In this document: positions 1 to 64,000 of the stretch, in pieces
How positions within the stretch are numbered: the stretch's first letter is position 1
How the letters are laid out: each line of letters begins with the position of its first letter
Program-made: the position numbers and the translations under genes
Notes under the pieces: model-generated
Told to the model about the DNA's origin: nothing
Seen by the model: the letters and a program-made list of their open reading frames with translations, nothing else
The model's database searches: none
IMG/VR virus record: IMGVR_UViG_3300035698_029839
Coordinates: 124,001-188,000 of that record
Length of the DNA: 64,000 nt
Reading direction: 5' to 3' (one strand)

Positions 1-78
1 AAGAAAAATTAGACGAAATGGTAAAAGGTGAAAATATGATTGCACGATCAGATAACTGCGAAGGACTGGGAGATATGC

Positions 79-534
79 ATGGCTAAAGCTACTAAGAAAA
101 AGACTTTAAAAGTGAAAAGCAAAACGGTAAAATCTAAAAATAAGGTTACTAAGAAAAAAGTAACTAAAAAAAAGATTAAGAAAAAGTCCCTTGCTAAGAA
201 AAAGACTACTAGAAAAAAGGTTAAGAAAAAAACTAAAAAGAGAGTCAAGAAGAGAGCAAGGAGAAAGAAAATATTAATGGAAGATATTTATTCTATCATC
301 AATAAGGTACAATTTGGTAAAAGAAAAACTACATTTGTTACCGAAATAACGGACGCACCTACAATAGAAAATAATATTAAAGATGTAGATTTAAGGTATG
401 ATAAGGTAGAAATGAAAACTCAAGTAGTTTTTACTCTTTATCCTAATGAACAACAACATAATGACGAAATGGATACTATACATTTCGAAATAATGGATGA
501 TGAAATTCCCGATATAGGGCAAATTTTTGGGTAA
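79..534 (+). CDS. Lys-rich (histone H1-like N-terminus) protein with acidic C-terminus
   Basis: Long KKK/TKKK run followed by acidic tail; start moved to ATG 79 (AGGA/GGAG upstream). Confidence 0.55.
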   Translation: MAKATKKKTLKVKSKTVKSKNKVTKKKVTKKKIKKKSLAKKKTTRKKVKKKTKKRVKKRARRKKILMEDIYSIINKVQFGKRKTTFVTEITDAPTIENNIKDVDLRYDKVEMKTQVVFTLYPNEQQHNDEMDTIHFEIMDDEIPDIGQIFG

Positions 535-585
535 GTCGTTTGCTAATAACGATTTATATTATTTCTTTATAATTTAAAAAAACAT

Positions 586-613
586 TTGAAAGTGAAAACG
601 AATCAATTATAAT
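586..613 (+). promoter_or_regulatory. sigma70-type promoter with AGTGAAA box
   Basis: TTGAAA-16nt-TATAAT, recurring pattern. Confidence 0.7.
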
Positions 614-668
614 AATTATTCATAGTGGGTTGAGATCAATAAAAGTAGAAATTGTGATAGGATAAAGT

Positions 669-1553
669 GTGAAAGTAAAAGATGAACAATTATTAGAAGA
701 AGCTCTTAAAACTCCAGATTTTCTTTGTGAATCAGGTAGTCATTTGTACGGAATGACTACGCCTACATCAGATTATGATTTGAGAGGTTTTGTATTCCCA
801 CCATTTGCTTATTTTGTAGGTGTTAAGAAATTTGAATGTAGAGAGATGGAGGGAGATAAAAAAGTTTATAGTGCTGCTCATTTTCTTAAGTTAGTTATGA
901 AAGGAGATCCTCAATGTTCAGAATTGTTCTTTGCTAGTGATAAGAATATCATTAATTGCTCTGATCTCGGTAAGGAAATAATGGATATGAGGGACGATAT
1001 AATTAGTAATGCTATTTATGGCAGGATTATGGGTTATAGTACTGGGGAATGGCGTAAGGCAATGGCTGTTCGTCTTGTCTCTAAAGAGCGTAGCAAAAAT
1101 AAGAAAGAAGTTATTAATGATGTCAGAACATTTTGGCAACTCAATAAAGAGAAGATGGATAATATTATTGAGATTTTAGATTCTGTTGATGAGAAAAAAA
1201 TGATTTCTTCTCAAGCTGGGTTGGGAGTAAAAAGAAAAGCAGATATTAAGAAATATGGCTTTTGTAGAAAAAGTGCTGCCCACTCTATTCGTCTTGTAAA
1301 GCAGTTAACAGAACTTATGAATACTGGCAAAATGGTATTTCCTCTTTCTTTCAAAGAGATGTTGTTGGATATTAAAAATGGCAAGTACACTAAAAAAGAG
1401 CTAGAATTAATTCATGATGAAGTTGTTGCTGATGCAGAAAAAATGCGTGATAGATCTGTTCTTCCAGATAAACCAAATGAGAAAAAAGTTTGGAATACAT
1501 ATCTAAAATTAGTAAAAAAAGTAATAAAAAAAGATAAAGAATTTTTAAATTAA
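669..1553 (+). CDS. DNA polymerase beta-superfamily nucleotidyltransferase (phage/YcgL type)
   Basis: SGSHLYG..TPTSDYDLRG (GS..DxD) motif; C-terminal HSIRL..L..IK.G..S.LP.KP. Confidence 0.85.
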   Translation: MKVKDEQLLEEALKTPDFLCESGSHLYGMTTPTSDYDLRGFVFPPFAYFVGVKKFECREMEGDKKVYSAAHFLKLVMKGDPQCSELFFASDKNIINCSDLGKEIMDMRDDIISNAIYGRIMGYSTGEWRKAMAVRLVSKERSKNKKEVINDVRTFWQLNKEKMDNIIEILDSVDEKKMISSQAGLGVKRKADIKKYGFCRKSAAHSIRLVKQLTELMNTGKMVFPLSFKEMLLDIKNGKYTKKELELIHDEVVADAEKMRDRSVLPDKPNEKKVWNTYLKLVKKVIKKDKEFLN

Positions 1554-1567
1554 AGGAGCTTCTTGTT

Positions 1568-2062
1568 ATGCAATCAAAAAGAAAATATAGAGGTTTAAAA
1601 AAATATGAGTCTCTTTTGCAGGTTATTTGTAAAACTGAAAGTCCTGAGTGGCTTATGGCAAAGGAGTGGGAAAATTATTTGGGTATTCAAGGTCTTTCTT
1701 CTCATATAAAAAATAACTATGATAATTTAACAGAAGAAGAATGGGAGGGGTGCTTAGGGGTGGCGTGTGTTATTTCTGTTATAGAGGGCGTGAATTCTAG
1801 TTTGTTCTCTCTATCAAAACATTTAGATATTTCTAATAATAATCCTCATTTACAGAATGCTTTTGAGAGGTTAAGGGTTAGTGGTGTTTTTAATGCTAAG
1901 AGAGATATTAGGAATGATCCGTTATTGACGGGAAATGGTAAGGATAAGGAATTGAGAGCTGCTGCTGATTCTGAAAGAAGCGCATGGTGTCATATTGCTG
2001 GTATTGGTGCTGGACTAATTGGGCTAGGAAAAACCTTGAAAAGTGAAAGTGAAGTAGTATAA
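1568..2062 (+). CDS. hypothetical protein
   Basis: ORF with AAGGAG SD. Confidence 0.6.
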   Translation: MQSKRKYRGLKKYESLLQVICKTESPEWLMAKEWENYLGIQGLSSHIKNNYDNLTEEEWEGCLGVACVISVIEGVNSSLFSLSKHLDISNNNPHLQNAFERLRVSGVFNAKRDIRNDPLLTGNGKDKELRAAADSERSAWCHIAGIGAGLIGLGKTLKSESEVV

Positions 2063-2063
2063 T
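2036..2063 (+). promoter_or_regulatory. sigma70-type promoter with AGTGAAA box
   Basis: TTGAAA-16nt-TATAAT. Confidence 0.7.
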
Positions 2064-2107
2064 AATAGAATATTGTTAAAGGTTATTTCGTAAAATAGGA
2101 GAATATA

Positions 2108-2323
2108 ATGAAAGTTCAAAAAAGACGAGTAAATGTAAAAAGACATACAACAGGATATAAGATTGGTGGGAAATGGGTCTCTCGTAAAAAGGCGTGGGAA
2201 CTTGCTAAATCAGGGAAGATAGATGGTGTTGTGGCTTGCCGAGGTGAACATGGGGTTTATATACAATCCCATCCTGAGGCGGTTGAACGACTTTATGATC
2301 TTGAAGAAGTTATAGAAGCTTAA
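2108..2323 (+). CDS. small protein, DUF3892-like
   Basis: SR..A..LAKSGKIDGV...YIQS.P....L.DL pattern; AGGAG SD. Confidence 0.5.
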   Translation: MKVQKRRVNVKRHTTGYKIGGKWVSRKKAWELAKSGKIDGVVACRGEHGVYIQSHPEAVERLYDLEEVIEA

Positions 2324-2356
2324 AGATATTAAATAAAATTCTTCATCCTCCTCCAC

Positions 2357-2405
2357 GACATAGGTGTGTAAATTTTTATATTTATGTGCCTATGTCATTT
2401 TTTTT
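2357..2405 (+). terminator. intrinsic terminator
   Basis: GACATAGG.../...CCTATGTC stem then T-run. Confidence 0.65.
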
Positions 2406-2417
2406 AAAGGGTTATAT

Positions 2418-5400
2418 ATGGCAAAATATTTAGTAATAGTAGAGTCTCCTAAAAAAACAGGGTATATTAAAAAATTTCTTGGTAAGGATTATGAAGTAAC
2501 AGCTTCTGTAGGGCATATTAGGGACTTACCACCTAAAAAAATTGGTGTTAGTATTAAAAAAGATTTTGAACCAACATATGAAATTTATCCTGATAAAAAA
2601 GATATAGTAAAAAATATACAAAAAATGGCTGGTAGATCAGATCTTGTTTATATAGCAACGGACATGGATCGTGAAGGAGAAGGAATAGCTCAACATATAG
2701 CAGATATACTTCCCCAAGGAACAGATTTTAAAAGAATAGTTTATGGTTCGGTTACTAAAAAGGCAGTAGAAGATGCTATAAATAATGCTGGTGAAATAAA
2801 TAAGGATATGGTTAATAGTTATGAGTGTAGGCGTATACTGGATCGTATCGTAGGATGGAAATCTAGTTTCATTGTCTCTCAGGCTACTGGAGGAAGATCA
2901 GCAGGAAGAGTTCAAAGTGCGGCCTTAAGAATACTTGCTGAAAGAGAGAAAGAAATACAAAATTTTATCCCAAAAGAATATTGGCCTATCGAGGTAGAAT
3001 TGGAAAGAGAAAATGGAGAAAGGGTTATTGCCACTATTAAAGTCCCAAAATCCTTAGACATTAAGACTGGGGAAGAAGCTAATAAAATTATCGATGTCCT
3101 TAAAAAAGAAAAATGGGTTGTTTCTAAGTATGAAGCAAAAGAAAAAACAAATAAAGCTTATGCTCCATTCACAACATCCACCTTATATCAATCATCTTCT
3201 TCTATTCTTGGTTGGAGTTCCAAGAAAACAGCATCTGTAGCTCAACAACTATATGAAGAGGGGTTGTGTTTGTCGGGAGATGAAGTTATAACTATGGAGA
3301 ATGGAGCAATTATTCCTATAAAAGATGCTGGTAAATATATTGGTCAAAATGTTAAGGTATTCGGGGGAATAGAAGAAGAAATAAATTTGAAGATTCAAAA
3401 CGCTAAAATTAAAGATTATCAAAAAATTCCTTATGCAGGACATATGTATAATATTAAAACTTTTGATGGACAAGAGATATCTGTTACTCACGATCATAAA
3501 CTGTTAACATATAATAAAAATGGATTTGAATGGAAAAAAGCTTGTCATTTATATAAAAATGATTTTGTCATTTGTGCAAAAAAAATAGAATGTAGCAGGG
3601 GGGATAGGGACATTCATATAATAGATTTTATTTCTCAAATGCCGTCGTCGATAACTGATAAAATTTTGGTAGGCTTTTATCCTAAATATAAAAATAAAAT
3701 ATTAAAAATTATAGAGGATAATAGAGGTTTTATATCATCTCAGTCTACTTATTATAAATATAAAAGAAATCTTAAAATACCGCTTTCTTTTTTTAATCTG
3801 TATTACGATATGGATTTTCTAAAAAAGAGTATAAAATATTTTCAATGGCAAAGTGCTGGCTCTAAAAAAGAATACATGAAAGCAGACAATTTTTCTTATT
3901 TTTTGGGATTATGTCTTGGAGATGGACATATATGCAAAGATAAAGCAATGATTAATTTCCCGAAATGCGTAGCAAAGGAAGGGGAATGGAAAAAGATATT
4001 TAAAGGTATTATTTATGAGCAAAAAATTAATTTGAATAGAAATGAAATTCAGTTTTCAGGTAAAATTTTATATGAATTATGTGCTTATTTCGGTGGGGCT
4101 AAGGGATCTAAAAGTGATAAAATTTATATTCATCCATTTGTTTCGTCTTTGCCTGAAAAATATATATATAATTTTATAGCTGGTTTGTTCGATTCTGACG
4201 GGTGTATTAATCTTTCGAAAAATCGAAAAATTAGCATATCGTATACTAGTATCAGCCAGAAGATGTTGAAACAATTTGTAGTGCTTCTTAGAACACTGGG
4301 ATACTGTAGTAGTTTGCATCGCAGAAAGAATGATAATAAAAATGGAAATATTAAAATTTGGGAAGAATCAATTAAAGATTTTCTTCTAAATATAAAAAAA
4401 TATTTGATAGTCAAGCAGTTTAAAGTTTCAAGTTTGTTAAATTTGATAGATGAAAAATCAGTTGTTTTTACAGGAAAAAGTAGGAACCAGAATTATCCAG
4501 TTATGAATATTATTGAATATGAGAGACAAAAACAAGGTATAACAAAACAAAAGTTATCTCAGCATGTTTTTAAAAATAATAGCGGATATTGGTCTTATAC
4601 AAGAACAAATGATGGTCATACAAGAAGTAGTTTTCCTAGTAAAAAAAATCTTTTAAAAATAAATGAAATACTAAAAATAAAAGATATTGAAAAAATAATT
4701 AACGGAGATGAATATTTTGCGAGAATAAAGGAAATTGATGTTCAGTATTTTGATGGATATGTTTATGACATTTCTACTTCTTCAGAGAACTTTATAGCTA
4801 ATACATTTTATAGTCATAATTGCACATATATTAGAAGCGATTCAACGTTTATTGTCCCTGATTTTGTTGATGGGATAAGATGCTCAATTCCTGCTAAATA
4901 TGGGGATAATTATCTCCCTAATAAATCTAACGTGTTTTCTAATAAGGCATCTGCTCAAGAAGCTCATGAGGCTATCAGAATCACCAATATAGCTGTTGAA
5001 ACTGTTGGGGGTGTTGATACCCAAAAGCTTTATAAAATCGTCTGGAGACGAACTGTGGCTTCTCAGATGGCAAATATGGAGCAGTTTGTGGGGAATGCTG
5101 ACTTTGACTGTAAAAAGTATAAATTTACGGCAAGCGGAAGTAGAGTTATCTTCGATGGCTGGAAAAAAGTATGGACTTACGGCTCATATTCTGACTCAAT
5201 TTTACCTGAATTTGTGGTTGGGGAAGAGTTAAAATTGATAGATGTGAAAACCGAACAAAAATTCACTTCTCCACCTCCGAGATACTCAGAATCATCTCTT
5301 ACAAAAGAATTGGAAAAAAGAGGTATTGGCCGTCCGAGCACCTATGCTTCCGTCCCAAATACTCTATTTTCTAGAGGTTATATAGAAAAACAGAAAAATA

Positions 5401-5978
5401 TTATCCATACAACAGATATGGGAGTTAGAGTATCCGATTTCCTAGTCGATGTCGATTTCTGCTTCGTAGATCTTGATTTCACCAAAAATATGGAGAATGA
5501 TTTAGATTGTGTGGCAAAAGGAGATTGTAATAAATTAGATATTTTAAATTGTTTCTGGAATAGGTTGAAAAGTGATATTACCAATGCAAAAAATAAAAGA
5601 GAAGAAAATAGTAAGACAGATTATAAGTGTCCAGAATGTGGGGCTTATCTTCAAAAGAAACATTCTAAGTATGGTCCGTTTCTGAGTTGCTCAAATAGGG
5701 CTAATAAAACTATTGAATGTCAGTATAAAGCGGATATTAGTTGTGACGGAAAACCGAAGGAGAAAATAAAGGTAGAATTAGAGAAAAGTGATTTTAATTG
5801 TCCTAATTGTGGAAAGCCGCTACTTAAAAAGAAGAGCAAAAAAAACTGGGAGTATTTAGGCTGCGAATCATGGAATAAGGATGATCAGTGCAAAGGTTTC
5901 TATGATAAAGAGAGTGGAGAAAAAATAGTATTTAAAAAGAAAAAATATAAGAAGTGGGGAAAAAAGAAAAAAAAATAA
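2418..5978 (+). CDS. topA: DNA topoisomerase IA with intein and C-terminal zinc ribbons
   Basis: LVIVESP, ATDMDREGE, SAGRVQS, TYIRSDS, AHEAIR, GIGRPSTY motifs; true start ATG 2418 (MAKYLVIVESP). Confidence 0.95.
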   Translation: MAKYLVIVESPKKTGYIKKFLGKDYEVTASVGHIRDLPPKKIGVSIKKDFEPTYEIYPDKKDIVKNIQKMAGRSDLVYIATDMDREGEGIAQHIADILPQGTDFKRIVYGSVTKKAVEDAINNAGEINKDMVNSYECRRILDRIVGWKSSFIVSQATGGRSAGRVQSAALRILAEREKEIQNFIPKEYWPIEVELERENGERVIATIKVPKSLDIKTGEEANKIIDVLKKEKWVVSKYEAKEKTNKAYAPFTTSTLYQSSSSILGWSSKKTASVAQQLYEEGLCLSGDEVITMENGAIIPIKDAGKYIGQNVKVFGGIEEEINLKIQNAKIKDYQKIPYAGHMYNIKTFDGQEISVTHDHKLLTYNKNGFEWKKACHLYKNDFVICAKKIECSRGDRDIHIIDFISQMPSSITDKILVGFYPKYKNKILKIIEDNRGFISSQSTYYKYKRNLKIPLSFFNLYYDMDFLKKSIKYFQWQSAGSKKEYMKADNFSYFLGLCLGDGHICKDKAMINFPKCVAKEGEWKKIFKGIIYEQKINLNRNEIQFSGKILYELCAYFGGAKGSKSDKIYIHPFVSSLPEKYIYNFIAGLFDSDGCINLSKNRKISISYTSISQKMLKQFVVLLRTLGYCSSLHRRKNDNKNGNIKIWEESIKDFLLNIKKYLIVKQFKVSSLLNLIDEKSVVFTGKSRNQNYPVMNIIEYERQKQGITKQKLSQHVFKNNSGYWSYTRTNDGHTRSSFPSKKNLLKINEILKIKDIEKIINGDEYFARIKEIDVQYFDGYVYDISTSSENFIANTFYSHNCTYIRSDSTFIVPDFVDGIRCSIPAKYGDNYLPNKSNVFSNKASAQEAHEAIRITNIAVETVGGVDTQKLYKIVWRRTVASQMANMEQFVGNADFDCKKYKFTASGSRVIFDGWKKVWTYGSYSDSILPEFVVGEELKLIDVKTEQKFTSPPPRYSESSLTKELEKRGIGRPSTYASVPNTLFSRGYIEKQKNIIHTTDMGVRVSDFLVDVDFCFVDLDFTKNMENDLDCVAKGDCNKLDILNCFWNRLKSDITNAKNKREENSKTDYKCPECGAYLQKKHSKYGPFLSCSNRANKTIECQYKADISCDGKPKEKIKVELEKSDFNCPNCGKPLLKKKSKKNWEYLGCESWNKDDQCKGFYDKESGEKIVFKKKKYKKWGKKKKK
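3267..4820 (+). mobile_element. intein with LAGLIDADG homing endonuclease (518 aa)
   Basis: Starts CLSGD, ends SHN followed by Cys; block B TxDH; LGLCLGDG and IAGLFDSDG motifs. Confidence 0.93.
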
Positions 5979-5979
5979 G

Positions 5980-6007
5980 AAGGATTTCTTTTTTATTATT
6001 AACAATT
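5980..6007 (+). promoter_or_regulatory. putative SigH-like promoter
   Basis: AAGGA-17nt-ACAATT upstream of HNH gene. Confidence 0.35.
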
Positions 6008-6040
6008 AATAGTATTGAATGTTAATAATAGGAGAGAATA

Positions 6041-6931
6041 ATGATAGAAGGCGATATATTTACTAAAAGAGTTAAGCATTCTAAAAATGGGACAGTGCCT
6101 TGTAAATTTGTTGTGAGAATATGCGATCATTGTGAAGAAAGAAAAGAAGTAAGATATGATACCATAGTGAGGGGAAGAAAAAAAAAGAATAATGAAAAAG
6201 ATTATTGTAAAAAATGTTCTCATTTGAGATTAAATCAAAAATCGGATAAAAGAGGAACGAATCACGGTAATTATAAACAAACATCTAATAGAAGTTATTA
6301 TAAAAATATAACCACTTCTGATGGTAGAAGGATGTCTTTGCATCGTTATTTATATGCGAAACATATAAATAGAGAGTTGAAAAAAGAAGAAAAAATACAT
6401 CATATTGATTTAGATAAACAGAATAATGATATTAAAAATTTATTTTTATTTTTAAATATGAAGGATCATACTTCCGCTCATGCATTTATGGAGAGATGTG
6501 GTTATGCTATATTGAATAATTTAATATGGTTTAATAAAAGAGATAATAAATATAAATTATACAAATCAGATAAACAAAAAGAGTTATTAGTAAATTTTGA
6601 TGAAGCAGATTATAAGTTATGCAATAGTATGCCTGTTAAAAAAAGTAAAAATAAAAAAAATAATTATTATATAAAAAGAAAAATTGATGGAGAGCTTCGT
6701 GAAGTTCATATATATATAGCTGAGAAAAAAATTGGTAGAAAATTATTTAGGGACGAGTGTGTCCATCATATAAATGGTAATAAATATAATAATTATCCAT
6801 ATAATTTAACAGTGATGTTGAAAAAAGAACATAGATTGTGTCATATATCTCTCCAACATTGTATGGCAGAATTGTATAAAAAAGGTATTGTTGGTTTTGA
6901 TATAAATATGGGAAAATATTTTGTTGTTTAA
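6041..6931 (+). CDS. HNH homing endonuclease with two HNH motifs
   Basis: HHIDLDKQNNDIKNL and HHINGNKYNNYPYNL. Confidence 0.85.
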   Translation: MIEGDIFTKRVKHSKNGTVPCKFVVRICDHCEERKEVRYDTIVRGRKKKNNEKDYCKKCSHLRLNQKSDKRGTNHGNYKQTSNRSYYKNITTSDGRRMSLHRYLYAKHINRELKKEEKIHHIDLDKQNNDIKNLFLFLNMKDHTSAHAFMERCGYAILNNLIWFNKRDNKYKLYKSDKQKELLVNFDEADYKLCNSMPVKKSKNKKNNYYIKRKIDGELREVHIYIAEKKIGRKLFRDECVHHINGNKYNNYPYNLTVMLKKEHRLCHISLQHCMAELYKKGIVGFDINMGKYFVV

Positions 6932-7241
6932 AAGTGAAAGTAAAAATTATAGAATGCAAAAAAGAAGTGATAAAGATTATAGGAAACAAATTAGTCCTCA
7001 GCAGTTATCTGTTTCTATAAAAGAAATAGAAAAAAGATTATATGAAAGACTTGAAGAAAAAGGTTATGGAGCATGGTTATCGAGACATGAAATACTTGGT
7101 TTTTTAACTGAAGAATATTATGAGGTTATCGAGGCAGTCCATAATCAATCCACTAAAGAAATAAAAGAAGAGTTAAAAGATATTGCAGTGGGGTGTATTT
7201 TCGCAATGTCGTGTATAGATGCTAAAAGTTTAGATTGGTGA
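6921..7241 (+). CDS. MazG-like NTP pyrophosphohydrolase
   Basis: EEYYE...EELKD acidic pattern; start uncertain. Confidence 0.5.
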   Translation: MLFKSESKNYRMQKRSDKDYRKQISPQQLSVSIKEIEKRLYERLEEKGYGAWLSRHEILGFLTEEYYEVIEAVHNQSTKEIKEELKDIAVGCIFAMSCIDAKSLDW

Positions 7242-7245
7242 AGAA

Positions 7246-7584
7246 ATGAATAAGAATATACCAAAAAACCTAATCGAATGTTTTGGAGAATTAAGCAGGG
7301 AACTTTCTCCTGAGAATATTGAAGAAATAAGAAGTGGAAAAGAAGAAGATATGGTTCAACATCATCATGGACTTGGAAGATATTTAAGAAATGAATGGGG
7401 GTTGTGGCAAGATTCTCTTCTCTCTAAATGGTTTAATGAAAAAGGTATTCATCATGCTGATGATATGTCTGGGATAATTCTTGATTCATTTTGGAGACAA
7501 CTTAATTTGCAACCTATTAATCTAACAGAACAAATAAAACATTATCAGGATTACTGGGTGGAAATGTCAAAAGAAAATGAGTGA
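7246..7584 (+). CDS. DUF6794-like protein
   Basis: HHGLGRYLRNEWGLW...HADDMSGIIL. Confidence 0.65.
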   Translation: MNKNIPKNLIECFGELSRELSPENIEEIRSGKEEDMVQHHHGLGRYLRNEWGLWQDSLLSKWFNEKGIHHADDMSGIILDSFWRQLNLQPINLTEQIKHYQDYWVEMSKENE

Positions 7585-8002
7585 AATGAAAAATGTAGCA
7601 GAGATGACTCGCAAAGAGTTTGATGAATTAAAACATAGGCATTGGGATGAAGATGTAGAATGCGATAGTATAATTATTTTACCTGGACGTTCGAAAGATT
7701 TACACGATTCTGGTTTTAGATGTATGGATTTTGTTGCTGTTGAAGACAATAAACCAATTTGTCTTCTTACTGGTGGAAGTGATGTTATTCATATAGATGG
7801 TATAGGTGGATTGGGTGATGATTGGTTAAATAAGAATAACAGGGTTCCCGAGTTTGTTATCCCTACAGGATGGTCTATAGATTGTTTACCAAAAAGCGGT
7901 TTATTAAGAATGTGGCCAAATAGCAGGAAAATGAAGTGCGGTAGTGCTCTTTCTAGTTTTGAAATATTTGCTATTATGAAAGATAAAGAAGATGTCAATT
8001 AG
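7577..8002 (+). CDS. hypothetical phage protein
   Basis: ORF coupled to neighbours; HDSGFRCM motif. Confidence 0.55.
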   Translation: MSEMKNVAEMTRKEFDELKHRHWDEDVECDSIIILPGRSKDLHDSGFRCMDFVAVEDNKPICLLTGGSDVIHIDGIGGLGDDWLNKNNRVPEFVIPTGWSIDCLPKSGLLRMWPNSRKMKCGSALSSFEIFAIMKDKEDVN

Positions 8003-8855
8003 ATTAAATGATCTTAAAAATATAGCCACTATTGTAAAAACAAAATATGGCTTTAATTTGCATAAAATGAATTTTATCTTTTGTTTTAAAAAAGATTTTA
8101 ATTCATATTTTATTTTTCAAGAAATACAAGGCATGCCTATAAAAAGACTGGTTTATCATGAAGAAAATAATTCTGTGACTTTTGTTTCAAGCTGGTCGTC
8201 ATGGTCAAATCCTTATGCAATGGTGGTAGATGCTAATTTCGAAAAAATAGAAAATTGGAAAGATCTTCAAGATCGTAGCAGACCATATAATTCTTATATA
8301 GAAGAAGGTGGATTCCATACTAGTTATTGGGAATCTGTCTCTAGAAAAAATAAAACAGATAAAATAAAAAAACATAAGAATAAATCTGATACTTTTGTAG
8401 AATTTAGAATTGATAAGATTCAAAGAGCAAATTTTAATAAATGGGGTTTTGAATTATATAGTCCTACTATTAGTATGATAGGTTTTGATACAAAACATAA
8501 TTTCCCGTATAGTGTTCACGATGTAGGAGAGCAAAATATTATTTATGGTTTTACTCAAGGTAGTGGCCCTCCTGTAGATGAAGATGGAATACTTAGGTAT
8601 AAAACAACATGGCAGGGAGGTAGTTTCCATGTTCCTGAATTTGAGAATAGCGGGGAAATATCTCAAGTATCAGATCCTACGGGTTTGCCAGGAGGTCAAA
8701 ACTGTGATTTGTCAAGTTATTGGGATATTAATGAATTTAATGAAGAGAATAAAGCATTTGATGAAGAAATAGCGAATATTATTCTTCCTGATAGAGAAGA
8801 TGATGATACTATTTTTGATGTGGGGCAAAAAAAAGTAGATTTATATTTTGATTAG
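7992..8855 (+). CDS. hypothetical protein
   Basis: 287 aa ORF in operon. Confidence 0.6.
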   Translation: MSIRLNDLKNIATIVKTKYGFNLHKMNFIFCFKKDFNSYFIFQEIQGMPIKRLVYHEENNSVTFVSSWSSWSNPYAMVVDANFEKIENWKDLQDRSRPYNSYIEEGGFHTSYWESVSRKNKTDKIKKHKNKSDTFVEFRIDKIQRANFNKWGFELYSPTISMIGFDTKHNFPYSVHDVGEQNIIYGFTQGSGPPVDEDGILRYKTTWQGGSFHVPEFENSGEISQVSDPTGLPGGQNCDLSSYWDINEFNEENKAFDEEIANIILPDREDDDTIFDVGQKKVDLYFD

Positions 8856-8967
8856 GATTTATGTGAAAAATCGTTAGGACAGGTTAAAGAAATGGTAAAA
8901 GAAAAAGGGATCACAGTTTGTGATACCTTAAATTAAGTTGCTAAGTATTTAAATAGGAGCAAATATT

Positions 8968-9168
8968 ATGGCAGAGTTTTGTGAGCTTTGTGCTAAAGAT
9001 CTTAATTTTCCATATGGAGATTTTAAAGGACTGACTGCTAAGAAAGCGTGGAGTGAAGGGAGGGCAGCTGTTGTTATTTGCGAGGGTTGCGGTCCTATCC
9101 AAGTAGATCCTGAAGGGAATTGTGTAACTATTGATTGTTTTAAAAAACATGGAAAAAAAGTTAAATAG
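8968..9168 (+). CDS. small Cys-rich protein
   Basis: CxxC pairs; AGGAG SD. Confidence 0.55.
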   Translation: MAEFCELCAKDLNFPYGDFKGLTAKKAWSEGRAAVVICEGCGPIQVDPEGNCVTIDCFKKHGKKVK

Positions 9169-9179
9169 GAGTAAAGAGT

Positions 9180-9713
9180 ATGAATAATTTAGATGGAATA
9201 AAAGCGTTTTTGTCTGGTGGAATAGATAGAGTAGAAGATGATGGGACGCAATGGAGACAAGAAATTAGACAGAAATGTGAGGATCTACCGATAATTTTTT
9301 TTGATCCTACTGATAAACCTGATGGACTAGGATGTGAAGTTGGAATGGAAAAAGATACAATTAAAAAATACTTAAGACAAGGAGATTGGGAGTCTGCTTC
9401 TGAATGGAGTAAAAATGTACGTCATATTGATCTTAGAATGATTGATAAAACAGATTTATATATTATTTATGTGGATTTAGACTGCCACTTATGTGGTACT
9501 TATAATGAGCTTTTTGAGGCAGAAAAACAACAAAAACCACTTTTTGCAATAATGAAAGAACCTTATAGGAAATGTGATTTTCCTGCATGGTTGGTTTCTA
9601 TATTTAGAGAAAAAGAGGTTTTTGAGGGCATCGACAATTGTGTAGATTATCTAAAGCAGATTAATAATGGTCAAATAAAGATGGACGATAGGTGGCTGAG
9701 AATTAATGTTTAA
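9180..9713 (+). CDS. nucleoside 2-deoxyribosyltransferase-like protein
   Basis: FLSGGI..WR, DP, DLRMID..D, GTYNEL motifs. Confidence 0.75.
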   Translation: MNNLDGIKAFLSGGIDRVEDDGTQWRQEIRQKCEDLPIIFFDPTDKPDGLGCEVGMEKDTIKKYLRQGDWESASEWSKNVRHIDLRMIDKTDLYIIYVDLDCHLCGTYNELFEAEKQQKPLFAIMKEPYRKCDFPAWLVSIFREKEVFEGIDNCVDYLKQINNGQIKMDDRWLRINV

Positions 9714-9791
9714 TGTTTGTAAAGTGAAAGTAAAGATATTAAGATAGTAGAATATTAAGTAATTTTAAAAATAAATATAGGAGTTATAAGA

Positions 9792-10241
9792 ATGGCACAA
9801 GAAAAACCAAATTATGAAGTAAATGATGAATTCAATAACATGGCAGTCAAACTTGTTGAGAAGTATTCTGAAAAATTTAATAACATTGAAGTTGGTAAGG
9901 TGTGTTGTGTCAATTTGACGAACAAGCCTCGTAAAGAGGTGGAGGGAGTGGTTGAGAGAATATGGAAACTTAAGGCTGTTAAAATGCCTGAGGCTATTCA
10001 TAACCCATTCGGGTGGTACGTTATTCTTCACACGGATGACTGGGAAGCAATGAGTGAAAAACATAAATTAGCTCTTGTCGCTGATGTCCTTCATGGAATA
10101 CCAAATGATCAAGATAATGAGGGTAGGGTCAATCCTTGTAATGTCAAAGGTTATCTTCCTATATTTGAAACTCTTGGAATCAAATATCTTGATGATCCTA
10201 ACATCCCTCATCTTCTTGATGAGGATGTTGTCTGGAAATAA
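9792..10241 (+). CDS. phage metallopeptidase-like protein (degenerate site)
   Basis: W..MSEKHKLALVADVLH resembles HELxH family but lacks HE. Confidence 0.4.
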   Translation: MAQEKPNYEVNDEFNNMAVKLVEKYSEKFNNIEVGKVCCVNLTNKPRKEVEGVVERIWKLKAVKMPEAIHNPFGWYVILHTDDWEAMSEKHKLALVADVLHGIPNDQDNEGRVNPCNVKGYLPIFETLGIKYLDDPNIPHLLDEDVVWK

Positions 10242-11425
10242 TGAATAAAGATAAATGTAAAAGAAATCCTGTTTGTATGTCAACTGCTGGAAAATGTAAT
10301 TGGTGTAATAACAAAAGAGCAGTTATTTCTGATGGGACATATGTTTATTGTTCTAAAGAATGTAAAGAAAAATTCTTAAAGAATGCCATGGAAGCAATGA
10401 GAGATCCTTATAGCCAATTAGGAGATAATGATGAGTAGACAAAGAGTAGGTATAATTATAGGTGATTTGAGCGGTGGAGATGCTATTTTCCAAGTGGTTT
10501 CTGAAGAAGATTATAAAACAGTATGTGCTTTTAATCCAACAAGAGAATATGATGATATACAACATGGGAAAAAACAAATTCTTGATGTGGACAAATATCA
10601 GGAGATGGTTGGAGCATATTTTTATGATGCAGAAAAAGATGGAAGTAATGAGAAAGTCTTAAAAGAATTCTTTACTCAAATATTTGCTCCTAAAAAAATA
10701 GATTTATCGGAATATGATATCGTTGGCATATTGACTTTACCAGATTAAAAGAATAGGAAAAAATTATGTGTTGGCATAAATATTCAAAATGGGAATTAAC
10801 TGGAGGATATGACATTTGTAATTATCCTATTCAATCCAGAATATGTAAGAAATGTGGAAAAGCAAAGGTACGTTCAATTAAAGGCACTTTTATTATTATT
10901 AGTAGAAACTCTATTTCCGTTGTAACAGAAAAAATAAAGGAGCAACAAGAATGTATAGAATAGATGAATTTTTAAAATATTATGATAGTTTAAAAGGGGT
11001 TGATACATTGATTTCTCCAGGGGTTTGGGTACATGCTAGACCTTTACCTTTTTATTATGGTATTCTTTCTAAATCTTTTTGGAGAGAAAGAAAACAAAGA
11101 AAAAAAGATGCTAAAGCTGTCCTAAAAGGAGAAGCTATAGCAGTAACTTGGAAAGCAGAAAAATGAAATTAGAATTATTAAAAATTGATAAAGAATTTCT
11201 CAAAGAAAATTGTTTTATTGTAAAGGTAGGGAGTGAAGATAGACCTGCTGATGTCATAGACATACAAAATATTCAAGAGTGCTTGAAGGATTTATTTAAA
11301 ACGATGGAACTGGATTTTGAACCTGCTGTTTTAGTGACTCATCATTGTATGGATTTTGAGAAAATTAGTAAAAAAGAGGCAAAAGAATTAGTAAATAGTT
11401 TACTTAAATAAAAATAGGAGTAAAA

Positions 11426-11881
11426 ATGGCAAAGTATCAATTGTGGTCAAGAGATGAGTACGGACAAGGAAGTATTATTACGACTTCCGAAGATGTAGAT
11501 GAAGTTATCAAAGCAGCTAAGGAAGAAGTTACAAATCTTAATGTTAATAATGCTTTAACCGCTACGGACAGAGAAAATAACTGGGAAGCTTATTTTGTAG
11601 ATGTCAAAAACTCAGCAAAAAATTCAAAAATAAAATATGCTTACTGTGGCATGGATCTTCATACTAAAGATAGAGTTTATGCTATTTCAGAGGATAGCGT
11701 AGAATCTACTGTTATGTCAGAAGTTTCTGATGTAGCTGTTGAAATTTATCTTGGTAATGTTTCTACAAGTAGAAAAGAAGAGAAGGATTGGATCGGGACG
11801 GATTTGAGAGTTAGACCAATCCACAATACAGATCATCCAGATCTGCAAGGTAAGACGATGTTTTTTGTAAAAAAGATATAA
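11426..11881 (+). CDS. hypothetical protein
   Basis: AGGAG SD, 151 aa. Confidence 0.6.
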   Translation: MAKYQLWSRDEYGQGSIITTSEDVDEVIKAAKEEVTNLNVNNALTATDRENNWEAYFVDVKNSAKNSKIKYAYCGMDLHTKDRVYAISEDSVESTVMSEVSDVAVEIYLGNVSTSRKEEKDWIGTDLRVRPIHNTDHPDLQGKTMFFVKKI

Positions 11882-11882
11882 T

Positions 11883-12302
11883 ATGGCAAAAAAATTTGAT
11901 AAAGTAAAAGATAGTGGAAAAAGACAGGAATTTGGAACAGGTAGTGTCAGAGATACGAATATAGGAAAAGGACGCTTTGATTTAATGCCTCCATATGCTC
12001 TTTTAAGATTAGCCCAGCATTATGAAAATGGGGCAGAAAAGTATGGAGACCGAAACTGGGAGAAGGGCCAACCATTAAGTAGATATGTTGATTCTGCTTT
12101 AAGGCATATGTTAAAGTTATTGATGGGTTTAGAAGATGAAGATCATCTTAGTGCCGCAGCTTGGAATATTTTAGCTGTTGTAGAAACTCAAATGAGAATA
12201 AGGTTAGGTCTTTTGCCTAAAGAGCTGGACGATCTTCCAACTGTTTATAAAGATTTTTTTGATGAATTATTTCCACCAGAAGAAAAAGAGAGTAAAAAAT
12301 GA
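11883..12302 (+). CDS. dATP/dGTP diphosphohydrolase-like (DUF5664)
   Basis: KGRFDLMP, GAEKYGDRNWEKG, SALRH, HLSAAAWN. Confidence 0.85.
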   Translation: MAKKFDKVKDSGKRQEFGTGSVRDTNIGKGRFDLMPPYALLRLAQHYENGAEKYGDRNWEKGQPLSRYVDSALRHMLKLLMGLEDEDHLSAAAWNILAVVETQMRIRLGLLPKELDDLPTVYKDFFDELFPPEEKESKK

Positions 12303-12918
12303 AAAAAACTTATTGTAATATTTGCGAAAATAAATTTGATGATAGAGATGAATATATCAATGGCAAAATGATACTTTCATATACAGAATATCTCGGAGAT
12401 GATGGTTCTTCTTCTGTGGAAGAAGATAATGATCTTTGCGAAGAGTGTCTTATTAAGATTAGAAATTATATTTATGATATAAGGAAGAAATAATAATGAT
12501 TAAAGTAGAACAAGCAGAAATAGATATATCGGAAACAACGGTTAGGGCTCTATTAGCAGCTATAGAAAAGGCAAAAGAAACTGTTGAATTTTCAGAGGGC
12601 ATGAGTCCTATGCCTGATGGAGATATGTCTATGTATCAATATGAAGTAGAAAAAAGAAAAAGAGGTTGTGTCCTAGTTTCTACTCCTTACAGTGGAATAA
12701 AATATAGGGTTGAGGTTGAGGTTATACCTCATTCTCAAGAAGGTTTGGGATATAAGTTAGAAGAGCTACAAGAACCAAAACCTTCTAGTTGCAGTGGAAT
12801 TATTTTAGAAAAGAAAAAGGAATCTGAAAAAAATAATACTGAACTTTGGCATGATAAATCCTTGTCCAGAGATATGAAAGATAAAAAACAATAATATAGT
12901 TAATGAAAGGGTAATAAA

Positions 12919-13185
12919 ATGAAAGAAGTTGAAGGTGTAGATTTAAATGATTTAGTATCTGAAGTATCTGAAAAGATTTTGGTGGAAAGAAGAAGTTCGG
13001 CAGCAGGTCTTATTAAACATTAGTTGCAAAGAATAGAGCAATTAGTTTGTGATGTTAATAGTGGAGAAAAAGAATTGAAAAAGAAAAAAGAGAAACTTGC
13101 TAAAGCACAAGAAAAAATAGATAAAATAAAAAGTGGTAATTGGCAAGTCCTTTCAGAAATAGATAATAAAAATAGAGAACAATAA
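12919..13185 (+). pseudogene. coiled-coil ORF interrupted by one in-frame TAG (13021-13023)
   Basis: Frame open on both sides of the TAG; terminal TAA overlaps next ATG. Confidence 0.6.
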
Positions 13186-14165
13186 TGATCCCTGATCCCA
13201 TAGAAAGAATGGAAGCATCTGTTGAAAGATGGGCAGGGAAAAATATTAAGGGTGATAAGTTTTTATGCGGATGTGGCAAATGGTGTGATTTGGATAAAGC
13301 AGAATCGTTGAGCGACAATCCTTATGCTATTCCTGTTTGTCGTGATTGTTGTAAAGAATATATGAAAGAATAAAAGATGAAAGTCCTATTTGTTACGAGT
13401 GATGGAGATTATGGTGCTTGGAATTTTGAAGAGTATTGTGATCTGAAAAAAATTAGCCACATAGAGATATGGGAAAAAGTAAATAATTCTTCCCAGGAAA
13501 TATGGACTTATGAAAATGAAAAAGAAGGTCTTAACTTTGAGGTGTCCTCTTTTGAATTCGGAGATATTGATACTGATTTTGTTAATTTTATCAATGATAA
13601 AATTGTAGATTATGATGGTGGTAAACATACAAATTTCTATGTAATAGAAGAAGAATAAAAATGAAAGTATGGGTTACAAGAGATAAGACAGATAGTGTGA
13701 GGGGTATTGTAAAGGTATGGGCAAGAGAACCTGAGAAAAAAGATAATAGTTTTTTTGATCCTATTTTTACTGCGATTCGAGGATGGATAATTATGTCAGC
13801 GAGAGATTTTAAAGATTCTTTTGGTTTTACTCCCCGCAAAGGAAGTTGTAAACAATATGAATTAAAGATTGAGAAAGGATAAAAAATGAAAGAAACCAAA
13901 AAATCATTAATACCATATTATAAAAAAATAAGCTTAAGAGGTAGAGAAACAGTAAGAAATTATGTTTTTCCAGGTGGAGAAATGGTTACGATTTCTCATC
14001 CTGATTTTTTAATAATATCTGATAACGGGCATAGATTATATGATATGGAGGGGGTGTCTCATTATATTCCTTATGGATGGATACATTTGTATTGGGAAAA
14101 TAAAGGTGATAGATCATTTTTTTGTGAAGCGCCCATTAAAGAACAAGAAGATATGTTAGGAGAGA

Positions 14166-15281
14166 ATGATAGTGAAAGTTGAAACCCCACTCTCTCTAAA
14201 ATATCGTCCTAAAAAATTATCTGAAGTTATTGGACAACCAGTAGTAGTTAAGGCATTCAGGAATGCTTTTAAGATGAATAATCTTCATCATGCTTATATT
14301 CTAGCAGGTCAATTTGGTTGCGGGAAGACTAGTGTTGCTAGAATTGTAGCAGCTACAGAAAATTGTTTGGAGAATAAGAAAGATCCATGTGGCAAATGTA
14401 GTAATTGTAAAGAAATTTTGCTTGGTAAATCATATGAAGTTTTAGAAATAGATGCTGGCAGCGAAGGAAAAGTAGACAATATTAGGAGTCTACATAGGTC
14501 ATTACAGATATGTCCCGTTGAGTGTAAAACAAAATATGTTATTATTGATGAAGCTCATTCTCTAACAGGTTCTGCGGCAGAGGCCTCTCTTAAAATGATA
14601 GAAGAACCTCCTCCAATGGTTAGATTTATTCTTTGCACAACAGAGCCTCAAGCTTTTAAGGAGACTATTCTTAGCCGTTGTATTATGTGGTCTTTCAATA
14701 AGGTTTCTAGATCTGATATATTTCAGCATTTACAGAATATTTCTGAAAAAGAGCAATTAAATTGTGATGATAAAACACTTCAAATAATTTCAAGATATTC
14801 AAAAGGGTCAGTAAGAAATTCCTTACAACATTTACATAAGATTATGAATTATGTAGGAGAGGAACCTATAACATATGAATCTGCTGTTGAAGCACTCGGA
14901 GTTATAGATGATGTATTATATTTTGATCTTTTTGATGGTATTATAGCAAAAGATGCTATAAAATGTTTTATTACTATTAATAAAATATTTAGCGATGGCA
15001 AAGAAGCTAAGATAGTTATAGATGGAGTTTATGAACATCTAAATAATTTGCTTATTTCAAGAACTTGCAGAAAAGAACTTGATTCTTTTGATTTTACACA
15101 AGAAGAGGTTAAGAGATATTTACATCAAAATTCTACTATTGCCAAAAATGGTGGGGATGATATATTGCGAATGATGAATCTTTTAAGTTCAGTTTCGTTT
15201 GGAGTAGAGTATAGTTTGAATCCTGCTCAATTGCTTAACAAATTTGCTGTAGAATCGATTCGAATGTTTGCAAAAAGATAA
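14166..15281 (+). CDS. dnaX: DNA polymerase III clamp-loader gamma/tau subunit
   Basis: KYRP, GxxGCGKTS, PCGKCSNC, IIDEAH, SRC motifs. Confidence 0.93.
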   Translation: MIVKVETPLSLKYRPKKLSEVIGQPVVVKAFRNAFKMNNLHHAYILAGQFGCGKTSVARIVAATENCLENKKDPCGKCSNCKEILLGKSYEVLEIDAGSEGKVDNIRSLHRSLQICPVECKTKYVIIDEAHSLTGSAAEASLKMIEEPPPMVRFILCTTEPQAFKETILSRCIMWSFNKVSRSDIFQHLQNISEKEQLNCDDKTLQIISRYSKGSVRNSLQHLHKIMNYVGEEPITYESAVEALGVIDDVLYFDLFDGIIAKDAIKCFITINKIFSDGKEAKIVIDGVYEHLNNLLISRTCRKELDSFDFTQEEVKRYLHQNSTIAKNGGDDILRMMNLLSSVSFGVEYSLNPAQLLNKFAVESIRMFAKR

Positions 15282-15360
15282 TAAAATCGGGCCTCAAGAC
15301 AATTTCAATCATATGTCGATATAAATACATAATTTATAAATATGATTGAAAGGAGTCCAT

Positions 15361-16077
15361 ATGGGTAAACATAGACCCGTTAGACGGATCTCTGGCCCAC
15401 TTGAAAAATTAGAATATGAAGATTTAGTTGAAGTTGTGAGGGGGAAAGCAAGAGATAATAAGAAGAATAATGCTTATAATGAAATTGAGAAAAGAATTAA
15501 AATTAAAGTCTTTTATATTACGAGACAATTTTATATTCCAGGTTTTAATTATGATGATGTGTTACAAGAAGCTTTATACGCTTTAAGATTTAAAGCTATC
15601 CCTGATTATGATGGTAGTAAAGGACAAGGAGATCAACCTTATCCTTTTGATAAATTTGCCATGCTTTGTATAAGGAGGCATTTATCAACGATATTAAAAA
15701 GTAGTTTTCGCAATAAAGAAAAAGCTTTAAATACTAGTTTTTCTTTGGATCAAGATAGAAGTTCTCATGATGATGAAAATTTATATTTATCAGATATTCT
15801 TTCTACTACTAACGAATCGTTGTTGGATAAAGTTAGTCAACAAGAATATTATAAAGAATTAATGGAGAAATTATACGGAAGACTCTCCAAGTTAGAAAAA
15901 AATGTTTTTGTTCTATATATCTGTAAATATTCTTACGATGAGATAACTGATAAGATTAACAAGTTTTATAAGTCCAGAGGAAAAAAAAGGAAGGTTAATG
16001 TAAAAAGCGTTGATAACGCATTGAGTCGTGTGAAAGTGAAGGCTAAAGAAATTTTTGACAAATATGAAAGTGAATAA
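15361..16077 (+). CDS. SigH-like sigma70-family factor
   Basis: DDVLQEA, FAMLCIRR, KALN, LSKLEK, SY.EI, KSVDNALSRVK; ATG 15361 after AAGGAG. Confidence 0.85.
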   Translation: MGKHRPVRRISGPLEKLEYEDLVEVVRGKARDNKKNNAYNEIEKRIKIKVFYITRQFYIPGFNYDDVLQEALYALRFKAIPDYDGSKGQGDQPYPFDKFAMLCIRRHLSTILKSSFRNKEKALNTSFSLDQDRSSHDDENLYLSDILSTTNESLLDKVSQQEYYKELMEKLYGRLSKLEKNVFVLYICKYSYDEITDKINKFYKSRGKKRKVNVKSVDNALSRVKVKAKEIFDKYESE

Positions 16078-16285
16078 CAATGATATTATTTGAATCACAT
16101 GAAATTGGTTGCGGTTGTTCATACTGTCGAGGAAAGCATAAATTGCATTATGGATTAAACATCCCTCCTCAATGGTGGGGCTGGAACTCGTGGTATGTTA
16201 TTAAATTATGGTCTCGTATTTATTTCCGATGGACAAATAGGTGGTTTCCAAGGCTGAAAAAAATAAATATGAAATAGAATAATAA

Positions 16286-16313
16286 TTGAAAAGTGAATGT
16301 AAATAGATATAAT
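16286..16313 (+). promoter_or_regulatory. sigma70-type promoter with AGTGAA box
   Basis: TTGAAA-16nt-TATAAT. Confidence 0.7.
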
Positions 16314-16360
16314 GAAGTAGTAAATTAGCTAATTAGCAAATATTTCTTAAGGAGTAAAAC

Positions 16361-17674
16361 ATGATTTTTGAGGTTAATCGAGAAGAATTCACAAGAGCTA
16401 TTAGACCTGCTGTAGAAGTAGCAAGTAAGAATACTCTAAAAGATTTTAAGTACGAGAATTTATTAACAATCAAAGCAGAACAAGATAGGGTTATTTTGTT
16501 TGCTTATGGTGGAACGGTAAGTCTTGTTGCTCCTATATCGGGAAGCAATTTTGGGGGATTGGATTATAGTTGTGAAGAAGAGGGTAAAACTACTGTTTAT
16601 GCTGATGATCTATTGACGTTTATGCTATCTCTTCCTAAAAGTTATGATAAGGTAAAGATATCGTTAGATTCTAATCAGCTTAAAATAGCATCAGCTTCGA
16701 AAAAAGATAAAAGTAAGAAGGCTAGTTCTGAACGATCTATGCCTACACTATCTGATTTTGTTCGTCCACCAAATATCGGAACAACATACGATCAAGACAT
16801 TGAGTTAGATAGAGAAATTTTTGTTAATGGTATTGATAGTGTTATTTTCGCTCCTGCATATGAGGAAAAATCGTTTTCTTATATGTGTATGTTGTTTGAG
16901 GTTAAGATGGGATTAGATCAAGAAATTAGATTTTCAGCAGGTACGGGTGGAAGATTTGCTATCAAATCTGTTAAGGGCAAGAATATAGTTCTTAATCAAA
17001 ATGAAGCAAAGATGATTTTTCCAAAAAATAGTCTTCCCTCTATATCTAAAATTTTAGCGAGCACAGACAAGCCTTCAATAAGCATTAAATCTGTAGGAGT
17101 AGATCAAGAAAAGAATATTCCTGAGCAAATTATGATTGAGTTTAATGAAATGGTAATGTGTATTTTTGGATTAGAACATTTTACCAAGTATCCTGATCTT
17201 GATAAGTTTTTAGCACATAAATATTCCAATAGGATTTATAGTAGTCTAGAAGATTGGAGGTCCATCGAAAAGACTATTGAAGGAACAAGACATAGATGGG
17301 ATGACAGTATTCATAATACAGAAGTTATTATCGAAGAAGAAGATGAGATTTTTAAGGTAACTCCTAAGACTCCCCATGCTAGTCCTACTTTTATCGATAT
17401 GGTAGATGTTAAGGATTGTATTATAAAGGGAGAAAAAATATGGTTTCGTTGTAATTCTGATTATCTTAGAGAATTAGTAGTACAAGGAAGCGGTAAAGGA
17501 CGTATTCAGTTTAACTTTGAAAGTCAGTCATTAATAGAAGATGTAAAAGATGAGAAACAAGCACAGAAGTTAATGAAACCAGTACTTGTTAAATTTGAAG
17601 AGAATGTTGATGATGCTAAGAACACTGTTGATAATTTTTATATATTCTTTTCAGTGTCTACTAGTAAATCATGA
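16361..17674 (+). CDS. dnaN: divergent DNA polymerase III beta sliding clamp
   Basis: MIFEVNREEF start, three-domain length, GTGGRFA (TDGHRL-like), KYPD, NSDYLRE; context with dnaX. Confidence 0.65.
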   Translation: MIFEVNREEFTRAIRPAVEVASKNTLKDFKYENLLTIKAEQDRVILFAYGGTVSLVAPISGSNFGGLDYSCEEEGKTTVYADDLLTFMLSLPKSYDKVKISLDSNQLKIASASKKDKSKKASSERSMPTLSDFVRPPNIGTTYDQDIELDREIFVNGIDSVIFAPAYEEKSFSYMCMLFEVKMGLDQEIRFSAGTGGRFAIKSVKGKNIVLNQNEAKMIFPKNSLPSISKILASTDKPSISIKSVGVDQEKNIPEQIMIEFNEMVMCIFGLEHFTKYPDLDKFLAHKYSNRIYSSLEDWRSIEKTIEGTRHRWDDSIHNTEVIIEEEDEIFKVTPKTPHASPTFIDMVDVKDCIIKGEKIWFRCNSDYLRELVVQGSGKGRIQFNFESQSLIEDVKDEKQAQKLMKPVLVKFEENVDDAKNTVDNFYIFFSVSTSKS

Positions 17675-18843
17675 ATCAAATAATAGTTATAGATGGTAAT
17701 ATATCTGAACGCAAAAGAATCCTTAAAAAGATTAAGGATTCTTTTGCTAACGATTATGATGTTATTATTTTTGACAAAAAAGATCAGTATGACCATGTTG
17801 CTCAGGCACTTACTGAAGTTTCATGTTTTTCTGGATATAAGTTATTTATCATGCAAGAACTTCCTACTATTGAAGCTCCTACTGCGTCTCAGGCAAGGAC
17901 TAAAGTTTTAAATCATCTTAAGAAACTTTTCCCTTTTATTCCCGCTGGTAATGTTTTACTGATGGACAATATCGGTATTTCTGGAGAGTCATTTTTAAAA
18001 GAAGTTAAAAAATATGGGGAAGTTCACAAATTCGACCAAAAGATTAAAAAATCTGATGGAAATAGAATAATTAATAACTATTTTAAAAGTAAAAAAATTG
18101 TAATTAGTCAGGAAATTTCTCAATTATTAGTAGATTCGTTAAATTTGCATGGTGATGATATAGATGTTGATAAATTACATTTATTGTTAAAGAAATTTCA
18201 TCATTATATTCATGGAAAAAGCAAAATAGTCAAAGAAGACGTGTACTCTATTTGTTCTTCTCATGATTTTATTATTTGGTCTCTTTATAATGAACTAGAT
18301 AGTATAAGTTCATCAAAGGAGAAAAATATTGGATCGATTGTTAGTTCAGTTTATGATTATTTGGACAATGTTAAATATTTTGAACATGAAGTTGTTATGA
18401 TTATCAGAGGAATGATTTGGAGATATGGGCTTTTGTTATTAACTAAGAATGGGGTAAATAATAAGATGTCCCAGCAAGAAATTAAAAAGAATATATCGAA
18501 TATAAGTAAACTTGAAAGTCATGGTAGATCTTATAAGATACAAATGAATCCTAAAATATTAAAAGATTCATTAGTGCCAGAATATTCGAGTAAAATGATT
18601 AATTCTGTTATGAATGATTATTATGGCAAGCCTTCATTAGCTTGTTATGCTTATGATCAGTTATTGTTGATTTATTATACTTTAATAAAAACTCTTCTAA
18701 AGATAAGGTCTGGGTGTACGGATTCAGAGAAGAAAATAGCAATGTTGATTATTATTTCTGTTATTTGTGGGGTGATAACTAAGAAAAATACGATAGATGG
18801 AGTATTAGAGCATAGTAAGTTAATGTACGGGATTAATGGATAA
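17671..18843 (+). CDS. holA: DNA polymerase III delta subunit-like
   Basis: A LTEVSCF (clamp-binding helix-like), KL..Y, I..EDV, IWSL pattern; adjacent to dnaN. Confidence 0.55.
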   Translation: MNQIIVIDGNISERKRILKKIKDSFANDYDVIIFDKKDQYDHVAQALTEVSCFSGYKLFIMQELPTIEAPTASQARTKVLNHLKKLFPFIPAGNVLLMDNIGISGESFLKEVKKYGEVHKFDQKIKKSDGNRIINNYFKSKKIVISQEISQLLVDSLNLHGDDIDVDKLHLLLKKFHHYIHGKSKIVKEDVYSICSSHDFIIWSLYNELDSISSSKEKNIGSIVSSVYDYLDNVKYFEHEVVMIIRGMIWRYGLLLLTKNGVNNKMSQQEIKKNISNISKLESHGRSYKIQMNPKILKDSLVPEYSSKMINSVMNDYYGKPSLACYAYDQLLLIYYTLIKTLLKIRSGCTDSEKKIAMLIIISVICGVITKKNTIDGVLEHSKLMYGING

Positions 18844-19118
18844 TGGAAGAGATTTATAAAAATATTTTATTATTAGTTCATTCTTTAACTCAATTGTCTG
18901 GCATAACTTACAAGTATAATGAAGATCCTACAGAAGAGAATGGTGAGAAAATAGTTGAAATAGCAGACAAATGTGAAAATAAGTTCTTGAAAGTGAAAGA
19001 AGAAATTGTTAGAATGATTCAAGAAGTAGAAAAAGGTAAAGAGACAGAAGATACAGAAATAAAAGAGATAAAAATTATTGAAAAAGAACAAGGTTTTTTA
19101 ATTAAGGAATAATATATC

Positions 19119-19313
19119 ATGGCAGGATTAAAAACAGTTACAGTATTAATTAATGATGATGGGACAATGGAATTTGATCAGATCGGTTGGGAAGGTAAGA
19201 AATGTGAAGGCGAACTTGATGAGTTAATTGCCGCTATGGGAGAAGAGAAAAAGGTAACTAGAAAACCCGAATATTACAAAGATCAAAAAGTTCAAGTAAA
19301 ACAAAGATTTTAA
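19119..19313 (+). CDS. DUF2997-like protein
   Basis: I.DDG.....G.EG..C....AMG.......PEYY. Confidence 0.7.
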   Translation: MAGLKTVTVLINDDGTMEFDQIGWEGKKCEGELDELIAAMGEEKKVTRKPEYYKDQKVQVKQRF

Positions 19314-19326
19314 TAAGGAGAATGTT

Positions 19327-19695
19327 ATGGGATTTAAAAAAGTCCTAACATCGGATGGTCGTCCTATAATTATAGGATCTACTAAAGAAGAATATCTTAA
19401 ATTTCTTCCTGGTTTTTCTTACAGGATAGGTGGTTTGATCTATACTGTTAAAGAAGATGTTACACAAGAAGCTAATTCCCCTACAAGGGAAGTGATTGTT
19501 AGTGATGGTTCCGTGGAAATTATGCTTGTAACAAGTATAAAAAGAGATTTAAAAGAGTCCGATTGTCAAATTCTGCCCTTAGATATGAAATATGCTAAGA
19601 CAGTAGAAAAAAAAGAGACCAAAAAGACAACAGCTAAAAAGAAAATTGTCAAAAAAAAAGTTGTTAAAAAAAAGAAAAAAAATGCAAACAAATGA
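19327..19695 (+). CDS. hypothetical protein with Lys-rich tail
   Basis: AAGGAG SD; KKK-rich C-terminus. Confidence 0.55.
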   Translation: MGFKKVLTSDGRPIIIGSTKEEYLKFLPGFSYRIGGLIYTVKEDVTQEANSPTREVIVSDGSVEIMLVTSIKRDLKESDCQILPLDMKYAKTVEKKETKKTTAKKKIVKKKVVKKKKKNANK

Positions 19696-20158
19696 TATTA
19701 AATTAGAGATTCTTCCAAGTGGACATATAAAATTCAGACGTGGAAATAAGGCATATAATGAAAAGATGAGGGAGATTATATCATTTGTTGTTGATGGTGA
19801 TGAAAAAGTGTTAAAAGAAATAGATGATTTTCTAAGTGGATCAGAAGATACTGAGTTGTTAATAGGGGACACAATATTTTGCGGTTGATGAAAGTATTTG
19901 ATTGTACTGACATGCCTGACGAAGTAAATGAAGCATTTTTTGAAGAGACTGATAATGCTGACGGTATCGGTAATGACATTTATGTATCTTGGGACCTATC
20001 GGGTTTTTGGCGTGATATAGATGGATATACAGAAAACGAAAAAATGGTTGATAGTTGGCTTATTGAAAAGGGGGCAGTCATAGAAGATCAGGAAGTTATT
20101 ATCAAACGTTGGTGGTAATATTTGATTGGTTTCATTGTCATTTATGAAACTCCTTAAG

Positions 20159-20192
20159 AATAGCTATGTGATACTCCTCATATAGCTATTTT
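20159..20192 (+). terminator. hairpin, probable terminator
   Basis: AATAGCTATGTGA/TCATATAGCTATT inverted repeat. Confidence 0.55.
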
Positions 20193-20253
20193 CATTAAAT
20201 AGTCCTCTTAAGTCGATATATATAAAGATTATATATTGATTTAGGAGAATAAA

Positions 20254-20886
20254 ATGGCAAATAAGTTTGATATTATTATAGGTTTAGATCCAGGAGTAGT
20301 TGGTGGGATATCTATTATTTATAAAAATGGAGTAATTGATATAAATAGGATACCAGTCCAGAGCATAGTTGTTAATAAAAAGAATAAGAAAGTTTATGAT
20401 CTTGTAAAAATCGTTGATATGTTAAAACCGTTTAGTGATAAAAAAGTTCTATTTGTTCAGGAGAAAGTGTCATCACATCCTGGAGAAGGAAGCGTATCAG
20501 CTTTTAATTTCGGTAAATCATCTGGTTCTACTGTCGGAATAGCTCATGCTTTGGGTTTTGAAGTAGTAGAAATCAGTTCAATGAGATGGAAAAATCACTT
20601 TCCACAGTTGGTAACTAACGAAATTGTTGATAAAAAAGAAGTGATTAAGAAATTAAGGGCCTTATCCAAAACATTAAAGGATTCGCAAGCTAAAAAATCG
20701 AATAAAAAAGAGATAGATAAATTTAATAGGCAGATTAAGACGCTTGCTAAAGCAGAAGCTAGAAATTTAGCTTCTACTATGTACCCGCAATCAGCAGATG
20801 AATTCAAACAAAAGAATAGTGACGGAATAGCAGAAAGCCTATTAATAGCCTTATATGGTAGGGATAAACAAAATGAACTGGTTTAA
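20254..20886 (+). CDS. ruvC: RuvC-like Holliday junction resolvase
   Basis: IGLDPG, QEKV, SAFNFG, W, DGIAESLLIA. Confidence 0.8.
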   Translation: MANKFDIIIGLDPGVVGGISIIYKNGVIDINRIPVQSIVVNKKNKKVYDLVKIVDMLKPFSDKKVLFVQEKVSSHPGEGSVSAFNFGKSSGSTVGIAHALGFEVVEISSMRWKNHFPQLVTNEIVDKKEVIKKLRALSKTLKDSQAKKSNKKEIDKFNRQIKTLAKAEARNLASTMYPQSADEFKQKNSDGIAESLLIALYGRDKQNELV

Positions 20887-21235
20887 ATTTGCAAAAAACT
20901 TTGGTGACAGAAACACGATTAATTCTAAAATAAGATATTTGCAAGAATTGAGAGAAGCTATAGAGTCTAATTCTAAAATAGTTTTTCAAAGCGGTAAGAC
21001 TGTTAAGGAGTCAAATTATGGTATTATAACTTCTTCTAATATTACGTCTTACCCCTCATTACATGAGGTTCTAATTAGGGCTGATTCTTTAGCTTTAGAT
21101 AGCCCTTGGAGATTCGGTGAGTTATGTAATGAAGCTCTTAAGATAGTCGATAGATTAACTTTTGGCTTAAAAAAAGAAAGAGAAGATTTTACTTATGATG
21201 GTAAGAAAAAGAAACCTAAGAAGGGATGGATATAA
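20873..21235 (+). CDS. hypothetical protein beginning MNWFKFAK
   Basis: Likely ATG 20873; shares W[YF]K N-terminal motif with 25504 and 24286. Confidence 0.5.
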   Translation: MNWFKFAKNFGDRNTINSKIRYLQELREAIESNSKIVFQSGKTVKESNYGIITSSNITSYPSLHEVLIRADSLALDSPWRFGELCNEALKIVDRLTFGLKKEREDFTYDGKKKKPKKGWI

Positions 21236-21894
21236 TGTCCAAGAAAATTGATGTACAGAAAAACTCTATTGTAGTTACTAATGTCCAAAATACAAATATA
21301 GTACCTTATCTGTTTAGTTTAGATAGGATAGAAAAAACAAATTGTAATTTGTGCCAATGCAATCATAGAGATTTTGCAGAAGAGATTTATGAGAATCAGA
21401 AAAGAAAAAACTATTCTGAGATTAAAAGAAAATTGAAAGAAGAACATGATTATGATGCAACCGTAGGTGGGATTAAAAATCATATGATATATCATTATCA
21501 GGCAGCTAAAAGAAATGCTTCCTTACAAGAATATGCTGATGATGTTCAAAAATGGGTGAATATGCAAACTAATAAAGTTGCGGCATTAAAAACCAGAATA
21601 GCGGTACTAGAAAGAGAAATGTTTACTATTGCACAAGAAGGCGAAGAGCTTGAAATATCTGAAAGAAGAAAAAATGCGGAAACAGTTAAAAAATTAGCAG
21701 AAACTATTTTAACTTATGAAGATAAATTAGCAGAGTACCAAGAAGAAGTAAAACCTGTTAGTTTGGTTTTTAATCAATTAAAAGTTATTGTTAATGATGA
21801 ATTATCTCATATTGATAATATTAAGACTAAAAAAGTTGTAAGTACTATTCTTAGTAGATTACATCAAAGTGTTGGTAGTATGATAATAGAATAA
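21226..21894 (+). CDS. hypothetical protein (CxxC plus helical/coiled coil)
   Basis: CNLCQC..H, long helical C-terminus. Confidence 0.55.
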   Translation: MDIMSKKIDVQKNSIVVTNVQNTNIVPYLFSLDRIEKTNCNLCQCNHRDFAEEIYENQKRKNYSEIKRKLKEEHDYDATVGGIKNHMIYHYQAAKRNASLQEYADDVQKWVNMQTNKVAALKTRIAVLEREMFTIAQEGEELEISERRKNAETVKKLAETILTYEDKLAEYQEEVKPVSLVFNQLKVIVNDELSHIDNIKTKKVVSTILSRLHQSVGSMIIE

Positions 21895-21919
21895 TAGAAT
21901 AATAGAATAATAGAATAAT
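21885..21919. repeat. octamer tandem repeat (AATAGAAT) x4
   Basis: Direct reading. Confidence 0.8.
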
Positions 21920-22146
21920 TTGTTTAAAAAGGTTATGTCATGAAAGAAATAGAAAGTAATAATTTTACATATACACAAAAAGATATTATGGTAGGTAATA
22001 GAAAAAGAAATATTATTATTATCGATAAGAAACCAGGTGTTAATCTTGGAGAAAATAAGATTTCGAATACGACTTCTTCTAAAAACAAAACTGTAACAAT
22101 AAGAAAAAAAAGATGTGGCGGTTGTGGAAGAAGAAGGAAGGGATAA

Positions 22147-24600
22147 GTGGATAAGGATTTAATTTTATCATCTTTAAAAAAAATAAGATCTTTGTTTTCT
22201 TATGTGGTTGATTGTCCAGATAAGTTACTAGGAGATCTTGCGTCTATAATCCCCGCCAGACATATGATATATCCTTGTGATATTATAGATTTGAGAAATT
22301 TTCTTATTAAAGATAGAATTGTTTCCTCTAATCCTATTTTATTGTTTTCTAATCAATTTGCTGAGAAATATTTAAAAGATCACTCTTTATTTTTGGTATT
22401 AGATTCTGAAAAAACAGGGGTAGATAATGATAGGTATGGAGGTTTGCAATTAAATTATTGTGAAGAGCTAGATATTACTAAACTTATTGTGAGGATTATA
22501 GTTAATGAACCTGCTGCTTCTGGATCTTTTAATGAGATAAAAGATATGGTTAAGGAGTTTGGGTTGGAAGTGGAATGTCTAATATCTAATAGTGTGCCAG
22601 GAATTTCTTTTCCAAATAAAAAATTATCATATAGTGTTACTCATAAAAAAGCACAAAGAATAATAGGAAAACATTCTGATCTTCCTCTTTCTCCAAAAGA
22701 AAAAAATATCTTTGAATTTTTAAGAAGAGTTAAAAAAGATAATGGTCTTAATGTCCAAATGAGAGTAGCAGGTGGATGGGTTAGAGATAAACTTCTCGGT
22801 CAAGAAAGTGATGATATAGATATTGCTGTTGATATGCCAGGATATGATTTTGCTAAGATAGTGGCTGCCGATGCTGTTAAAAATAATATAACACATGATC
22901 CTAGAGCTTATAGAGTTAGTCTGGAAAAGTCAGCAGATCCTAATGAGATAGGTATGGCTAATGATGATTTAATGGTAGGTGCTGTTTCTTTATTCGGCCA
23001 AAAAATAGAATTTGTTCCTATGAGAACAGAACATTATCCAGATATTAATAGTCGTCAGCCAACTATTGCTCTTACTAATGACCCAAGAGAAGATGTAAAG
23101 AGAAGAGACCTTACTATTAACTCTATTTATTATAATATTGATACAGGACAAATAGATGATTTTGTAGGCGGGGTAAAAGATTTAGGGTTAGAAGATGGAG
23201 AAATGAATTTAAGAACACCTGATAAAACTAAAAAAACTTATACGGAAGACCCATTAAGATTATTAAGGGCATTACGTTTTCATAGTCGTTATCCTAACAG
23301 TGTATTAGATCCTAAGATTATAGAATCTATGTCTGATCCTAATATCCAAGAAGCATATACAAAAAAAGTTGCTACAGAAAGGGCTGGTCCTGAAATAGTT
23401 AAAATGATGATGGGAGAAAATCCTATCGACTCTATTAAAATTTTATTTGATAGTGGTTTATATAAGAATATTTTTAAAGTTCCTTCGATGGAAGATCTTA
23501 ATGAAGAAGGTATTCATATGGAACAACAAACTCCTTATCACCAATATAATTTAAAAGATCATACTATCGAAGTAGTGAAAAATTTAAATAATATTATGAA
23601 AGATAATGGAGAGAGTGATTACATGAGGGGTCTTATGAATGTTGCTGCTTTATTTCATGATTTTGGAAAAATGAAAAGTGGAGTGCAAAAACCTCATCCT
23701 AAGAATAAAGGGCAAATGCAATATATAGGGCATGAAATAGAATCAACAAAGATGGCTAATGAAATATTAAAATCCATAGGGGTGGGAAAAGATGATAGAG
23801 ATATAGTAAATCAAGTTATTAGTTTGCATATGAGGCCTCATGGTGCTGAGAAATGGGGCCTAAAAGGTAAGGGTAATTTTCTTAGGAAAACAAGAATGCA
23901 TGGTAAGGATGAAGAGCATAAAGATTTATGGAAATATGTTTTGAATTTTAATAAAGCTGATGAGATGTCTTCTCAACCTGATAATTTTGATGAGGCAAAA
24001 TGGCAGAGTAAATATGATAATATTAGAAATTTTGTAGAAAGTCCTACAGGTGTATTTAAAGGAACGGTTTTGAATGGAAAGGATATCATGACTATATTTC
24101 CCGATTTAAATCCATCAACAGGGTATATTAAAGAAGTTCTTAATTTTATTAAAGAGAAACAAGATGAAGGGATAATTAATGTTGCTGCAGATTTAGAAGA
24201 GGCAAAACAGGAAGCATTCAATCAAATTAATATAATAGCTTCATCTATAAGAGATAAATATGGTTATAAGGGAGAGGAAAATAAAATGGGATCTAATTGG
24301 TATAAAAAGGTAAAGACTTCACAAATAGCTCCATTGACTAATAATGTTAAAGATAAAGAAATGGATGCAGAAATAAAAAAAGGTCCTAATGAAGCTCTTC
24401 CAAAATATCATGTGGGTATGAGGGTTAGAGATAGAAGAAAATCTATCTCTCAAGAACAGACTTACGGGAAAGTAGAACAAATAAAAGACAATAAAATAAA
24501 AATAGTTTGGAACTTCGACAATAAAGAAAAAAGACAAGAAGAAATTCTTGACATGGTGGAGAATACAGAAATATTATCTTTAATTGTATCGGAGATATAA
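22147..24600 (+). CDS. cca: CCA-adding tRNA nucleotidyltransferase with HD domain and N/C extensions
   Basis: AGGWVRD, DIDI, RRDLTIN, EDPLRLLRALRF, ER, HDFGK. Confidence 0.9.
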   Translation: MDKDLILSSLKKIRSLFSYVVDCPDKLLGDLASIIPARHMIYPCDIIDLRNFLIKDRIVSSNPILLFSNQFAEKYLKDHSLFLVLDSEKTGVDNDRYGGLQLNYCEELDITKLIVRIIVNEPAASGSFNEIKDMVKEFGLEVECLISNSVPGISFPNKKLSYSVTHKKAQRIIGKHSDLPLSPKEKNIFEFLRRVKKDNGLNVQMRVAGGWVRDKLLGQESDDIDIAVDMPGYDFAKIVAADAVKNNITHDPRAYRVSLEKSADPNEIGMANDDLMVGAVSLFGQKIEFVPMRTEHYPDINSRQPTIALTNDPREDVKRRDLTINSIYYNIDTGQIDDFVGGVKDLGLEDGEMNLRTPDKTKKTYTEDPLRLLRALRFHSRYPNSVLDPKIIESMSDPNIQEAYTKKVATERAGPEIVKMMMGENPIDSIKILFDSGLYKNIFKVPSMEDLNEEGIHMEQQTPYHQYNLKDHTIEVVKNLNNIMKDNGESDYMRGLMNVAALFHDFGKMKSGVQKPHPKNKGQMQYIGHEIESTKMANEILKSIGVGKDDRDIVNQVISLHMRPHGAEKWGLKGKGNFLRKTRMHGKDEEHKDLWKYVLNFNKADEMSSQPDNFDEAKWQSKYDNIRNFVESPTGVFKGTVLNGKDIMTIFPDLNPSTGYIKEVLNFIKEKQDEGIINVAADLEEAKQEAFNQINIIASSIRDKYGYKGEENKMGSNWYKKVKTSQIAPLTNNVKDKEMDAEIKKGPNEALPKYHVGMRVRDRRKSISQEQTYGKVEQIKDNKIKIVWNFDNKEKRQEEILDMVENTEILSLIVSEI

Positions 24601-24601
24601 A

Positions 24602-25492
24602 ATGTTACAAGCTGCATATGGGGGATATATTCTTGTTGATGAAGGAACGACAGATTATGTTGACATTCTTAATTATTATGAGCCAGGTTTTAATTTGATG
24701 TCACCATTAGAAATGTCTATTCCTAAAGTTGATCGTCTTTTTATTCTTATCAGGAAAAGAAGTGATGAAACAGGAGATAATTTTGAAAATCTGGAATATA
24801 CCGATGTTTCAGTTACTGCTGTTGATGCTACTAATGGGGAAAGTTTATCGGTCATAACTTCTAATAATAATGTGTACACACCGTGGAATCAAAATCCATC
24901 TGCCAATACTCCGATATTATTGCAAATTGATAGTCAGTTAGATATAGTTGATCCTATTTTAAGAGTTAGGGTTATAGATTGTAAGGTTAAAGATCTTACA
25001 GATGATAATTTTATAAATTTTAGAGTTGTTGTAGATGATGATCCCACTTCTTTGTATTTTAATTATATTCCTGTACATAGAAAAATATATTCAGATAGAA
25101 ATACATTTACTATTGCTGGTAGACAAGCTTATATAAAAATGAGGAGCGAAAGCGATGCTTATATTTTAGTGTCTCCTTATGCGTGGTTAAAAGAAGTAAC
25201 AAAAGATAAATTTGATTTTTCTTATCCACCCGATACATTTTATTATCAAAGGGAGGATACTTATAATAAGGAAGATTTTATTTTTTCTTTATCAGAATGG
25301 AGTCATTCTTTTATCACTGAGAATGTTTCAGTGTTAAATATTCCAAGTTATAAGAAAGTAGCTGTTATCCTAATAGATAACGCTATTTATGAAAATATTA
25401 AAAAAACAAGAGGTGGTGTGAGTTTAACGATGTCTATAACGGGAGAACTCAGCGGCATAGAAGATACGTTTATAATTAATTTTGCTACATAG
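24602..25492 (+). CDS. hypothetical beta-rich protein (possibly virion)
   Basis: ATG 24602 after GGAG. Confidence 0.55.
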   Translation: MLQAAYGGYILVDEGTTDYVDILNYYEPGFNLMSPLEMSIPKVDRLFILIRKRSDETGDNFENLEYTDVSVTAVDATNGESLSVITSNNNVYTPWNQNPSANTPILLQIDSQLDIVDPILRVRVIDCKVKDLTDDNFINFRVVVDDDPTSLYFNYIPVHRKIYSDRNTFTIAGRQAYIKMRSESDAYILVSPYAWLKEVTKDKFDFSYPPDTFYYQREDTYNKEDFIFSLSEWSHSFITENVSVLNIPSYKKVAVILIDNAIYENIKKTRGGVSLTMSITGELSGIEDTFIINFAT

Positions 25493-25503
25493 GGAGATAA
25501 ATA

Positions 25504-26016
25504 ATGGGGTGGTTTAAAGAATCTCAAAATAATGTTTTTGTAAAAAAGGTAAAAGATGTATTAAAAAATCATTCTTTTACTAAGGCAATAGCTAACTATT
25601 ATCATATTCCTATTGAGGAAGTAGATACTCATTTAGAAATAGAAGTATGCGATCTTCATGGTAAATTTGCTGAAGGCAATGGTAAATTAATTAGAATTGA
25701 TAAGAAATTATTGGAAGATGATTTTTTTAATGATAATTTTCATTTCATTATTCACGAATTCTTTCATTGGCTAAAAAGAAGGTCAGAAGATAAATTTTAT
25801 TTTAATGACTCAGAAGAGGTTCAGAGTTTTGTTTTACAAATGACTTGGAATTTAATAGGTGGAAAAAGTAAGGAAGAAGTAACTAGAAAAATTTATCCTA
25901 TCATTAAGGCTCATTTTAAGAATCAAGACAGATTTGAAAGCATATTTAAAGAGATGTTAAATAAAGCTATCAAATTATATGAGGTTTATAAAAAAGGAGG
26001 AGAATTTTCGATTTAA
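25504..26016 (+). CDS. HExxH zincin-like protein
   Basis: IHEFFHW plus downstream EE. Confidence 0.55.
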   Translation: MGWFKESQNNVFVKKVKDVLKNHSFTKAIANYYHIPIEEVDTHLEIEVCDLHGKFAEGNGKLIRIDKKLLEDDFFNDNFHFIIHEFFHWLKRRSEDKFYFNDSEEVQSFVLQMTWNLIGGKSKEEVTRKIYPIIKAHFKNQDRFESIFKEMLNKAIKLYEVYKKGGEFSI

Positions 26017-26046
26017 ATATAATTACAGATTTTTTATGGAGATATC

Positions 26047-26766
26047 ATGAAACGAATTAAAGTAACTCACTTTTTGCAAGATCCAGCACATTGTGCAGTT
26101 GCTGCCGCATCAACTATCGTGAATTTTTATAATCCAGATATAGATTACGAAAGTACTAAAAAAATAGCTTATAAGAAAATTAGTAAGAAAATAGCTGAAG
26201 GAGTAGGACTTGATTCTCCTGAGATTTGTACTCTTTTTAATCATCTTGGTTTTCATGATGTTTGTTTAATTACTAGTGATTTTTCATGTATAGATTATGC
26301 ATGGCGTAAATATGGTAAAAGAAAAATGAAAGAAGTTTTGCAGGAATCAATTAATCACAAAAAAGATAAAGAAGAAAAAAATTTAGTTAAAAGTCTTTAT
26401 AAGTGGTACACATTAAAGGGTTTTAATAATAATATTAAAATTGATTATAATTTTGGAAGATATATAAGGAAACAATTGAATCGAAGAAAGCCTCTTATTC
26501 TATCTTTTAATTGGACTATGTTTTTTAAATTTGCTCAAGAAGGAGATTTGGGGGCAGATTCAATTAATGGAGAATATCAAGAACATGCAGTTGTAGTAAA
26601 TGGCTATGACAAAAATGGAGTGTGGGTAGTTGACTCTCATCATAATTTTTATACCTATAATAGAAAAAAATATAGGAGAGGTTTCTATAAAATTTCTTGG
26701 GAAAATTTATTCACTTGCATGGGGCAAGGAGATGTTATTATACCTAACGATTATTATATTGAGTAG
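26047..26766 (+). CDS. C39-like (papain-fold) cysteine peptidase
   Basis: Q.P.HC, EHAVVVNGYD, VVDS catalytic pattern. Confidence 0.75.
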   Translation: MKRIKVTHFLQDPAHCAVAAASTIVNFYNPDIDYESTKKIAYKKISKKIAEGVGLDSPEICTLFNHLGFHDVCLITSDFSCIDYAWRKYGKRKMKEVLQESINHKKDKEEKNLVKSLYKWYTLKGFNNNIKIDYNFGRYIRKQLNRRKPLILSFNWTMFFKFAQEGDLGADSINGEYQEHAVVVNGYDKNGVWVVDSHHNFYTYNRKKYRRGFYKISWENLFTCMGQGDVIIPNDYYIE

Positions 26767-26775
26767 AGAGATACA

Positions 26776-27822
26776 ATGGTGTTTAATAGATATGTAGAGG
26801 GGTTTGATCAGTGTGATTCACCTGTATGTCCTGAAGATGTTGTTATAACTGTTGTGGGGATTACATGTACGTCCAATAAAATATTATATATAGAATGGAT
26901 TGTTGAGGACAAGTTTGATAGAACAATTAATTTAAATTATGTGGCGTGGTCTTGTGATTCTTTTGATTTTGACAATACTTCTTATCCTACAAATAATACT
27001 CAACCTTATAAAACTTCCCTTAATGTCTCAACATACTCTGGTCTTATTTATTTAAAAGTAAAAGTAAGAATAGGTACAACTTTTGTTGACGGCGACAGCG
27101 AGACATTTGATACTGAATTATGCGGTGGAAGCGAGAAAAATTTAGCAGTCCCAGTAATATGGTGTGGAGATTGTCCTGATAGTATAGATTCCCCACCAGA
27201 GTATCTATTATATGTTAGGTCTTCTACTATTCTTTCATATCCTGTTTATTTTAGTTATGGAGGACTATGTTGGTATGCAGATAATAGTGATAATAAAATA
27301 TCCGTAGAAGAAATACCCCTTGGTTCTATTTTAATAGATGTCAGTACTATTTATTCATCTTGTGATGGTTGCTGTTTAAAATTAGATTGCCCTAGCCCAT
27401 GGACAGTGCTGCCAGCAGATGCTCAGTCATTTTCAGGAGAGACCTCGGGAGTTTTTTATTTTGAATATCAAACGTATGCTTGTCCTGATCAACTATATGT
27501 GGTTAAGAATTTTACAACAGCAGATTGCAATTCGGAAGGTCCTTATATTCCCCCTCCTGAAAAAATATTATTTAATACAGGTTGTGTTGCTACTAGCCTT
27601 GAAGACTGTCCGTCTTTCTTTGTTGGAACTCCTTCATGTATAGATCATAATAGTCCTACATATGGTTTTTGTTTGACTGTTAGAGAAAGTGATCTACCTA
27701 TAGGAATTGTAAATGATGGTGATTGTTATAGTGGCTGTACTACCTATTGGAGGATGTGTGCTGTAGATCCAGATGGGAATACTTCCAACTGGGAAGGTGA
27801 AAATGAGTGTGTAGAGGTATAA
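26776..27822 (+). CDS. Cys-rich protein, paralog of 29628..31076
   Basis: Shared blocks FNRYVEGFDQC, KILFNTGCVATSLEDCPSFFVGTPSCI. Confidence 0.75.
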   Translation: MVFNRYVEGFDQCDSPVCPEDVVITVVGITCTSNKILYIEWIVEDKFDRTINLNYVAWSCDSFDFDNTSYPTNNTQPYKTSLNVSTYSGLIYLKVKVRIGTTFVDGDSETFDTELCGGSEKNLAVPVIWCGDCPDSIDSPPEYLLYVRSSTILSYPVYFSYGGLCWYADNSDNKISVEEIPLGSILIDVSTIYSSCDGCCLKLDCPSPWTVLPADAQSFSGETSGVFYFEYQTYACPDQLYVVKNFTTADCNSEGPYIPPPEKILFNTGCVATSLEDCPSFFVGTPSCIDHNSPTYGFCLTVRESDLPIGIVNDGDCYSGCTTYWRMCAVDPDGNTSNWEGENECVEV

Positions 27823-27872
27823 GTTTTTCAAATGGTAAATAATTAATATATTAAATAGTAAAGAAATAATAT

Positions 27873-27959
27873 ATGGCGTTTAACAAACATATAGAAGAGT
27901 TTGATCAGTGTGAACCATCCGTATGTTCTGAAGATGTTAATAGAAAAGTTATTTTGTAA
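27873..27959 (+). pseudogene. truncated third copy of the Cys-rich gene 5' end (28 aa)
   Basis: MAFNKHIEEFDQCEPSVCSEDV aligns with both paralog N-termini. Confidence 0.7.
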
Positions 27960-27972
27960 AAAGGAATTAAAA

Positions 27973-29616
27973 ATGTTGGATTGTCAAAAAGAAACAAAAA
28001 ATAAAGATATGTTTATTTGTAAGAAATTAGTAGAGAGAACTAATTATGATGATTTTAAAATTCATAAAATGAGTTGTGAACAATGTCAAAAAGTCGAAGA
28101 TCGTGACCAATTTCTATCGCGATTAGAAGAGGGATTTTATATCCAAACCCTGTTGATGCTGGATCGTAAGGATTATGTAGATGATGCAAAAAAATATATC
28201 ATTAATTGTGATAATGAAAAAGTAAGTAAAAGACTTATGCATACTTTATCTACTTTTCTCTATAAAGTTTTTATAAATAAGAATGAAATTGAGCAAAAAG
28301 AATATTTTTTAAAGAATATAAAAAGTTTAGGTATAAAAGAATTTGATGAATTTTTAGAAGATGAAGAAAATATATATTTTTATTTTAAAAATCAAATGTT
28401 ATCTGCTTTGAAAAATCATCAAGATATTGTTGAAAAAAATATAAAACAAGCAGTAGCACTTTTACTCTATAAAAAAGAATTAGTTGAAAGATTAATAGAA
28501 GAAGAAAGAGATAAATTCAGTGAATTATTTCTTGAAGATATTAAAAAATCTTTTAAAGAACAAGATTCTAATATTCGGAAGAAATTAGAAGATTCTAATT
28601 ATAGACCTACTTTAAAAGTTTCCTTAAAAGATAAAATAAAAGGGATAAAGGGGGCATTTAAAAGGATTAAAGATGTGGCCAAGAAAGAGGGTAAAGAAGC
28701 TTTATGGGTTGATGAAAAAGAAGCTCAAGAAAGAGTGGTTTGTTGCTCTACTTGTACAGAGGGAGGAAGTTGTCCTTATTGCGGTTGCCAAATAAAAAAG
28801 TCATGGTTTATGCCATTAGGTAAATCAGAATTAACTACAGAAGGATGTCCTAATCCTAATACTTATCCTCATCTTAAAAGATTCCCCCCTAAAAATTATT
28901 GGGAAGTATGTAATGAAAAAACGTCTGTTATTATTTCCGCGAAAAATGAAAAATATTTAAACAGGACTATTAATGATTTAATAGAAAAGTCTACAGGAGA
29001 TATAGAAATAATAGTAGGATTAGATGGATGTAAATACGATATTGTAGAAAATGAAATAGTTACTGTGTTTCAACGTAATAAATCTGTGGGTAGGAGAAAT
29101 ATATCTAATCAATTAGTTAATCTATCAACTGGTAAATATTTATTCGAAATAGATGCTCATTGCTCTATATCCTATGGATGGGATACTAAACTTAAATGTG
29201 TTTGTGATGACAATACTATTGTTGGATGCTCTGTAAACGCTTTAAATGAAGATTCATGGGAAGGTAATGATGATAGGTGGGTGGGTGGTAAAATAGTTGA
29301 TGATATTAAATGGAATTGGGATAAAATAAATAAAGAAGAAATGAATAAAACAGAAGAAGTAGAAAGTTTTAATTCCTGTGGATGGATGATTAGAAGAGAT
29401 TCTTTTGATGTATTAGGTGGTCACGATGAAGAATTAGGAGAATGGGGATGGGAGAATGTGGAATTTACATTAAAGAATAAAAATAATGGTGGCAAAATTA
29501 TTGTAAGAACAGATGTGATCGTTTCTCATTTGTTCAGAGAAGATTATCCCTATGAAATAAAAGGAAAGAAGTACGATGAAGTAATAAAAATATTTAAGAA
29601 TAAAAATTATTTATAA
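27973..29616 (+). CDS. GT-A glycosyltransferase, polypeptide GalNAc-transferase-like, with helical N-terminus and Cys cluster
   Basis: SVIISAKNE, EIDAHC..GW, GGHDE....WGWENVE, SHLFR..PY; start ATG 27973 after AAGGA. Confidence 0.75.
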   Translation: MLDCQKETKNKDMFICKKLVERTNYDDFKIHKMSCEQCQKVEDRDQFLSRLEEGFYIQTLLMLDRKDYVDDAKKYIINCDNEKVSKRLMHTLSTFLYKVFINKNEIEQKEYFLKNIKSLGIKEFDEFLEDEENIYFYFKNQMLSALKNHQDIVEKNIKQAVALLLYKKELVERLIEEERDKFSELFLEDIKKSFKEQDSNIRKKLEDSNYRPTLKVSLKDKIKGIKGAFKRIKDVAKKEGKEALWVDEKEAQERVVCCSTCTEGGSCPYCGCQIKKSWFMPLGKSELTTEGCPNPNTYPHLKRFPPKNYWEVCNEKTSVIISAKNEKYLNRTINDLIEKSTGDIEIIVGLDGCKYDIVENEIVTVFQRNKSVGRRNISNQLVNLSTGKYLFEIDAHCSISYGWDTKLKCVCDDNTIVGCSVNALNEDSWEGNDDRWVGGKIVDDIKWNWDKINKEEMNKTEEVESFNSCGWMIRRDSFDVLGGHDEELGEWGWENVEFTLKNKNNGGKIIVRTDVIVSHLFREDYPYEIKGKKYDEVIKIFKNKNYL

Positions 29617-29627
29617 AGATAAGTATA

Positions 29628-31076
29628 ATGGCATTTAATAGATATGTAGAGGGGTTTGATCAGTGTGAGCCTCCCGTATGTCCTGAAAACGTTGTTGTAG
29701 AAATTGTAAGCACTATTTGTACAGAAGATAAAGTATTACATGTAGGGTGGAGTGTAGCTGATGCATTTAACAGAAGTTTAAGTTCTAATGTAATTTTATG
29801 GTCTTGTGGCAATCAAGATTTTAATAATACTTCTTATCCTACAAATAATACCGAACCGTATAAAACTTCATTTGATATATCGGGTTGTTCTGGTGTTATT
29901 TATTTAAAAGCAAGGATTAGAATAGGTACAACTTTTGTAGAGGGTGATACGGAGACATTTAACACTGAATTATGCGGTCATGGCGGCGGCCCCGAGGAAA
30001 ATTTGGCAGTTCCAGCTATGCAGTGTGACAATTGTTCCAATGGAATACAACTAGAGGGTCTGTTATATGTCAAATCTTCTACTATTCCTTCTTACCCTGT
30101 TTATTTTAGTTATGTGGGAATATGTTGGTATATAAATAGTAATGATAATGAAATATCTATAGGAGATTTACCAGTTGGTTCTATTTCTATGGACATTACC
30201 ACTACTTACTCTTCTTGTGAAGATTGTTGTTTACAAATAGATTGCCCCAGTCCTTGGGTAGAAACAGAGGATGGTACTGAAATGATAGGAACTTATTATT
30301 TTGAATATCAAACGTATGCTGTTCCTGATCGGATATACGTAGTTAAGAATTTCGTAGAAGGAGAACAGTGTATTCGGGACGAAAAAAATGGGTGGTGGGT
30401 TATTAGCCCTCCCCCCCCTGAAAAAATATTATTTAATACAGGTTGCGTTGCTACTAGTCTTGAAGATTGTCCGTCTTTCTTTGTTGGAACTCCTTCGTGT
30501 ATAGAATGGGAATATCCTACATATGGTTTTTGTTTGACTGTTAGAGAAAGTGATCTACCTATAGGTGTAGTCATTGACTGTGGTTGTGATACTATTTCTC
30601 ATACTTATTGGAGAGTATGTTCTATAACTCCTGATGGAGATACTCTTTCATGGGAAGGTGGGGACGAATGCTTATGTGTATCTGATGATATTTCAAGCTC
30701 AAGCAGCTCAAGCTCAAGTAGTTCAAGTAGTTCAAGTAGTTCAAGTAGTTCAAGTAGTTCAAGTAGTTCAAGTAGTTCAAGTAGTTCAAGTAGTTCAAGT
30801 AGTTCAAGTAGCTCAAGTAGTTCAAGTAGTTCAAGTAGTTCAAGTAGTTCAAGCTCAAGTAATGATTGCGATTGTACCCAGCCAGGATTATGTGAATCTG
30901 TGCCTAAACTATGGCTTGGTGGTAATTGTGATGGGGTTGGTGCTGGTGATTGTCCTCCAGGCATAGATGATTACTGTTTATCTCATCCAACATTTACGGA
31001 GCTTTGCTCATATAGAGATCCAACTTGTATTAGTCATGAGTGCTGGTATGCTACTGTTTGTCATTGTGATTGTTAA
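29628..31076 (+). CDS. Cys-rich protein with 56-residue poly-Ser linker and Cys-rich tail
   Basis: Paralog of 26776; Ser run then CDC..C..C domain. Confidence 0.8.
   Translation: MAFNRYVEGFDQCEPPVCPENVVVEIVSTICTEDKVLHVGWSVADAFNRSLSSNVILWSCGNQDFNNTSYPTNNTEPYKTSFDISGCSGVIYLKARIRIGTTFVEGDTETFNTELCGHGGGPEENLAVPAMQCDNCSNGIQLEGLLYVKSSTIPSYPVYFSYVGICWYINSNDNEISIGDLPVGSISMDITTTYSSCEDCCLQIDCPSPWVETEDGTEMIGTYYFEYQTYAVPDRIYVVKNFVEGEQCIRDEKNGWWVISPPPPEKILFNTGCVATSLEDCPSFFVGTPSCIEWEYPTYGFCLTVRESDLPIGVVIDCGCDTISHTYWRVCSITPDGDTLSWEGGDECLCVSDDISSSSSSSSSSSSSSSSSSSSSSSSSSSSSSSSSSSSSSSSSSSSSSSSSSSSSSSSNDCDCTQPGLCESVPKLWLGGNCDGVGAGDCPPGIDDYCLSHPTFTELCSYRDPTCISHECWYATVCHCDC
30693..30860 (+). repeat. (TCAAGTAGT)n repeat encoding poly-serine
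   Basis: 168 nt, 9-nt period, 56 Ser codons. Confidence 0.95.
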
Positions 31077-31554
31077 TAGTTATTTTTAATTTATAAAAAA
31101 TTTTTATAGAAATATAAATATTGGAGATTATGATAAATTTAAAAGATATTCTTAAAAAATATTTTGACAGAAATAAAAAATATTTATTGTCAGATAATGT
31201 TGTTCATGAAATGAATGGAGTAGTTCTTTATAGGTCACAAAATCAAATATTTGATTTTCATTCTTCTCTTATAGAAGAAATTAAGGCTTATTGTAAAGAT
31301 AATGGTTTTGAGCAAGTTGATAAAATTATCTTTTTATCTTCTTATGATATAGATATTCATGAGACTCCTGCAATAAAATTAAAAATGGAAGGACATTCAA
31401 GAATAAAAATAATTAAAGAGCATGGAGATACTATAGTATTAGTATGTATTTGCGAAAGTGTAAATATTAAAGAAAGATGGCAAGAATATGTGTGATAATA
31501 GTGGCTAGTTATATGACGAAAAATGTTTTTAAGTTATTATAAAAGAGAATAAAA

Positions 31555-32688
31555 ATGAAGAGAAATAATAAAGAACAAAAAGAAATACTAGAACAAAAAG
31601 AGTTTTTAAGACAAGTTATAGATGCATCTCCTAGTTTAGTTTTTGTTAAGGATATTAATGGAAAATATATTTTAGCAAATAAAGCAATGGCTAAATTATA
31701 TGGAACAACTATTACTGAAATGGAGGGAAAAACTGATCATGATTTCGCTAAAAAAAATATAATTAATGTCAAAGAAGCAGATAAATATGTTGATGCAGAT
31801 AGAGAAGTAATAGAAAATAGAAAAGAAAAATATATTAGTGAAGAAACTGTTACCAGTTTTGATGAAAAAATTACTTATTTTCAAACTAATAAAATTCCTA
31901 TTATTTTAAATGATGGTTCTGTATGTTGTCTTGGAGTTTCTTCTGATATTACAGCAAGAAAGAAATCAGAAGAAGAATTGTTAAAAGTCAATGCAGAATT
32001 AGAACAGTTTGCTTATGTGGCTTCTCATGACCTTCAAGAACCATTAAGAGCAGTTTATTCTTATTGCCAATTATTAAAAGAAAAAGAATATGATAATGTT
32101 AATGATGAGGGGAAGAAGTATTTTAACTATATAATAGATTCTAGTCTAAGAATGAGAAATCTTATTAAAGAACTTCTCGATTATTCGAGAGTTGGGAGAA
32201 AAGATAAACCATTTGAAAAAATTAATTTAGGAGAAGTATTAGAGGAAGTATTGAATGATTTTGAAGTTCTGATAAAAGAGACAGAAGCTAATATAATTAT
32301 TGATCGCGATATACCACATATTTTTGGTATACGTTTTAGAATTAAACAATTGTTACATAATATAATTAGTAATTCATTAAAATTCAAAAGTGAGGAAAAA
32401 CCTGTTATAAGAATAATTTGTTGCAATTATAAAAAAAATTCTCATTATTGGCTTTTTTATATTAAAGATAATGGACTAGGAATAGAGCCAAAATATTATG
32501 ATCGTATTTTTGGGATTTTTAAAAGATTGTATTCAAGAGAAGAATATCCTGGTACAGGAATAGGATTAGCATTATGCAAAAGGATTGTAGAGGCCCATGG
32601 TGGTAAAATATGGGTAAAATCTCAAAAAGATAAAGGAACTTGTATCTATTTTACGATTGCTAAATCATGGGGTATTTTTGATAATTAA
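31555..32688 (+). CDS. cytoplasmic PAS-domain histidine kinase
   Basis: PAS (FVKDING.Y..AN), ASHDLQEPLR, N-box, DNGLGI, GTGIGLA; no TM segment. Confidence 0.93.
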   Translation: MKRNNKEQKEILEQKEFLRQVIDASPSLVFVKDINGKYILANKAMAKLYGTTITEMEGKTDHDFAKKNIINVKEADKYVDADREVIENRKEKYISEETVTSFDEKITYFQTNKIPIILNDGSVCCLGVSSDITARKKSEEELLKVNAELEQFAYVASHDLQEPLRAVYSYCQLLKEKEYDNVNDEGKKYFNYIIDSSLRMRNLIKELLDYSRVGRKDKPFEKINLGEVLEEVLNDFEVLIKETEANIIIDRDIPHIFGIRFRIKQLLHNIISNSLKFKSEEKPVIRIICCNYKKNSHYWLFYIKDNGLGIEPKYYDRIFGIFKRLYSREEYPGTGIGLALCKRIVEAHGGKIWVKSQKDKGTCIYFTIAKSWGIFDN

Positions 32689-32706
32689 ATATAAGTTATT
32701 TTTAGG

Positions 32707-32734
32707 TTGAAAAGTGAAAGTGATATGGTATAAT
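32707..32734 (+). promoter_or_regulatory. sigma70-type promoter with AGTGAAA box
   Basis: TTGAAA-16nt-TATAAT with TG extension. Confidence 0.75.
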
Positions 32735-32770
32735 AATTCCATTAAAGTATTTTATTATTTTTATCGATAA

Positions 32771-32822
32771 TAGAATAGTTAGTTTAGTTTAGTTTAGTTT
32801 AGTTTAGTTTAGTTTAGTTTAG
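32771..32822 (+). repeat. 11 x TAG array (mostly TAG-NN) in 5' leader
   Basis: TAG at 32771, 76, 80, 85, 90, 95, 32800, 05, 10, 15, 20; SD follows. Confidence 0.9.
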
Positions 32823-32838
32823 AGAAAAGGAGTACAAA

Positions 32839-33456
32839 ATGAAAAAGGGTAAAGCGGAATTAGTGTTTATTGTTGATCGCTCAGGTTCAATGAGCGATAT
32901 TGCCTCAGATATGCAAGGGGCAATCAAGTCAGTTCTATCAGATCAAAAGAAAAAATATAAAGGTGATATCGATGTAACCTTTGTGCGTTTTGATTCTGAA
33001 TACGAAGAAGTATTTAGTGGTCGATCTATTAAAGAAGTTTCTGAAAAAGATTTAGAGATTGATCCAAGAGGAGCTACGGCTCTATTGGACGCAATGGGAA
33101 AAACTATCAATAATTTTGAAAGAAAATTCTCTGAAAAAGAAGAGAAGGACAGACCTGAAAAAGTTTTGTTTCTTATCATCACTGATGGAGGAGAAAATGC
33201 TAGTGATGAATTTTCAAAAGATAAAGTTTTTGGTATGATTAAGACTGTTGAGAGAGATCACAAATGGGGATTTACGTTTATTGGGGCCAATCAAGATGCT
33301 ATTTCTGAAGGTAGCAATATTGGAGTAGCAAGAGGTAAATCTCTTAATTATGCAGCAAGTAGTGCTGGAGTTAGATGTATGTCTCAAGAAGTTAGTAATT
33401 TTACAACAAGTTACCTTAGTAAAGGTGATGCAAGTTACTCTTCCGATGATGAGTAA
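32839..33456 (+). CDS. von Willebrand factor A domain protein
   Basis: DRSGSM MIDAS, T.LLDA, ITDGGENAS, FIGANQDA. Confidence 0.92.
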   Translation: MKKGKAELVFIVDRSGSMSDIASDMQGAIKSVLSDQKKKYKGDIDVTFVRFDSEYEEVFSGRSIKEVSEKDLEIDPRGATALLDAMGKTINNFERKFSEKEEKDRPEKVLFLIITDGGENASDEFSKDKVFGMIKTVERDHKWGFTFIGANQDAISEGSNIGVARGKSLNYAASSAGVRCMSQEVSNFTTSYLSKGDASYSSDDE

Positions 33457-33460
33457 TTTT

Positions 33461-33509
33461 TAGTTTAGTTTTAGTTTAGAATAGAATAGAATAGAATAGT
33501 TTAGTTTAG
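33461..33509 (+). repeat. 10 x TAG array in intergenic leader
   Basis: TT- and AA-spaced TAG units, followed by the same AGAAAAGGAGTACAAAATGA as the first leader. Confidence 0.9.
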
Positions 33510-33525
33510 AGAAAAGGAGTACAAA

Positions 33526-34395
33526 ATGAGTTACGATCAAAAGATCCAGTCTGCTCGCAAAGTCATTGACGAGCACAACAACAATGCCGACAAGAAAATT
33601 AATTTTGAGGATTTCATCAAAAAATTGATAGACTTGGGAGGTTCTTCGGAAGACGCATTGAAAGCCGCAAGTTGGGACGACCTCGAAAAATGTGGAATCC
33701 CTACAATTATGGCAAGAAGATTAACATTTCTTTTTAGACAAGATTCTGATAATGGAGGTGGCAAATCTACCTACATTTCAGAAAAGAAGGTTGCAGGACT
33801 TTCTTATAAGGAATTAATTGAACGTTACAATCCAAAAGATGTTAAAAATCCTGTAGGTAAAAGATTAAAAGATCTTTCAGATGGCAAAAAGTTTATTGTA
33901 TTTAATGATAATAGTAAAGTTAATGTCGAAGAAACAGTCAAACTTTTAGAAGATCTTTTAAATGGTCTGGAAGAAGTAAAAACAGCTTTTGTATGTAATA
34001 GGCCATTTCCAACATTTTGTATTGGAGAACGTCCAGACTTCTACGTTGAAGAAAATCCTATTTATCCTGGAAGAGCATTACGTTCTAATGAAACATGTGA
34101 TCAAACAGGACGTTCATGGCAAGGAGTTTCATTAGAAATTCGTCAGTTGTTATATATGGCAGTTGCCACGTATGAGCTTGAAATATCATCTGTATCGAAT
34201 GCTCATGATATACTTGATAAAGTTTTGTCAAAGGATTGTTCTTTAGATAGTATTAGAGCGAGGTACCCAGAAGCATCCAAGCAGTTTGATGGAGATTCTA
34301 AAATAGGACAACTCCCTCTTCTTAAGATCAGAGTAGGAGAACAGGGGAATAAAGGAAAAAGTAACGTTCCTTTTGGTGAAAACACCACTTATTAA
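33526..34395 (+). CDS. hypothetical protein (possible SAM-like helical N-terminus)
   Basis: L...SWDDLEKCGIP...AR pattern. Confidence 0.6.
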   Translation: MSYDQKIQSARKVIDEHNNNADKKINFEDFIKKLIDLGGSSEDALKAASWDDLEKCGIPTIMARRLTFLFRQDSDNGGGKSTYISEKKVAGLSYKELIERYNPKDVKNPVGKRLKDLSDGKKFIVFNDNSKVNVEETVKLLEDLLNGLEEVKTAFVCNRPFPTFCIGERPDFYVEENPIYPGRALRSNETCDQTGRSWQGVSLEIRQLLYMAVATYELEISSVSNAHDILDKVLSKDCSLDSIRARYPEASKQFDGDSKIGQLPLLKIRVGEQGNKGKSNVPFGENTTY

Positions 34396-34401
34396 TATTA
34401 A

Positions 34402-34440
34402 TGATAAGGGGGCAACTTCGGTTGCCCCTTTGTCTTATCA
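34402..34440 (+). terminator. UUCG hairpin, terminator or processing stem
   Basis: GGGGCAAC-TTCG-GTTGCCCC, extendable by TGATAAG/CTTATCA. Confidence 0.75.
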
Positions 34441-34452
34441 AGGAGACAAATA

Positions 34453-35619
34453 ATGTCACAAGAAATGTCAGTAAAACAAGATTTAAAATGCGTTTTTAAT
34501 ATGCCTGAAAAAATAAGTAGTCAATTTGATGGAGATCAAGAAGCATATCATGGGCTTCCACCGTATGCTCCGATAGATGCTTGTCCTGTAGATGAGTACG
34601 AGGCTTGTCCCACTAGTTGGATACATGGCTCAGATATGGTAAGTAGTTATTTCGTAGGAGTAAAAGAAGGTCATGGTATGTGGATAGATCTTAATGAATG
34701 CTTCTATCATACTCATGATGTTGCTATTGTTATTTCTATTCAGGGTATCAATCCTATTACAGGTCAAAAAATGGTAGCTGAGAAAGCTTTAAAGCTAGAG
34801 CAGTATCATAAGAAATGTCCTATTCATAAAGTGAATTTTAAACAAGATAGATATTGTGAAAAATGTGGTTTTAAATGGCCTGGACAAAATTATCTAGCAA
34901 CAACTGGAACTCCCGAAATGAGGTTATGGTTGGATGGTTTTAGAACTCCAGAGGGAACAGTAAGGCAGTATATTTTTACAGAAGATGAAATGAGAGGAGT
35001 AGCTTCTCAGCTAATAGGAAAGGAAAGAGTTTTTGCTATAGGTATTGCTTATTATCTTAGTAAGAATAAGAAACCTTATACTTTGAAACGTCCTGAAAAA
35101 AGAGAATTGTCTGTTGATCATACAGGAGATTCTTTTACCCCACCTATATTTTTTAGCCCCTGGCATACTTCTCAGAGTTTGAATAAAAAAAGCAACGCGG
35201 GTTCTCCACCATCTTATATGGGGCTAGGACATGACTCAAATACTAACATTGATTCTTTAGAATCTATGAATATAAGTTCTTCTGGTGGTTCAGCAGGTGA
35301 TGCTCCCATTGGTAGTAATATGACTAATAGCAGTAAAAAATCTTCTATGAGAGGAGTAATTACTCCTGATAGTGCTCCAGTAGAAGCGCAAGCAGTTCAA
35401 CCAATTACTCCTGTTAAACAATTAGAGATAGGAGCAGGAGCATTAATACAACAACAAGTTTATGATGATCCTAAAATATTAAATTATTGGGAAGAAAAAC
35501 CCGCTGGTATGATTTACATTAATTATTGTGATGAAGGAACAAAGAAGAAAATTTTAGATGCTGGTAGAAGAGCAGATAAAAAAGATGGTTTTATGAAAGA
35601 TCTTAAAGTAGGTGGATGA
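34453..35619 (+). CDS. uncharacterised conserved-domain protein (WLDG..G.VRQ family)
   Basis: LPP..PVDEY, MWI, INPITG, NY, WLDGF....VRQ, GAGALIQQ..Y.D. Confidence 0.6.
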   Translation: MSQEMSVKQDLKCVFNMPEKISSQFDGDQEAYHGLPPYAPIDACPVDEYEACPTSWIHGSDMVSSYFVGVKEGHGMWIDLNECFYHTHDVAIVISIQGINPITGQKMVAEKALKLEQYHKKCPIHKVNFKQDRYCEKCGFKWPGQNYLATTGTPEMRLWLDGFRTPEGTVRQYIFTEDEMRGVASQLIGKERVFAIGIAYYLSKNKKPYTLKRPEKRELSVDHTGDSFTPPIFFSPWHTSQSLNKKSNAGSPPSYMGLGHDSNTNIDSLESMNISSSGGSAGDAPIGSNMTNSSKKSSMRGVITPDSAPVEAQAVQPITPVKQLEIGAGALIQQQVYDDPKILNYWEEKPAGMIYINYCDEGTKKKILDAGRRADKKDGFMKDLKVGG

Positions 35620-35630
35620 TTAGTACAGAG

Positions 35631-35667
35631 AAGGACTGTTCTTTACGTATTGTAGGAACAGTCCTTT
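35631..35667. terminator. bidirectional terminator between convergent genes
   Basis: AAGGACTGTTC/GAACAGTCCTT inverted repeat. Confidence 0.8.
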
Positions 35668-36111
35668 TTACATTGCAGCAGATTTTTTAGATGAATGCGT
35701 TGAATTTAAAGTAGCAAAAGTCAAAGCTCTGGAAAGATCTTTTGGTTGTATTTCGTCTTTAATTAAATAATCTTTAATTCCTAATAACCATGCTTTTCGT
35801 CCGATAGAATAATCTTCTAATCCTGTTAGAACGATAACTGGTATATTTTTGTTGTGTTTTCCGAGATGGTTTAATGTCGTTTCTACTGTTTCTATTCCAT
35901 CTGATTCTGGTAGCGCTAAATCAAGGATGATAGCGTCATAATTCTGTGAGGATAATTTTGTTAGTCCATGTTTTAGACAATTGCATTCGTCAATTATGAT
36001 GTTATTTTTTTCAAATTGGTTAATATAGTTAATTATTAAGTCCCTGTCTTCTTTACTATCTTCTATTAGTAGTACTTTCATTTTTTTTTTGTCCTTTCTA
36101 TTTATAAACAA
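35668..36111 (-). CDS. single-domain response regulator
   Basis: LLIED, ILDLALPESDG, VLTG, DYLIK. Confidence 0.92.
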   Translation of the reverse strand: MFINRKDKKKMKVLLIEDSKEDRDLIINYINQFEKNNIIIDECNCLKHGLTKLSSQNYDAIILDLALPESDGIETVETTLNHLGKHNKNIPVIVLTGLEDYSIGRKAWLLGIKDYLIKDEIQPKDLSRALTFATLNSTHSSKKSAAM

Positions 36112-36551
36112 GAATTCTTATTATCTGGTAGTTTGTTAGATTTTAACCAGTATTCTCCTATCATATTTACTTTTTCATATAATTCATTAATGTCAAAAGT
36201 TTTAGTGACGTATGAATTAGCATGTAATTTATATGTTTCTTCTATATCAGAATAATCTTCAGAAGTGCTAAATATAATGACAGGTATCGCTTTGTAGTTT
36301 TCGTCATTTTTTATTGCTTTAAGTATTTCTTTTCCACTAAGTCCTGGCAAATTTATATCTAAAAGAATAATATTAGGAGTTGGTGCGGATTCAAATTTGT
36401 CTTTTTTATAGAGGAAATTTAAAGCGTCGCCGCCATTAGTTAGATTGAGGATATTTAATGAAAGATTAGGAATCTTGTTTAAAGCTTGTTTTATAAGCTC
36501 AAAATCAGCTTCATTGTCTTCTATAGATAGCACAGTGAATCTTTTACACAT
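36102..36551 (-). CDS. single-domain response regulator (Rcp1/CheY-like)
   Basis: IEDN.AD, LLDINLP, FSTS, ANSYVTK. Confidence 0.92.
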   Translation of the reverse strand: MCKRFTVLSIEDNEADFELIKQALNKIPNLSLNILNLTNGGDALNFLYKKDKFESAPTPNIILLDINLPGLSGKEILKAIKNDENYKAIPVIIFSTSEDYSDIEETYKLHANSYVTKTFDINELYEKVNMIGEYWLKSNKLPDNKNSCL

Positions 36552-36592
36552 ATTTTATTCCCAACTTAGTCAATAAAGGCAGAATACTTACT

Positions 36593-36620
36593 AATTCTTA
36601 TAATCTTATTAAGAATCCTT
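36593..36620 (-). promoter_or_regulatory. putative SigH-like promoter for the response regulators
   Basis: AAGGA-17nt-AGAATT on minus strand. Confidence 0.45.
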
Positions 36621-36626
36621 TTTTAT

Positions 36627-36654
36627 TTGAAAGTGAAAACAAATAAATTATAAT
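36627..36654 (+). promoter_or_regulatory. sigma70-type promoter with AGTGAAA box
   Basis: TTGAAA-16nt-TATAAT. Confidence 0.7.
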
Positions 36655-36685
36655 ATAGAAAACGAAAGTATTAATAGGAGATAAA

Positions 36686-37633
36686 ATGAGTAATGGTAAT
36701 ATTCCAGTTATTAGTATCAGTGCAAAAACCATCCCTGAGGCATGGGAAAGGGCGGTTTTGGCAGTTTGGAGTCAGGGCACGAAAGTGAAAACGCAGTATG
36801 ATAAGCCAGAAGATCCACCAAGTAGAGATGCTACAGTAATGGTATCTGTGGAAGATCCCTTTGCTGAGCCAAGAATTCATAAGAATTTTCCTGGGGGACC
36901 AGCAGAATTAGAATCATATAGGCAAGAAGTGGTAAATGGTATTCATGACCATTGGATAGATCCCGAGAATGATAAATGGACATATACTTACCATGAAAGA
37001 CTATTTAACTATTCTCCTTGTGTAGATTTGAGTAAATCAGACTCTTTACGACCTTTTATTCCTGTTGATCAGATACAGTATATTATAGATTATTTAGCTA
37101 AATCGGGTCACACAAGACGAGCACAGGCTATTACTTGGCAACCTACATGTGATCCACAGACATATGATCCACCATGCTTACAGAGGGTCTGGTGTCGTAT
37201 GATGGAAGATGAGGAAGGTAATCCTGTTTTGAATATGAATACACACTGGAGATCTCGTTGTCTCTATAAGGCTTGGTTTATGAATGCATATGCTATGACT
37301 GATCTTCAAAGATTTATGGCCGAAAAAATAAGTGAAAAAATAGAAAAAACTGTAAAAGTAGGAAGATATATGGATATAAGTGATTCTTTACATCTTTATG
37401 GTAGTTATTTTGGTGAAATTGAGCCAGAAGTTAAGAAAATGAAAGAAAATCCTATATGTCTTGACTGTTCTTTAGAATATAATGAATGTACAGCAGATTA
37501 TATAGAATCTATAAGAAACAATTTAACGCAAAGGACTTATAATACAACAGATACTGCTTTTAAGATGATGACAGATGAAGCAAAAGAAAATCTTAAAAGA
37601 AATCCTGATTATTATAGCGAAGGCGATAAATGA
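36686..37633 (+). CDS. thymidylate synthase-family enzyme (archaeal-like)
   Basis: YTYHERL, RRA, DPPCLQ, RS, N, SLHLY. Confidence 0.85.
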   Translation: MSNGNIPVISISAKTIPEAWERAVLAVWSQGTKVKTQYDKPEDPPSRDATVMVSVEDPFAEPRIHKNFPGGPAELESYRQEVVNGIHDHWIDPENDKWTYTYHERLFNYSPCVDLSKSDSLRPFIPVDQIQYIIDYLAKSGHTRRAQAITWQPTCDPQTYDPPCLQRVWCRMMEDEEGNPVLNMNTHWRSRCLYKAWFMNAYAMTDLQRFMAEKISEKIEKTVKVGRYMDISDSLHLYGSYFGEIEPEVKKMKENPICLDCSLEYNECTADYIESIRNNLTQRTYNTTDTAFKMMTDEAKENLKRNPDYYSEGDK

Positions 37634-37932
37634 TAGATTTTATAGATGAAAAATATGGAAGAGTTGTAATATATGATATAGGAGAACTTGGAGAAATACC
37701 AACTGGAGAATCTATAATAGATGCTATTATGGTGAAAAAACTATCACAATTATCAGAGGCTAGTGTTGTAGGATATAGAAATCTTAAAAAAAGAAAAGTA
37801 AAGATATTAAAAAATAGATATGCTTCGATTGAAGATTATGAAACTGAGCAGTTTGTTCTTAACTATGGCGTAAAAAAAGAAAAAGAAGTATATGATCCTA
37901 TAAAAACGAGATTTGAGATATTAGACTTATGA
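37630..37932 (+). CDS. hypothetical protein ending RFEILDL
   Basis: ATGA-coupled ORF with shared tail. Confidence 0.65.
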   Translation: MIDFIDEKYGRVVIYDIGELGEIPTGESIIDAIMVKKLSQLSEASVVGYRNLKKRKVKILKNRYASIEDYETEQFVLNYGVKKEKEVYDPIKTRFEILDL

Positions 37933-38201
37933 AATATAAAGTAGGCGATAGAATAAAAATAAAAGAAGAAAATTCATTTATAAATGAGTGTAGGGATCTT
38001 CTTGAATCAGTAAATCCTCCTTATGTTCTTACTATAATAGAAGCCTGCGATAAGTATGATAGAAATGACGGTTATTGTGGTGAAAGATATAAAGTAAAAG
38101 AAAATGGACAGTGGAACTGGTATACAGACAATATAGAAGGTTTGTATAAAGAAGAAGTATTTGATCCTATAGAATCAAGATTGGATATTTTAGACTTATG
38201 A
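37929..38201 (+). CDS. KOW/SH3-like small protein ending RLDILDL
   Basis: MKYKVGDRIKI start; shared tail. Confidence 0.65.
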   Translation: MKYKVGDRIKIKEENSFINECRDLLESVNPPYVLTIIEACDKYDRNDGYCGERYKVKENGQWNWYTDNIEGLYKEEVFDPIESRLDILDL

Positions 38202-38351
38202 GTGAGGCAAATTATAGAACTGTAGAATGTTGTAAAAATTGCAAGTGGTGGGATGATGGCTTTGGCGATTATAAATCAACTTGTATCAAATATATTTTTG
38301 AGTCTTATCTCAGTGATAGTATTTGCGATAATTATAAATCAAGGTTTTTAA

Positions 38352-38699
38352 ATGAATAGTGATATAGCTGATAGATTTGATTTATTAATATTTGAAGATG
38401 CTCAACAAATGTTCGACAGAAGAGCAAACGAAGCAGAAAGTAGAAAGAAAAAACTTGCAAAAATAGAGGGAATAGGTTATTGTGAAGGTTTTGAAGGAAG
38501 ATGTGAAGGTGTCGAAGAGGGATGTGAAAATACAGAAAGTGTAAAATGGACACCTTCTAGGACTTTTTATCCTTGGAATATTGATAAAGATCCATTAGAA
38601 GATCCGAATAGGGATATATTCCTATGTGATTGTTGTGAAATAAGATATAACGAATACTGGAATGAAACGTGGAAAGAGTATAATGCAGGAAGATTATGA
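38352..38699 (+). CDS. Cys-rich protein starting DRFDLLIFEDA
   Basis: Related to 38712 ORF. Confidence 0.6.
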   Translation: MNSDIADRFDLLIFEDAQQMFDRRANEAESRKKKLAKIEGIGYCEGFEGRCEGVEEGCENTESVKWTPSRTFYPWNIDKDPLEDPNRDIFLCDCCEIRYNEYWNETWKEYNAGRL

Positions 38700-38711
38700 G
38701 ATATTAGATTT

Positions 38712-39173
38712 ATGATTTATAACGATATGACAGATAGATTTGATCTTTTAATTTTTGAAGATGCAGAAGAATATATTAAAAGAAAAAAGAAAGAGAAAAG
38801 AGAAAAAAAGAAAAAAGACAAAGAAGATAATAGAGAAATGGCAATCAAAGGAGTATGCGAAGGTTGCGAAGAGAAAAAAGAAAATTTAAGATGGGTTAGG
38901 AATCATGAGTATTATTCTTGTTATGACTGTTTCATACATGACTTACAATGTGAATCAAGCGTAATGGTCCCATCTAGGTCATGTGATCAGCTTGAAGATT
39001 ATATGAGCGAAGGTGTTTGGGACGAACTGTGTGAGGCAGATAGGTACAGAAGATATTGTGATATTTGTGAGTGGAGTAGTTTTAATTTTGAAGATGAATA
39101 TTATTGTGAGCATTGGAATGGGTTAGTAGAAGAAATAATAGTATGTGAAAAATGTTATGAGAAAAGGAAATAA
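38712..39173 (+). CDS. Cys-rich protein starting DRFDLLIFEDA
   Basis: Multiple CxxC. Confidence 0.6.
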   Translation: MIYNDMTDRFDLLIFEDAEEYIKRKKKEKREKKKKDKEDNREMAIKGVCEGCEEKKENLRWVRNHEYYSCYDCFIHDLQCESSVMVPSRSCDQLEDYMSEGVWDELCEADRYRRYCDICEWSSFNFEDEYYCEHWNGLVEEIIVCEKCYEKRK

Positions 39174-39765
39174 AATGACAAAATATGAAAAAAAACAAAA
39201 AGAAGCAGCATTAATAATTTCAAGTATTAGTATAATAGTAGGTATTATAGCTTTATGTATAGGTCAATTTGGTTTGGTTTTTATTGGCTTGGTTCTTATT
39301 TGTGGTTTTTACGATATAGAAATAATACTAAAGAAAATTGAAAAAATAATGAAAGAAAAAGAATTAAAATGAAATATGAATATATTCATTTTGTAGAAAT
39401 AGAACAAAAACCTAGAACAAAAGTTTATTCTTGTAGAAATAATAAAAGTAAAGAAGAACTAGGTTTGGTTAAATGGTTTCCTAGTTGGAGACAATATTGT
39501 TTTTATCCCATTGCTAATATAATTCTTAGCAAAGGGTGTTTAAAAGATATACAAAATTTTATGGAGCAATTGTAATGGTTTTAATAAAAAAATCAGTGAG
39601 TAATGTCCCTACATTAAAAGAGTTAATACTGTGTCTTTCTCCTGAAGGAAGAAAAAAAGTATTGGAACTTGTTCAGAATACTCAAGCAGATATGGGCGAT
39701 TGTAATGGCATAATAGAAATAGAATCTCAATATTTTGCAATTGAAGAAGAAATAAAGAAATATAT

Positions 39766-40785
39766 ATGTGGTTAACAAGAAAACAATTTAGAGAAGGAGT
39801 ATTTAAGAGAGATAACAATCTATGTGTTATCTGCGAAGAATTTGCGGACGCAGCTCATCATATTCTGGAGAGAAAATTGTGGGGAGAATCTCAAGGATAT
39901 ACATTAAATAATGGTGCTTCCTTGTGCCCTAAACATCATATAGAAGCAGAACAAACAGTTTTAAGTTGTGAAGAGATAAGAGAAGATGCAGGAATAACAG
40001 AAGTTATATTACCTGAACATCTATATAAAGATAATACTTATGATAAATGGAGTAATATTATACTTCCTGATGGCAGAAGAGTTAAAGGGGAATTATTCTT
40101 TGACGAATCTGTTCAGAAAATATTGAAAGATGGAGGAGTTTTAGGAGAATTTTGTAAATATATAAAGTATCCGAGAACGATGCATTTATCTTTTAGTCAA
40201 AAAGTTACAGATGATGATAGAATATTGAAAAATGAAGATCAATTTCTGAATAAGAGAGTAATTATTAGTGAAAAACTTGATGGAGAATCATCTTCTTTGT
40301 ATAATGACTACATGCATGCTCGTTCCATTGACGGTCAAAATCATATTTCAAGAAATTGGTTAAAGAATTTTCATAGCAAAATGGGATATAATATTCCTGA
40401 AGAATGGAGAGTGTGTGGTGAAAATATGTTTGCTAAACATACTGTTTATTATGAAAATTTAGAAACTTATTTTTATGTATTTTCAATATGGAATGAAAGA
40501 AATGAGTGTTTAAGCTGGAGTGATACTATAATATGGGCAGAGCTTTTAGAACTTAATTTAGTTCCTGTTTTGTTTGATGGGATTTGGAACGAGGAAATAA
40601 TAAAAGAATTTTGTAAAGACGATAAGAGAGAAGGTTTTGTGGTTAGGATCGCAGATAGTTTTTCTTATGGAGATTTTAGAAAATCTATAGCAAAATTTGT
40701 TAATCCTAAATTTAAAAATAAGTTAAAAGAAGAGGACACTTATCACTGGAGGTATAGTGCTATTACTCCAAATAAGCTAAAATAG
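39766..40785 (+). CDS. HNH domain fused to ATP-dependent RNA ligase
   Basis: RD...CVIC..HHI..NGASLCPKHH; KYPRT.HL, EKLDGE, GE, EGFVVR, AKFV. Confidence 0.85.
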   Translation: MWLTRKQFREGVFKRDNNLCVICEEFADAAHHILERKLWGESQGYTLNNGASLCPKHHIEAEQTVLSCEEIREDAGITEVILPEHLYKDNTYDKWSNIILPDGRRVKGELFFDESVQKILKDGGVLGEFCKYIKYPRTMHLSFSQKVTDDDRILKNEDQFLNKRVIISEKLDGESSSLYNDYMHARSIDGQNHISRNWLKNFHSKMGYNIPEEWRVCGENMFAKHTVYYENLETYFYVFSIWNERNECLSWSDTIIWAELLELNLVPVLFDGIWNEEIIKEFCKDDKREGFVVRIADSFSYGDFRKSIAKFVNPKFKNKLKEEDTYHWRYSAITPNKLK

Positions 40786-41320
40786 AAAAGGTAGTCTGTA
40801 TAGGGGCTTATGCCAATAAATCAAGGCAAAATGATTAAAGTAATTATGGAATTGGAGTTAGTATTTCCTTATAGGTTATCAATGGGGGTGTTGGTGGAAT
40901 TTTGTTATTTGTGGGATACTCTTCTTGTTAAGGGTGGAACAAAGAAATTAAAATCTATTATTTCTATGCCTGGTCATCATTTTAAAAAGATTTTTGGGAC
41001 TAATCCTAGAGAAAGAGAATTTTCTATTCCCAGTGGTATGGAAAAATTTATAAGTAAAATAACAGTTAAAAAGATATTGATTAAAGGAGAGTAAGATTTT
41101 TATTATTTTAGAGGAGTATGGAGTGTTTATAATAATGATATTGACTATAAATCATATCATTATTCAGGAAGAATAGATAAGAGAAATGGCAATTTAAATA
41201 AAGATACTTATATTGTAAAAATATATAAAATAAAAAGTATAAAAAAATTAAGAAAAAAAGCATTTTTTAATATAAAGGAATCTTTGAATGATTAATTTGC
41301 AAGGAGATAATAAAATAGTT

Positions 41321-41893
41321 ATGGGGAGTAAAAAGAATAATGGCCTTCGTTGTGCTTTGGATCTTGATGGGTGCATCGCGTACTGGGAAAAATCTGCAGC
41401 AAGAACTTGCGATATTGATTATGAGGATAAGGAGATAAGAGAAGCTATTAAAAATGGTAAAAGATTAGAGAAATTTGTAGGTGGAGATCCGAAGATGTGG
41501 AAAATGATCGATGCTGAAGGTGAGAAGTGGTGGGAGAATCTCGAGAAACTTCCATGGGCAGATGATCTTATTGAACTCCTAAAGGCAGAAACAAAAGATT
41601 TCTTTTTCTTAAGCTCTCCTTCTAAAAGCCCTATTTGTTATTCAGGAAAAATAAAATGGGTATTGAAAAACTATCCTAAAATGGATAGGAATCTATTCCT
41701 TGGGTGTAAGAAACATCTTTTTGCTAATCCTAATATTCTCCTAGTAGATGATACCGAAAAGAAAGTTAAAGAGTTTAGAGAGTATGGAGGACATGTTTTT
41801 AAATGGCCTTGTCCTCTCAGTATCATAGATGGAGATGTTGAGATAGAAGATGTTTTTCAGGATCTTAAAGATTATATAAAAGAAATAAAATGA
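41321..41893 (+). CDS. HAD 5'(3')-deoxyribonucleotidase-like
   Basis: DLDG, LSSP, GK..W, LVDD; ATG 41321 after AGGAG. Confidence 0.8.
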   Translation: MGSKKNNGLRCALDLDGCIAYWEKSAARTCDIDYEDKEIREAIKNGKRLEKFVGGDPKMWKMIDAEGEKWWENLEKLPWADDLIELLKAETKDFFFLSSPSKSPICYSGKIKWVLKNYPKMDRNLFLGCKKHLFANPNILLVDDTEKKVKEFREYGGHVFKWPCPLSIIDGDVEIEDVFQDLKDYIKEIK

Positions 41894-42198
41894 AATATGT
41901 AATTACTGGAAAATCGGATTCTTATTGGATTTATCTTAAGAATAATCAATATCATAATGGGGAACAAACAGTACACGCTCGAACAAAAAAGAGATTTGAT
42001 GAAATTGCAGAAAATGATACTATAGTGTTGCTAAATGGTTGGTGGGCCAGGAGTTGGGCAATAGATGCTATTAAAGAAATAACTAAGGCATATCCTACAA
42101 TCACTTTCGAATATCTCGATGGTCCATTTGGTGAAATTGAAAGAAAAAATTTGAAAAGTGAAAACATATCGAATAGATTTGATATATTAGATTTGTAA
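41890..42198 (+). CDS. hypothetical protein ending RFDILDL
   Basis: Shared tail. Confidence 0.65.
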   Translation: MKYVITGKSDSYWIYLKNNQYHNGEQTVHARTKKRFDEIAENDTIVLLNGWWARSWAIDAIKEITKAYPTITFEYLDGPFGEIERKNLKSENISNRFDILDL

Positions 42199-42212
42199 AT
42201 TTTTGAGTATGA

Positions 42213-42593
42213 ATGGCAAAAATAGATCCAAGATATGATAATGCAACAATCACCATTGGTGAAGACGGGCTTGAAAGAGTTACAGACTTTCAATTTATAG
42301 AAACTCATTTTGCTTCAGCATCTGCGCCTCCTCTGGTTTCCGTACCTGAAGAATTACCATCTTCTATATGTCCAGTTTGTGGAAGTCCTGATATTCAAAT
42401 AGTTAATGGTCATGGTTCTTGTAATGACTGCCAATCAGAAATGACCTACAGTGTAGAACTTACTTGTTCAACTTTGGCAGATATGGGTATTAGTAATCCA
42501 TGTGGTGAGATAAAAAAAGAAATACCTCCTGTTAAAAAATACAAAGATATAGTAAGTGATATAAATGACAGGTTTAAAATTTTAGATTTGTGA
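42213..42593 (+). CDS. zinc-ribbon protein ending RFKILDL
   Basis: CPVC..CNDC; shared tail. Confidence 0.65.
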   Translation: MAKIDPRYDNATITIGEDGLERVTDFQFIETHFASASAPPLVSVPEELPSSICPVCGSPDIQIVNGHGSCNDCQSEMTYSVELTCSTLADMGISNPCGEIKKEIPPVKKYKDIVSDINDRFKILDL

Positions 42594-42602
42594 GGTAATA
42601 AA

Positions 42603-42962
42603 ATGATAATAGCAATTATTCCATTAATACCAGTAGCATATGCTGCAGGAGGATTAGTTCTTGGGGGAGTTACTGGGTGGTTGAGAGGGAAGAGAAAAAA
42701 GAAAAAAGAACAAAAATTCCAAGAAGAGATATTAAAAGAGTTGCAGACTATAAAGAAAACACAAAAAAAACAAGAAAAAGATATTAAAGAAGTTAAAGAT
42801 AATACAGCAGTAGAGGAAGATGATGAGGAATTAGATAATACTCCCGTTCCTCTGCCTACTAGTTCTGTTCCAGACAAAGTTTTAAACAAAGTAAAAAAAT
42901 CTAAAAAAGACGATATTATTGAATGTGGTGGGGATGAAAGATTTGATATATTGGATCTTTAG
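42603..42962 (+). CDS. membrane-anchored protein ending RFDILDL
   Basis: Hydrophobic N-terminus, basic stretch, shared tail. Confidence 0.65.
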   Translation: MIIAIIPLIPVAYAAGGLVLGGVTGWLRGKRKKKKEQKFQEEILKELQTIKKTQKKQEKDIKEVKDNTAVEEDDEELDNTPVPLPTSSVPDKVLNKVKKSKKDDIIECGGDERFDILDL

Positions 42963-42988
42963 AATTGATATTATAAGGAGAATTAAAA

Positions 42989-43312
42989 ATGTTAAAAGAG
43001 CTTACTGATGCTAATTTTCAACAGGAAGTCACAGAAGAAGCAGGCGTTATTCTTGTTGATTTTTATGCTCAATGGTGTGTACCTTGTAAAGCTATGACTA
43101 AAGCGGTAGAAGAATTAGATAATGAAGGTAATGGGAATGCTAAGATATGTAAGGCAGATATAGAAGAGAACAGCTCGGCTGTAAAAGATTTAAATATCAG
43201 TAGCGTTCCTTTTGTTGTCCTATATAAAGATGGGAAGATCGTTAATAAACATGTTGGACTTCGTTCCAAGCAGGACTTGCAGAAAGATATAGAAAAGGCT
43301 TGCAATGGATAA
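42989..43312 (+). CDS. trxA: thioredoxin
   Basis: VDFYAQWCVPCK, SVP. Confidence 0.9.
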   Translation: MLKELTDANFQQEVTEEAGVILVDFYAQWCVPCKAMTKAVEELDNEGNGNAKICKADIEENSSAVKDLNISSVPFVVLYKDGKIVNKHVGLRSKQDLQKDIEKACNG

Positions 43313-44301
43313 AGAAAGAAATATGTTTTGCGAAAAAGCTAGAATTATAGTTGCTAAAGAAATGAATATATCTCCCGATGATATAGATATGGAGTCTATT
43401 TTTAATTGTGCAGAAAGATCAGTAAGAAATCTTTGTCAAGAGATTTATCCAGAGTATAGGATTACCTGTAAGAACAAAAAAGAAGAAGAGGCAATCTTAA
43501 CTGTTCATGGAGCTAAAATTATTGAAAAAATGTTTGAAGAAGCTCCTCCATTTTTTAGTTGGATTTATGAGTATGAGGAATCATATATTCAATCTTTGTT
43601 AGAGGGGAAAAATTGATGGCTTATTTACACTGTCATTCATGTGATTTTTCCCAAGATGATTTTTGGGATTTTTCATTCGGGAAACATGGATATAAAAAAA
43701 TACTATTCTGGAGCTGGAAATACAATCCTATCAGTTGTTTTTTAAGTTATGTCTTCGGACAATCTAATTTTTCTTTTAGAGATGCTTTTATTATTCCTAG
43801 GAGAAGAGAATTCGGATCAGAAGTAATTGAGGAATTTGGGTGGAAAAGAACAGATCCTCATTCATGGTGGCTTATATATAATAGTTTTAAGCATATGATT
43901 GGAAAGTTTAAATATCAAAAGTATTGGACATATAAAAGCTGGGAAAAAGCAATTGAAAAAAATGGTGGAGATTGGCCTTGTTGCCATGAATGTGGAAAGA
44001 AGGAATTAGATATTGACTAATTTTGAGGAACTAAAAACAAGAATAATAATAGCTCAGTCTATTGGTCTGGCTCCTGATGATGTAGAGATGCTGGCTGAAG
44101 GGCTAAAAGAAGAATATAGTATTTATAGTTTTTATACTTTACACCATTTTAAAGAAAATCATATGTTATTGGGATTTGATAGTGTCCCCACTATATCTAA
44201 GGTTAGAGAACAGGTGAAGGATTTATATCTAATTATGGCAGAAATGGATTTTGATGAAGAAATGTTAAATTTAGATAAAGAAATGAAAGATGTTTAAAAT
44301 T

Positions 44302-44583
44302 TTAAATTTGATTGAATTGTTCTTTTCCAGAACTGTTAATATAATTTAATAATTTACCACCTGTAGAATCGAATACTCCTATTATCTTTATTTCATCAGA
44401 ATGAATTAATCGATGGCATTTAACACAAACACAGAGACAATTATCATTGGAATATTTTCCACCATCTTTTCCTTCAATTCCCCATCGATGAACATCTAGG
44501 AGCTTATACTCGGTTTCTCCACATATGTGACAGTGTTTGTTTTTTCTCTTGAAAATTTTTTTACTAATAAAAGGTATTTTCAT
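44302..44583 (-). CDS. small HNH endonuclease
   Basis: CHICG..LDVH..GGKYS.DN...CVKCH. Confidence 0.75.
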   Translation of the reverse strand: MKIPFISKKIFKRKNKHCHICGETEYKLLDVHRWGIEGKDGGKYSNDNCLCVCVKCHRLIHSDEIKIIGVFDSTGGKLLNYINSSGKEQFNQI

Positions 44584-44670
44584 TTTTTATACTTCAAAAG
44601 TGAAAGTAAATAATGTATATAGTATATAATCGAGTGAAAAAGAAATTAAGTTTAATTTAGGAGTTAAGTA

Positions 44671-45123
44671 ATGTCAGATTTTAATAGGGTTTTTTTGATC
44701 GGGAATTTCGCACAAGATCCAGAGCTAAAAGATATTGGTAGCAGCAATAAGGTAGCTAATTTTGTTATTGCTAGTAATAGAAATTGGACTGGGCCTGAAG
44801 GCGAGAAGGCAGAAGAAGTTTCATTTATTGATTGTGTCTCTTACGGAAAACGAGCCGAAACAATTGCTCAGTATTTTTCAAAAGGAAGAAAAATATTTAT
44901 TGAAGGCCGTTTGAAACAAGAGAAATGGATTGATAAGGAAACTAAAAAGTCACAAAGTAGGATCAGGGTCATTGTTGAAAGTTTTAATTTTATGGATAGC
45001 AAAAAAGAAAATGGTACTTGTAGTAGTACTTGTCCAGCAACAGGAGCTATTCCTGTGGTAGCAGGTAATGATATACCTATTGTTGATGCACCTGCTAAAG
45101 ACGGTGATTTCGAGATTATTTAG
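44671..45123 (+). CDS. ssb: single-stranded DNA-binding protein
   Basis: NRVFLIGN..DPE, KG..IFIEGRL, acidic tail DGDFEII. Confidence 0.93.
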   Translation: MSDFNRVFLIGNFAQDPELKDIGSSNKVANFVIASNRNWTGPEGEKAEEVSFIDCVSYGKRAETIAQYFSKGRKIFIEGRLKQEKWIDKETKKSQSRIRVIVESFNFMDSKKENGTCSSTCPATGAIPVVAGNDIPIVDAPAKDGDFEII

Positions 45124-45140
45124 ATGAAAGTTTTTTCATT

Positions 45141-46058
45141 ATGACTAAATTAAAAAAAATTAGGCTTAAAAATTACTGTGGTTATAGGGATTTTGAGTTA
45201 GATTTAACAGATGGTGATAATGTTAAAACATGGGCAATTTTCTACGGCCCTAATGGAAGCGGTAAAAGTAATTTCATTAGGGCAGTAGATTTACTAGCCA
45301 GACCTAAAGCCTTTTTGCAAAAAAAGAATACCTTAACATTCCGAAAACTTAAGTACCATCATGATTACATAGCTGGTGTAGAAACTATGTATAAAGAAAT
45401 TAATGATTTAATGATGGAGGGAGTATTCCTTGTTGATGGAGAACAAAAAAGAGTAATTCTTGAAGATAATATTAAGGGTGTTATTTATGCTGGAAGAACT
45501 GTTGATGAAGAAAAAGGAGAAATCAGCGGTATAAGACTGAATGAACTTGGACCTGATAAACAAGGGGTTATTTTTATAGATGCTGATAGCAGAAACATGA
45601 TGACTAAATTTCAGATTATTTCTTCTATGCAGGAACAATTTTGTGATTTTGCTAGAGAGGTATATGGATTTAACTGTTATTGTCCTTCAGGAGCGATAAG
45701 TTATGATCATGGGATAGAATACATATCAGATTTTGTGATAGAAAAATCTGATGGCACTAAAGTTCACTACAAAAGATTTTCTGATGGAGAGAAAAAAATA
45801 GCTACATTAATTTCTAGCCTATTCAAGAGAGCATATAATGATAGTCCTGATTATGAGGGAAAGGATATTCTTATTATAGACAACATTGAGATGCACATTT
45901 ATTTTAAAAGACATATGAAGTTAATGGAAAAGATGGAAGAATATTTCCCTACTAAACAGATTATAGCTACAACTCATTCTCCAGTTATTATCCAAAATTT
46001 TGAAAGTAAATATATGTATGATTTAGAAGAGTTGTTAAGGGAGAAGATTGTTGGATAA
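45141..46058 (+). CDS. ABC-type ATPase (AAA_21/SMC-like)
   Basis: GPNGSGKS, FSDGEKK, IIDNIEMH, TTHSP. Confidence 0.85.
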   Translation: MTKLKKIRLKNYCGYRDFELDLTDGDNVKTWAIFYGPNGSGKSNFIRAVDLLARPKAFLQKKNTLTFRKLKYHHDYIAGVETMYKEINDLMMEGVFLVDGEQKRVILEDNIKGVIYAGRTVDEEKGEISGIRLNELGPDKQGVIFIDADSRNMMTKFQIISSMQEQFCDFAREVYGFNCYCPSGAISYDHGIEYISDFVIEKSDGTKVHYKRFSDGEKKIATLISSLFKRAYNDSPDYEGKDILIIDNIEMHIYFKRHMKLMEKMEEYFPTKQIIATTHSPVIIQNFESKYMYDLEELLREKIVG

Positions 46059-46395
46059 AATTTGCGTTGTTGATTTTGATGGGACAATATGCGAATTTGC
46101 ATTTCCCGAAATGGGGGAACCAAAGAAGGGGGTAAAAGAAGCATTAACAAAAATAAGAGAGATGGGTTATGAAATCCATATTTTCTCTTGCAGGACTAAT
46201 GTTGAATTATTTAAACATCCTATTGATAGACAAGAGCAAGTTAGAGAGATGAAAAAATATATGGACAAATTTGAGATTCCATATGATCAAATTTTAAATA
46301 AAGATAAACCCTTAGGTCATATTTATATAGATGATAGGGCCATAGGATTTAGAGATGACTGGGAAAAAGCTGTTGAAGAAATGAGGGAATTATGA
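46048..46395 (+). CDS. HAD-superfamily phosphatase
   Basis: VDFDGTI, FSCR, KP...YIDDRA. Confidence 0.85.
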   Translation: MLDKICVVDFDGTICEFAFPEMGEPKKGVKEALTKIREMGYEIHIFSCRTNVELFKHPIDRQEQVREMKKYMDKFEIPYDQILNKDKPLGHIYIDDRAIGFRDDWEKAVEEMREL

Positions 46396-46951
46396 ACAGA
46401 GATTTAGACATATATATAGATGAACCTATTGACTCTGATTTTTTAGAAAGTATTAAAGGCATAACTTCAAATGATATTGTAAAGAAAATCAAATATCCAA
46501 ATCCATTACATACTTTTAAATATAATCTTGAATTAACTAATCAGTGTGTAAATACTGCAAGATTTATGATGGAGGGAGTTGGTTTTTCAGCTAAATATTG
46601 GTTGTGTACAGGTATGAAAACGTTGGATAATATTATTAAATATAATATGAAAGACGAGCATTATAATGAATTGATAAACATAAGTGGTAGAAAAGATGTT
46701 TTGTGTATGAGTGGTTTGCCATTGTTTTATTCAATTGAACATACTTTTGGAGACACTCTATTCTTGGTTTCTGATGTAAGAAAAATACGAGTTATAGTGA
46801 GTTGTTTTATGTGTGATTTGAAAGGTAAAGATGTTGGTGAAAAAACACCACCAAAGACTGCTGAACCAAGAAAAGCAAGAGTAAAGAAAGCTCCAAAAGC
46901 TCCATCATATCTGGACACTGTCGAAGATGACGATTGGGAGGATGATATATA

Positions 46952-47578
46952 ATGTTAAATAAAGAAAAAGCAGAAGTTGTTTTTAAAGAAGAATTAGAAT
47001 ATATAAAACATTCTGGTCTTAAAAATTTTACTCTTAAATGTTTTGAAGAGTTGACTCCAGATTATTTTTGGGAATTTACTGCTTCTTCAACTCAAACTCA
47101 TCATCCTAAAGTAAGTAATAAAAAACATGGTATAGTTTTACATACTAAATTATGTGTGTGGTGGGCTAGGAAATTAGCTGATAATTTTAATGTTAAAGAT
47201 TTGGACATAATAGTATCAGCGTTGCTTCTTCATGATCTACAAAAATTTGGTAAGACATTAGATAAGAATAATAAGCCCACCTTAGCAGAGTATACAGGAG
47301 CTCACGGTCCTGTTCTAGCTGTTCAAATGGAAAATATTTATGATAATACAAATATTAATGAGGAAGTTCAATATGATATTAATTCAATTGTTACCTGTGT
47401 GGCTCTACACATGGGGAGATTTACAAATAAATCTTTAGCTTTTTCATGGGGTAAAATGCCAAGAGATAAAGATGGGCAATTGGTAAATATTGTTCAGCTA
47501 GCAGATTATTGCGCATCAAGACAATCAGATAAAAAAATGGAAGAATTAGATAATTATATATTCCCAGGAGATCAGTAG
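46952..47578 (+). CDS. HD-domain hydrolase
   Basis: HH..G.VLHT, LLHDLQKFG, HG, HMG, LADY. Confidence 0.85.
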   Translation: MLNKEKAEVVFKEELEYIKHSGLKNFTLKCFEELTPDYFWEFTASSTQTHHPKVSNKKHGIVLHTKLCVWWARKLADNFNVKDLDIIVSALLLHDLQKFGKTLDKNNKPTLAEYTGAHGPVLAVQMENIYDNTNINEEVQYDINSIVTCVALHMGRFTNKSLAFSWGKMPRDKDGQLVNIVQLADYCASRQSDKKMEELDNYIFPGDQ

Positions 47579-48270
47579 TGGCATCAGTAATTTTAATAAT
47601 TGATTGGGAAAGTTATGCTGACGATAAAATTGAAGATGTTAGAGTAATGGAAAATGATGCAGGAGATGTTTGGATTTTCTCTTCGATGGAAGATGCCGAC
47701 GAATGGATAGAAGAAAATCATAAGATAGGTCAGGGTTATCATATAGCAGAATTGTAAATTTTTAGGAGTTAAAATGAGATTACCAAAACTACAAAAGGAT
47801 AAAAATTTTCTTATACAAACAAAGTATGCTGTAAGTAATATAGATAATATTGCTGGTGTTTTAACTTGTTTATCAGTAGAAGCTAAACGAAATGATTTAA
47901 CGTCTATGGCATATGTTTTGATGGAATTAGCTGATGGTTTGGGCGCATCGGCGGAAGAGATTGAAACTTTAATTAGATGTACAGAAAGGCAAAGAGAGAA
48001 TGAGCAAGAGCAAAATAAGAAGGATTAATCTTAGTAAGGAGAATAAACAATGTATATCAAATTAAAAGTATTAAGACCAGATGGTAAATTAAATGGAATA
48101 TTAGTTAATATAAATAATATATCTATTATTAGTGAGCATATAGAAACAAAAGAACGAGGAAATTATTTGGAAGATCTTTCAAAAATATGTATGATCGGTA
48201 GAGATTATTATATAATTGCTTGCAGTTTTTCAGATTTAGAAGAAAAATTATTAAATAGTTAATTTTATTA

Positions 48271-48298
48271 AAGGAGCTGGAAGGGAATATATCGAATA
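48271..48298 (+). promoter_or_regulatory. putative SigH-like promoter
   Basis: AAGGA-17nt-CGAATA. Confidence 0.45.
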
Positions 48299-48332
48299 TA
48301 AGTTATAACAGTATTTTAATAGGAGAAATGTT

Positions 48333-49172
48333 ATGATTTATACAAGAATATGCCCACAGTGTAAAGAAGAATTAACTTATAAATATAAATGTAGTTGGAA
48401 AAAAGCAGAAGAAGGGAATAAAATTTGTCTCCCTTGCACTCGTAAGAATTATTGCAATTCGGAAAGAGGCAGAAAAAAAATGGCTTCTACGTTGTGGAAG
48501 CCTCGATATGGTAAGGACAACCCATTTTATGGAAAGAAGCATTCTAAAAAAACAAAAAAGATACTTGCAGAAAAATGTCCTAACATTGGCAAAAATAATG
48601 GGATGTTTGGTAAAAATGTTTATGATGTTTGGACAGAAAAATACGGAGAGGAAGAAGCTAATAAAAAAATGTCTGAAGCGAAAGTTAAGTGGTCTAAGGC
48701 ATCAAGTGGTTCAAATAATCCTATGTATGGCAAACCTAGCCCTCAAGGATCTGGTAATGGATGGAGTGGATGGTATAAAGAATGGTATTTTAGAAGTTTA
48801 AAAGAATTGTCTTATGTTATTAATGTTTTGGAAAAAAATAATCTAAAATGGATATCTGCTGAAAAAAAGGAATTTACAATACCTTATAAAGATTGGGATG
48901 GAACTAATAGAACTTATCGAGCAGATTTTTTTGTTGAAAATAAAAAGTTAGTAGAAGTTAAACCTAATAGATTAAAACAAGCAATAACTAATAGATTAAA
49001 AACAAAAGCGGCTAAAAAGTTTTGTAAAGAAAATGGTTATGAGTATGAAATGGTAGAAGCTAAAAGATTAAAAGATGATCAAATTTTAGATTTGTATAAA
49101 AAGGGTTTGATAAAATTTATAGATAGATATGAAATAAAATTTAAAGAAAGATATTTAGATGGAAAAAAATAA
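48333..49172 (+). CDS. homing endonuclease (NUMOD3 repeats plus PD-(D/E)xK, TnsA-like)
   Basis: NPFYGKKHS, NPMYGK; RSLKE, YRADF, VEVKP. Confidence 0.8.
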   Translation: MIYTRICPQCKEELTYKYKCSWKKAEEGNKICLPCTRKNYCNSERGRKKMASTLWKPRYGKDNPFYGKKHSKKTKKILAEKCPNIGKNNGMFGKNVYDVWTEKYGEEEANKKMSEAKVKWSKASSGSNNPMYGKPSPQGSGNGWSGWYKEWYFRSLKELSYVINVLEKNNLKWISAEKKEFTIPYKDWDGTNRTYRADFFVENKKLVEVKPNRLKQAITNRLKTKAAKKFCKENGYEYEMVEAKRLKDDQILDLYKKGLIKFIDRYEIKFKERYLDGKK

Positions 49173-49713
49173 AAAAATTAGGCGTATCTGTCTTTTCGGA
49201 GGTGCTTCGTCAGGTAAGTCCATTACAGCAACAAATGTCAGAGCACAGTTAGGATTTAAGGGTTATGATATCGAACTTGTTGAAGAGGTAATTAAAGATT
49301 GGACTTATATTCCTCGTATTCCTAAAGACTGTGATAGTATTTATCTTCAAGCTTCTCAAATACAAAAAGAAGATATTAGATTGAGAGCAGGAGTAGATCT
49401 TATAGTGAGCGATTCTCCTCTTATGCTTCAATATTTTTATGCTTTTTATCATAATGTCCCCTTACAAAAAGCTATGTTATCAGCAGCTCTAGATTTTGAG
49501 AAAATATATCCTTCTTTGAATATTTTTATTGATAGAGAAGATAAATTTTATGATGAAGTAGGGAGATACGAGAAACTACCAGAAGCAAAAAGCATAGATA
49601 GATTAATAAGGGCCGTGTTGGCAGAAAATAAAATATCTTTTAGAAGTTTTTCTTGTTTGGATCAAGAAGGAATTGTTGATTATATTATTGAGAAATTGTC
49701 ATGCCAAAAATAG
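49159..49713 (+). CDS. P-loop kinase/ATPase (AAA_28/NadR-like)
   Basis: GGASSGKS, SDSPL, GRYE. Confidence 0.7.
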   Translation: MEKNKKIRRICLFGGASSGKSITATNVRAQLGFKGYDIELVEEVIKDWTYIPRIPKDCDSIYLQASQIQKEDIRLRAGVDLIVSDSPLMLQYFYAFYHNVPLQKAMLSAALDFEKIYPSLNIFIDREDKFYDEVGRYEKLPEAKSIDRLIRAVLAENKISFRSFSCLDQEGIVDYIIEKLSCQK

Positions 49714-50849
49714 AACTTATAGATAATGAAAAATTAAAAAAGCAATTTTTATTACTTAAGGGAGATTCTAAAGATGTCCTAAAAGATCTTCCTGAGAATT
49801 TCGTTCATACCGTAGTTACAAGTCCTCCTTATTGGCAGTTAAGAGATTATTTTGCTGATGATCAACTAGGTCAAGAAACTACTCCAGAAGAATATGTAGA
49901 AAATTTAGTTATTATATGTAGAGAAATAAAAAGAGTGCTCAGAAAAGATGGAACTTTCTGGCTCAATATGGGAGATGGCTATAATAATAGTTCTGGATTT
50001 GAAAGGACTACTGATTGGAAAAGAGATGGTAGAACAGGCGGTTCGTCTGATAAGAAATCTTTTAAGCATTCCGTTATAAAAGTAAAAGATCTTGTAGGTA
50101 TGCCGTGGAAAGTTGCTTTTGCTTTGCAAGCTGATGGGTGGTATTTACGTTGTGATATTATCTGGGAAAAAACAAATCCTATGCCAGACGGAGCTAAAGA
50201 TAGACCAACAAGAGGTCATGAATACATATTTCTATTAACTAAATCTCCACGATATTTTTATGATTATTATAGGGTATTAGAAGATACAGCAGAGCAACCA
50301 GAACAGATTCAAGGGTTTGGAGCAAATGAGCAATATGGGACTTATAGAATGGATCAAGAGAGAACATTTGAACATTATGGTAAAAGAAATAAAAGATCTG
50401 TATGGAGAACCTCTGTCTCTACTTTTAAAGGGAAACATTTTGCTACATACCCAGCTAAACTCATAGAGCCATGTATTAAAGCAAGTACATCTGAGAAGGG
50501 CTGTTGTGTAGATTGTGGAACTCCGTGGTCTCGTCTTTTTGAGAAAGAAAAGAAACCATCAGATAATAAGAAAGGATACACCTTAGAGTTGGTTGATAAG
50601 GGTTGGAAAAAAGGCTGTTCTTGCGAAACAGACGAAGTAAAAAAATGTATTGTGTTAGATCCTTTTAATGGTTCTGGGACTACGTGTAAGGTGACGTTAA
50701 AATATGATCAAGATTATATAGGAATAGATACTAACGAAGAGTATCTAGAAATTGCAAGACAAAATATAAAAGGTAGTAAAAAAGATACTGAAGATTCTCT
50801 TTCTATTACCGAGGCATCTACATTGGAGAGTTTTTTAAATGATAGTTGA
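49701..50849 (+). CDS. DNA amino-methyltransferase (beta class, N4-C/N6-A)
   Basis: TSPPYW, HFATYP, DPFNGSGTT. Confidence 0.92.
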   Translation: MPKIELIDNEKLKKQFLLLKGDSKDVLKDLPENFVHTVVTSPPYWQLRDYFADDQLGQETTPEEYVENLVIICREIKRVLRKDGTFWLNMGDGYNNSSGFERTTDWKRDGRTGGSSDKKSFKHSVIKVKDLVGMPWKVAFALQADGWYLRCDIIWEKTNPMPDGAKDRPTRGHEYIFLLTKSPRYFYDYYRVLEDTAEQPEQIQGFGANEQYGTYRMDQERTFEHYGKRNKRSVWRTSVSTFKGKHFATYPAKLIEPCIKASTSEKGCCVDCGTPWSRLFEKEKKPSDNKKGYTLELVDKGWKKGCSCETDEVKKCIVLDPFNGSGTTCKVTLKYDQDYIGIDTNEEYLEIARQNIKGSKKDTEDSLSITEASTLESFLNDS

Positions 50850-51546
50850 AGAATTAAATTTAGATCAATTTCAAACAGGGCTAGAGTTAGAAAAAGAATT
50901 TAATAGAGTTAGCCGCTTCTATGAAGATAAAGAAATGGGATATGACGGAACAGAAAAAATTCTTAAAGAGATATTTAATCACGGCAAAACGACTGGAAAG
51001 TTTCCACAAAATGCCTGCAAATATTATATGAAAAGAAAAAACTACAATAATGATGGCACAAAAAGAACTCATTTGGGATTTGCTCTTTCCTTAAGAAAAT
51101 TTCAAAAATTAGAAAAGAAAATTGTTATTGATTTTTTAAGTTTTTGGAGAAAAAAATATTCTAATAAATTTATGGGATATAAAAAATATGGGACAGATGA
51201 AAATGGGTATATGATGATAGTTAGCCCTCAGCTTAAACAGGTTATAAAGCCAGATTATATAATACGTATAGGTAAAAAAGATTCTTTGTTAGAGGTAAAA
51301 TATTTTCCCTACAGGGCTAAGTTTAAAATAGCTAATATTAAGGGATACCTTACTTATGGTAAAGGGGGATGTTTTTTAGCATTTAGGTTAATGAACAAAA
51401 ATTATTGGACAGGAAGTATTGGAATGAAATCAATTTTAAAATTTATACCGACTCATGCGATGGGCCAACAGACAATTATTCTATCTAATGAGCAAATAAA
51501 TACATTAGTCAAAGATAAATTATTAATGGAGTTTACTAGTGCTTGA
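50839..51546 (+). CDS. putative PD-(D/E)xK nuclease
   Basis: KPDY..LLEVK. Confidence 0.5.
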   Translation: MIVEELNLDQFQTGLELEKEFNRVSRFYEDKEMGYDGTEKILKEIFNHGKTTGKFPQNACKYYMKRKNYNNDGTKRTHLGFALSLRKFQKLEKKIVIDFLSFWRKKYSNKFMGYKKYGTDENGYMMIVSPQLKQVIKPDYIIRIGKKDSLLEVKYFPYRAKFKIANIKGYLTYGKGGCFLAFRLMNKNYWTGSIGMKSILKFIPTHAMGQQTIILSNEQINTLVKDKLLMEFTSA

Positions 51547-52168
51547 TATATTAGCAAAAGAAAAAGGTTTTGTATTATCGGAAGAAAATGGTTTTGATGA
51601 TCTTGGAAGACCATGTATCGATTTATATTATATGAATTTATGTTTTGGAGTTAATCTTAGGTCTATTGATAAATCTTCGAAGTGTGGCTGTATCGCTGCT
51701 CATAAGGACGGAGCATTTTTATCATCAGGATATAATAATCCCTTAAGGGGATCGGACGATCATAATATTCCTGATGTAAGGCCAGATAAATATGCTTATA
51801 TGGAACATAGTGAAAGAAATGCTATTTATAATGCAGCAAGGCATGGTATTAAGATATATGGAAGTACCTTCTACATAACAGGGTTTCCTTGTATTGATTG
51901 TCTTAGAGGTATGGTTCAGTCTGGTGCTAAGAAGATCATATATGGGCCTTTGCAGGTTAAAATGCCCGAAATAAGGGAAGATGCTTTGTACAGCGGAGTA
52001 TTGAAGAAGCAGACTATAGTGATTAAAAGATTTGTATATGATGAGGGTTTGTTCTTTTTAAATCCCATAGCTAAATTTATGGTAGATCTGAAAAAAGAAG
52101 CTGGAATACCAGATGTAAAATTTGAGTGGAATGTCCCTCGTTTGCTAAATAATAAAAGAGGTTTTTGA
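51539..52168 (+). CDS. dCMP deaminase
   Basis: GYN, HSERNAI, PCIDC. Confidence 0.9.
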   Translation: MLDILAKEKGFVLSEENGFDDLGRPCIDLYYMNLCFGVNLRSIDKSSKCGCIAAHKDGAFLSSGYNNPLRGSDDHNIPDVRPDKYAYMEHSERNAIYNAARHGIKIYGSTFYITGFPCIDCLRGMVQSGAKKIIYGPLQVKMPEIREDALYSGVLKKQTIVIKRFVYDEGLFFLNPIAKFMVDLKKEAGIPDVKFEWNVPRLLNNKRGF

Positions 52169-52483
52169 TTCGCTAATTTTAATATATATGAATAACATAT
52201 TCATAAAAGGAGATTTGTTTAGCGATGACCTGAACAAATCTTTTTGTTTTAATATGTCATTATTGAAAGAATTTCTTATGACTTCTTTATCAAAAGGTTT
52301 ATTTTTTGCGAGATGGATGAGAATTTACTTAAAATCAAGAAAAGAAAAAAAACAAAGAAAAAGCACAGCCTATTATGAAAGACAGTGGGATAAGAAACTA
52401 AGAGGTTTGAAATAAAAGCAGGATTTTTGCAGGAAAAATACGATGTAATATATAGAAATGTTTAAAGGAGCAATAGAATTAAT

Positions 52484-52861
52484 ATGATAGATGAAAGATT
52501 TCCACCAGAACCAACTACACACAATCCTATAAGTATGAGGATACTAGGACTTGCAAAAACTCCATCAGCATGGGCCCAAATAGCTAGAAGAGCAGAAAAA
52601 GCAAATAAGTTCGGAGATGCTTATTATTACTGGAATGCAGGGGCAACTGCCTATACAAGAAGTTCAGAAAAAAGAGTAGTATATGAAGGATTTAGAGATA
52701 AATGTCTTGAAGTATGGAGAAAAGATAATAAATCATGCGAAGAAGAACATACTCCTAACTCCTTGACTAAAAAGGCATTAGAAGAAACAGATAAGAATAT
52801 AGACTGCTTATGGGTTGATAGTGTGGAAGAATTATTCGAAGAATTAGAAAAAGATGATTGA
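52484..52861 (+). CDS. protein with RelB/DinJ-like antitoxin C-terminus
   Basis: PNSLTKKALEE...DSVEELFEEL. Confidence 0.5.
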   Translation: MIDERFPPEPTTHNPISMRILGLAKTPSAWAQIARRAEKANKFGDAYYYWNAGATAYTRSSEKRVVYEGFRDKCLEVWRKDNKSCEEEHTPNSLTKKALEETDKNIDCLWVDSVEELFEELEKDD

Positions 52862-52885
52862 CAGAGTATAATTTTTTGGTATAAT
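52858..52885 (+). promoter_or_regulatory. consensus sigma70 promoter for the RNA cluster
   Basis: TTGACA-16nt-TATAAT with TG extension. Confidence 0.85.
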
Positions 52886-52895
52886 ACTGTTTGAA

Positions 52896-53164
52896 ATATT
52901 AATATGTTAGATGCATGGTGTGAAAATGTTGAGAGGCGACATGCCGAAACCACATGAAAAACTTTGAATCCGTTATTAGCTGAAAGGTGAGGTCAAGAAG
53001 TTTAATAGAAGGTGGGTATAAAAAATTATCCGAGGATATCGAGGGCCTTTGGAAGCCAAACGCGTAGGTAAGCCATAAATCGTAGCAAGTAACGGAGAGT
53101 TATATTTTACTTGACTTTGACTCAATGAGAGATAACAAGCCAATCTTGTCTGATATATTAATGT
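52896..53164 (+). ncRNA. unidentified structured RNA 1
   Basis: 17-bp closing stem, internal helices, no ORF. Confidence 0.65.
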
Positions 53165-53184
53165 TATTGTTCTTTAAAAATATA

Positions 53185-53309
53185 GTAGCAGTGGCGTGGA
53201 AGTCTGACAAAACCGTTTGCCAAAACGTATCTCGGGGATAATATTTGGCGAGTATATATAGGCATATATATCAGTTAAAGAGTTAGTTGCAAACCAAATT
53301 GCCTGCTAT
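53185..53309 (+). ncRNA. unidentified structured RNA 2 (tRNA-like ends)
   Basis: GTAGCAG/CTGCTAT stem, TGGCG start, internal hairpins. Confidence 0.5.
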
Positions 53310-53329
53310 TGTTCTTTAAAAATTTAAAA

Positions 53330-53679
53330 GGGGATAAACTGGTTATCGATTCTTACGGTAGAGAGTTGAATGGCGTGTACGAGATGGTAGTCGGCTCGTT
53401 TAAAAATCTACTAACAATTTATAACTGACACTAGTTATGCAAAAGCTGCTTAAGCTAAATTAAGCTGTTTGTTCCAGATTCCTGTTATGGAAACAAGCAC
53501 GAAAACAGGATGGTTGATTATCTTTTTTCTCAAGAGGATATGATGCGAGATTAATTTGAGATAGAAATGAAGAACCTTGTTAATTAGGGTCGGATTTTTG
53601 AATTTTAAATAATTAACTACGCACGTAGAAGTTTAATTTAAAAGTAAAGAAGACGCGAGTTCGAATCTCGCTATCTCCA
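53330..53679 (+). ncRNA. ssrA: tmRNA, tag (A)DTSYAKAA
   Basis: GGGGATA/TATCTCC-A acceptor with G3-U; T-arm GCGAG-TTCGAAT-CTCGC; ATAACT then tag ORF 53427-53453 ending Ala-Ala-stop. Confidence 0.93.
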
Positions 53680-53702
53680 TTATTTTAAAAAGGAAAGAAA
53701 AA

Positions 53703-53837
53703 ATGAATAAAGATAAAGAAACATTACAACTTGTTGTTAAAGATCCAGCTTTTATAAAATTGCTGAAAGAATCTGTTGAAGAAATAAAGAATGATGATGT
53801 TATTCCTGTAGATAAAAATTATTTTAGAGAGGAATAA
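53703..53837 (+). CDS. 44-aa peptide resembling the YefM/Phd antitoxin C-terminus
   Basis: ETLQLVVKDPAFIKLLKESVEEI; AAGGA SD; stop overlaps next ATG. Confidence 0.45.
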   Translation: MNKDKETLQLVVKDPAFIKLLKESVEEIKNDDVIPVDKNYFREE

Positions 53838-54160
53838 TGATGCAAGAAATGATTTTTGGGGTCGGACATAATCCGATGGCAGAGGATTTTGAAGAAGGAG
53901 AAGATGATTCAGATGTTTCATCATTTGTTGTCTATGTATCTGATAAAAAGACGTGGGAAGAGAAACATTGCTGTAATGATACGATAGAGCAAGAAGTCCG
54001 TGATGAATTGGAATATATTGGTTTTCTTGAATTTGAAGAAGCTATGTTTGAACCGAATGATCAGAGTATTAGTCGAGAGAGCATGATGCAGAAGATGATA
54101 GATTTAGGATTTTTGCATGATCCTGATTTTGAAAAATTTATGGCAAGTGCAACCGAATAA
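53837..54160 (+). CDS. acidic hypothetical protein
   Basis: GAGG SD; very acidic. Confidence 0.55.
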   Translation: MMQEMIFGVGHNPMAEDFEEGEDDSDVSSFVVYVSDKKTWEEKHCCNDTIEQEVRDELEYIGFLEFEEAMFEPNDQSISRESMMQKMIDLGFLHDPDFEKFMASATE

Positions 54161-54239
54161 TTAAAATTTATTAATCTTTTTAAAGAATCTATTAAAGAAA
54201 TAAGGAATGATGATGTTATTTTCGTAGAGGAAAACTATT

Positions 54240-54503
54240 ATGGAAGACAAACCAATAGATAAACCTTTTAGTGAAGAGGATCTACAAAAAGCAAAAAAAC
54301 TTGCTAGAGATTCTCATATCGTTCTTGAAGGAGATCAAAAATCAGGATTCATTGGGACTTGTGCAGAAATGCCCACAGTGATGAACGATGGAGAAACAGA
54401 CGAAGAGTGTATAGAGAAGACAAGAGAATCCATTCAAGTAGCAATAGCTTTTATGCTTGAAGAAGGAATGAAAATACCTAAACCAAATTCACGGAAAAAA
54501 TAA
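54240..54503 (+). CDS. HicB-like antitoxin domain
   Basis: GFIGTCAEMP....GET.EE......E.I......G..IP.P. Confidence 0.8.
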   Translation: MEDKPIDKPFSEEDLQKAKKLARDSHIVLEGDQKSGFIGTCAEMPTVMNDGETDEECIEKTRESIQVAIAFMLEEGMKIPKPNSRKK

Positions 54504-55009
54504 ATTGATTATGATTAAGGTTAATGTTTTATATAATTTCTACTATCGTAGATTAAGGAGTTGTGATGTCTTATAGGTTTTAGTAAATTAAAATTTTATT
54601 AGGAGATCATAACATGAGTAAAACTTGTAGAAGATCTATGATGTACATGGATTGTAATTGTGGAGCGCTAGTTCGTCCTCGTCAGAGCTGGAACAATGGC
54701 AAATGGTGCGGAAGTGTTCAGGAAGAGATTAATATCTCAAAAAGAAGAGAAAGTCCACCAGATAGAGAATGTCGTTGCGAACAAAAAATAGATTATTATT
54801 CCAAAAGAAATAGTAAAAGAGATCGTAAGAATCCATGGAGACCTGATAAAGCTTTTAAAGATGTTAGTAGAAAACTTTTTAAAGCACAAGTAAGAAATGC
54901 AATGAACCAAAGAAGATACGATTGCATGCCTATTATTAAAAAAACTAATATCTGGGATTGGAATTAAATGATAAATGTCGAGATAGTAACCTAGTATTTC
55001 CTTTCATGG

Positions 55010-55050
55010 AACCTCTCATTTTTAGTAATTGCGAAATGAGAGGTTTTTTT
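55010..55050 (+). terminator. intrinsic terminator
   Basis: AACCTCTCATTT/AAATGAGAGGTT plus T-run. Confidence 0.75.
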
Positions 55051-55062
55051 CGCAGAAAATAC

Positions 55063-55090
55063 TTGAAAGTGAAAGTGTGTATGGTATAAT
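55063..55090 (+). promoter_or_regulatory. sigma70-type promoter with AGTGAAA box
   Basis: TTGAAA-16nt-TATAAT. Confidence 0.75.
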
Positions 55091-55109
55091 GCTTTCGAAA
55101 GTTATTAAG

Positions 55110-55661
55110 ATGAAGAATATCCAATTAACAGAGAAACAACAAAAATTAATTACAGATAACTATAGGTTATTATGGAGTTTCATACATAAGACTATTGAGA
55201 ACGGAGAGGTTCCTAAGCATTTAGAAGATGATTTTATTAGCGATATGTTTTTTAAGTTTTGTTTGTCAGCCTTAAAATTTAGTGAGGAATCAGGTTTTAA
55301 ATTTTCTACTTATGCGTATGGAGGTTTTAAATTCGGACTTCATAATATTTTAATGTATAAAAAAAACAAGTTTGGAAGATTATATTATTTTGAAAATATT
55401 GATGAGTACAAATTAAAATATAAAAAAATAGATAAATTAGAAAGTGATTCTTTACATAAATTTATTGATGATGTAGATTTAGATCAAAGAGATAAGTCTA
55501 TAATAAAAGATTATTCTTATGAAGGATTGACTTTTAAAGATATAGGACAAAAACTCAATATGAGTGCTGAGGCTGTTCGGATGAGATTTAAAAAATCTTT
55601 GAAAAAAATTAAGCGTGTTGCTAGTCTAAAAAGATTGAAGTTTGAAGATTTTTATAAATAA
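55110..55661 (+). CDS. sigma70-family factor
   Basis: KFSTYAY region 2; TFKDIGQKLNMSAEAVR region 4; start moved downstream of promoter. Confidence 0.8.
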   Translation: MKNIQLTEKQQKLITDNYRLLWSFIHKTIENGEVPKHLEDDFISDMFFKFCLSALKFSEESGFKFSTYAYGGFKFGLHNILMYKKNKFGRLYYFENIDEYKLKYKKIDKLESDSLHKFIDDVDLDQRDKSIIKDYSYEGLTFKDIGQKLNMSAEAVRMRFKKSLKKIKRVASLKRLKFEDFYK

Positions 55662-55674
55662 GTGAAGGAACAAA

Positions 55675-56247
55675 ATGAAGCAAAAAATACTTAAATCAGA
55701 GAAGATAACAGATCAGTTGTGGATCAACCTGTTCAAAGTCAAGTACCTCAACTCCAAAGATAAAGTATGTAATTGGATTTTTGCGTCCAGAAAAAAAGAT
55801 CCATTTAAAGATAAAAAGGTAGATGCGGTAGTTATTGTTGCTACCGTTGATACTCCTGAAGGACGAAAATTAGCAGTAACAAAAGAGTATCGAGCACCAA
55901 TTCATGATTATGAATATGGATTTCCTGCTGGTCTAATAGATGAAGGAATGACAATAGACGAAACGGTAGAGAAAGAATTAAAAGAAGAAACAGGCTTAGA
56001 TCTGATTAGGATTATAGATAAGAGCGGCTCTGTGTATTCTTCTGCTGGGCTATCTGATGAAGCAGTAGTTATAGTATTTGTAGAAGCAAAAGGAGAAATT
56101 AGCGTAAAACATCAAGAAGACACTGAAGATATAGAAATTTTTCTTTATGATATAAATGATATTAATGATTTATTAACCTCTAATAAAAAAATAGGGGCAA
56201 AAGGTTGGGGTGTTTTGTATTATTATTCTAAAATAGGTAAAATATAA
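55675..56247 (+). CDS. Nudix hydrolase (ADP-ribose pyrophosphatase-like)
   Basis: PAGLIDEG.......KELKEETG, SSAGLSDE. Confidence 0.9.
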   Translation: MKQKILKSEKITDQLWINLFKVKYLNSKDKVCNWIFASRKKDPFKDKKVDAVVIVATVDTPEGRKLAVTKEYRAPIHDYEYGFPAGLIDEGMTIDETVEKELKEETGLDLIRIIDKSGSVYSSAGLSDEAVVIVFVEAKGEISVKHQEDTEDIEIFLYDINDINDLLTSNKKIGAKGWGVLYYYSKIGKI

Positions 56248-56969
56248 TGAAGGAAGATAGACAAGATGTTAAATACACTTTTGAACAGGTGGAAAATATA
56301 CTGTACAAACAAGCTCATAAAGTTCATGAAGTATGGCCTAATAAATATGAAGTAGATGAATTAGTTAATGAAGTATGGCTCAAAGGTGATATACAAAAAC
56401 TCAATAATATTAAATTTGTCTCTAGTAGAGCATATTGGGATATGATAGATTATATAAGAATTTCTGAAGGTAGAGATTTGATTAGAAAAAGTGGAATAAT
56501 TAAAAGACCTAAATATATAAACAATATGCATGATATTCTGCACGATAGGGAAAGCTCTAGCAGAAAAGGTTATGATTTTTTTGACGATATAGAATCAAAA
56601 GAACAAGATATTTCAAAATTTATTGATAATAAAGATGAAATTGATTATTTGCTTAAATGCTTGCCTAAGAAAAAACGTATAATACTAGAAAAATATTTTT
56701 TAGAAGGTATGAGTCTGACAGAAGTAGGAGAAATATTGGGGCTTAAAGATGTAACTGTTTGCAATTTTAAAAGAATGGCTATAGAAAGAATTAGAAAATA
56801 TAATAATATTAAGCCGATAAATTCAAAGATATTGAGAATTATTAATACTCCTAAAAAACAAGTTCTTCCTTTAGAAGAAGTTTTACCAGAATATGTAGTC
56901 GATTATGAAATAGATAATGAATGCGCATTAGAAGAAGATATAGACCTGATAGAGAAAACTTTATTATAG
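56247..56969 (+). CDS. sigma70-family factor (FliA/ECF-like)
   Basis: DELVNE, MIDYIR, LP......MSLTEVGEILG....V. Confidence 0.75.
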   Translation: MKEDRQDVKYTFEQVENILYKQAHKVHEVWPNKYEVDELVNEVWLKGDIQKLNNIKFVSSRAYWDMIDYIRISEGRDLIRKSGIIKRPKYINNMHDILHDRESSSRKGYDFFDDIESKEQDISKFIDNKDEIDYLLKCLPKKKRIILEKYFLEGMSLTEVGEILGLKDVTVCNFKRMAIERIRKYNNIKPINSKILRIINTPKKQVLPLEEVLPEYVVDYEIDNECALEEDIDLIEKTLL

Positions 56970-57184
56970 AATAGGAGTTATTATGTTTGAAACAATTTTA
57001 TTAATTATTATTGGTGTAATTTTATTTATGTTTGTCGTGTCATTAATGTTAAGTCTTAGTCCAGATTTTTTACTATGGGGAGCAGGAAAAGATAATCCTA
57101 AATGGAAAGAAGAATATGACAAACACCTTTCTGATTTTTTAAGGTTAAAACGTCAAGGTAATTCTACTGATTGGGGAGTGTAAA

Positions 57185-57457
57185 ATACCTACTTACGATT
57201 ATAAATGTGCTTCTTGTAACCATAAATTTGAACTTATGCAGGGCATAAATGACCTTGTTAAGAAGAAGTGCCCTAAGTGCAAAAAGATGAAACTACAAAG
57301 ATTAATAGGTTCGGGTTCAGCAGTGCTTTTTAAAGGACCTGGATTCTATGCTACTGATTACAGATCTGAAAATTATAAAAAGAGCACAGAGAAAAAGCCC
57401 GTTTTTAGTAATAAAACAATTAAAAAAGGACCTGCTAAAACACAAAGAGAACAGTGA
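57185..57457 (+). CDS. FmdB-family zinc ribbon protein, apparent ATA start
   Basis: PTYDYKCASCNHKFE..CPKC..FKGPGFYATDY. Confidence 0.75.
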   Translation: MPTYDYKCASCNHKFELMQGINDLVKKKCPKCKKMKLQRLIGSGSAVLFKGPGFYATDYRSENYKKSTEKKPVFSNKTIKKGPAKTQREQ

Positions 57458-57545
57458 AAGTGATAAAGTTGTATTTCTTATTGTGATTTTATGTAATCTG
57501 TAAGTCTTTTTCAAATAAGGAGTTAAAATTTTTTATATTTTCTTC

Positions 57546-57573
57546 TTGCAAATAATAGAAATAATTGTATAAT
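57546..57573 (+). promoter_or_regulatory. sigma70-type promoter for the PspA module
   Basis: TTGCAA-16nt-TATAAT. Confidence 0.65.
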
Positions 57574-57624
57574 TACTCTAATGTAAAAATCATATTTTAA
57601 TACTTTAGTTACGGAGATTCAAAA

Positions 57625-58293
57625 ATGAAGAAATGGAAAAGAATTACAATGGCGGCTGTAATGGCATTAGTATTGATGTTTATTTCAGTCGGTGAAGTAG
57701 AAGCAAGAAGAGGTGGTGGGGGTGGTTTTCGAAGTAGCAGTAGACCAAGCAGTAGACCAAGCAGTAGACCAAGCAGAAAATCAACTGCAAAGAAAACAAC
57801 TGCGAAAAAGAGAGCTGCAGCCAAAAGAACAGCTACTGCTCCTAAAAGAACAGCAACACAACAAAAGTCATTTGAGACAGCAAAAAAGAATGGCACAGCT
57901 TATAATAGTAAAACTGCTGCCGTTTCAGCATTCAAAACGAAGAATGCATCAACCTATACTTCTAAGTACACAACGAAACCAACAACTAGGCCTTCTCATG
58001 TTCCGCAGACAACAATGGTAGCAGGTAAAAGTTGTAATGTTTCCTACAATTCTACTATGGGGGGATATGGTTATACAAATTCTTTGGGAACTTGGATGTT
58101 GTATGATGCTATGACAGATGCGGTTATGACGAATAGTCTTATGAGGCGTAATAACTATTACTATGATACATCCCCCGTTGCTATTGCTCGTGCTCCATTT
58201 GGTTATAGTATTATCAAAGTTATTTTCTACCTCGTGATTCTTGTCGTTATTTTTATTGTTGTTGTTGCTCTGTTTAAATCACAGGGAAAGTAA
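57625..58293 (+). CDS. exported Gly/Ser/Lys-rich protein with C-terminal TM helix
   Basis: Signal peptide VEA-RRGGGGGF, SSRP repeats, hydrophobic tail. Confidence 0.7.
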   Translation: MKKWKRITMAAVMALVLMFISVGEVEARRGGGGGFRSSSRPSSRPSSRPSRKSTAKKTTAKKRAAAKRTATAPKRTATQQKSFETAKKNGTAYNSKTAAVSAFKTKNASTYTSKYTTKPTTRPSHVPQTTMVAGKSCNVSYNSTMGGYGYTNSLGTWMLYDAMTDAVMTNSLMRRNNYYYDTSPVAIARAPFGYSIIKVIFYLVILVVIFIVVVALFKSQGK

Positions 58294-58296
58294 CAA

Positions 58297-59004
58297 ATGG
58301 ATACAACTGACAAAGAAAAATTAGCTTATTGGGAAGATGTCCAAGTAGGAGATTTAATACAACTTTCTGATGAACAGACTATCTCTTATTTGATGGAAAA
58401 CCTTTGTAAGAATATAGATCACGGAGCAGATTTCGAAGTTAAAAGAATACGAAAAATTACTGCTCAGAATAGTTCTGCTCTTTGGTTTCTATTCGATATC
58501 TCTTTTTCCAATTTTATGTGGTTCGTAGTTGTGAAATCTATGGATATCAATCTTGACATAAAAGTTTATTATGCTCCTGATGATTTTGAAACAGGAAATC
58601 GTCAGGATATGATGGACAGTGATTCTCTGTGGCTTTTTGAAAGTCGAGATAATATCGACAGTTCTATTCTTCCTCAACTTGGTTTTGCATCTCAAATTGA
58701 GGAAGGAGAAGATACCGTTTATTGTACAAATGGTTCAGAGTTCGGAGAATGTAAAGAAGGTGATGAAAGATCATTTGCTACAATTACCGAATATATCACG
58801 GAATCAGATGTAGAAAATCCTGAGCTAATGATTGTTGAATTCAATAATGTGGAAGAGTTGTCTGATTCAGAAGAAGATGAAACAGATGATGAGACAGCAG
58901 AACATTCAACAATTCTGGGTGTTAATGTAGACGAAGAAAATAGTTTTATTATTTTTCTCCAAGGTTGTAAAGTAAATCCGAATGATATTAAATTGTTGAA
59001 GTAA
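58297..59004 (+). CDS. acidic protein, YjfK/DUF4178-like by context
   Basis: VGD start, G..V...DI end; position in PspA module. Confidence 0.4.
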   Translation: MDTTDKEKLAYWEDVQVGDLIQLSDEQTISYLMENLCKNIDHGADFEVKRIRKITAQNSSALWFLFDISFSNFMWFVVVKSMDINLDIKVYYAPDDFETGNRQDMMDSDSLWLFESRDNIDSSILPQLGFASQIEEGEDTVYCTNGSEFGECKEGDERSFATITEYITESDVENPELMIVEFNNVEELSDSEEDETDDETAEHSTILGVNVDEENSFIIFLQGCKVNPNDIKLLK

Positions 59005-59041
59005 AAATATTAATGTATTAACGAATTTTAGGAGTTATGTT

Positions 59042-59494
59042 GTGAATGATATTAAAACACTAGTAGATGTAGAACGTATTCTTGCAGAGCAGGGATATAA
59101 GCCACAACTGAATGAGAACAGTGTTGCTGTTCCAGTAGGTAGTGAGAGTGCCCCATTCCCATGTATTATCCTTATGGATGAAACAAATTTGACTATCAGT
59201 TGTGAGATTACAACTTGGGGTCAGATGACAAGCAAAATTACTGATGAGATGAAAGAAGATTTCTTTTTGAGTCTTCTGGATATGAACTCACAAACTCTTC
59301 CTTATGCTTTCAGTGTCCTAACTGATATTGATGGAGAAGGGGATGATAGAGAATCATGGCCTGTCGTGTTGATCGATAGTTTGGCAGTTGGAGATATCTC
59401 ACAGGACGAACTTCTTTCTTCTATGAGAAGTTTGAGTGCGGCTCTTTTAACGGCAAAAAATTTATTCGATGTTAGTCTTGTCGAATCTTTGTAA
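59042..59494 (+). CDS. YjfI/T3SS-chaperone-fold protein
   Basis: LL.MN...P..F, L...L...EL pattern; upstream of PspA. Confidence 0.55.
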   Translation: MNDIKTLVDVERILAEQGYKPQLNENSVAVPVGSESAPFPCIILMDETNLTISCEITTWGQMTSKITDEMKEDFFLSLLDMNSQTLPYAFSVLTDIDGEGDDRESWPVVLIDSLAVGDISQDELLSSMRSLSAALLTAKNLFDVSLVESL

Positions 59495-59532
59495 ACAATA
59501 ACTAATTAATAAGTAAGTAGGAGTGTTAAATT

Positions 59533-60204
59533 ATGGCAAAGTTTTGGAAAATGTTTAAAAACACTGTTCGTGAGAAAAAAGATCAGGCAGCAGAACAGAT
59601 GGCCGATCCCATTCGTGATGGTAAATTTGCTATCGAAGATTCAAAAAAGAAATTGGCTGAGATCCAAGCTAATATTGCAAAGTATTCAGCACAGATCAAA
59701 AAGAATCAACGTCAATTTGATACTGAAATGGCAGACGTGAAGAAATGGACTAATCTTGCGAAACAGGCGGCAGGGGCAGCTAATGAAGAAGATGTCCGTA
59801 AATGTATTACTCAAAAAACTCAGGCTCAGCAAAGAGCAGATAATCTTAAAGGTGTTATTGCCCAAGATGACAAAATGCTTAACAACATGAAGAATCAATG
59901 GCAGCAACATAACAACAAGGTTAGTCAGGCCGAGAGTAACCACTCTCAGTTGGCTGTTCGTAAGCAGATGGCAGAAGCTAGGAAAGAATTTGCCAAATCT
60001 TCTCAGGGTCTGGATTCGGATAATTGTTTTTCGGAGCTGGATAAACTTCAGGAATCAGTAGCATCTGATGAATGTGAAGCTGAGGCACTTGAAGAGTTGG
60101 CTCCTGTAAATGAGATTGAAGATATGTCAACTAAGTACGGTGCTTCTGGAGATTCGGCTGTTGATGACGAAGTGGCTAAGATGTTGGCAAATGCCAAAAA
60201 GTAA
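59533..60204 (+). CDS. PspA/IM30 (ESCRT-III-like) family protein
   Basis: Amphipathic N-helix, DP, W...A..A, coiled coil, VDDE tail. Confidence 0.85.
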   Translation: MAKFWKMFKNTVREKKDQAAEQMADPIRDGKFAIEDSKKKLAEIQANIAKYSAQIKKNQRQFDTEMADVKKWTNLAKQAAGAANEEDVRKCITQKTQAQQRADNLKGVIAQDDKMLNNMKNQWQQHNNKVSQAESNHSQLAVRKQMAEARKEFAKSSQGLDSDNCFSELDKLQESVASDECEAEALEELAPVNEIEDMSTKYGASGDSAVDDEVAKMLANAKK

Positions 60205-60228
60205 TTAGTAGTCTTTTAACTATAATTG

Positions 60229-60272
60229 AAACTTCCTATTGGTGTGGAGATTGCTAATAGGAAGTTTTTTTT
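60229..60272 (+). terminator. intrinsic terminator
   Basis: AAACTTCCTATT/AATAGGAAGTTT plus T-run. Confidence 0.8.
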
Positions 60273-60287
60273 AAAAGGAAAAAGGTA

Positions 60288-61370
60288 ATGAAGAAAATAT
60301 TGATATTTTTAGTTTTGCTTATATCGTGTCAATTATCTTACGCAGAGGACATTGAACGGATAATAAAAATATATGTATCTAATATGAAACCGTGTGTTAT
60401 TATTGAAGATACAGAAAATAGTCACGTCCCTCCTATTATTTCTGGTTTTGAAATAGATCTGTGGAATGAGATAGGAAAAGACTTAAAGGCTCAAAGCATA
60501 ATTAAAAGTTGGGAATTTGTTCCTGTAACTTGGTCCGAATTAGAAAAGAATGTAAGGAATGGAAATGCAGATGTAACTTGTTCGGGTCTAACTATTCGTT
60601 CTAAGAGAATGGAGTGGGCTGATTTTTCTATTCCAACTATGAATTCTGGTTTAGGTATAATGATATTAAAAAATCCTGAAAAAAATTCTTTATTGTTTAA
60701 GTTTCAGGTTCTTTATGATGCTCTTGCAATGCCAGTAACATTGTTTGGATTGTTTGTAATAATCTTTTCTAATATTATATGGATGGCAGAAAAGAAGGGA
60801 GATGGAATTGATACTAAATATTTTCCAGGAATTTTTGAAGCAATATATTTTTGTATTGTAACTTGTTCTACGGTAGGATATGGAGATTATACTCCTAGAA
60901 GATGGACGACTAAAATAGTAACGATAGCACTTATATTCTGTGGTATTATTGCTTTTTGTAATTTCACAGCCTTATTATCTGCTGACTACACCACGGAAAA
61001 AATTTCAGGAGAAATTCAATCTCCACAAGATCTTAAAGGCAAAATAGTTTTAACTCAGATAGGAACAACAAGTGTAGATTACGTTAAGGGGCTAGGAGCA
61101 TCTAAGGTTAAGACTGTTGATGATATAGATAGTGCTTGTGATAATCTACTACTTGAGAGAGGTGATGCTGTAGTATTTGATCATCCTGTTCTTCTCAATT
61201 ATGTGAAAGAGAATCCTGATAAAGTGGAGTTGGTAAATGGTCTTTTCGATGAGCAGTATTATGGGTATGTATTCCCTAAGGGAAGTGATTTAAAGAGAGA
61301 TGTGGATATAGCTATTCTTAAACTCTATGAAGATGGGACTTATAGCAGGCTTTATAAAAAGTGGTTTTAA
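60288..61370 (+). CDS. GluR0-like ligand-gated K+ channel
   Basis: Signal peptide, split solute-binding domain (GFEIDL, TIRSKR, GTTS, DHPVL), M1-P-M2 with TVGYGD. Confidence 0.9.
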   Translation: MKKILIFLVLLISCQLSYAEDIERIIKIYVSNMKPCVIIEDTENSHVPPIISGFEIDLWNEIGKDLKAQSIIKSWEFVPVTWSELEKNVRNGNADVTCSGLTIRSKRMEWADFSIPTMNSGLGIMILKNPEKNSLLFKFQVLYDALAMPVTLFGLFVIIFSNIIWMAEKKGDGIDTKYFPGIFEAIYFCIVTCSTVGYGDYTPRRWTTKIVTIALIFCGIIAFCNFTALLSADYTTEKISGEIQSPQDLKGKIVLTQIGTTSVDYVKGLGASKVKTVDDIDSACDNLLLERGDAVVFDHPVLLNYVKENPDKVELVNGLFDEQYYGYVFPKGSDLKRDVDIAILKLYEDGTYSRLYKKWF

Positions 61371-61377
61371 AAAACAT

Positions 61378-61405
61378 TTGAAAGTGAAAGCATTTGCCCT
61401 ATAAT
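61378..61405 (+). promoter_or_regulatory. sigma70-type promoter with AGTGAAA box
   Basis: TTGAAA-16nt-TATAAT. Confidence 0.75.
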
Positions 61406-61455
61406 ATATAATTAGGTGAAAATATTGCCTTTGATTGTATATTATAGGGTTTTTT

Positions 61456-61758
61456 ATGTCCAAAGAAAATCGTGATGAAATTGAAGAACGTCTTATGAAA
61501 AGATTTGAAGAACTAGATGATATTCCTAACTTAAATTTATCCGAGATGGAAGATACCATAAACAGATTTCTTAAAGAGACTGAAGGACAGTTGGCTCCAG
61601 AAATCATTAAACTTAAAAAAGAAATTAAAAAATTAGAAAAAAACGTTACAAAATGGAGGAATAGTAGTAATAAATTGTTGAAAGAAAATAAAAAATTAAA
61701 GAAAGAACTTAAAGAATATCAAGAATATTATGATCGATTTGATATTTTGGATTTATGA
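61456..61758 (+). CDS. coiled-coil protein ending RFDILDL
   Basis: Likely ATG 61456; shared tail. Confidence 0.65.
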   Translation: MSKENRDEIEERLMKRFEELDDIPNLNLSEMEDTINRFLKETEGQLAPEIIKLKKEIKKLEKNVTKWRNSSNKLLKENKKLKKELKEYQEYYDRFDILDL

Positions 61759-62312
61759 AAAAAGATTTTTGCAAACAATGTGATAGAACTCTTTATAATA
61801 GGTACGGAGGTTTTTGTTCGAGTGCCTGTTGTATAGAGTTTTCTATTAAACATAATATTCTTTTTATAGATGCTATGTCATCTTATGGAGATCAAGAAAT
61901 AGAGAGATTGGAAGATGAAATTGCTCGTTCTGAATGTAATTACTCTGGAGTAGTAGGAGAGTACGGAGATATGGAAAGAATGTTTGATAAAGCTGATATT
62001 AAGATAAATAGTTTAAAAGAAAAAGTGGAAGAGTTAAAAAATATAGATTGGGAGGTAGTAGAAAAAGAAAGATTCGAAGAAGTAAAATTTAATGAAAGTC
62101 TCTTTGCGAAAATGGATAATATTAAAGTAGAGAGAGACGGAATAAAAGAAGAAAATAAGAAAGTTAAAGTAGAAAATAAGAAAGTTAAAGTAGAAAATAT
62201 TCTTATTCATGAGCAAAATTTAGATTTGCTTAAAACTATTAAAGATTTAAAAAGTCATTCTGATCGTTTTAAATTACTGGATCTCGGAATAGAATTGGAT
62301 TACGATGAATAA
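61755..62312 (+). CDS. Cys-motif/coiled-coil protein with subterminal RFKLLDL
   Basis: CKQC..FCSSAC; coiled coil. Confidence 0.6.
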   Translation: MKKDFCKQCDRTLYNRYGGFCSSACCIEFSIKHNILFIDAMSSYGDQEIERLEDEIARSECNYSGVVGEYGDMERMFDKADIKINSLKEKVEELKNIDWEVVEKERFEEVKFNESLFAKMDNIKVERDGIKEENKKVKVENKKVKVENILIHEQNLDLLKTIKDLKSHSDRFKLLDLGIELDYDE

Positions 62313-63300
62313 AATTGTATGTGGAAATGCTTTAGATGAATTAAAAAAGTTAGAAGATGAAAGTATTGATCTTATCATTACTTCTCCTCCCTATTGGGGA
62401 CAAAGAAATTATTCGGAACATTCAGATGAGATAGGAAATGAAAAATATGTTTTTGAGTATTTAGATAATCTAGAAATTGTTTTTGCTGAATGTTTAAGAG
62501 TGTGTAAAATAACAGGTAGTATTATTTTTAATATTGGAGACAAATACATAAAAGGAGATCTTCATCTTATACCATATCGTTTTGCAATCAGGATGAAAGA
62601 GAAATATCACCCTCCTCTAAAACTTATAAATGAGATTACATGGGTTAAGACTAATCCAACTCCCAGACAATATGATAAAAGATTAATTAGTGCTACAGAG
62701 CCATTTTTTCATTTTGTTAAAAATAAAGATTACTATTATAATAGGACTGCTTTTTTAGATTATAATCAACCTATTAAAGCTAATACTTCTCCTAAAAAGG
62801 GTGAGAAATATAGAAAAATGATATATGATTCTAATTTGACTATAAAAGAAAAATTTAATGCTTTATTAAGTCTTCAAAAGACTCAACGGGAGCTTCTTCA
62901 GGGCAAAATAGCAGATTTTCGTATGAAGATACGAGGTATCCATAAGAAAGCCTTTGGAGGGCAATCTGGGGGTCGTAACAGCCAAATAGACAAGCAAGGA
63001 TATACTATAATTAGGATGTATGGAAAGAAGTTAAAAAGAGATGTTATAGAGAATTCTGTGGCAAATACAAAAAATATTGATCATCCAGCGGTTTTTCCCT
63101 TGAAAGTGATTACGGAATTGGTTAAACTACTTTCTAAAGAGAATAGTGTCGTTTTAGATCCTTTTTGCGGTAGTGGACAGGTATGTTTGGCTGCTAAGTC
63201 TTTAAATAGAAGATATTTAGGTATAGATTTAAATAAAAAATACTGTGAATTAGCCATAAAAAGATTACTTGGCATAAATAAGGTAGAAAGTGTATTATGA
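62305..63300 (+). CDS. DNA amino-methyltransferase (beta class)
   Basis: TSPPYW, HPAVFP, DPFCGSG. Confidence 0.92.
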   Translation: MNKIVCGNALDELKKLEDESIDLIITSPPYWGQRNYSEHSDEIGNEKYVFEYLDNLEIVFAECLRVCKITGSIIFNIGDKYIKGDLHLIPYRFAIRMKEKYHPPLKLINEITWVKTNPTPRQYDKRLISATEPFFHFVKNKDYYYNRTAFLDYNQPIKANTSPKKGEKYRKMIYDSNLTIKEKFNALLSLQKTQRELLQGKIADFRMKIRGIHKKAFGGQSGGRNSQIDKQGYTIIRMYGKKLKRDVIENSVANTKNIDHPAVFPLKVITELVKLLSKENSVVLDPFCGSGQVCLAAKSLNRRYLGIDLNKKYCELAIKRLLGINKVESVL

Positions 63301-64000
63301 TTTACATTAGAAAAAATGGTATATTTTATGAGAATGATTATAAACCTGAGACTGAAAAATATATCATGATAAAAATTGAGAGTGTTATCCCTTATTTGAA
63401 TGAAGTAATTCGTATTGATGCAGGAATTACTCTGGAGGATTTGTTTTCTATAATAGAAGAAGATGAAGATATTTTTAATGTAGTATTTGGATCTCATCTA
63501 GGACATTTTCCTCTTCGTCCATTTATTGATGAGATTAATAAAAATTGTCTACCAGAGAGTAGGGAAGAATTAGAGTTTATTGAATTATCGTGGGTGGCAG
63601 AACAATTCGATTATAAAAAATTCTATGAAAAATTCAAAGATGAAAAAAGAGATGAGAATAATATTTTTACTACACCTTCAGAGCCAGATGGTAGCGAAGT
63701 AAATGAGATCGACATTAATGTAGATGTTCACGGTTGGGGCAAATATGAGCCACAAGAGGATGAGGTATACGAGGAAGGAGAAGAACCTCCGACTCGTACA
63801 TGTTATGGTATTGATTTTATTCCCTTATACAGATTAAAACATTTATCTATTAAACTAAATAAAGATTTTATCTTAAGAGAAGACAAATACGATGGTAAGG
63901 AAAATATTGTAGTGCAGGGAGAAAAAGAATTTACAGTTTTTGAGGTATTCGGAGAGATACTTTCAGAAATAACATTTGCTGGGTTGCCAGAAGATAGGGA
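63297..64000 (+). CDS. acidic hypothetical protein, truncated by window end
   Basis: Open frame from ATG 63297 to the end. Confidence 0.55.
   Translation, partial: MIYIRKNGIFYENDYKPETEKYIMIKIESVIPYLNEVIRIDAGITLEDLFSIIEEDEDIFNVVFGSHLGHFPLRPFIDEINKNCLPESREELEFIELSWVAEQFDYKKFYEKFKDEKRDENNIFTTPSEPDGSEVNEIDINVDVHGWGKYEPQEDEVYEEGEEPPTRTCYGIDFIPLYRLKHLSIKLNKDFILREDKYDGKENIVVQGEKEFTVFEVFGEILSEITFAGLPEDR

What the first reader, a model, noticed from the sequence alone, without database searches (positions are those of the whole stretch)
52896..53164. Unidentified ~270-nt structured RNA under a consensus promoter
Seen: begins about 10 nt after TTGACA-16-TATAAT. It has a 17-bp closing stem (52896-52912/53148-53164) and helices 52927-33/53121-27 and 52969-77/53088-96. 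A crossing pairing 52991-97/53110-16 implies a pseudoknot. It is richer in G/C than its flanks and has no ORF. Inference: an abundant large ncRNA. From memory its UGGU-GAAA...AAGCCA junction loosely recalls the raiA-motif RNA, but I cannot confirm this.
Basis: partly seen in the sequence, partly recalled or inferred. Interest (0 to 1): 0.7.

Follow-up and report, generated by a model that had tools for sequence, protein, structure and literature searches.

The report
New structured RNA beside phage tmRNA
The flagged stretch is a real, conserved, intricately folded non-coding RNA gene of unknown function that sits under the strongest promoter of the window as the first unit of a "stable-RNA operon" ending in the tmRNA of a very large (about 0.3-0.55 Mb) bacteriophage, and it matches no described RNA family.

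Summary
A perfect TTGACA-16-TGnTATAAT promoter is the only one in the 64 kb window. It is followed by a 271-nt non-coding stretch (52895-53165) closed by a 16-17-bp terminal stem.

The window is part of a 298-kb huge-phage contig from a salt lake. I found six full-length homologues in related phage genomes and contigs, plus two partial variants. On a structure-blind alignment, 60 consensus pairs are 94% paired and 29 show compensatory changes, against 13 ± 2.5 in shuffles. The consensus-energy z-score is -10.

The conserved fold has helices P1, P2, P3, P3a, P5, P6, P7 and P8, plus a variable P9.

No Rfam family matches, raiA included. Pattern scans found no copy in 185,000 prokaryote genomes.

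The RNA always lies upstream of the phage tmRNA in one transcription unit. Other unknown structured RNAs share this unit, separated by a conserved spacer (TTGTTCTTTAAAAAT). Close relatives carry the tmRNA without it.

The best reading is a separately released, trans-acting stable RNA of a modular phage RNA operon. Its function is unknown and its transcription is untested.

The parts
52858..52885 (+). Sigma-70-type promoter of the RNA operon: TTGACA, 16-nt spacer, TGgTATAAT
   Evidence: It scores 12/12 with an extended -10. It is the only perfect match in 64 kb. An equivalent promoter stands at the same place in G001, G003, M5 and M7. In G002 it stands upstream of RNA-X.
52895..53165 (+). RNA1, the flagged structured RNA (271 nt here; 224-290 nt in homologues)
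   Evidence: Seven full-length members were found. There are 60 consensus pairs, 93.8% of cells paired and 29 pairs with double-sided changes. The consensus-energy z-score is -10.2 against column shuffles. The core covariance model R1 scores 110-166 bits on members and finds nothing in 20 other phage records.
52895..52910 (+). P1 5' strand, pairing with 53150-53165 (13-16 bp in the family)
   Evidence: About half of the columns show compensatory changes. There is one mismatch among all cells.
52913..52944 (+). P2 hairpin: GCAUG/CAUGC closing a 22-nt loop, GUGUGAAAAYGUUGAGAGGCGA, that is near-invariant in six of the seven members
   Evidence: All five stem pairs covary (GCAUG/CAUGC, GUGCU/AGCAC, GAUGUG/CACAUU). 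G003 has the stem but only a 6-nt loop.
52950..53015 (+). P3 (52950-53/53012-15) enclosing P3a (52959-65/52997-53003) and a variable apical region (52966-96)
   Evidence: P3 changes from CCAC/GUGG to CCUA/UAGG in M5. P3a changes from AAACUUU/GAAGUUU to AAGCCCG/CGGGCUU in the read-derived variant, and to AAGCUUG/CGGGUUU and AAGCUUG/CAAGUU in others.
53030..53052 (+). P5 hairpin: 53033-35/53046-48, possibly extended by 53030-32/53050-52, with loop AUAUCGAGGG
   Evidence: The middle pair is G-C, C-G, U-A or G.U in different members.
53055..53069 (+). P6 hairpin GCC/GGU
   Evidence: C-G becomes U-A in G001, M5 and the read-derived variant A. G.U alternates with G-C.
53085..53149 (+). 3' domain: P7 (53085-89/53145-49), P8 (53094-95/53140-41) and the variable hairpin P9 (53099-53136)
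   Evidence: In P7, A-U becomes G-C in G003 and M6. In P8, G-C becomes A-U in M5. P9 differs in length and sequence in every member. In G002 it is replaced by a 6-nt loop.
53167..53181 (+). Spacer TTGTTCTTTAAAAAT, copy 1, directly 3' of P1
   Evidence: There are two exact copies in the window and none elsewhere in it at 0-1 mismatch. The same motif follows RNA1 or precedes the tmRNA in G002, G003, M5, M6 and M7, and closes every block of the L192 array.
53185..53312 (+). RNA2, a second unknown non-coding block of the same transcription unit
   Evidence: It has homologues in G001 and L192 with shared ends. There is no credible Rfam match; the best is OTKONC at 16.9 bits against a cut-off of 141.
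53309..53323 (+). Spacer TTGTTCTTTAAAAAT, copy 2, the leader of the tmRNA
53330..53682 (+). Phage tmRNA gene (tag DTSYAKAA; CCA not encoded)
   Evidence: Rfam RF00023 scores 95 bits, E 1e-35. ARAGORN also finds it.

Best explanation
RNA1 is a gene for a stable, trans-acting structured RNA. It is the first cistron of a modular stable-RNA operon in a clade of very large phages.

Proposed mechanism:
1. Host sigma-70 RNA polymerase starts about 7-10 nt after the consensus -10 box, so the 5' end of the transcript falls directly at the foot of P1.
2. The RNA folds co-transcriptionally into a multi-helix body (P2, P3/P3a, P5, P6, P7-P8-P9).
3. P1 then clamps the 5' and 3' ends together.
4. An endonuclease cuts in the conserved single-stranded AU-rich spacer (UUGUUCUUUAAAAAU) just after P1. 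RNase P cuts at G+1 of the tmRNA.
5. RNA1, the optional further RNAs and the tmRNA are thereby released as separate molecules.

The near-invariant loops and junctions, set against freely covarying stems, suggest that the folded RNA presents a specific surface to a partner (a protein, a ribosome or another RNA). I favour a role in the phage's control of host translation or RNA metabolism, alongside the tmRNA it is expressed with.

Shown: conservation, fold, non-coding nature, promoter, operon order, modularity.
Inferred: transcription, processing sites, action in trans, and the field of function.
For: - Real conserved structure: on the structure-blind 7-sequence alignment A7 there are 60 pairs, 93.8% of cells paired (83.5 ± 1.1 in shuffles) and 29 pairs with compensatory change (13.3 ± 2.5; 0 of 500 shuffles reach it). 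Sliding the 3' partner by 1-3 columns gives about 41% paired. The consensus-energy z-score is -10.2. Two divergent variants seen in salt-lake reads add compensatory changes in P3a, P5 and P6.
- Non-coding: indels are mostly not multiples of three.
- Promoter: it is the only perfect consensus in 64 kb and is conserved in the homologues.
- Operon: RNA1 lies upstream of the tmRNA on the same strand in 7 of 7 genomes.
- A separate module rather than a leader: it is separated from the tmRNA by RNA2 (window), by RNA2 plus an ORF (G001), by an ORF (M7), or by an ORF plus four RNA blocks (L192).
- Dispensable for the tmRNA: G004, L191 and L194 have the same neighbourhood and promoter feeding the tmRNA without RNA1.
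- Spacer motif: it is repeated after each block.
- Copy number: one copy per genome.
Against: - No transcript evidence exists: no RNA run was listed.
- The ends of the mature RNA are inferred only.
- No partner is known, and nothing ties the RNA to translation beyond co-location with the tmRNA.
- The single-sequence folding z-score is weak (-1.9).
- The family is narrow: seven genomes or contigs of one phage clade. All members are related by descent, so the shuffle tests overstate independence.
- The spacer could simply be the pre-tmRNA leader, duplicated when modules were inserted.
Confidence: 0.55

Rival explanations
1. RNA1 is a cis-acting 5' domain of the pre-tmRNA transcript. It would act as a structured 5' cap that protects the precursor from 5'-end-dependent decay, or guide its folding and processing, and would have no life of its own.
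For: It always lies upstream of the tmRNA in the same unit. Its P1 begins at the predicted transcript start. No terminator lies between it and the tmRNA in the window, G002, G003 or M5.
Against: - It lies 165 to about 860 nt from the tmRNA, with other RNAs or ORFs between them, in the window, G001, M6 and M7.
- In G002 and M6 it is not at the 5' end, because RNA-X precedes it.
- Close relatives express the tmRNA from the same promoter without it.
- Nine helices and about 60 invariant unpaired positions are far more than a protective stem needs.
Confidence: 0.15
2. RNA1 is a ribozyme, self-cleaving or a trans-acting processing enzyme, that matures the multi-RNA transcript at the repeated spacer.
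For: - It has a complex fold with invariant junctions.
- It is the first or second cistron of a transcript that has to be cut into several RNAs.
- A conserved 15-nt spacer follows each block.
- These phages encode no recognisable processing RNA, and nothing in the operon matches Rfam.
Against: - No similarity to any known ribozyme class in Rfam.
- Host RNase P and RNase E-type enzymes suffice in known stable-RNA operons (own knowledge).
- Relatives without RNA1 keep the same leader motif before the tmRNA.
- No complementarity between RNA1 and the spacer was established.
Confidence: 0.1
3. RNA1 is a highly divergent phage member of the raiA-motif family.
For: There is a loose likeness of layout. 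Both have a long closing P1 and an optional P2. Both have a P3a-P3b-like arm with an asymmetric A-rich internal loop. Both have variable peripheral stems. Both are of unknown function and possibly highly expressed (raiA features from PMC12968392, read).
Against: - The raiA covariance model gives no hit at E <= 10 in four genomes, nor in the local permissive scans.
- The two defining pseudoknots have no supported counterpart: the only candidate long-range pairing fails in 6 of 7 members.
- The order of helices differs, with three hairpins between P3 and the 3' domain.
- raiA is known from Bacillota and Actinomycetota, not from phages (PMC12968392).
Confidence: 0.03
4. RNA1 is a ligand- or signal-sensing leader (a riboswitch-like element) that controls read-through into the downstream RNAs.
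For: It has a structured 5' region with invariant junctions upstream of the genes it could control.
Against: - There is no terminator or other expression platform after P1.
- The downstream genes are RNAs, so there is no ribosome-binding site to mask.
- The downstream partner varies (RNA2, an ORF, or the tmRNA).
- At 224-290 nt, the size is far above known aptamers (own knowledge).
Confidence: 0.05

Closest known systems
Stable RNAs C and D (species 1 and 2) in the tRNA gene cluster of phage T4 (own knowledge, not tested here)
   Same: These are phage-encoded stable RNAs of unknown function. They are co-transcribed with tRNA-type genes in one multi-RNA unit and cut out of the precursor by host nucleases.
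   Different: The T4 RNAs are smaller (about 120-140 nt). They are unrelated in sequence and sit among tRNAs, not before a tmRNA. RNA1 has a much more elaborate conserved fold.
raiA-motif RNA (Rfam RF03072)
   Same: It is of similar size (about 200 nt). It has a long conserved closing stem, an optional P2 and variable peripheral stems. Its function is unknown, and many of its unpaired positions are conserved (PMC12968392).
   Different: There is no covariance-model match. No PK1 or PK2 equivalent is supported. The helix order differs. raiA is bacterial (Bacillota, Actinomycetota), whereas RNA1 is confined to a huge-phage clade.
ROOL and GOLLD RNAs
   Same: They are large, ornate RNAs of unknown function. 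They are frequent in phages and prophages and often lie next to tRNA genes (PMC12286853 and own knowledge).
   Different: They are two to three times larger (about 580 and 800 nt). Rfam models exist for them and do not match here. They are known to form homo-oligomeric cages, and nothing here speaks to oligomerisation.
Candidate structured RNAs predicted from IMG/VR (Fremin et al. 2023, PMC10690425)
   Same: The same data source (IMG/VR phage contigs) and the same kind of evidence (covariation in intergenic regions).
   Different: Those candidates are 29-151 nt long, whereas RNA1 is 224-290 nt. I could not check whether a fragment of RNA1 is among the 8,495 models.

Membership tests
raiA motif RNA (RF03072) | Match to the family covariance model at or near the gathering score (101.3 bits) | tested here: not met
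   There is no match at E <= 10 in G000-G003. None appears in the permissive local scans of the window, of L169 or of L117.
raiA motif RNA (RF03072) | Two pseudoknots: PK1 (apical loop of P3b with the linker between P5 and P6) and PK2 | tested here: not met
   The only candidate, the apical loop of P3a with 53089-96, is significant in the window alone. In the six other members p is 0.11-0.58. Its 3' arm pairs locally instead.
raiA motif RNA (RF03072) | Long closing P1 of conserved length and an optional P2 | tested here: met
   P1 is 13-16 bp in all seven members and a P2 hairpin is present. These features are generic and shared with many RNAs.
Any Rfam 15 family (RNase P, 6S, SRP, ROOL, GOLLD, OLE, HEARO, Y RNA, group I/II introns, ribozymes) | Covariance-model match | tested here: not met
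   At gathering thresholds only the tmRNA is found in the window. With E <= 10 on four members and on the whole 1.4-kb array of L192, only chance-level hits appear.
tRNA or tRNA-like element | Cloverleaf detectable by ARAGORN | tested here: not met
   ARAGORN finds only the tmRNA in the window.
Protein-coding gene (either strand) | A reading frame kept among homologues | tested here: not met
   In every pair of homologues, 3 to 6 internal indels are not multiples of three (1, 4, 7, 8, 16, 29 and 38 nt among them). The stop-free stretches on the minus strand differ in frame and extent.
Phage stable-RNA operon cistron (functional class, not a sequence family) | Same strand and transcription unit as a tRNA-type gene, with no terminator between, and flanked by processing signals | tested here: met
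   The order is promoter, RNA1, (other RNAs), tmRNA in 7 of 7 genomes. No terminator was found in the window. A repeated spacer is present. Processing itself is not testable with these tools.
Phage stable-RNA operon cistron (functional class, not a sequence family) | A discrete stable transcript | not testable with these tools
   No RNA run was listed for this sequence.

The most novel reading that the evidence does not exclude
RNA1 is the founding member of an undescribed class of large phage RNAs. The locus around it would be a new kind of genetic unit: a plug-and-play array of up to six or seven unrelated structured RNAs (RNA-X, RNA1, RNA2 and three more in L192). A conserved 15-nt spacer punctuates the array and a tmRNA terminates it. 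Through this array, huge phages would deliver a toolkit of RNA machines, possibly including a new ribozyme or ribosome-binding RNA, to reprogram host translation.
Probability: 0.3. Interest if true: 0.85.

Novelty: new variant of a known kind. Interest (0 to 1): 0.62.

Why it matters
Large RNAs with many covarying helices and invariant junctions are rare. The known examples have mostly turned out to be ribozymes, ribonucleoprotein cores or, recently, self-assembling cages.

This one has three useful properties:
- It is small enough (224-290 nt; the natural minimal form in G002 is 224 nt) for structure determination.
- It comes with natural deletion variants: G003 lacks the big P2 loop and G002 lacks P9.
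- It has natural negative controls: sister phages that carry the same operon without it.

Its fixed partnership with a phage tmRNA points to an unexplored layer of RNA-based host takeover in huge phages. So does its company of several other unknown structured RNAs behind one very strong promoter. These phages encode their own CCA-adding enzyme, but no SmpB was found. The repeated spacer offers a testable processing signal.

Tried and rejected
- Rfam, at gathering thresholds and at permissive E-value thresholds, on the window and on four homologous loci: only the tmRNA was found. The raiA model run alone also found nothing.
- INPHARED phage BLAST: no match.
- The upstream 125-aa and 235-aa proteins as anchors: no relatives.
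- Strict RNA1 motif patterns in viral contigs, metagenome contigs and genome contigs: only the known members and chance hits in coding DNA.
- A 20-nt perfect match in G006: it lies inside a gene and is chance.
- Core model R1 on 20 further huge-phage records: no member.
- RNA-seq runs: none was listed.
I favoured the long-range helix as a pseudoknot for a while and dropped it when M5, M6 and M7 came in.
- A P4 hairpin (53014-31) proposed by RNAalifold on three or four sequences: dropped. It competes with P3, which gained compensatory support in M5. Position 53029 also varies freely through all four bases.
- Antisense ORF: rejected on indel lengths.
- Terminase (PF03237) as a clade anchor: no hit.
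- SmpB (PF01668): absent from G000-G004.
- The OTKONC hit on RNA2: 16.9 bits against a cut-off of 141, which is chance.
- The official count of structure pairs was not used, because it needs a long typed structure string. The same counts were computed in a script instead.

Full report
**Where the window comes from.** The window is bases 124,001-188,000 of a 297,710-bp IMG/VR virus record estimated to be 62% complete. DNA runs that hold the stretch are salt-lake metagenomes. A JGI contig, L124, is identical over the locus. The window encodes phage-type and host-like genes, nearly all on the + strand. They include a topoisomerase with an intein, a clamp loader, an 817-aa CCA-adding/HD enzyme, a DNA methylase and a dCMP deaminase. 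This is a huge phage with about 30% G+C.

**Checking the observation.**
- The promoter is exactly as described: TTGACA 52858-63, a 16-nt spacer and TATAAT 52880-85, preceded by TG. It is the only perfect TTGACA-N16-18-TATAAT in the 64 kb.
- The terminal stem forms in the minimum-energy fold and appears as an inverted repeat.
- There is no + strand ORF of 40 aa or more.
- The G+C excess is small, and the single-sequence folding z-score is only -1.9. On this sequence alone the case would be weak.

Rfam finds a tmRNA at 53330-53682 at 95 bits, and ARAGORN gives the tag DTSYAKAA. Between RNA1 and the tmRNA lies a second non-coding block, RNA2 (about 53185-53312). It is bracketed by two exact copies of TTGTTCTTTAAAAAT. 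No terminator was found in the unit.

**Homologues.** Anchoring on the small neighbouring proteins found nothing. Three other routes found members:
- A degenerate tmRNA 3'-end pattern led to a complete 460,978-bp phage with terminal repeats, G001. It has RNA1, RNA2, a small ORF and the tmRNA in the same order.
- RNA1 motif patterns added G002 (350,866 bp). An alignment of the conserved 817-aa enzyme added G003 (547,943 bp, complete).
- Looking up the neighbouring HicB-like and C1-peptidase proteins in the large protein collection gave three more members. These are M5 (L188), M6 (L192) and M7 (L193). They score 110-135 bits with a core covariance model, R1, built from the first four members.

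Two further partial variants are visible in contigs of one salt-lake run.

The family is narrow:
- There is one copy per genome, and no copy in 20 more distant huge-phage records.
- Motif-pattern scans found nothing in metagenome contigs beyond the known members, and nothing in 185,579 prokaryote genomes.
- Three close relatives (G004, L191, L194) have the same neighbourhood, promoter and leader feeding straight into the tmRNA, without RNA1.

**Structure.** I used a MAFFT alignment of the seven full-length members, made without regard to structure (A7). On it RNAalifold predicts 60 pairs, of which 29 show a change on both sides with pairing kept. My script gives the following:
- 93.8% of cells are paired, against 83.5 ± 1.1 when 3' letters are shuffled within columns.
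- 29 pairs are compensatory, against 13.3 ± 2.5 in shuffles (0 of 500 reach it).
- About 41% of cells pair when the 3' partners are slid by 1-3 columns.
- The consensus energy is -41.0 kcal/mol, against -10.0 ± 3.0 for column-shuffled alignments (z = -10.2).
- The structure conservation index is 0.60.

The four-sequence MAFFT alignment already gave z = -4.9. The members are related by descent, so these figures overstate independence. The pattern is nevertheless the classical one: stems change in pairs while loops and junctions stay fixed.

The conserved helices, in window coordinates, are:

| Helix | Coordinates | Support |
|---|---|---|
| P1 | 52895-910 / 53150-165 | Covaries in about half its columns |
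| P2 | 52913-17 / 52940-44 | All five pairs covary; the 22-nt loop is near-invariant in six members but cut to 6 nt in G003 |
| P3 | 52950-53 / 53012-15 | CCAC/GUGG becomes CCUA/UAGG in M5 |
| P3a | 52959-65 / 52997-53003 | AAACUUU/GAAGUUU becomes AAGCCCG/CGGGCUU in a read variant |
| P5 | 53033-35 / 53046-48 | Four pair types at the middle position; may extend to 53030-32 / 53050-52 |
| P6 | 53055-57 / 53067-69 | C-G becomes U-A in three members |
| P7 | 53085-89 / 53145-49 | A-U becomes G-C in G003 and M6 |
| P8 | 53094-95 / 53140-41 | G-C becomes A-U in M5 |
| P9 | 53099-53136 | Variable hairpin; a plain 6-nt loop in G002 |

Indels between members (1, 4, 7, 8, 16, 29 and 38 nt among them) exclude a conserved reading frame on either strand.

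All three are complementary in this window's sequence, but none is a family feature.
- 52927-33/53121-27 is no better than shuffles.
- 52991-97/53110-16 involves the variable P9.
- 52969-77/53088-96 looked promising with four sequences, and I treated it for a while as a pseudoknot crossing P3a. It fails in M5, M6 and M7. Its 3' arm is better explained by P8.

No pseudoknot is established.

**Identity.** No Rfam 15 family matches RNA1 in any of four members at E <= 10. None matches anywhere in the 1.4-kb array of L192. The raiA model alone finds nothing in four whole phage genomes. The published raiA architecture is P1, an optional P2, P3a-P3b, P4, P5 and P6, plus PK1 and PK2 (PMC12968392). It shares only generic traits with RNA1. 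A large survey of structured-RNA candidates in IMG/VR reports models of 29-151 nt (PMC10690425). I could not check whether a fragment of RNA1 is among them.

**The locus as a whole.** The order is as follows:

| Genome | Order of elements |
|---|---|
| Window | promoter - RNA1 - RNA2 - tmRNA |
| G001 | promoter - RNA1 - RNA2 - ORF - tmRNA |
| G002 | promoter - RNA-X - RNA1 - tmRNA |
| G003, M5 | promoter - RNA1 - tmRNA |
| M7 | promoter - RNA1 - ORF - tmRNA |
| M6 (L192) | RNA-X - RNA1 - ORF - RNA2 - three further non-coding blocks - tmRNA |

In M6 each block ends in the spacer YUGUUCUUUAAAAAU. RNA-X (about 220 nt) is itself conserved between G002 and M6, with 60 consensus pairs. RNA1 is therefore one module, the most constant one, of a variable multi-RNA transcription unit that ends in the tmRNA. 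No SmpB gene was found in these phages, two of whose genomes are complete. The tmRNA genes do not encode CCA, while a CCA-adding enzyme is conserved.

**Mechanism.** I commit to the following. Host RNA polymerase starts at about 52892-94. RNA1 folds and P1 joins its ends. Cleavage in the AU-rich spacer, together with RNase P cleavage at the tmRNA 5' end, releases the modules. RNA1 then acts in trans through its invariant loops. Its modular placement and its absence from sister phages argue against a purely cis-acting leader. The lack of any expression platform argues against a riboswitch. A ribozyme role in maturing the array is possible but unsupported. Transcription, processing and function remain untested.

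**Verdict.** This is a real and apparently undescribed structured RNA family of a huge-phage clade, with an interesting operon context. The raiA idea is not supported.

Noticed in passing
window 53185-53312 (spacers at 53167-81 and 53309-23): RNA2 is a second unknown non-coding block of the same operon. It has homologues in G001 (L110, about 1760-1880) and in L192 (about 3100-3200). They share the ends 5' CAGUGGCRUGG and 3' CAAACCAAUUGYCUGCU. There is no Rfam match.
   Followed up: partly
L117 1550-1795 and L192 2378-2598: RNA-X is a third unknown structured RNA of about 220 nt, lying directly upstream of RNA1 in two relatives. It has 60 consensus pairs, 3 of them compensatory, and no Rfam match. 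A weak 5' similarity lies at G000:C1:249797-249853, outside the window, in another non-coding stretch behind a promoter-like site.
   Followed up: partly
L192 3205-3720: Three more non-coding blocks (about 125, 205 and 160 nt) lie between RNA2 and the tmRNA. Each ends in the spacer YTGTTCTTTAAAA. None matches Rfam.
   Followed up: no
L116 920-1330 (G001:C1, about 84.3-84.8 kb): A separate non-coding array in G001 contains the same spacer motif. It also has three repeats of about 90 nt that begin GGCUAUU and end AAGCUUUCC. ARAGORN finds no tRNA there.
   Followed up: no
window 53330-53682: The phage tmRNA has an unusual tag, DTSYAKAA, with K where relatives have M (xNSYAMAA). The gene does not encode CCA. 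No SmpB gene was found in G000-G004, while an 817-aa CCA-adding/HD enzyme (window 22147-24600) is conserved in the clade.
   Followed up: partly
window 2364-5978: A 1204-aa topoisomerase gene is interrupted by an intein with a LAGLIDADG homing endonuclease. A relative has an intein in the DNA methylase gene that lies upstream of the RNA locus.
   Followed up: no
window 54240-54503: A HicB-like antitoxin-family gene lies just downstream of the tmRNA. It is conserved in G002 and M5. No HicA partner was looked for.
   Followed up: no
window 31555-32688 and 60288-61370: The phage carries a PAS/histidine-kinase gene and a glutamate-receptor-like ligand-gated ion channel gene. Both are unusual cargo for a phage.
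   Followed up: no
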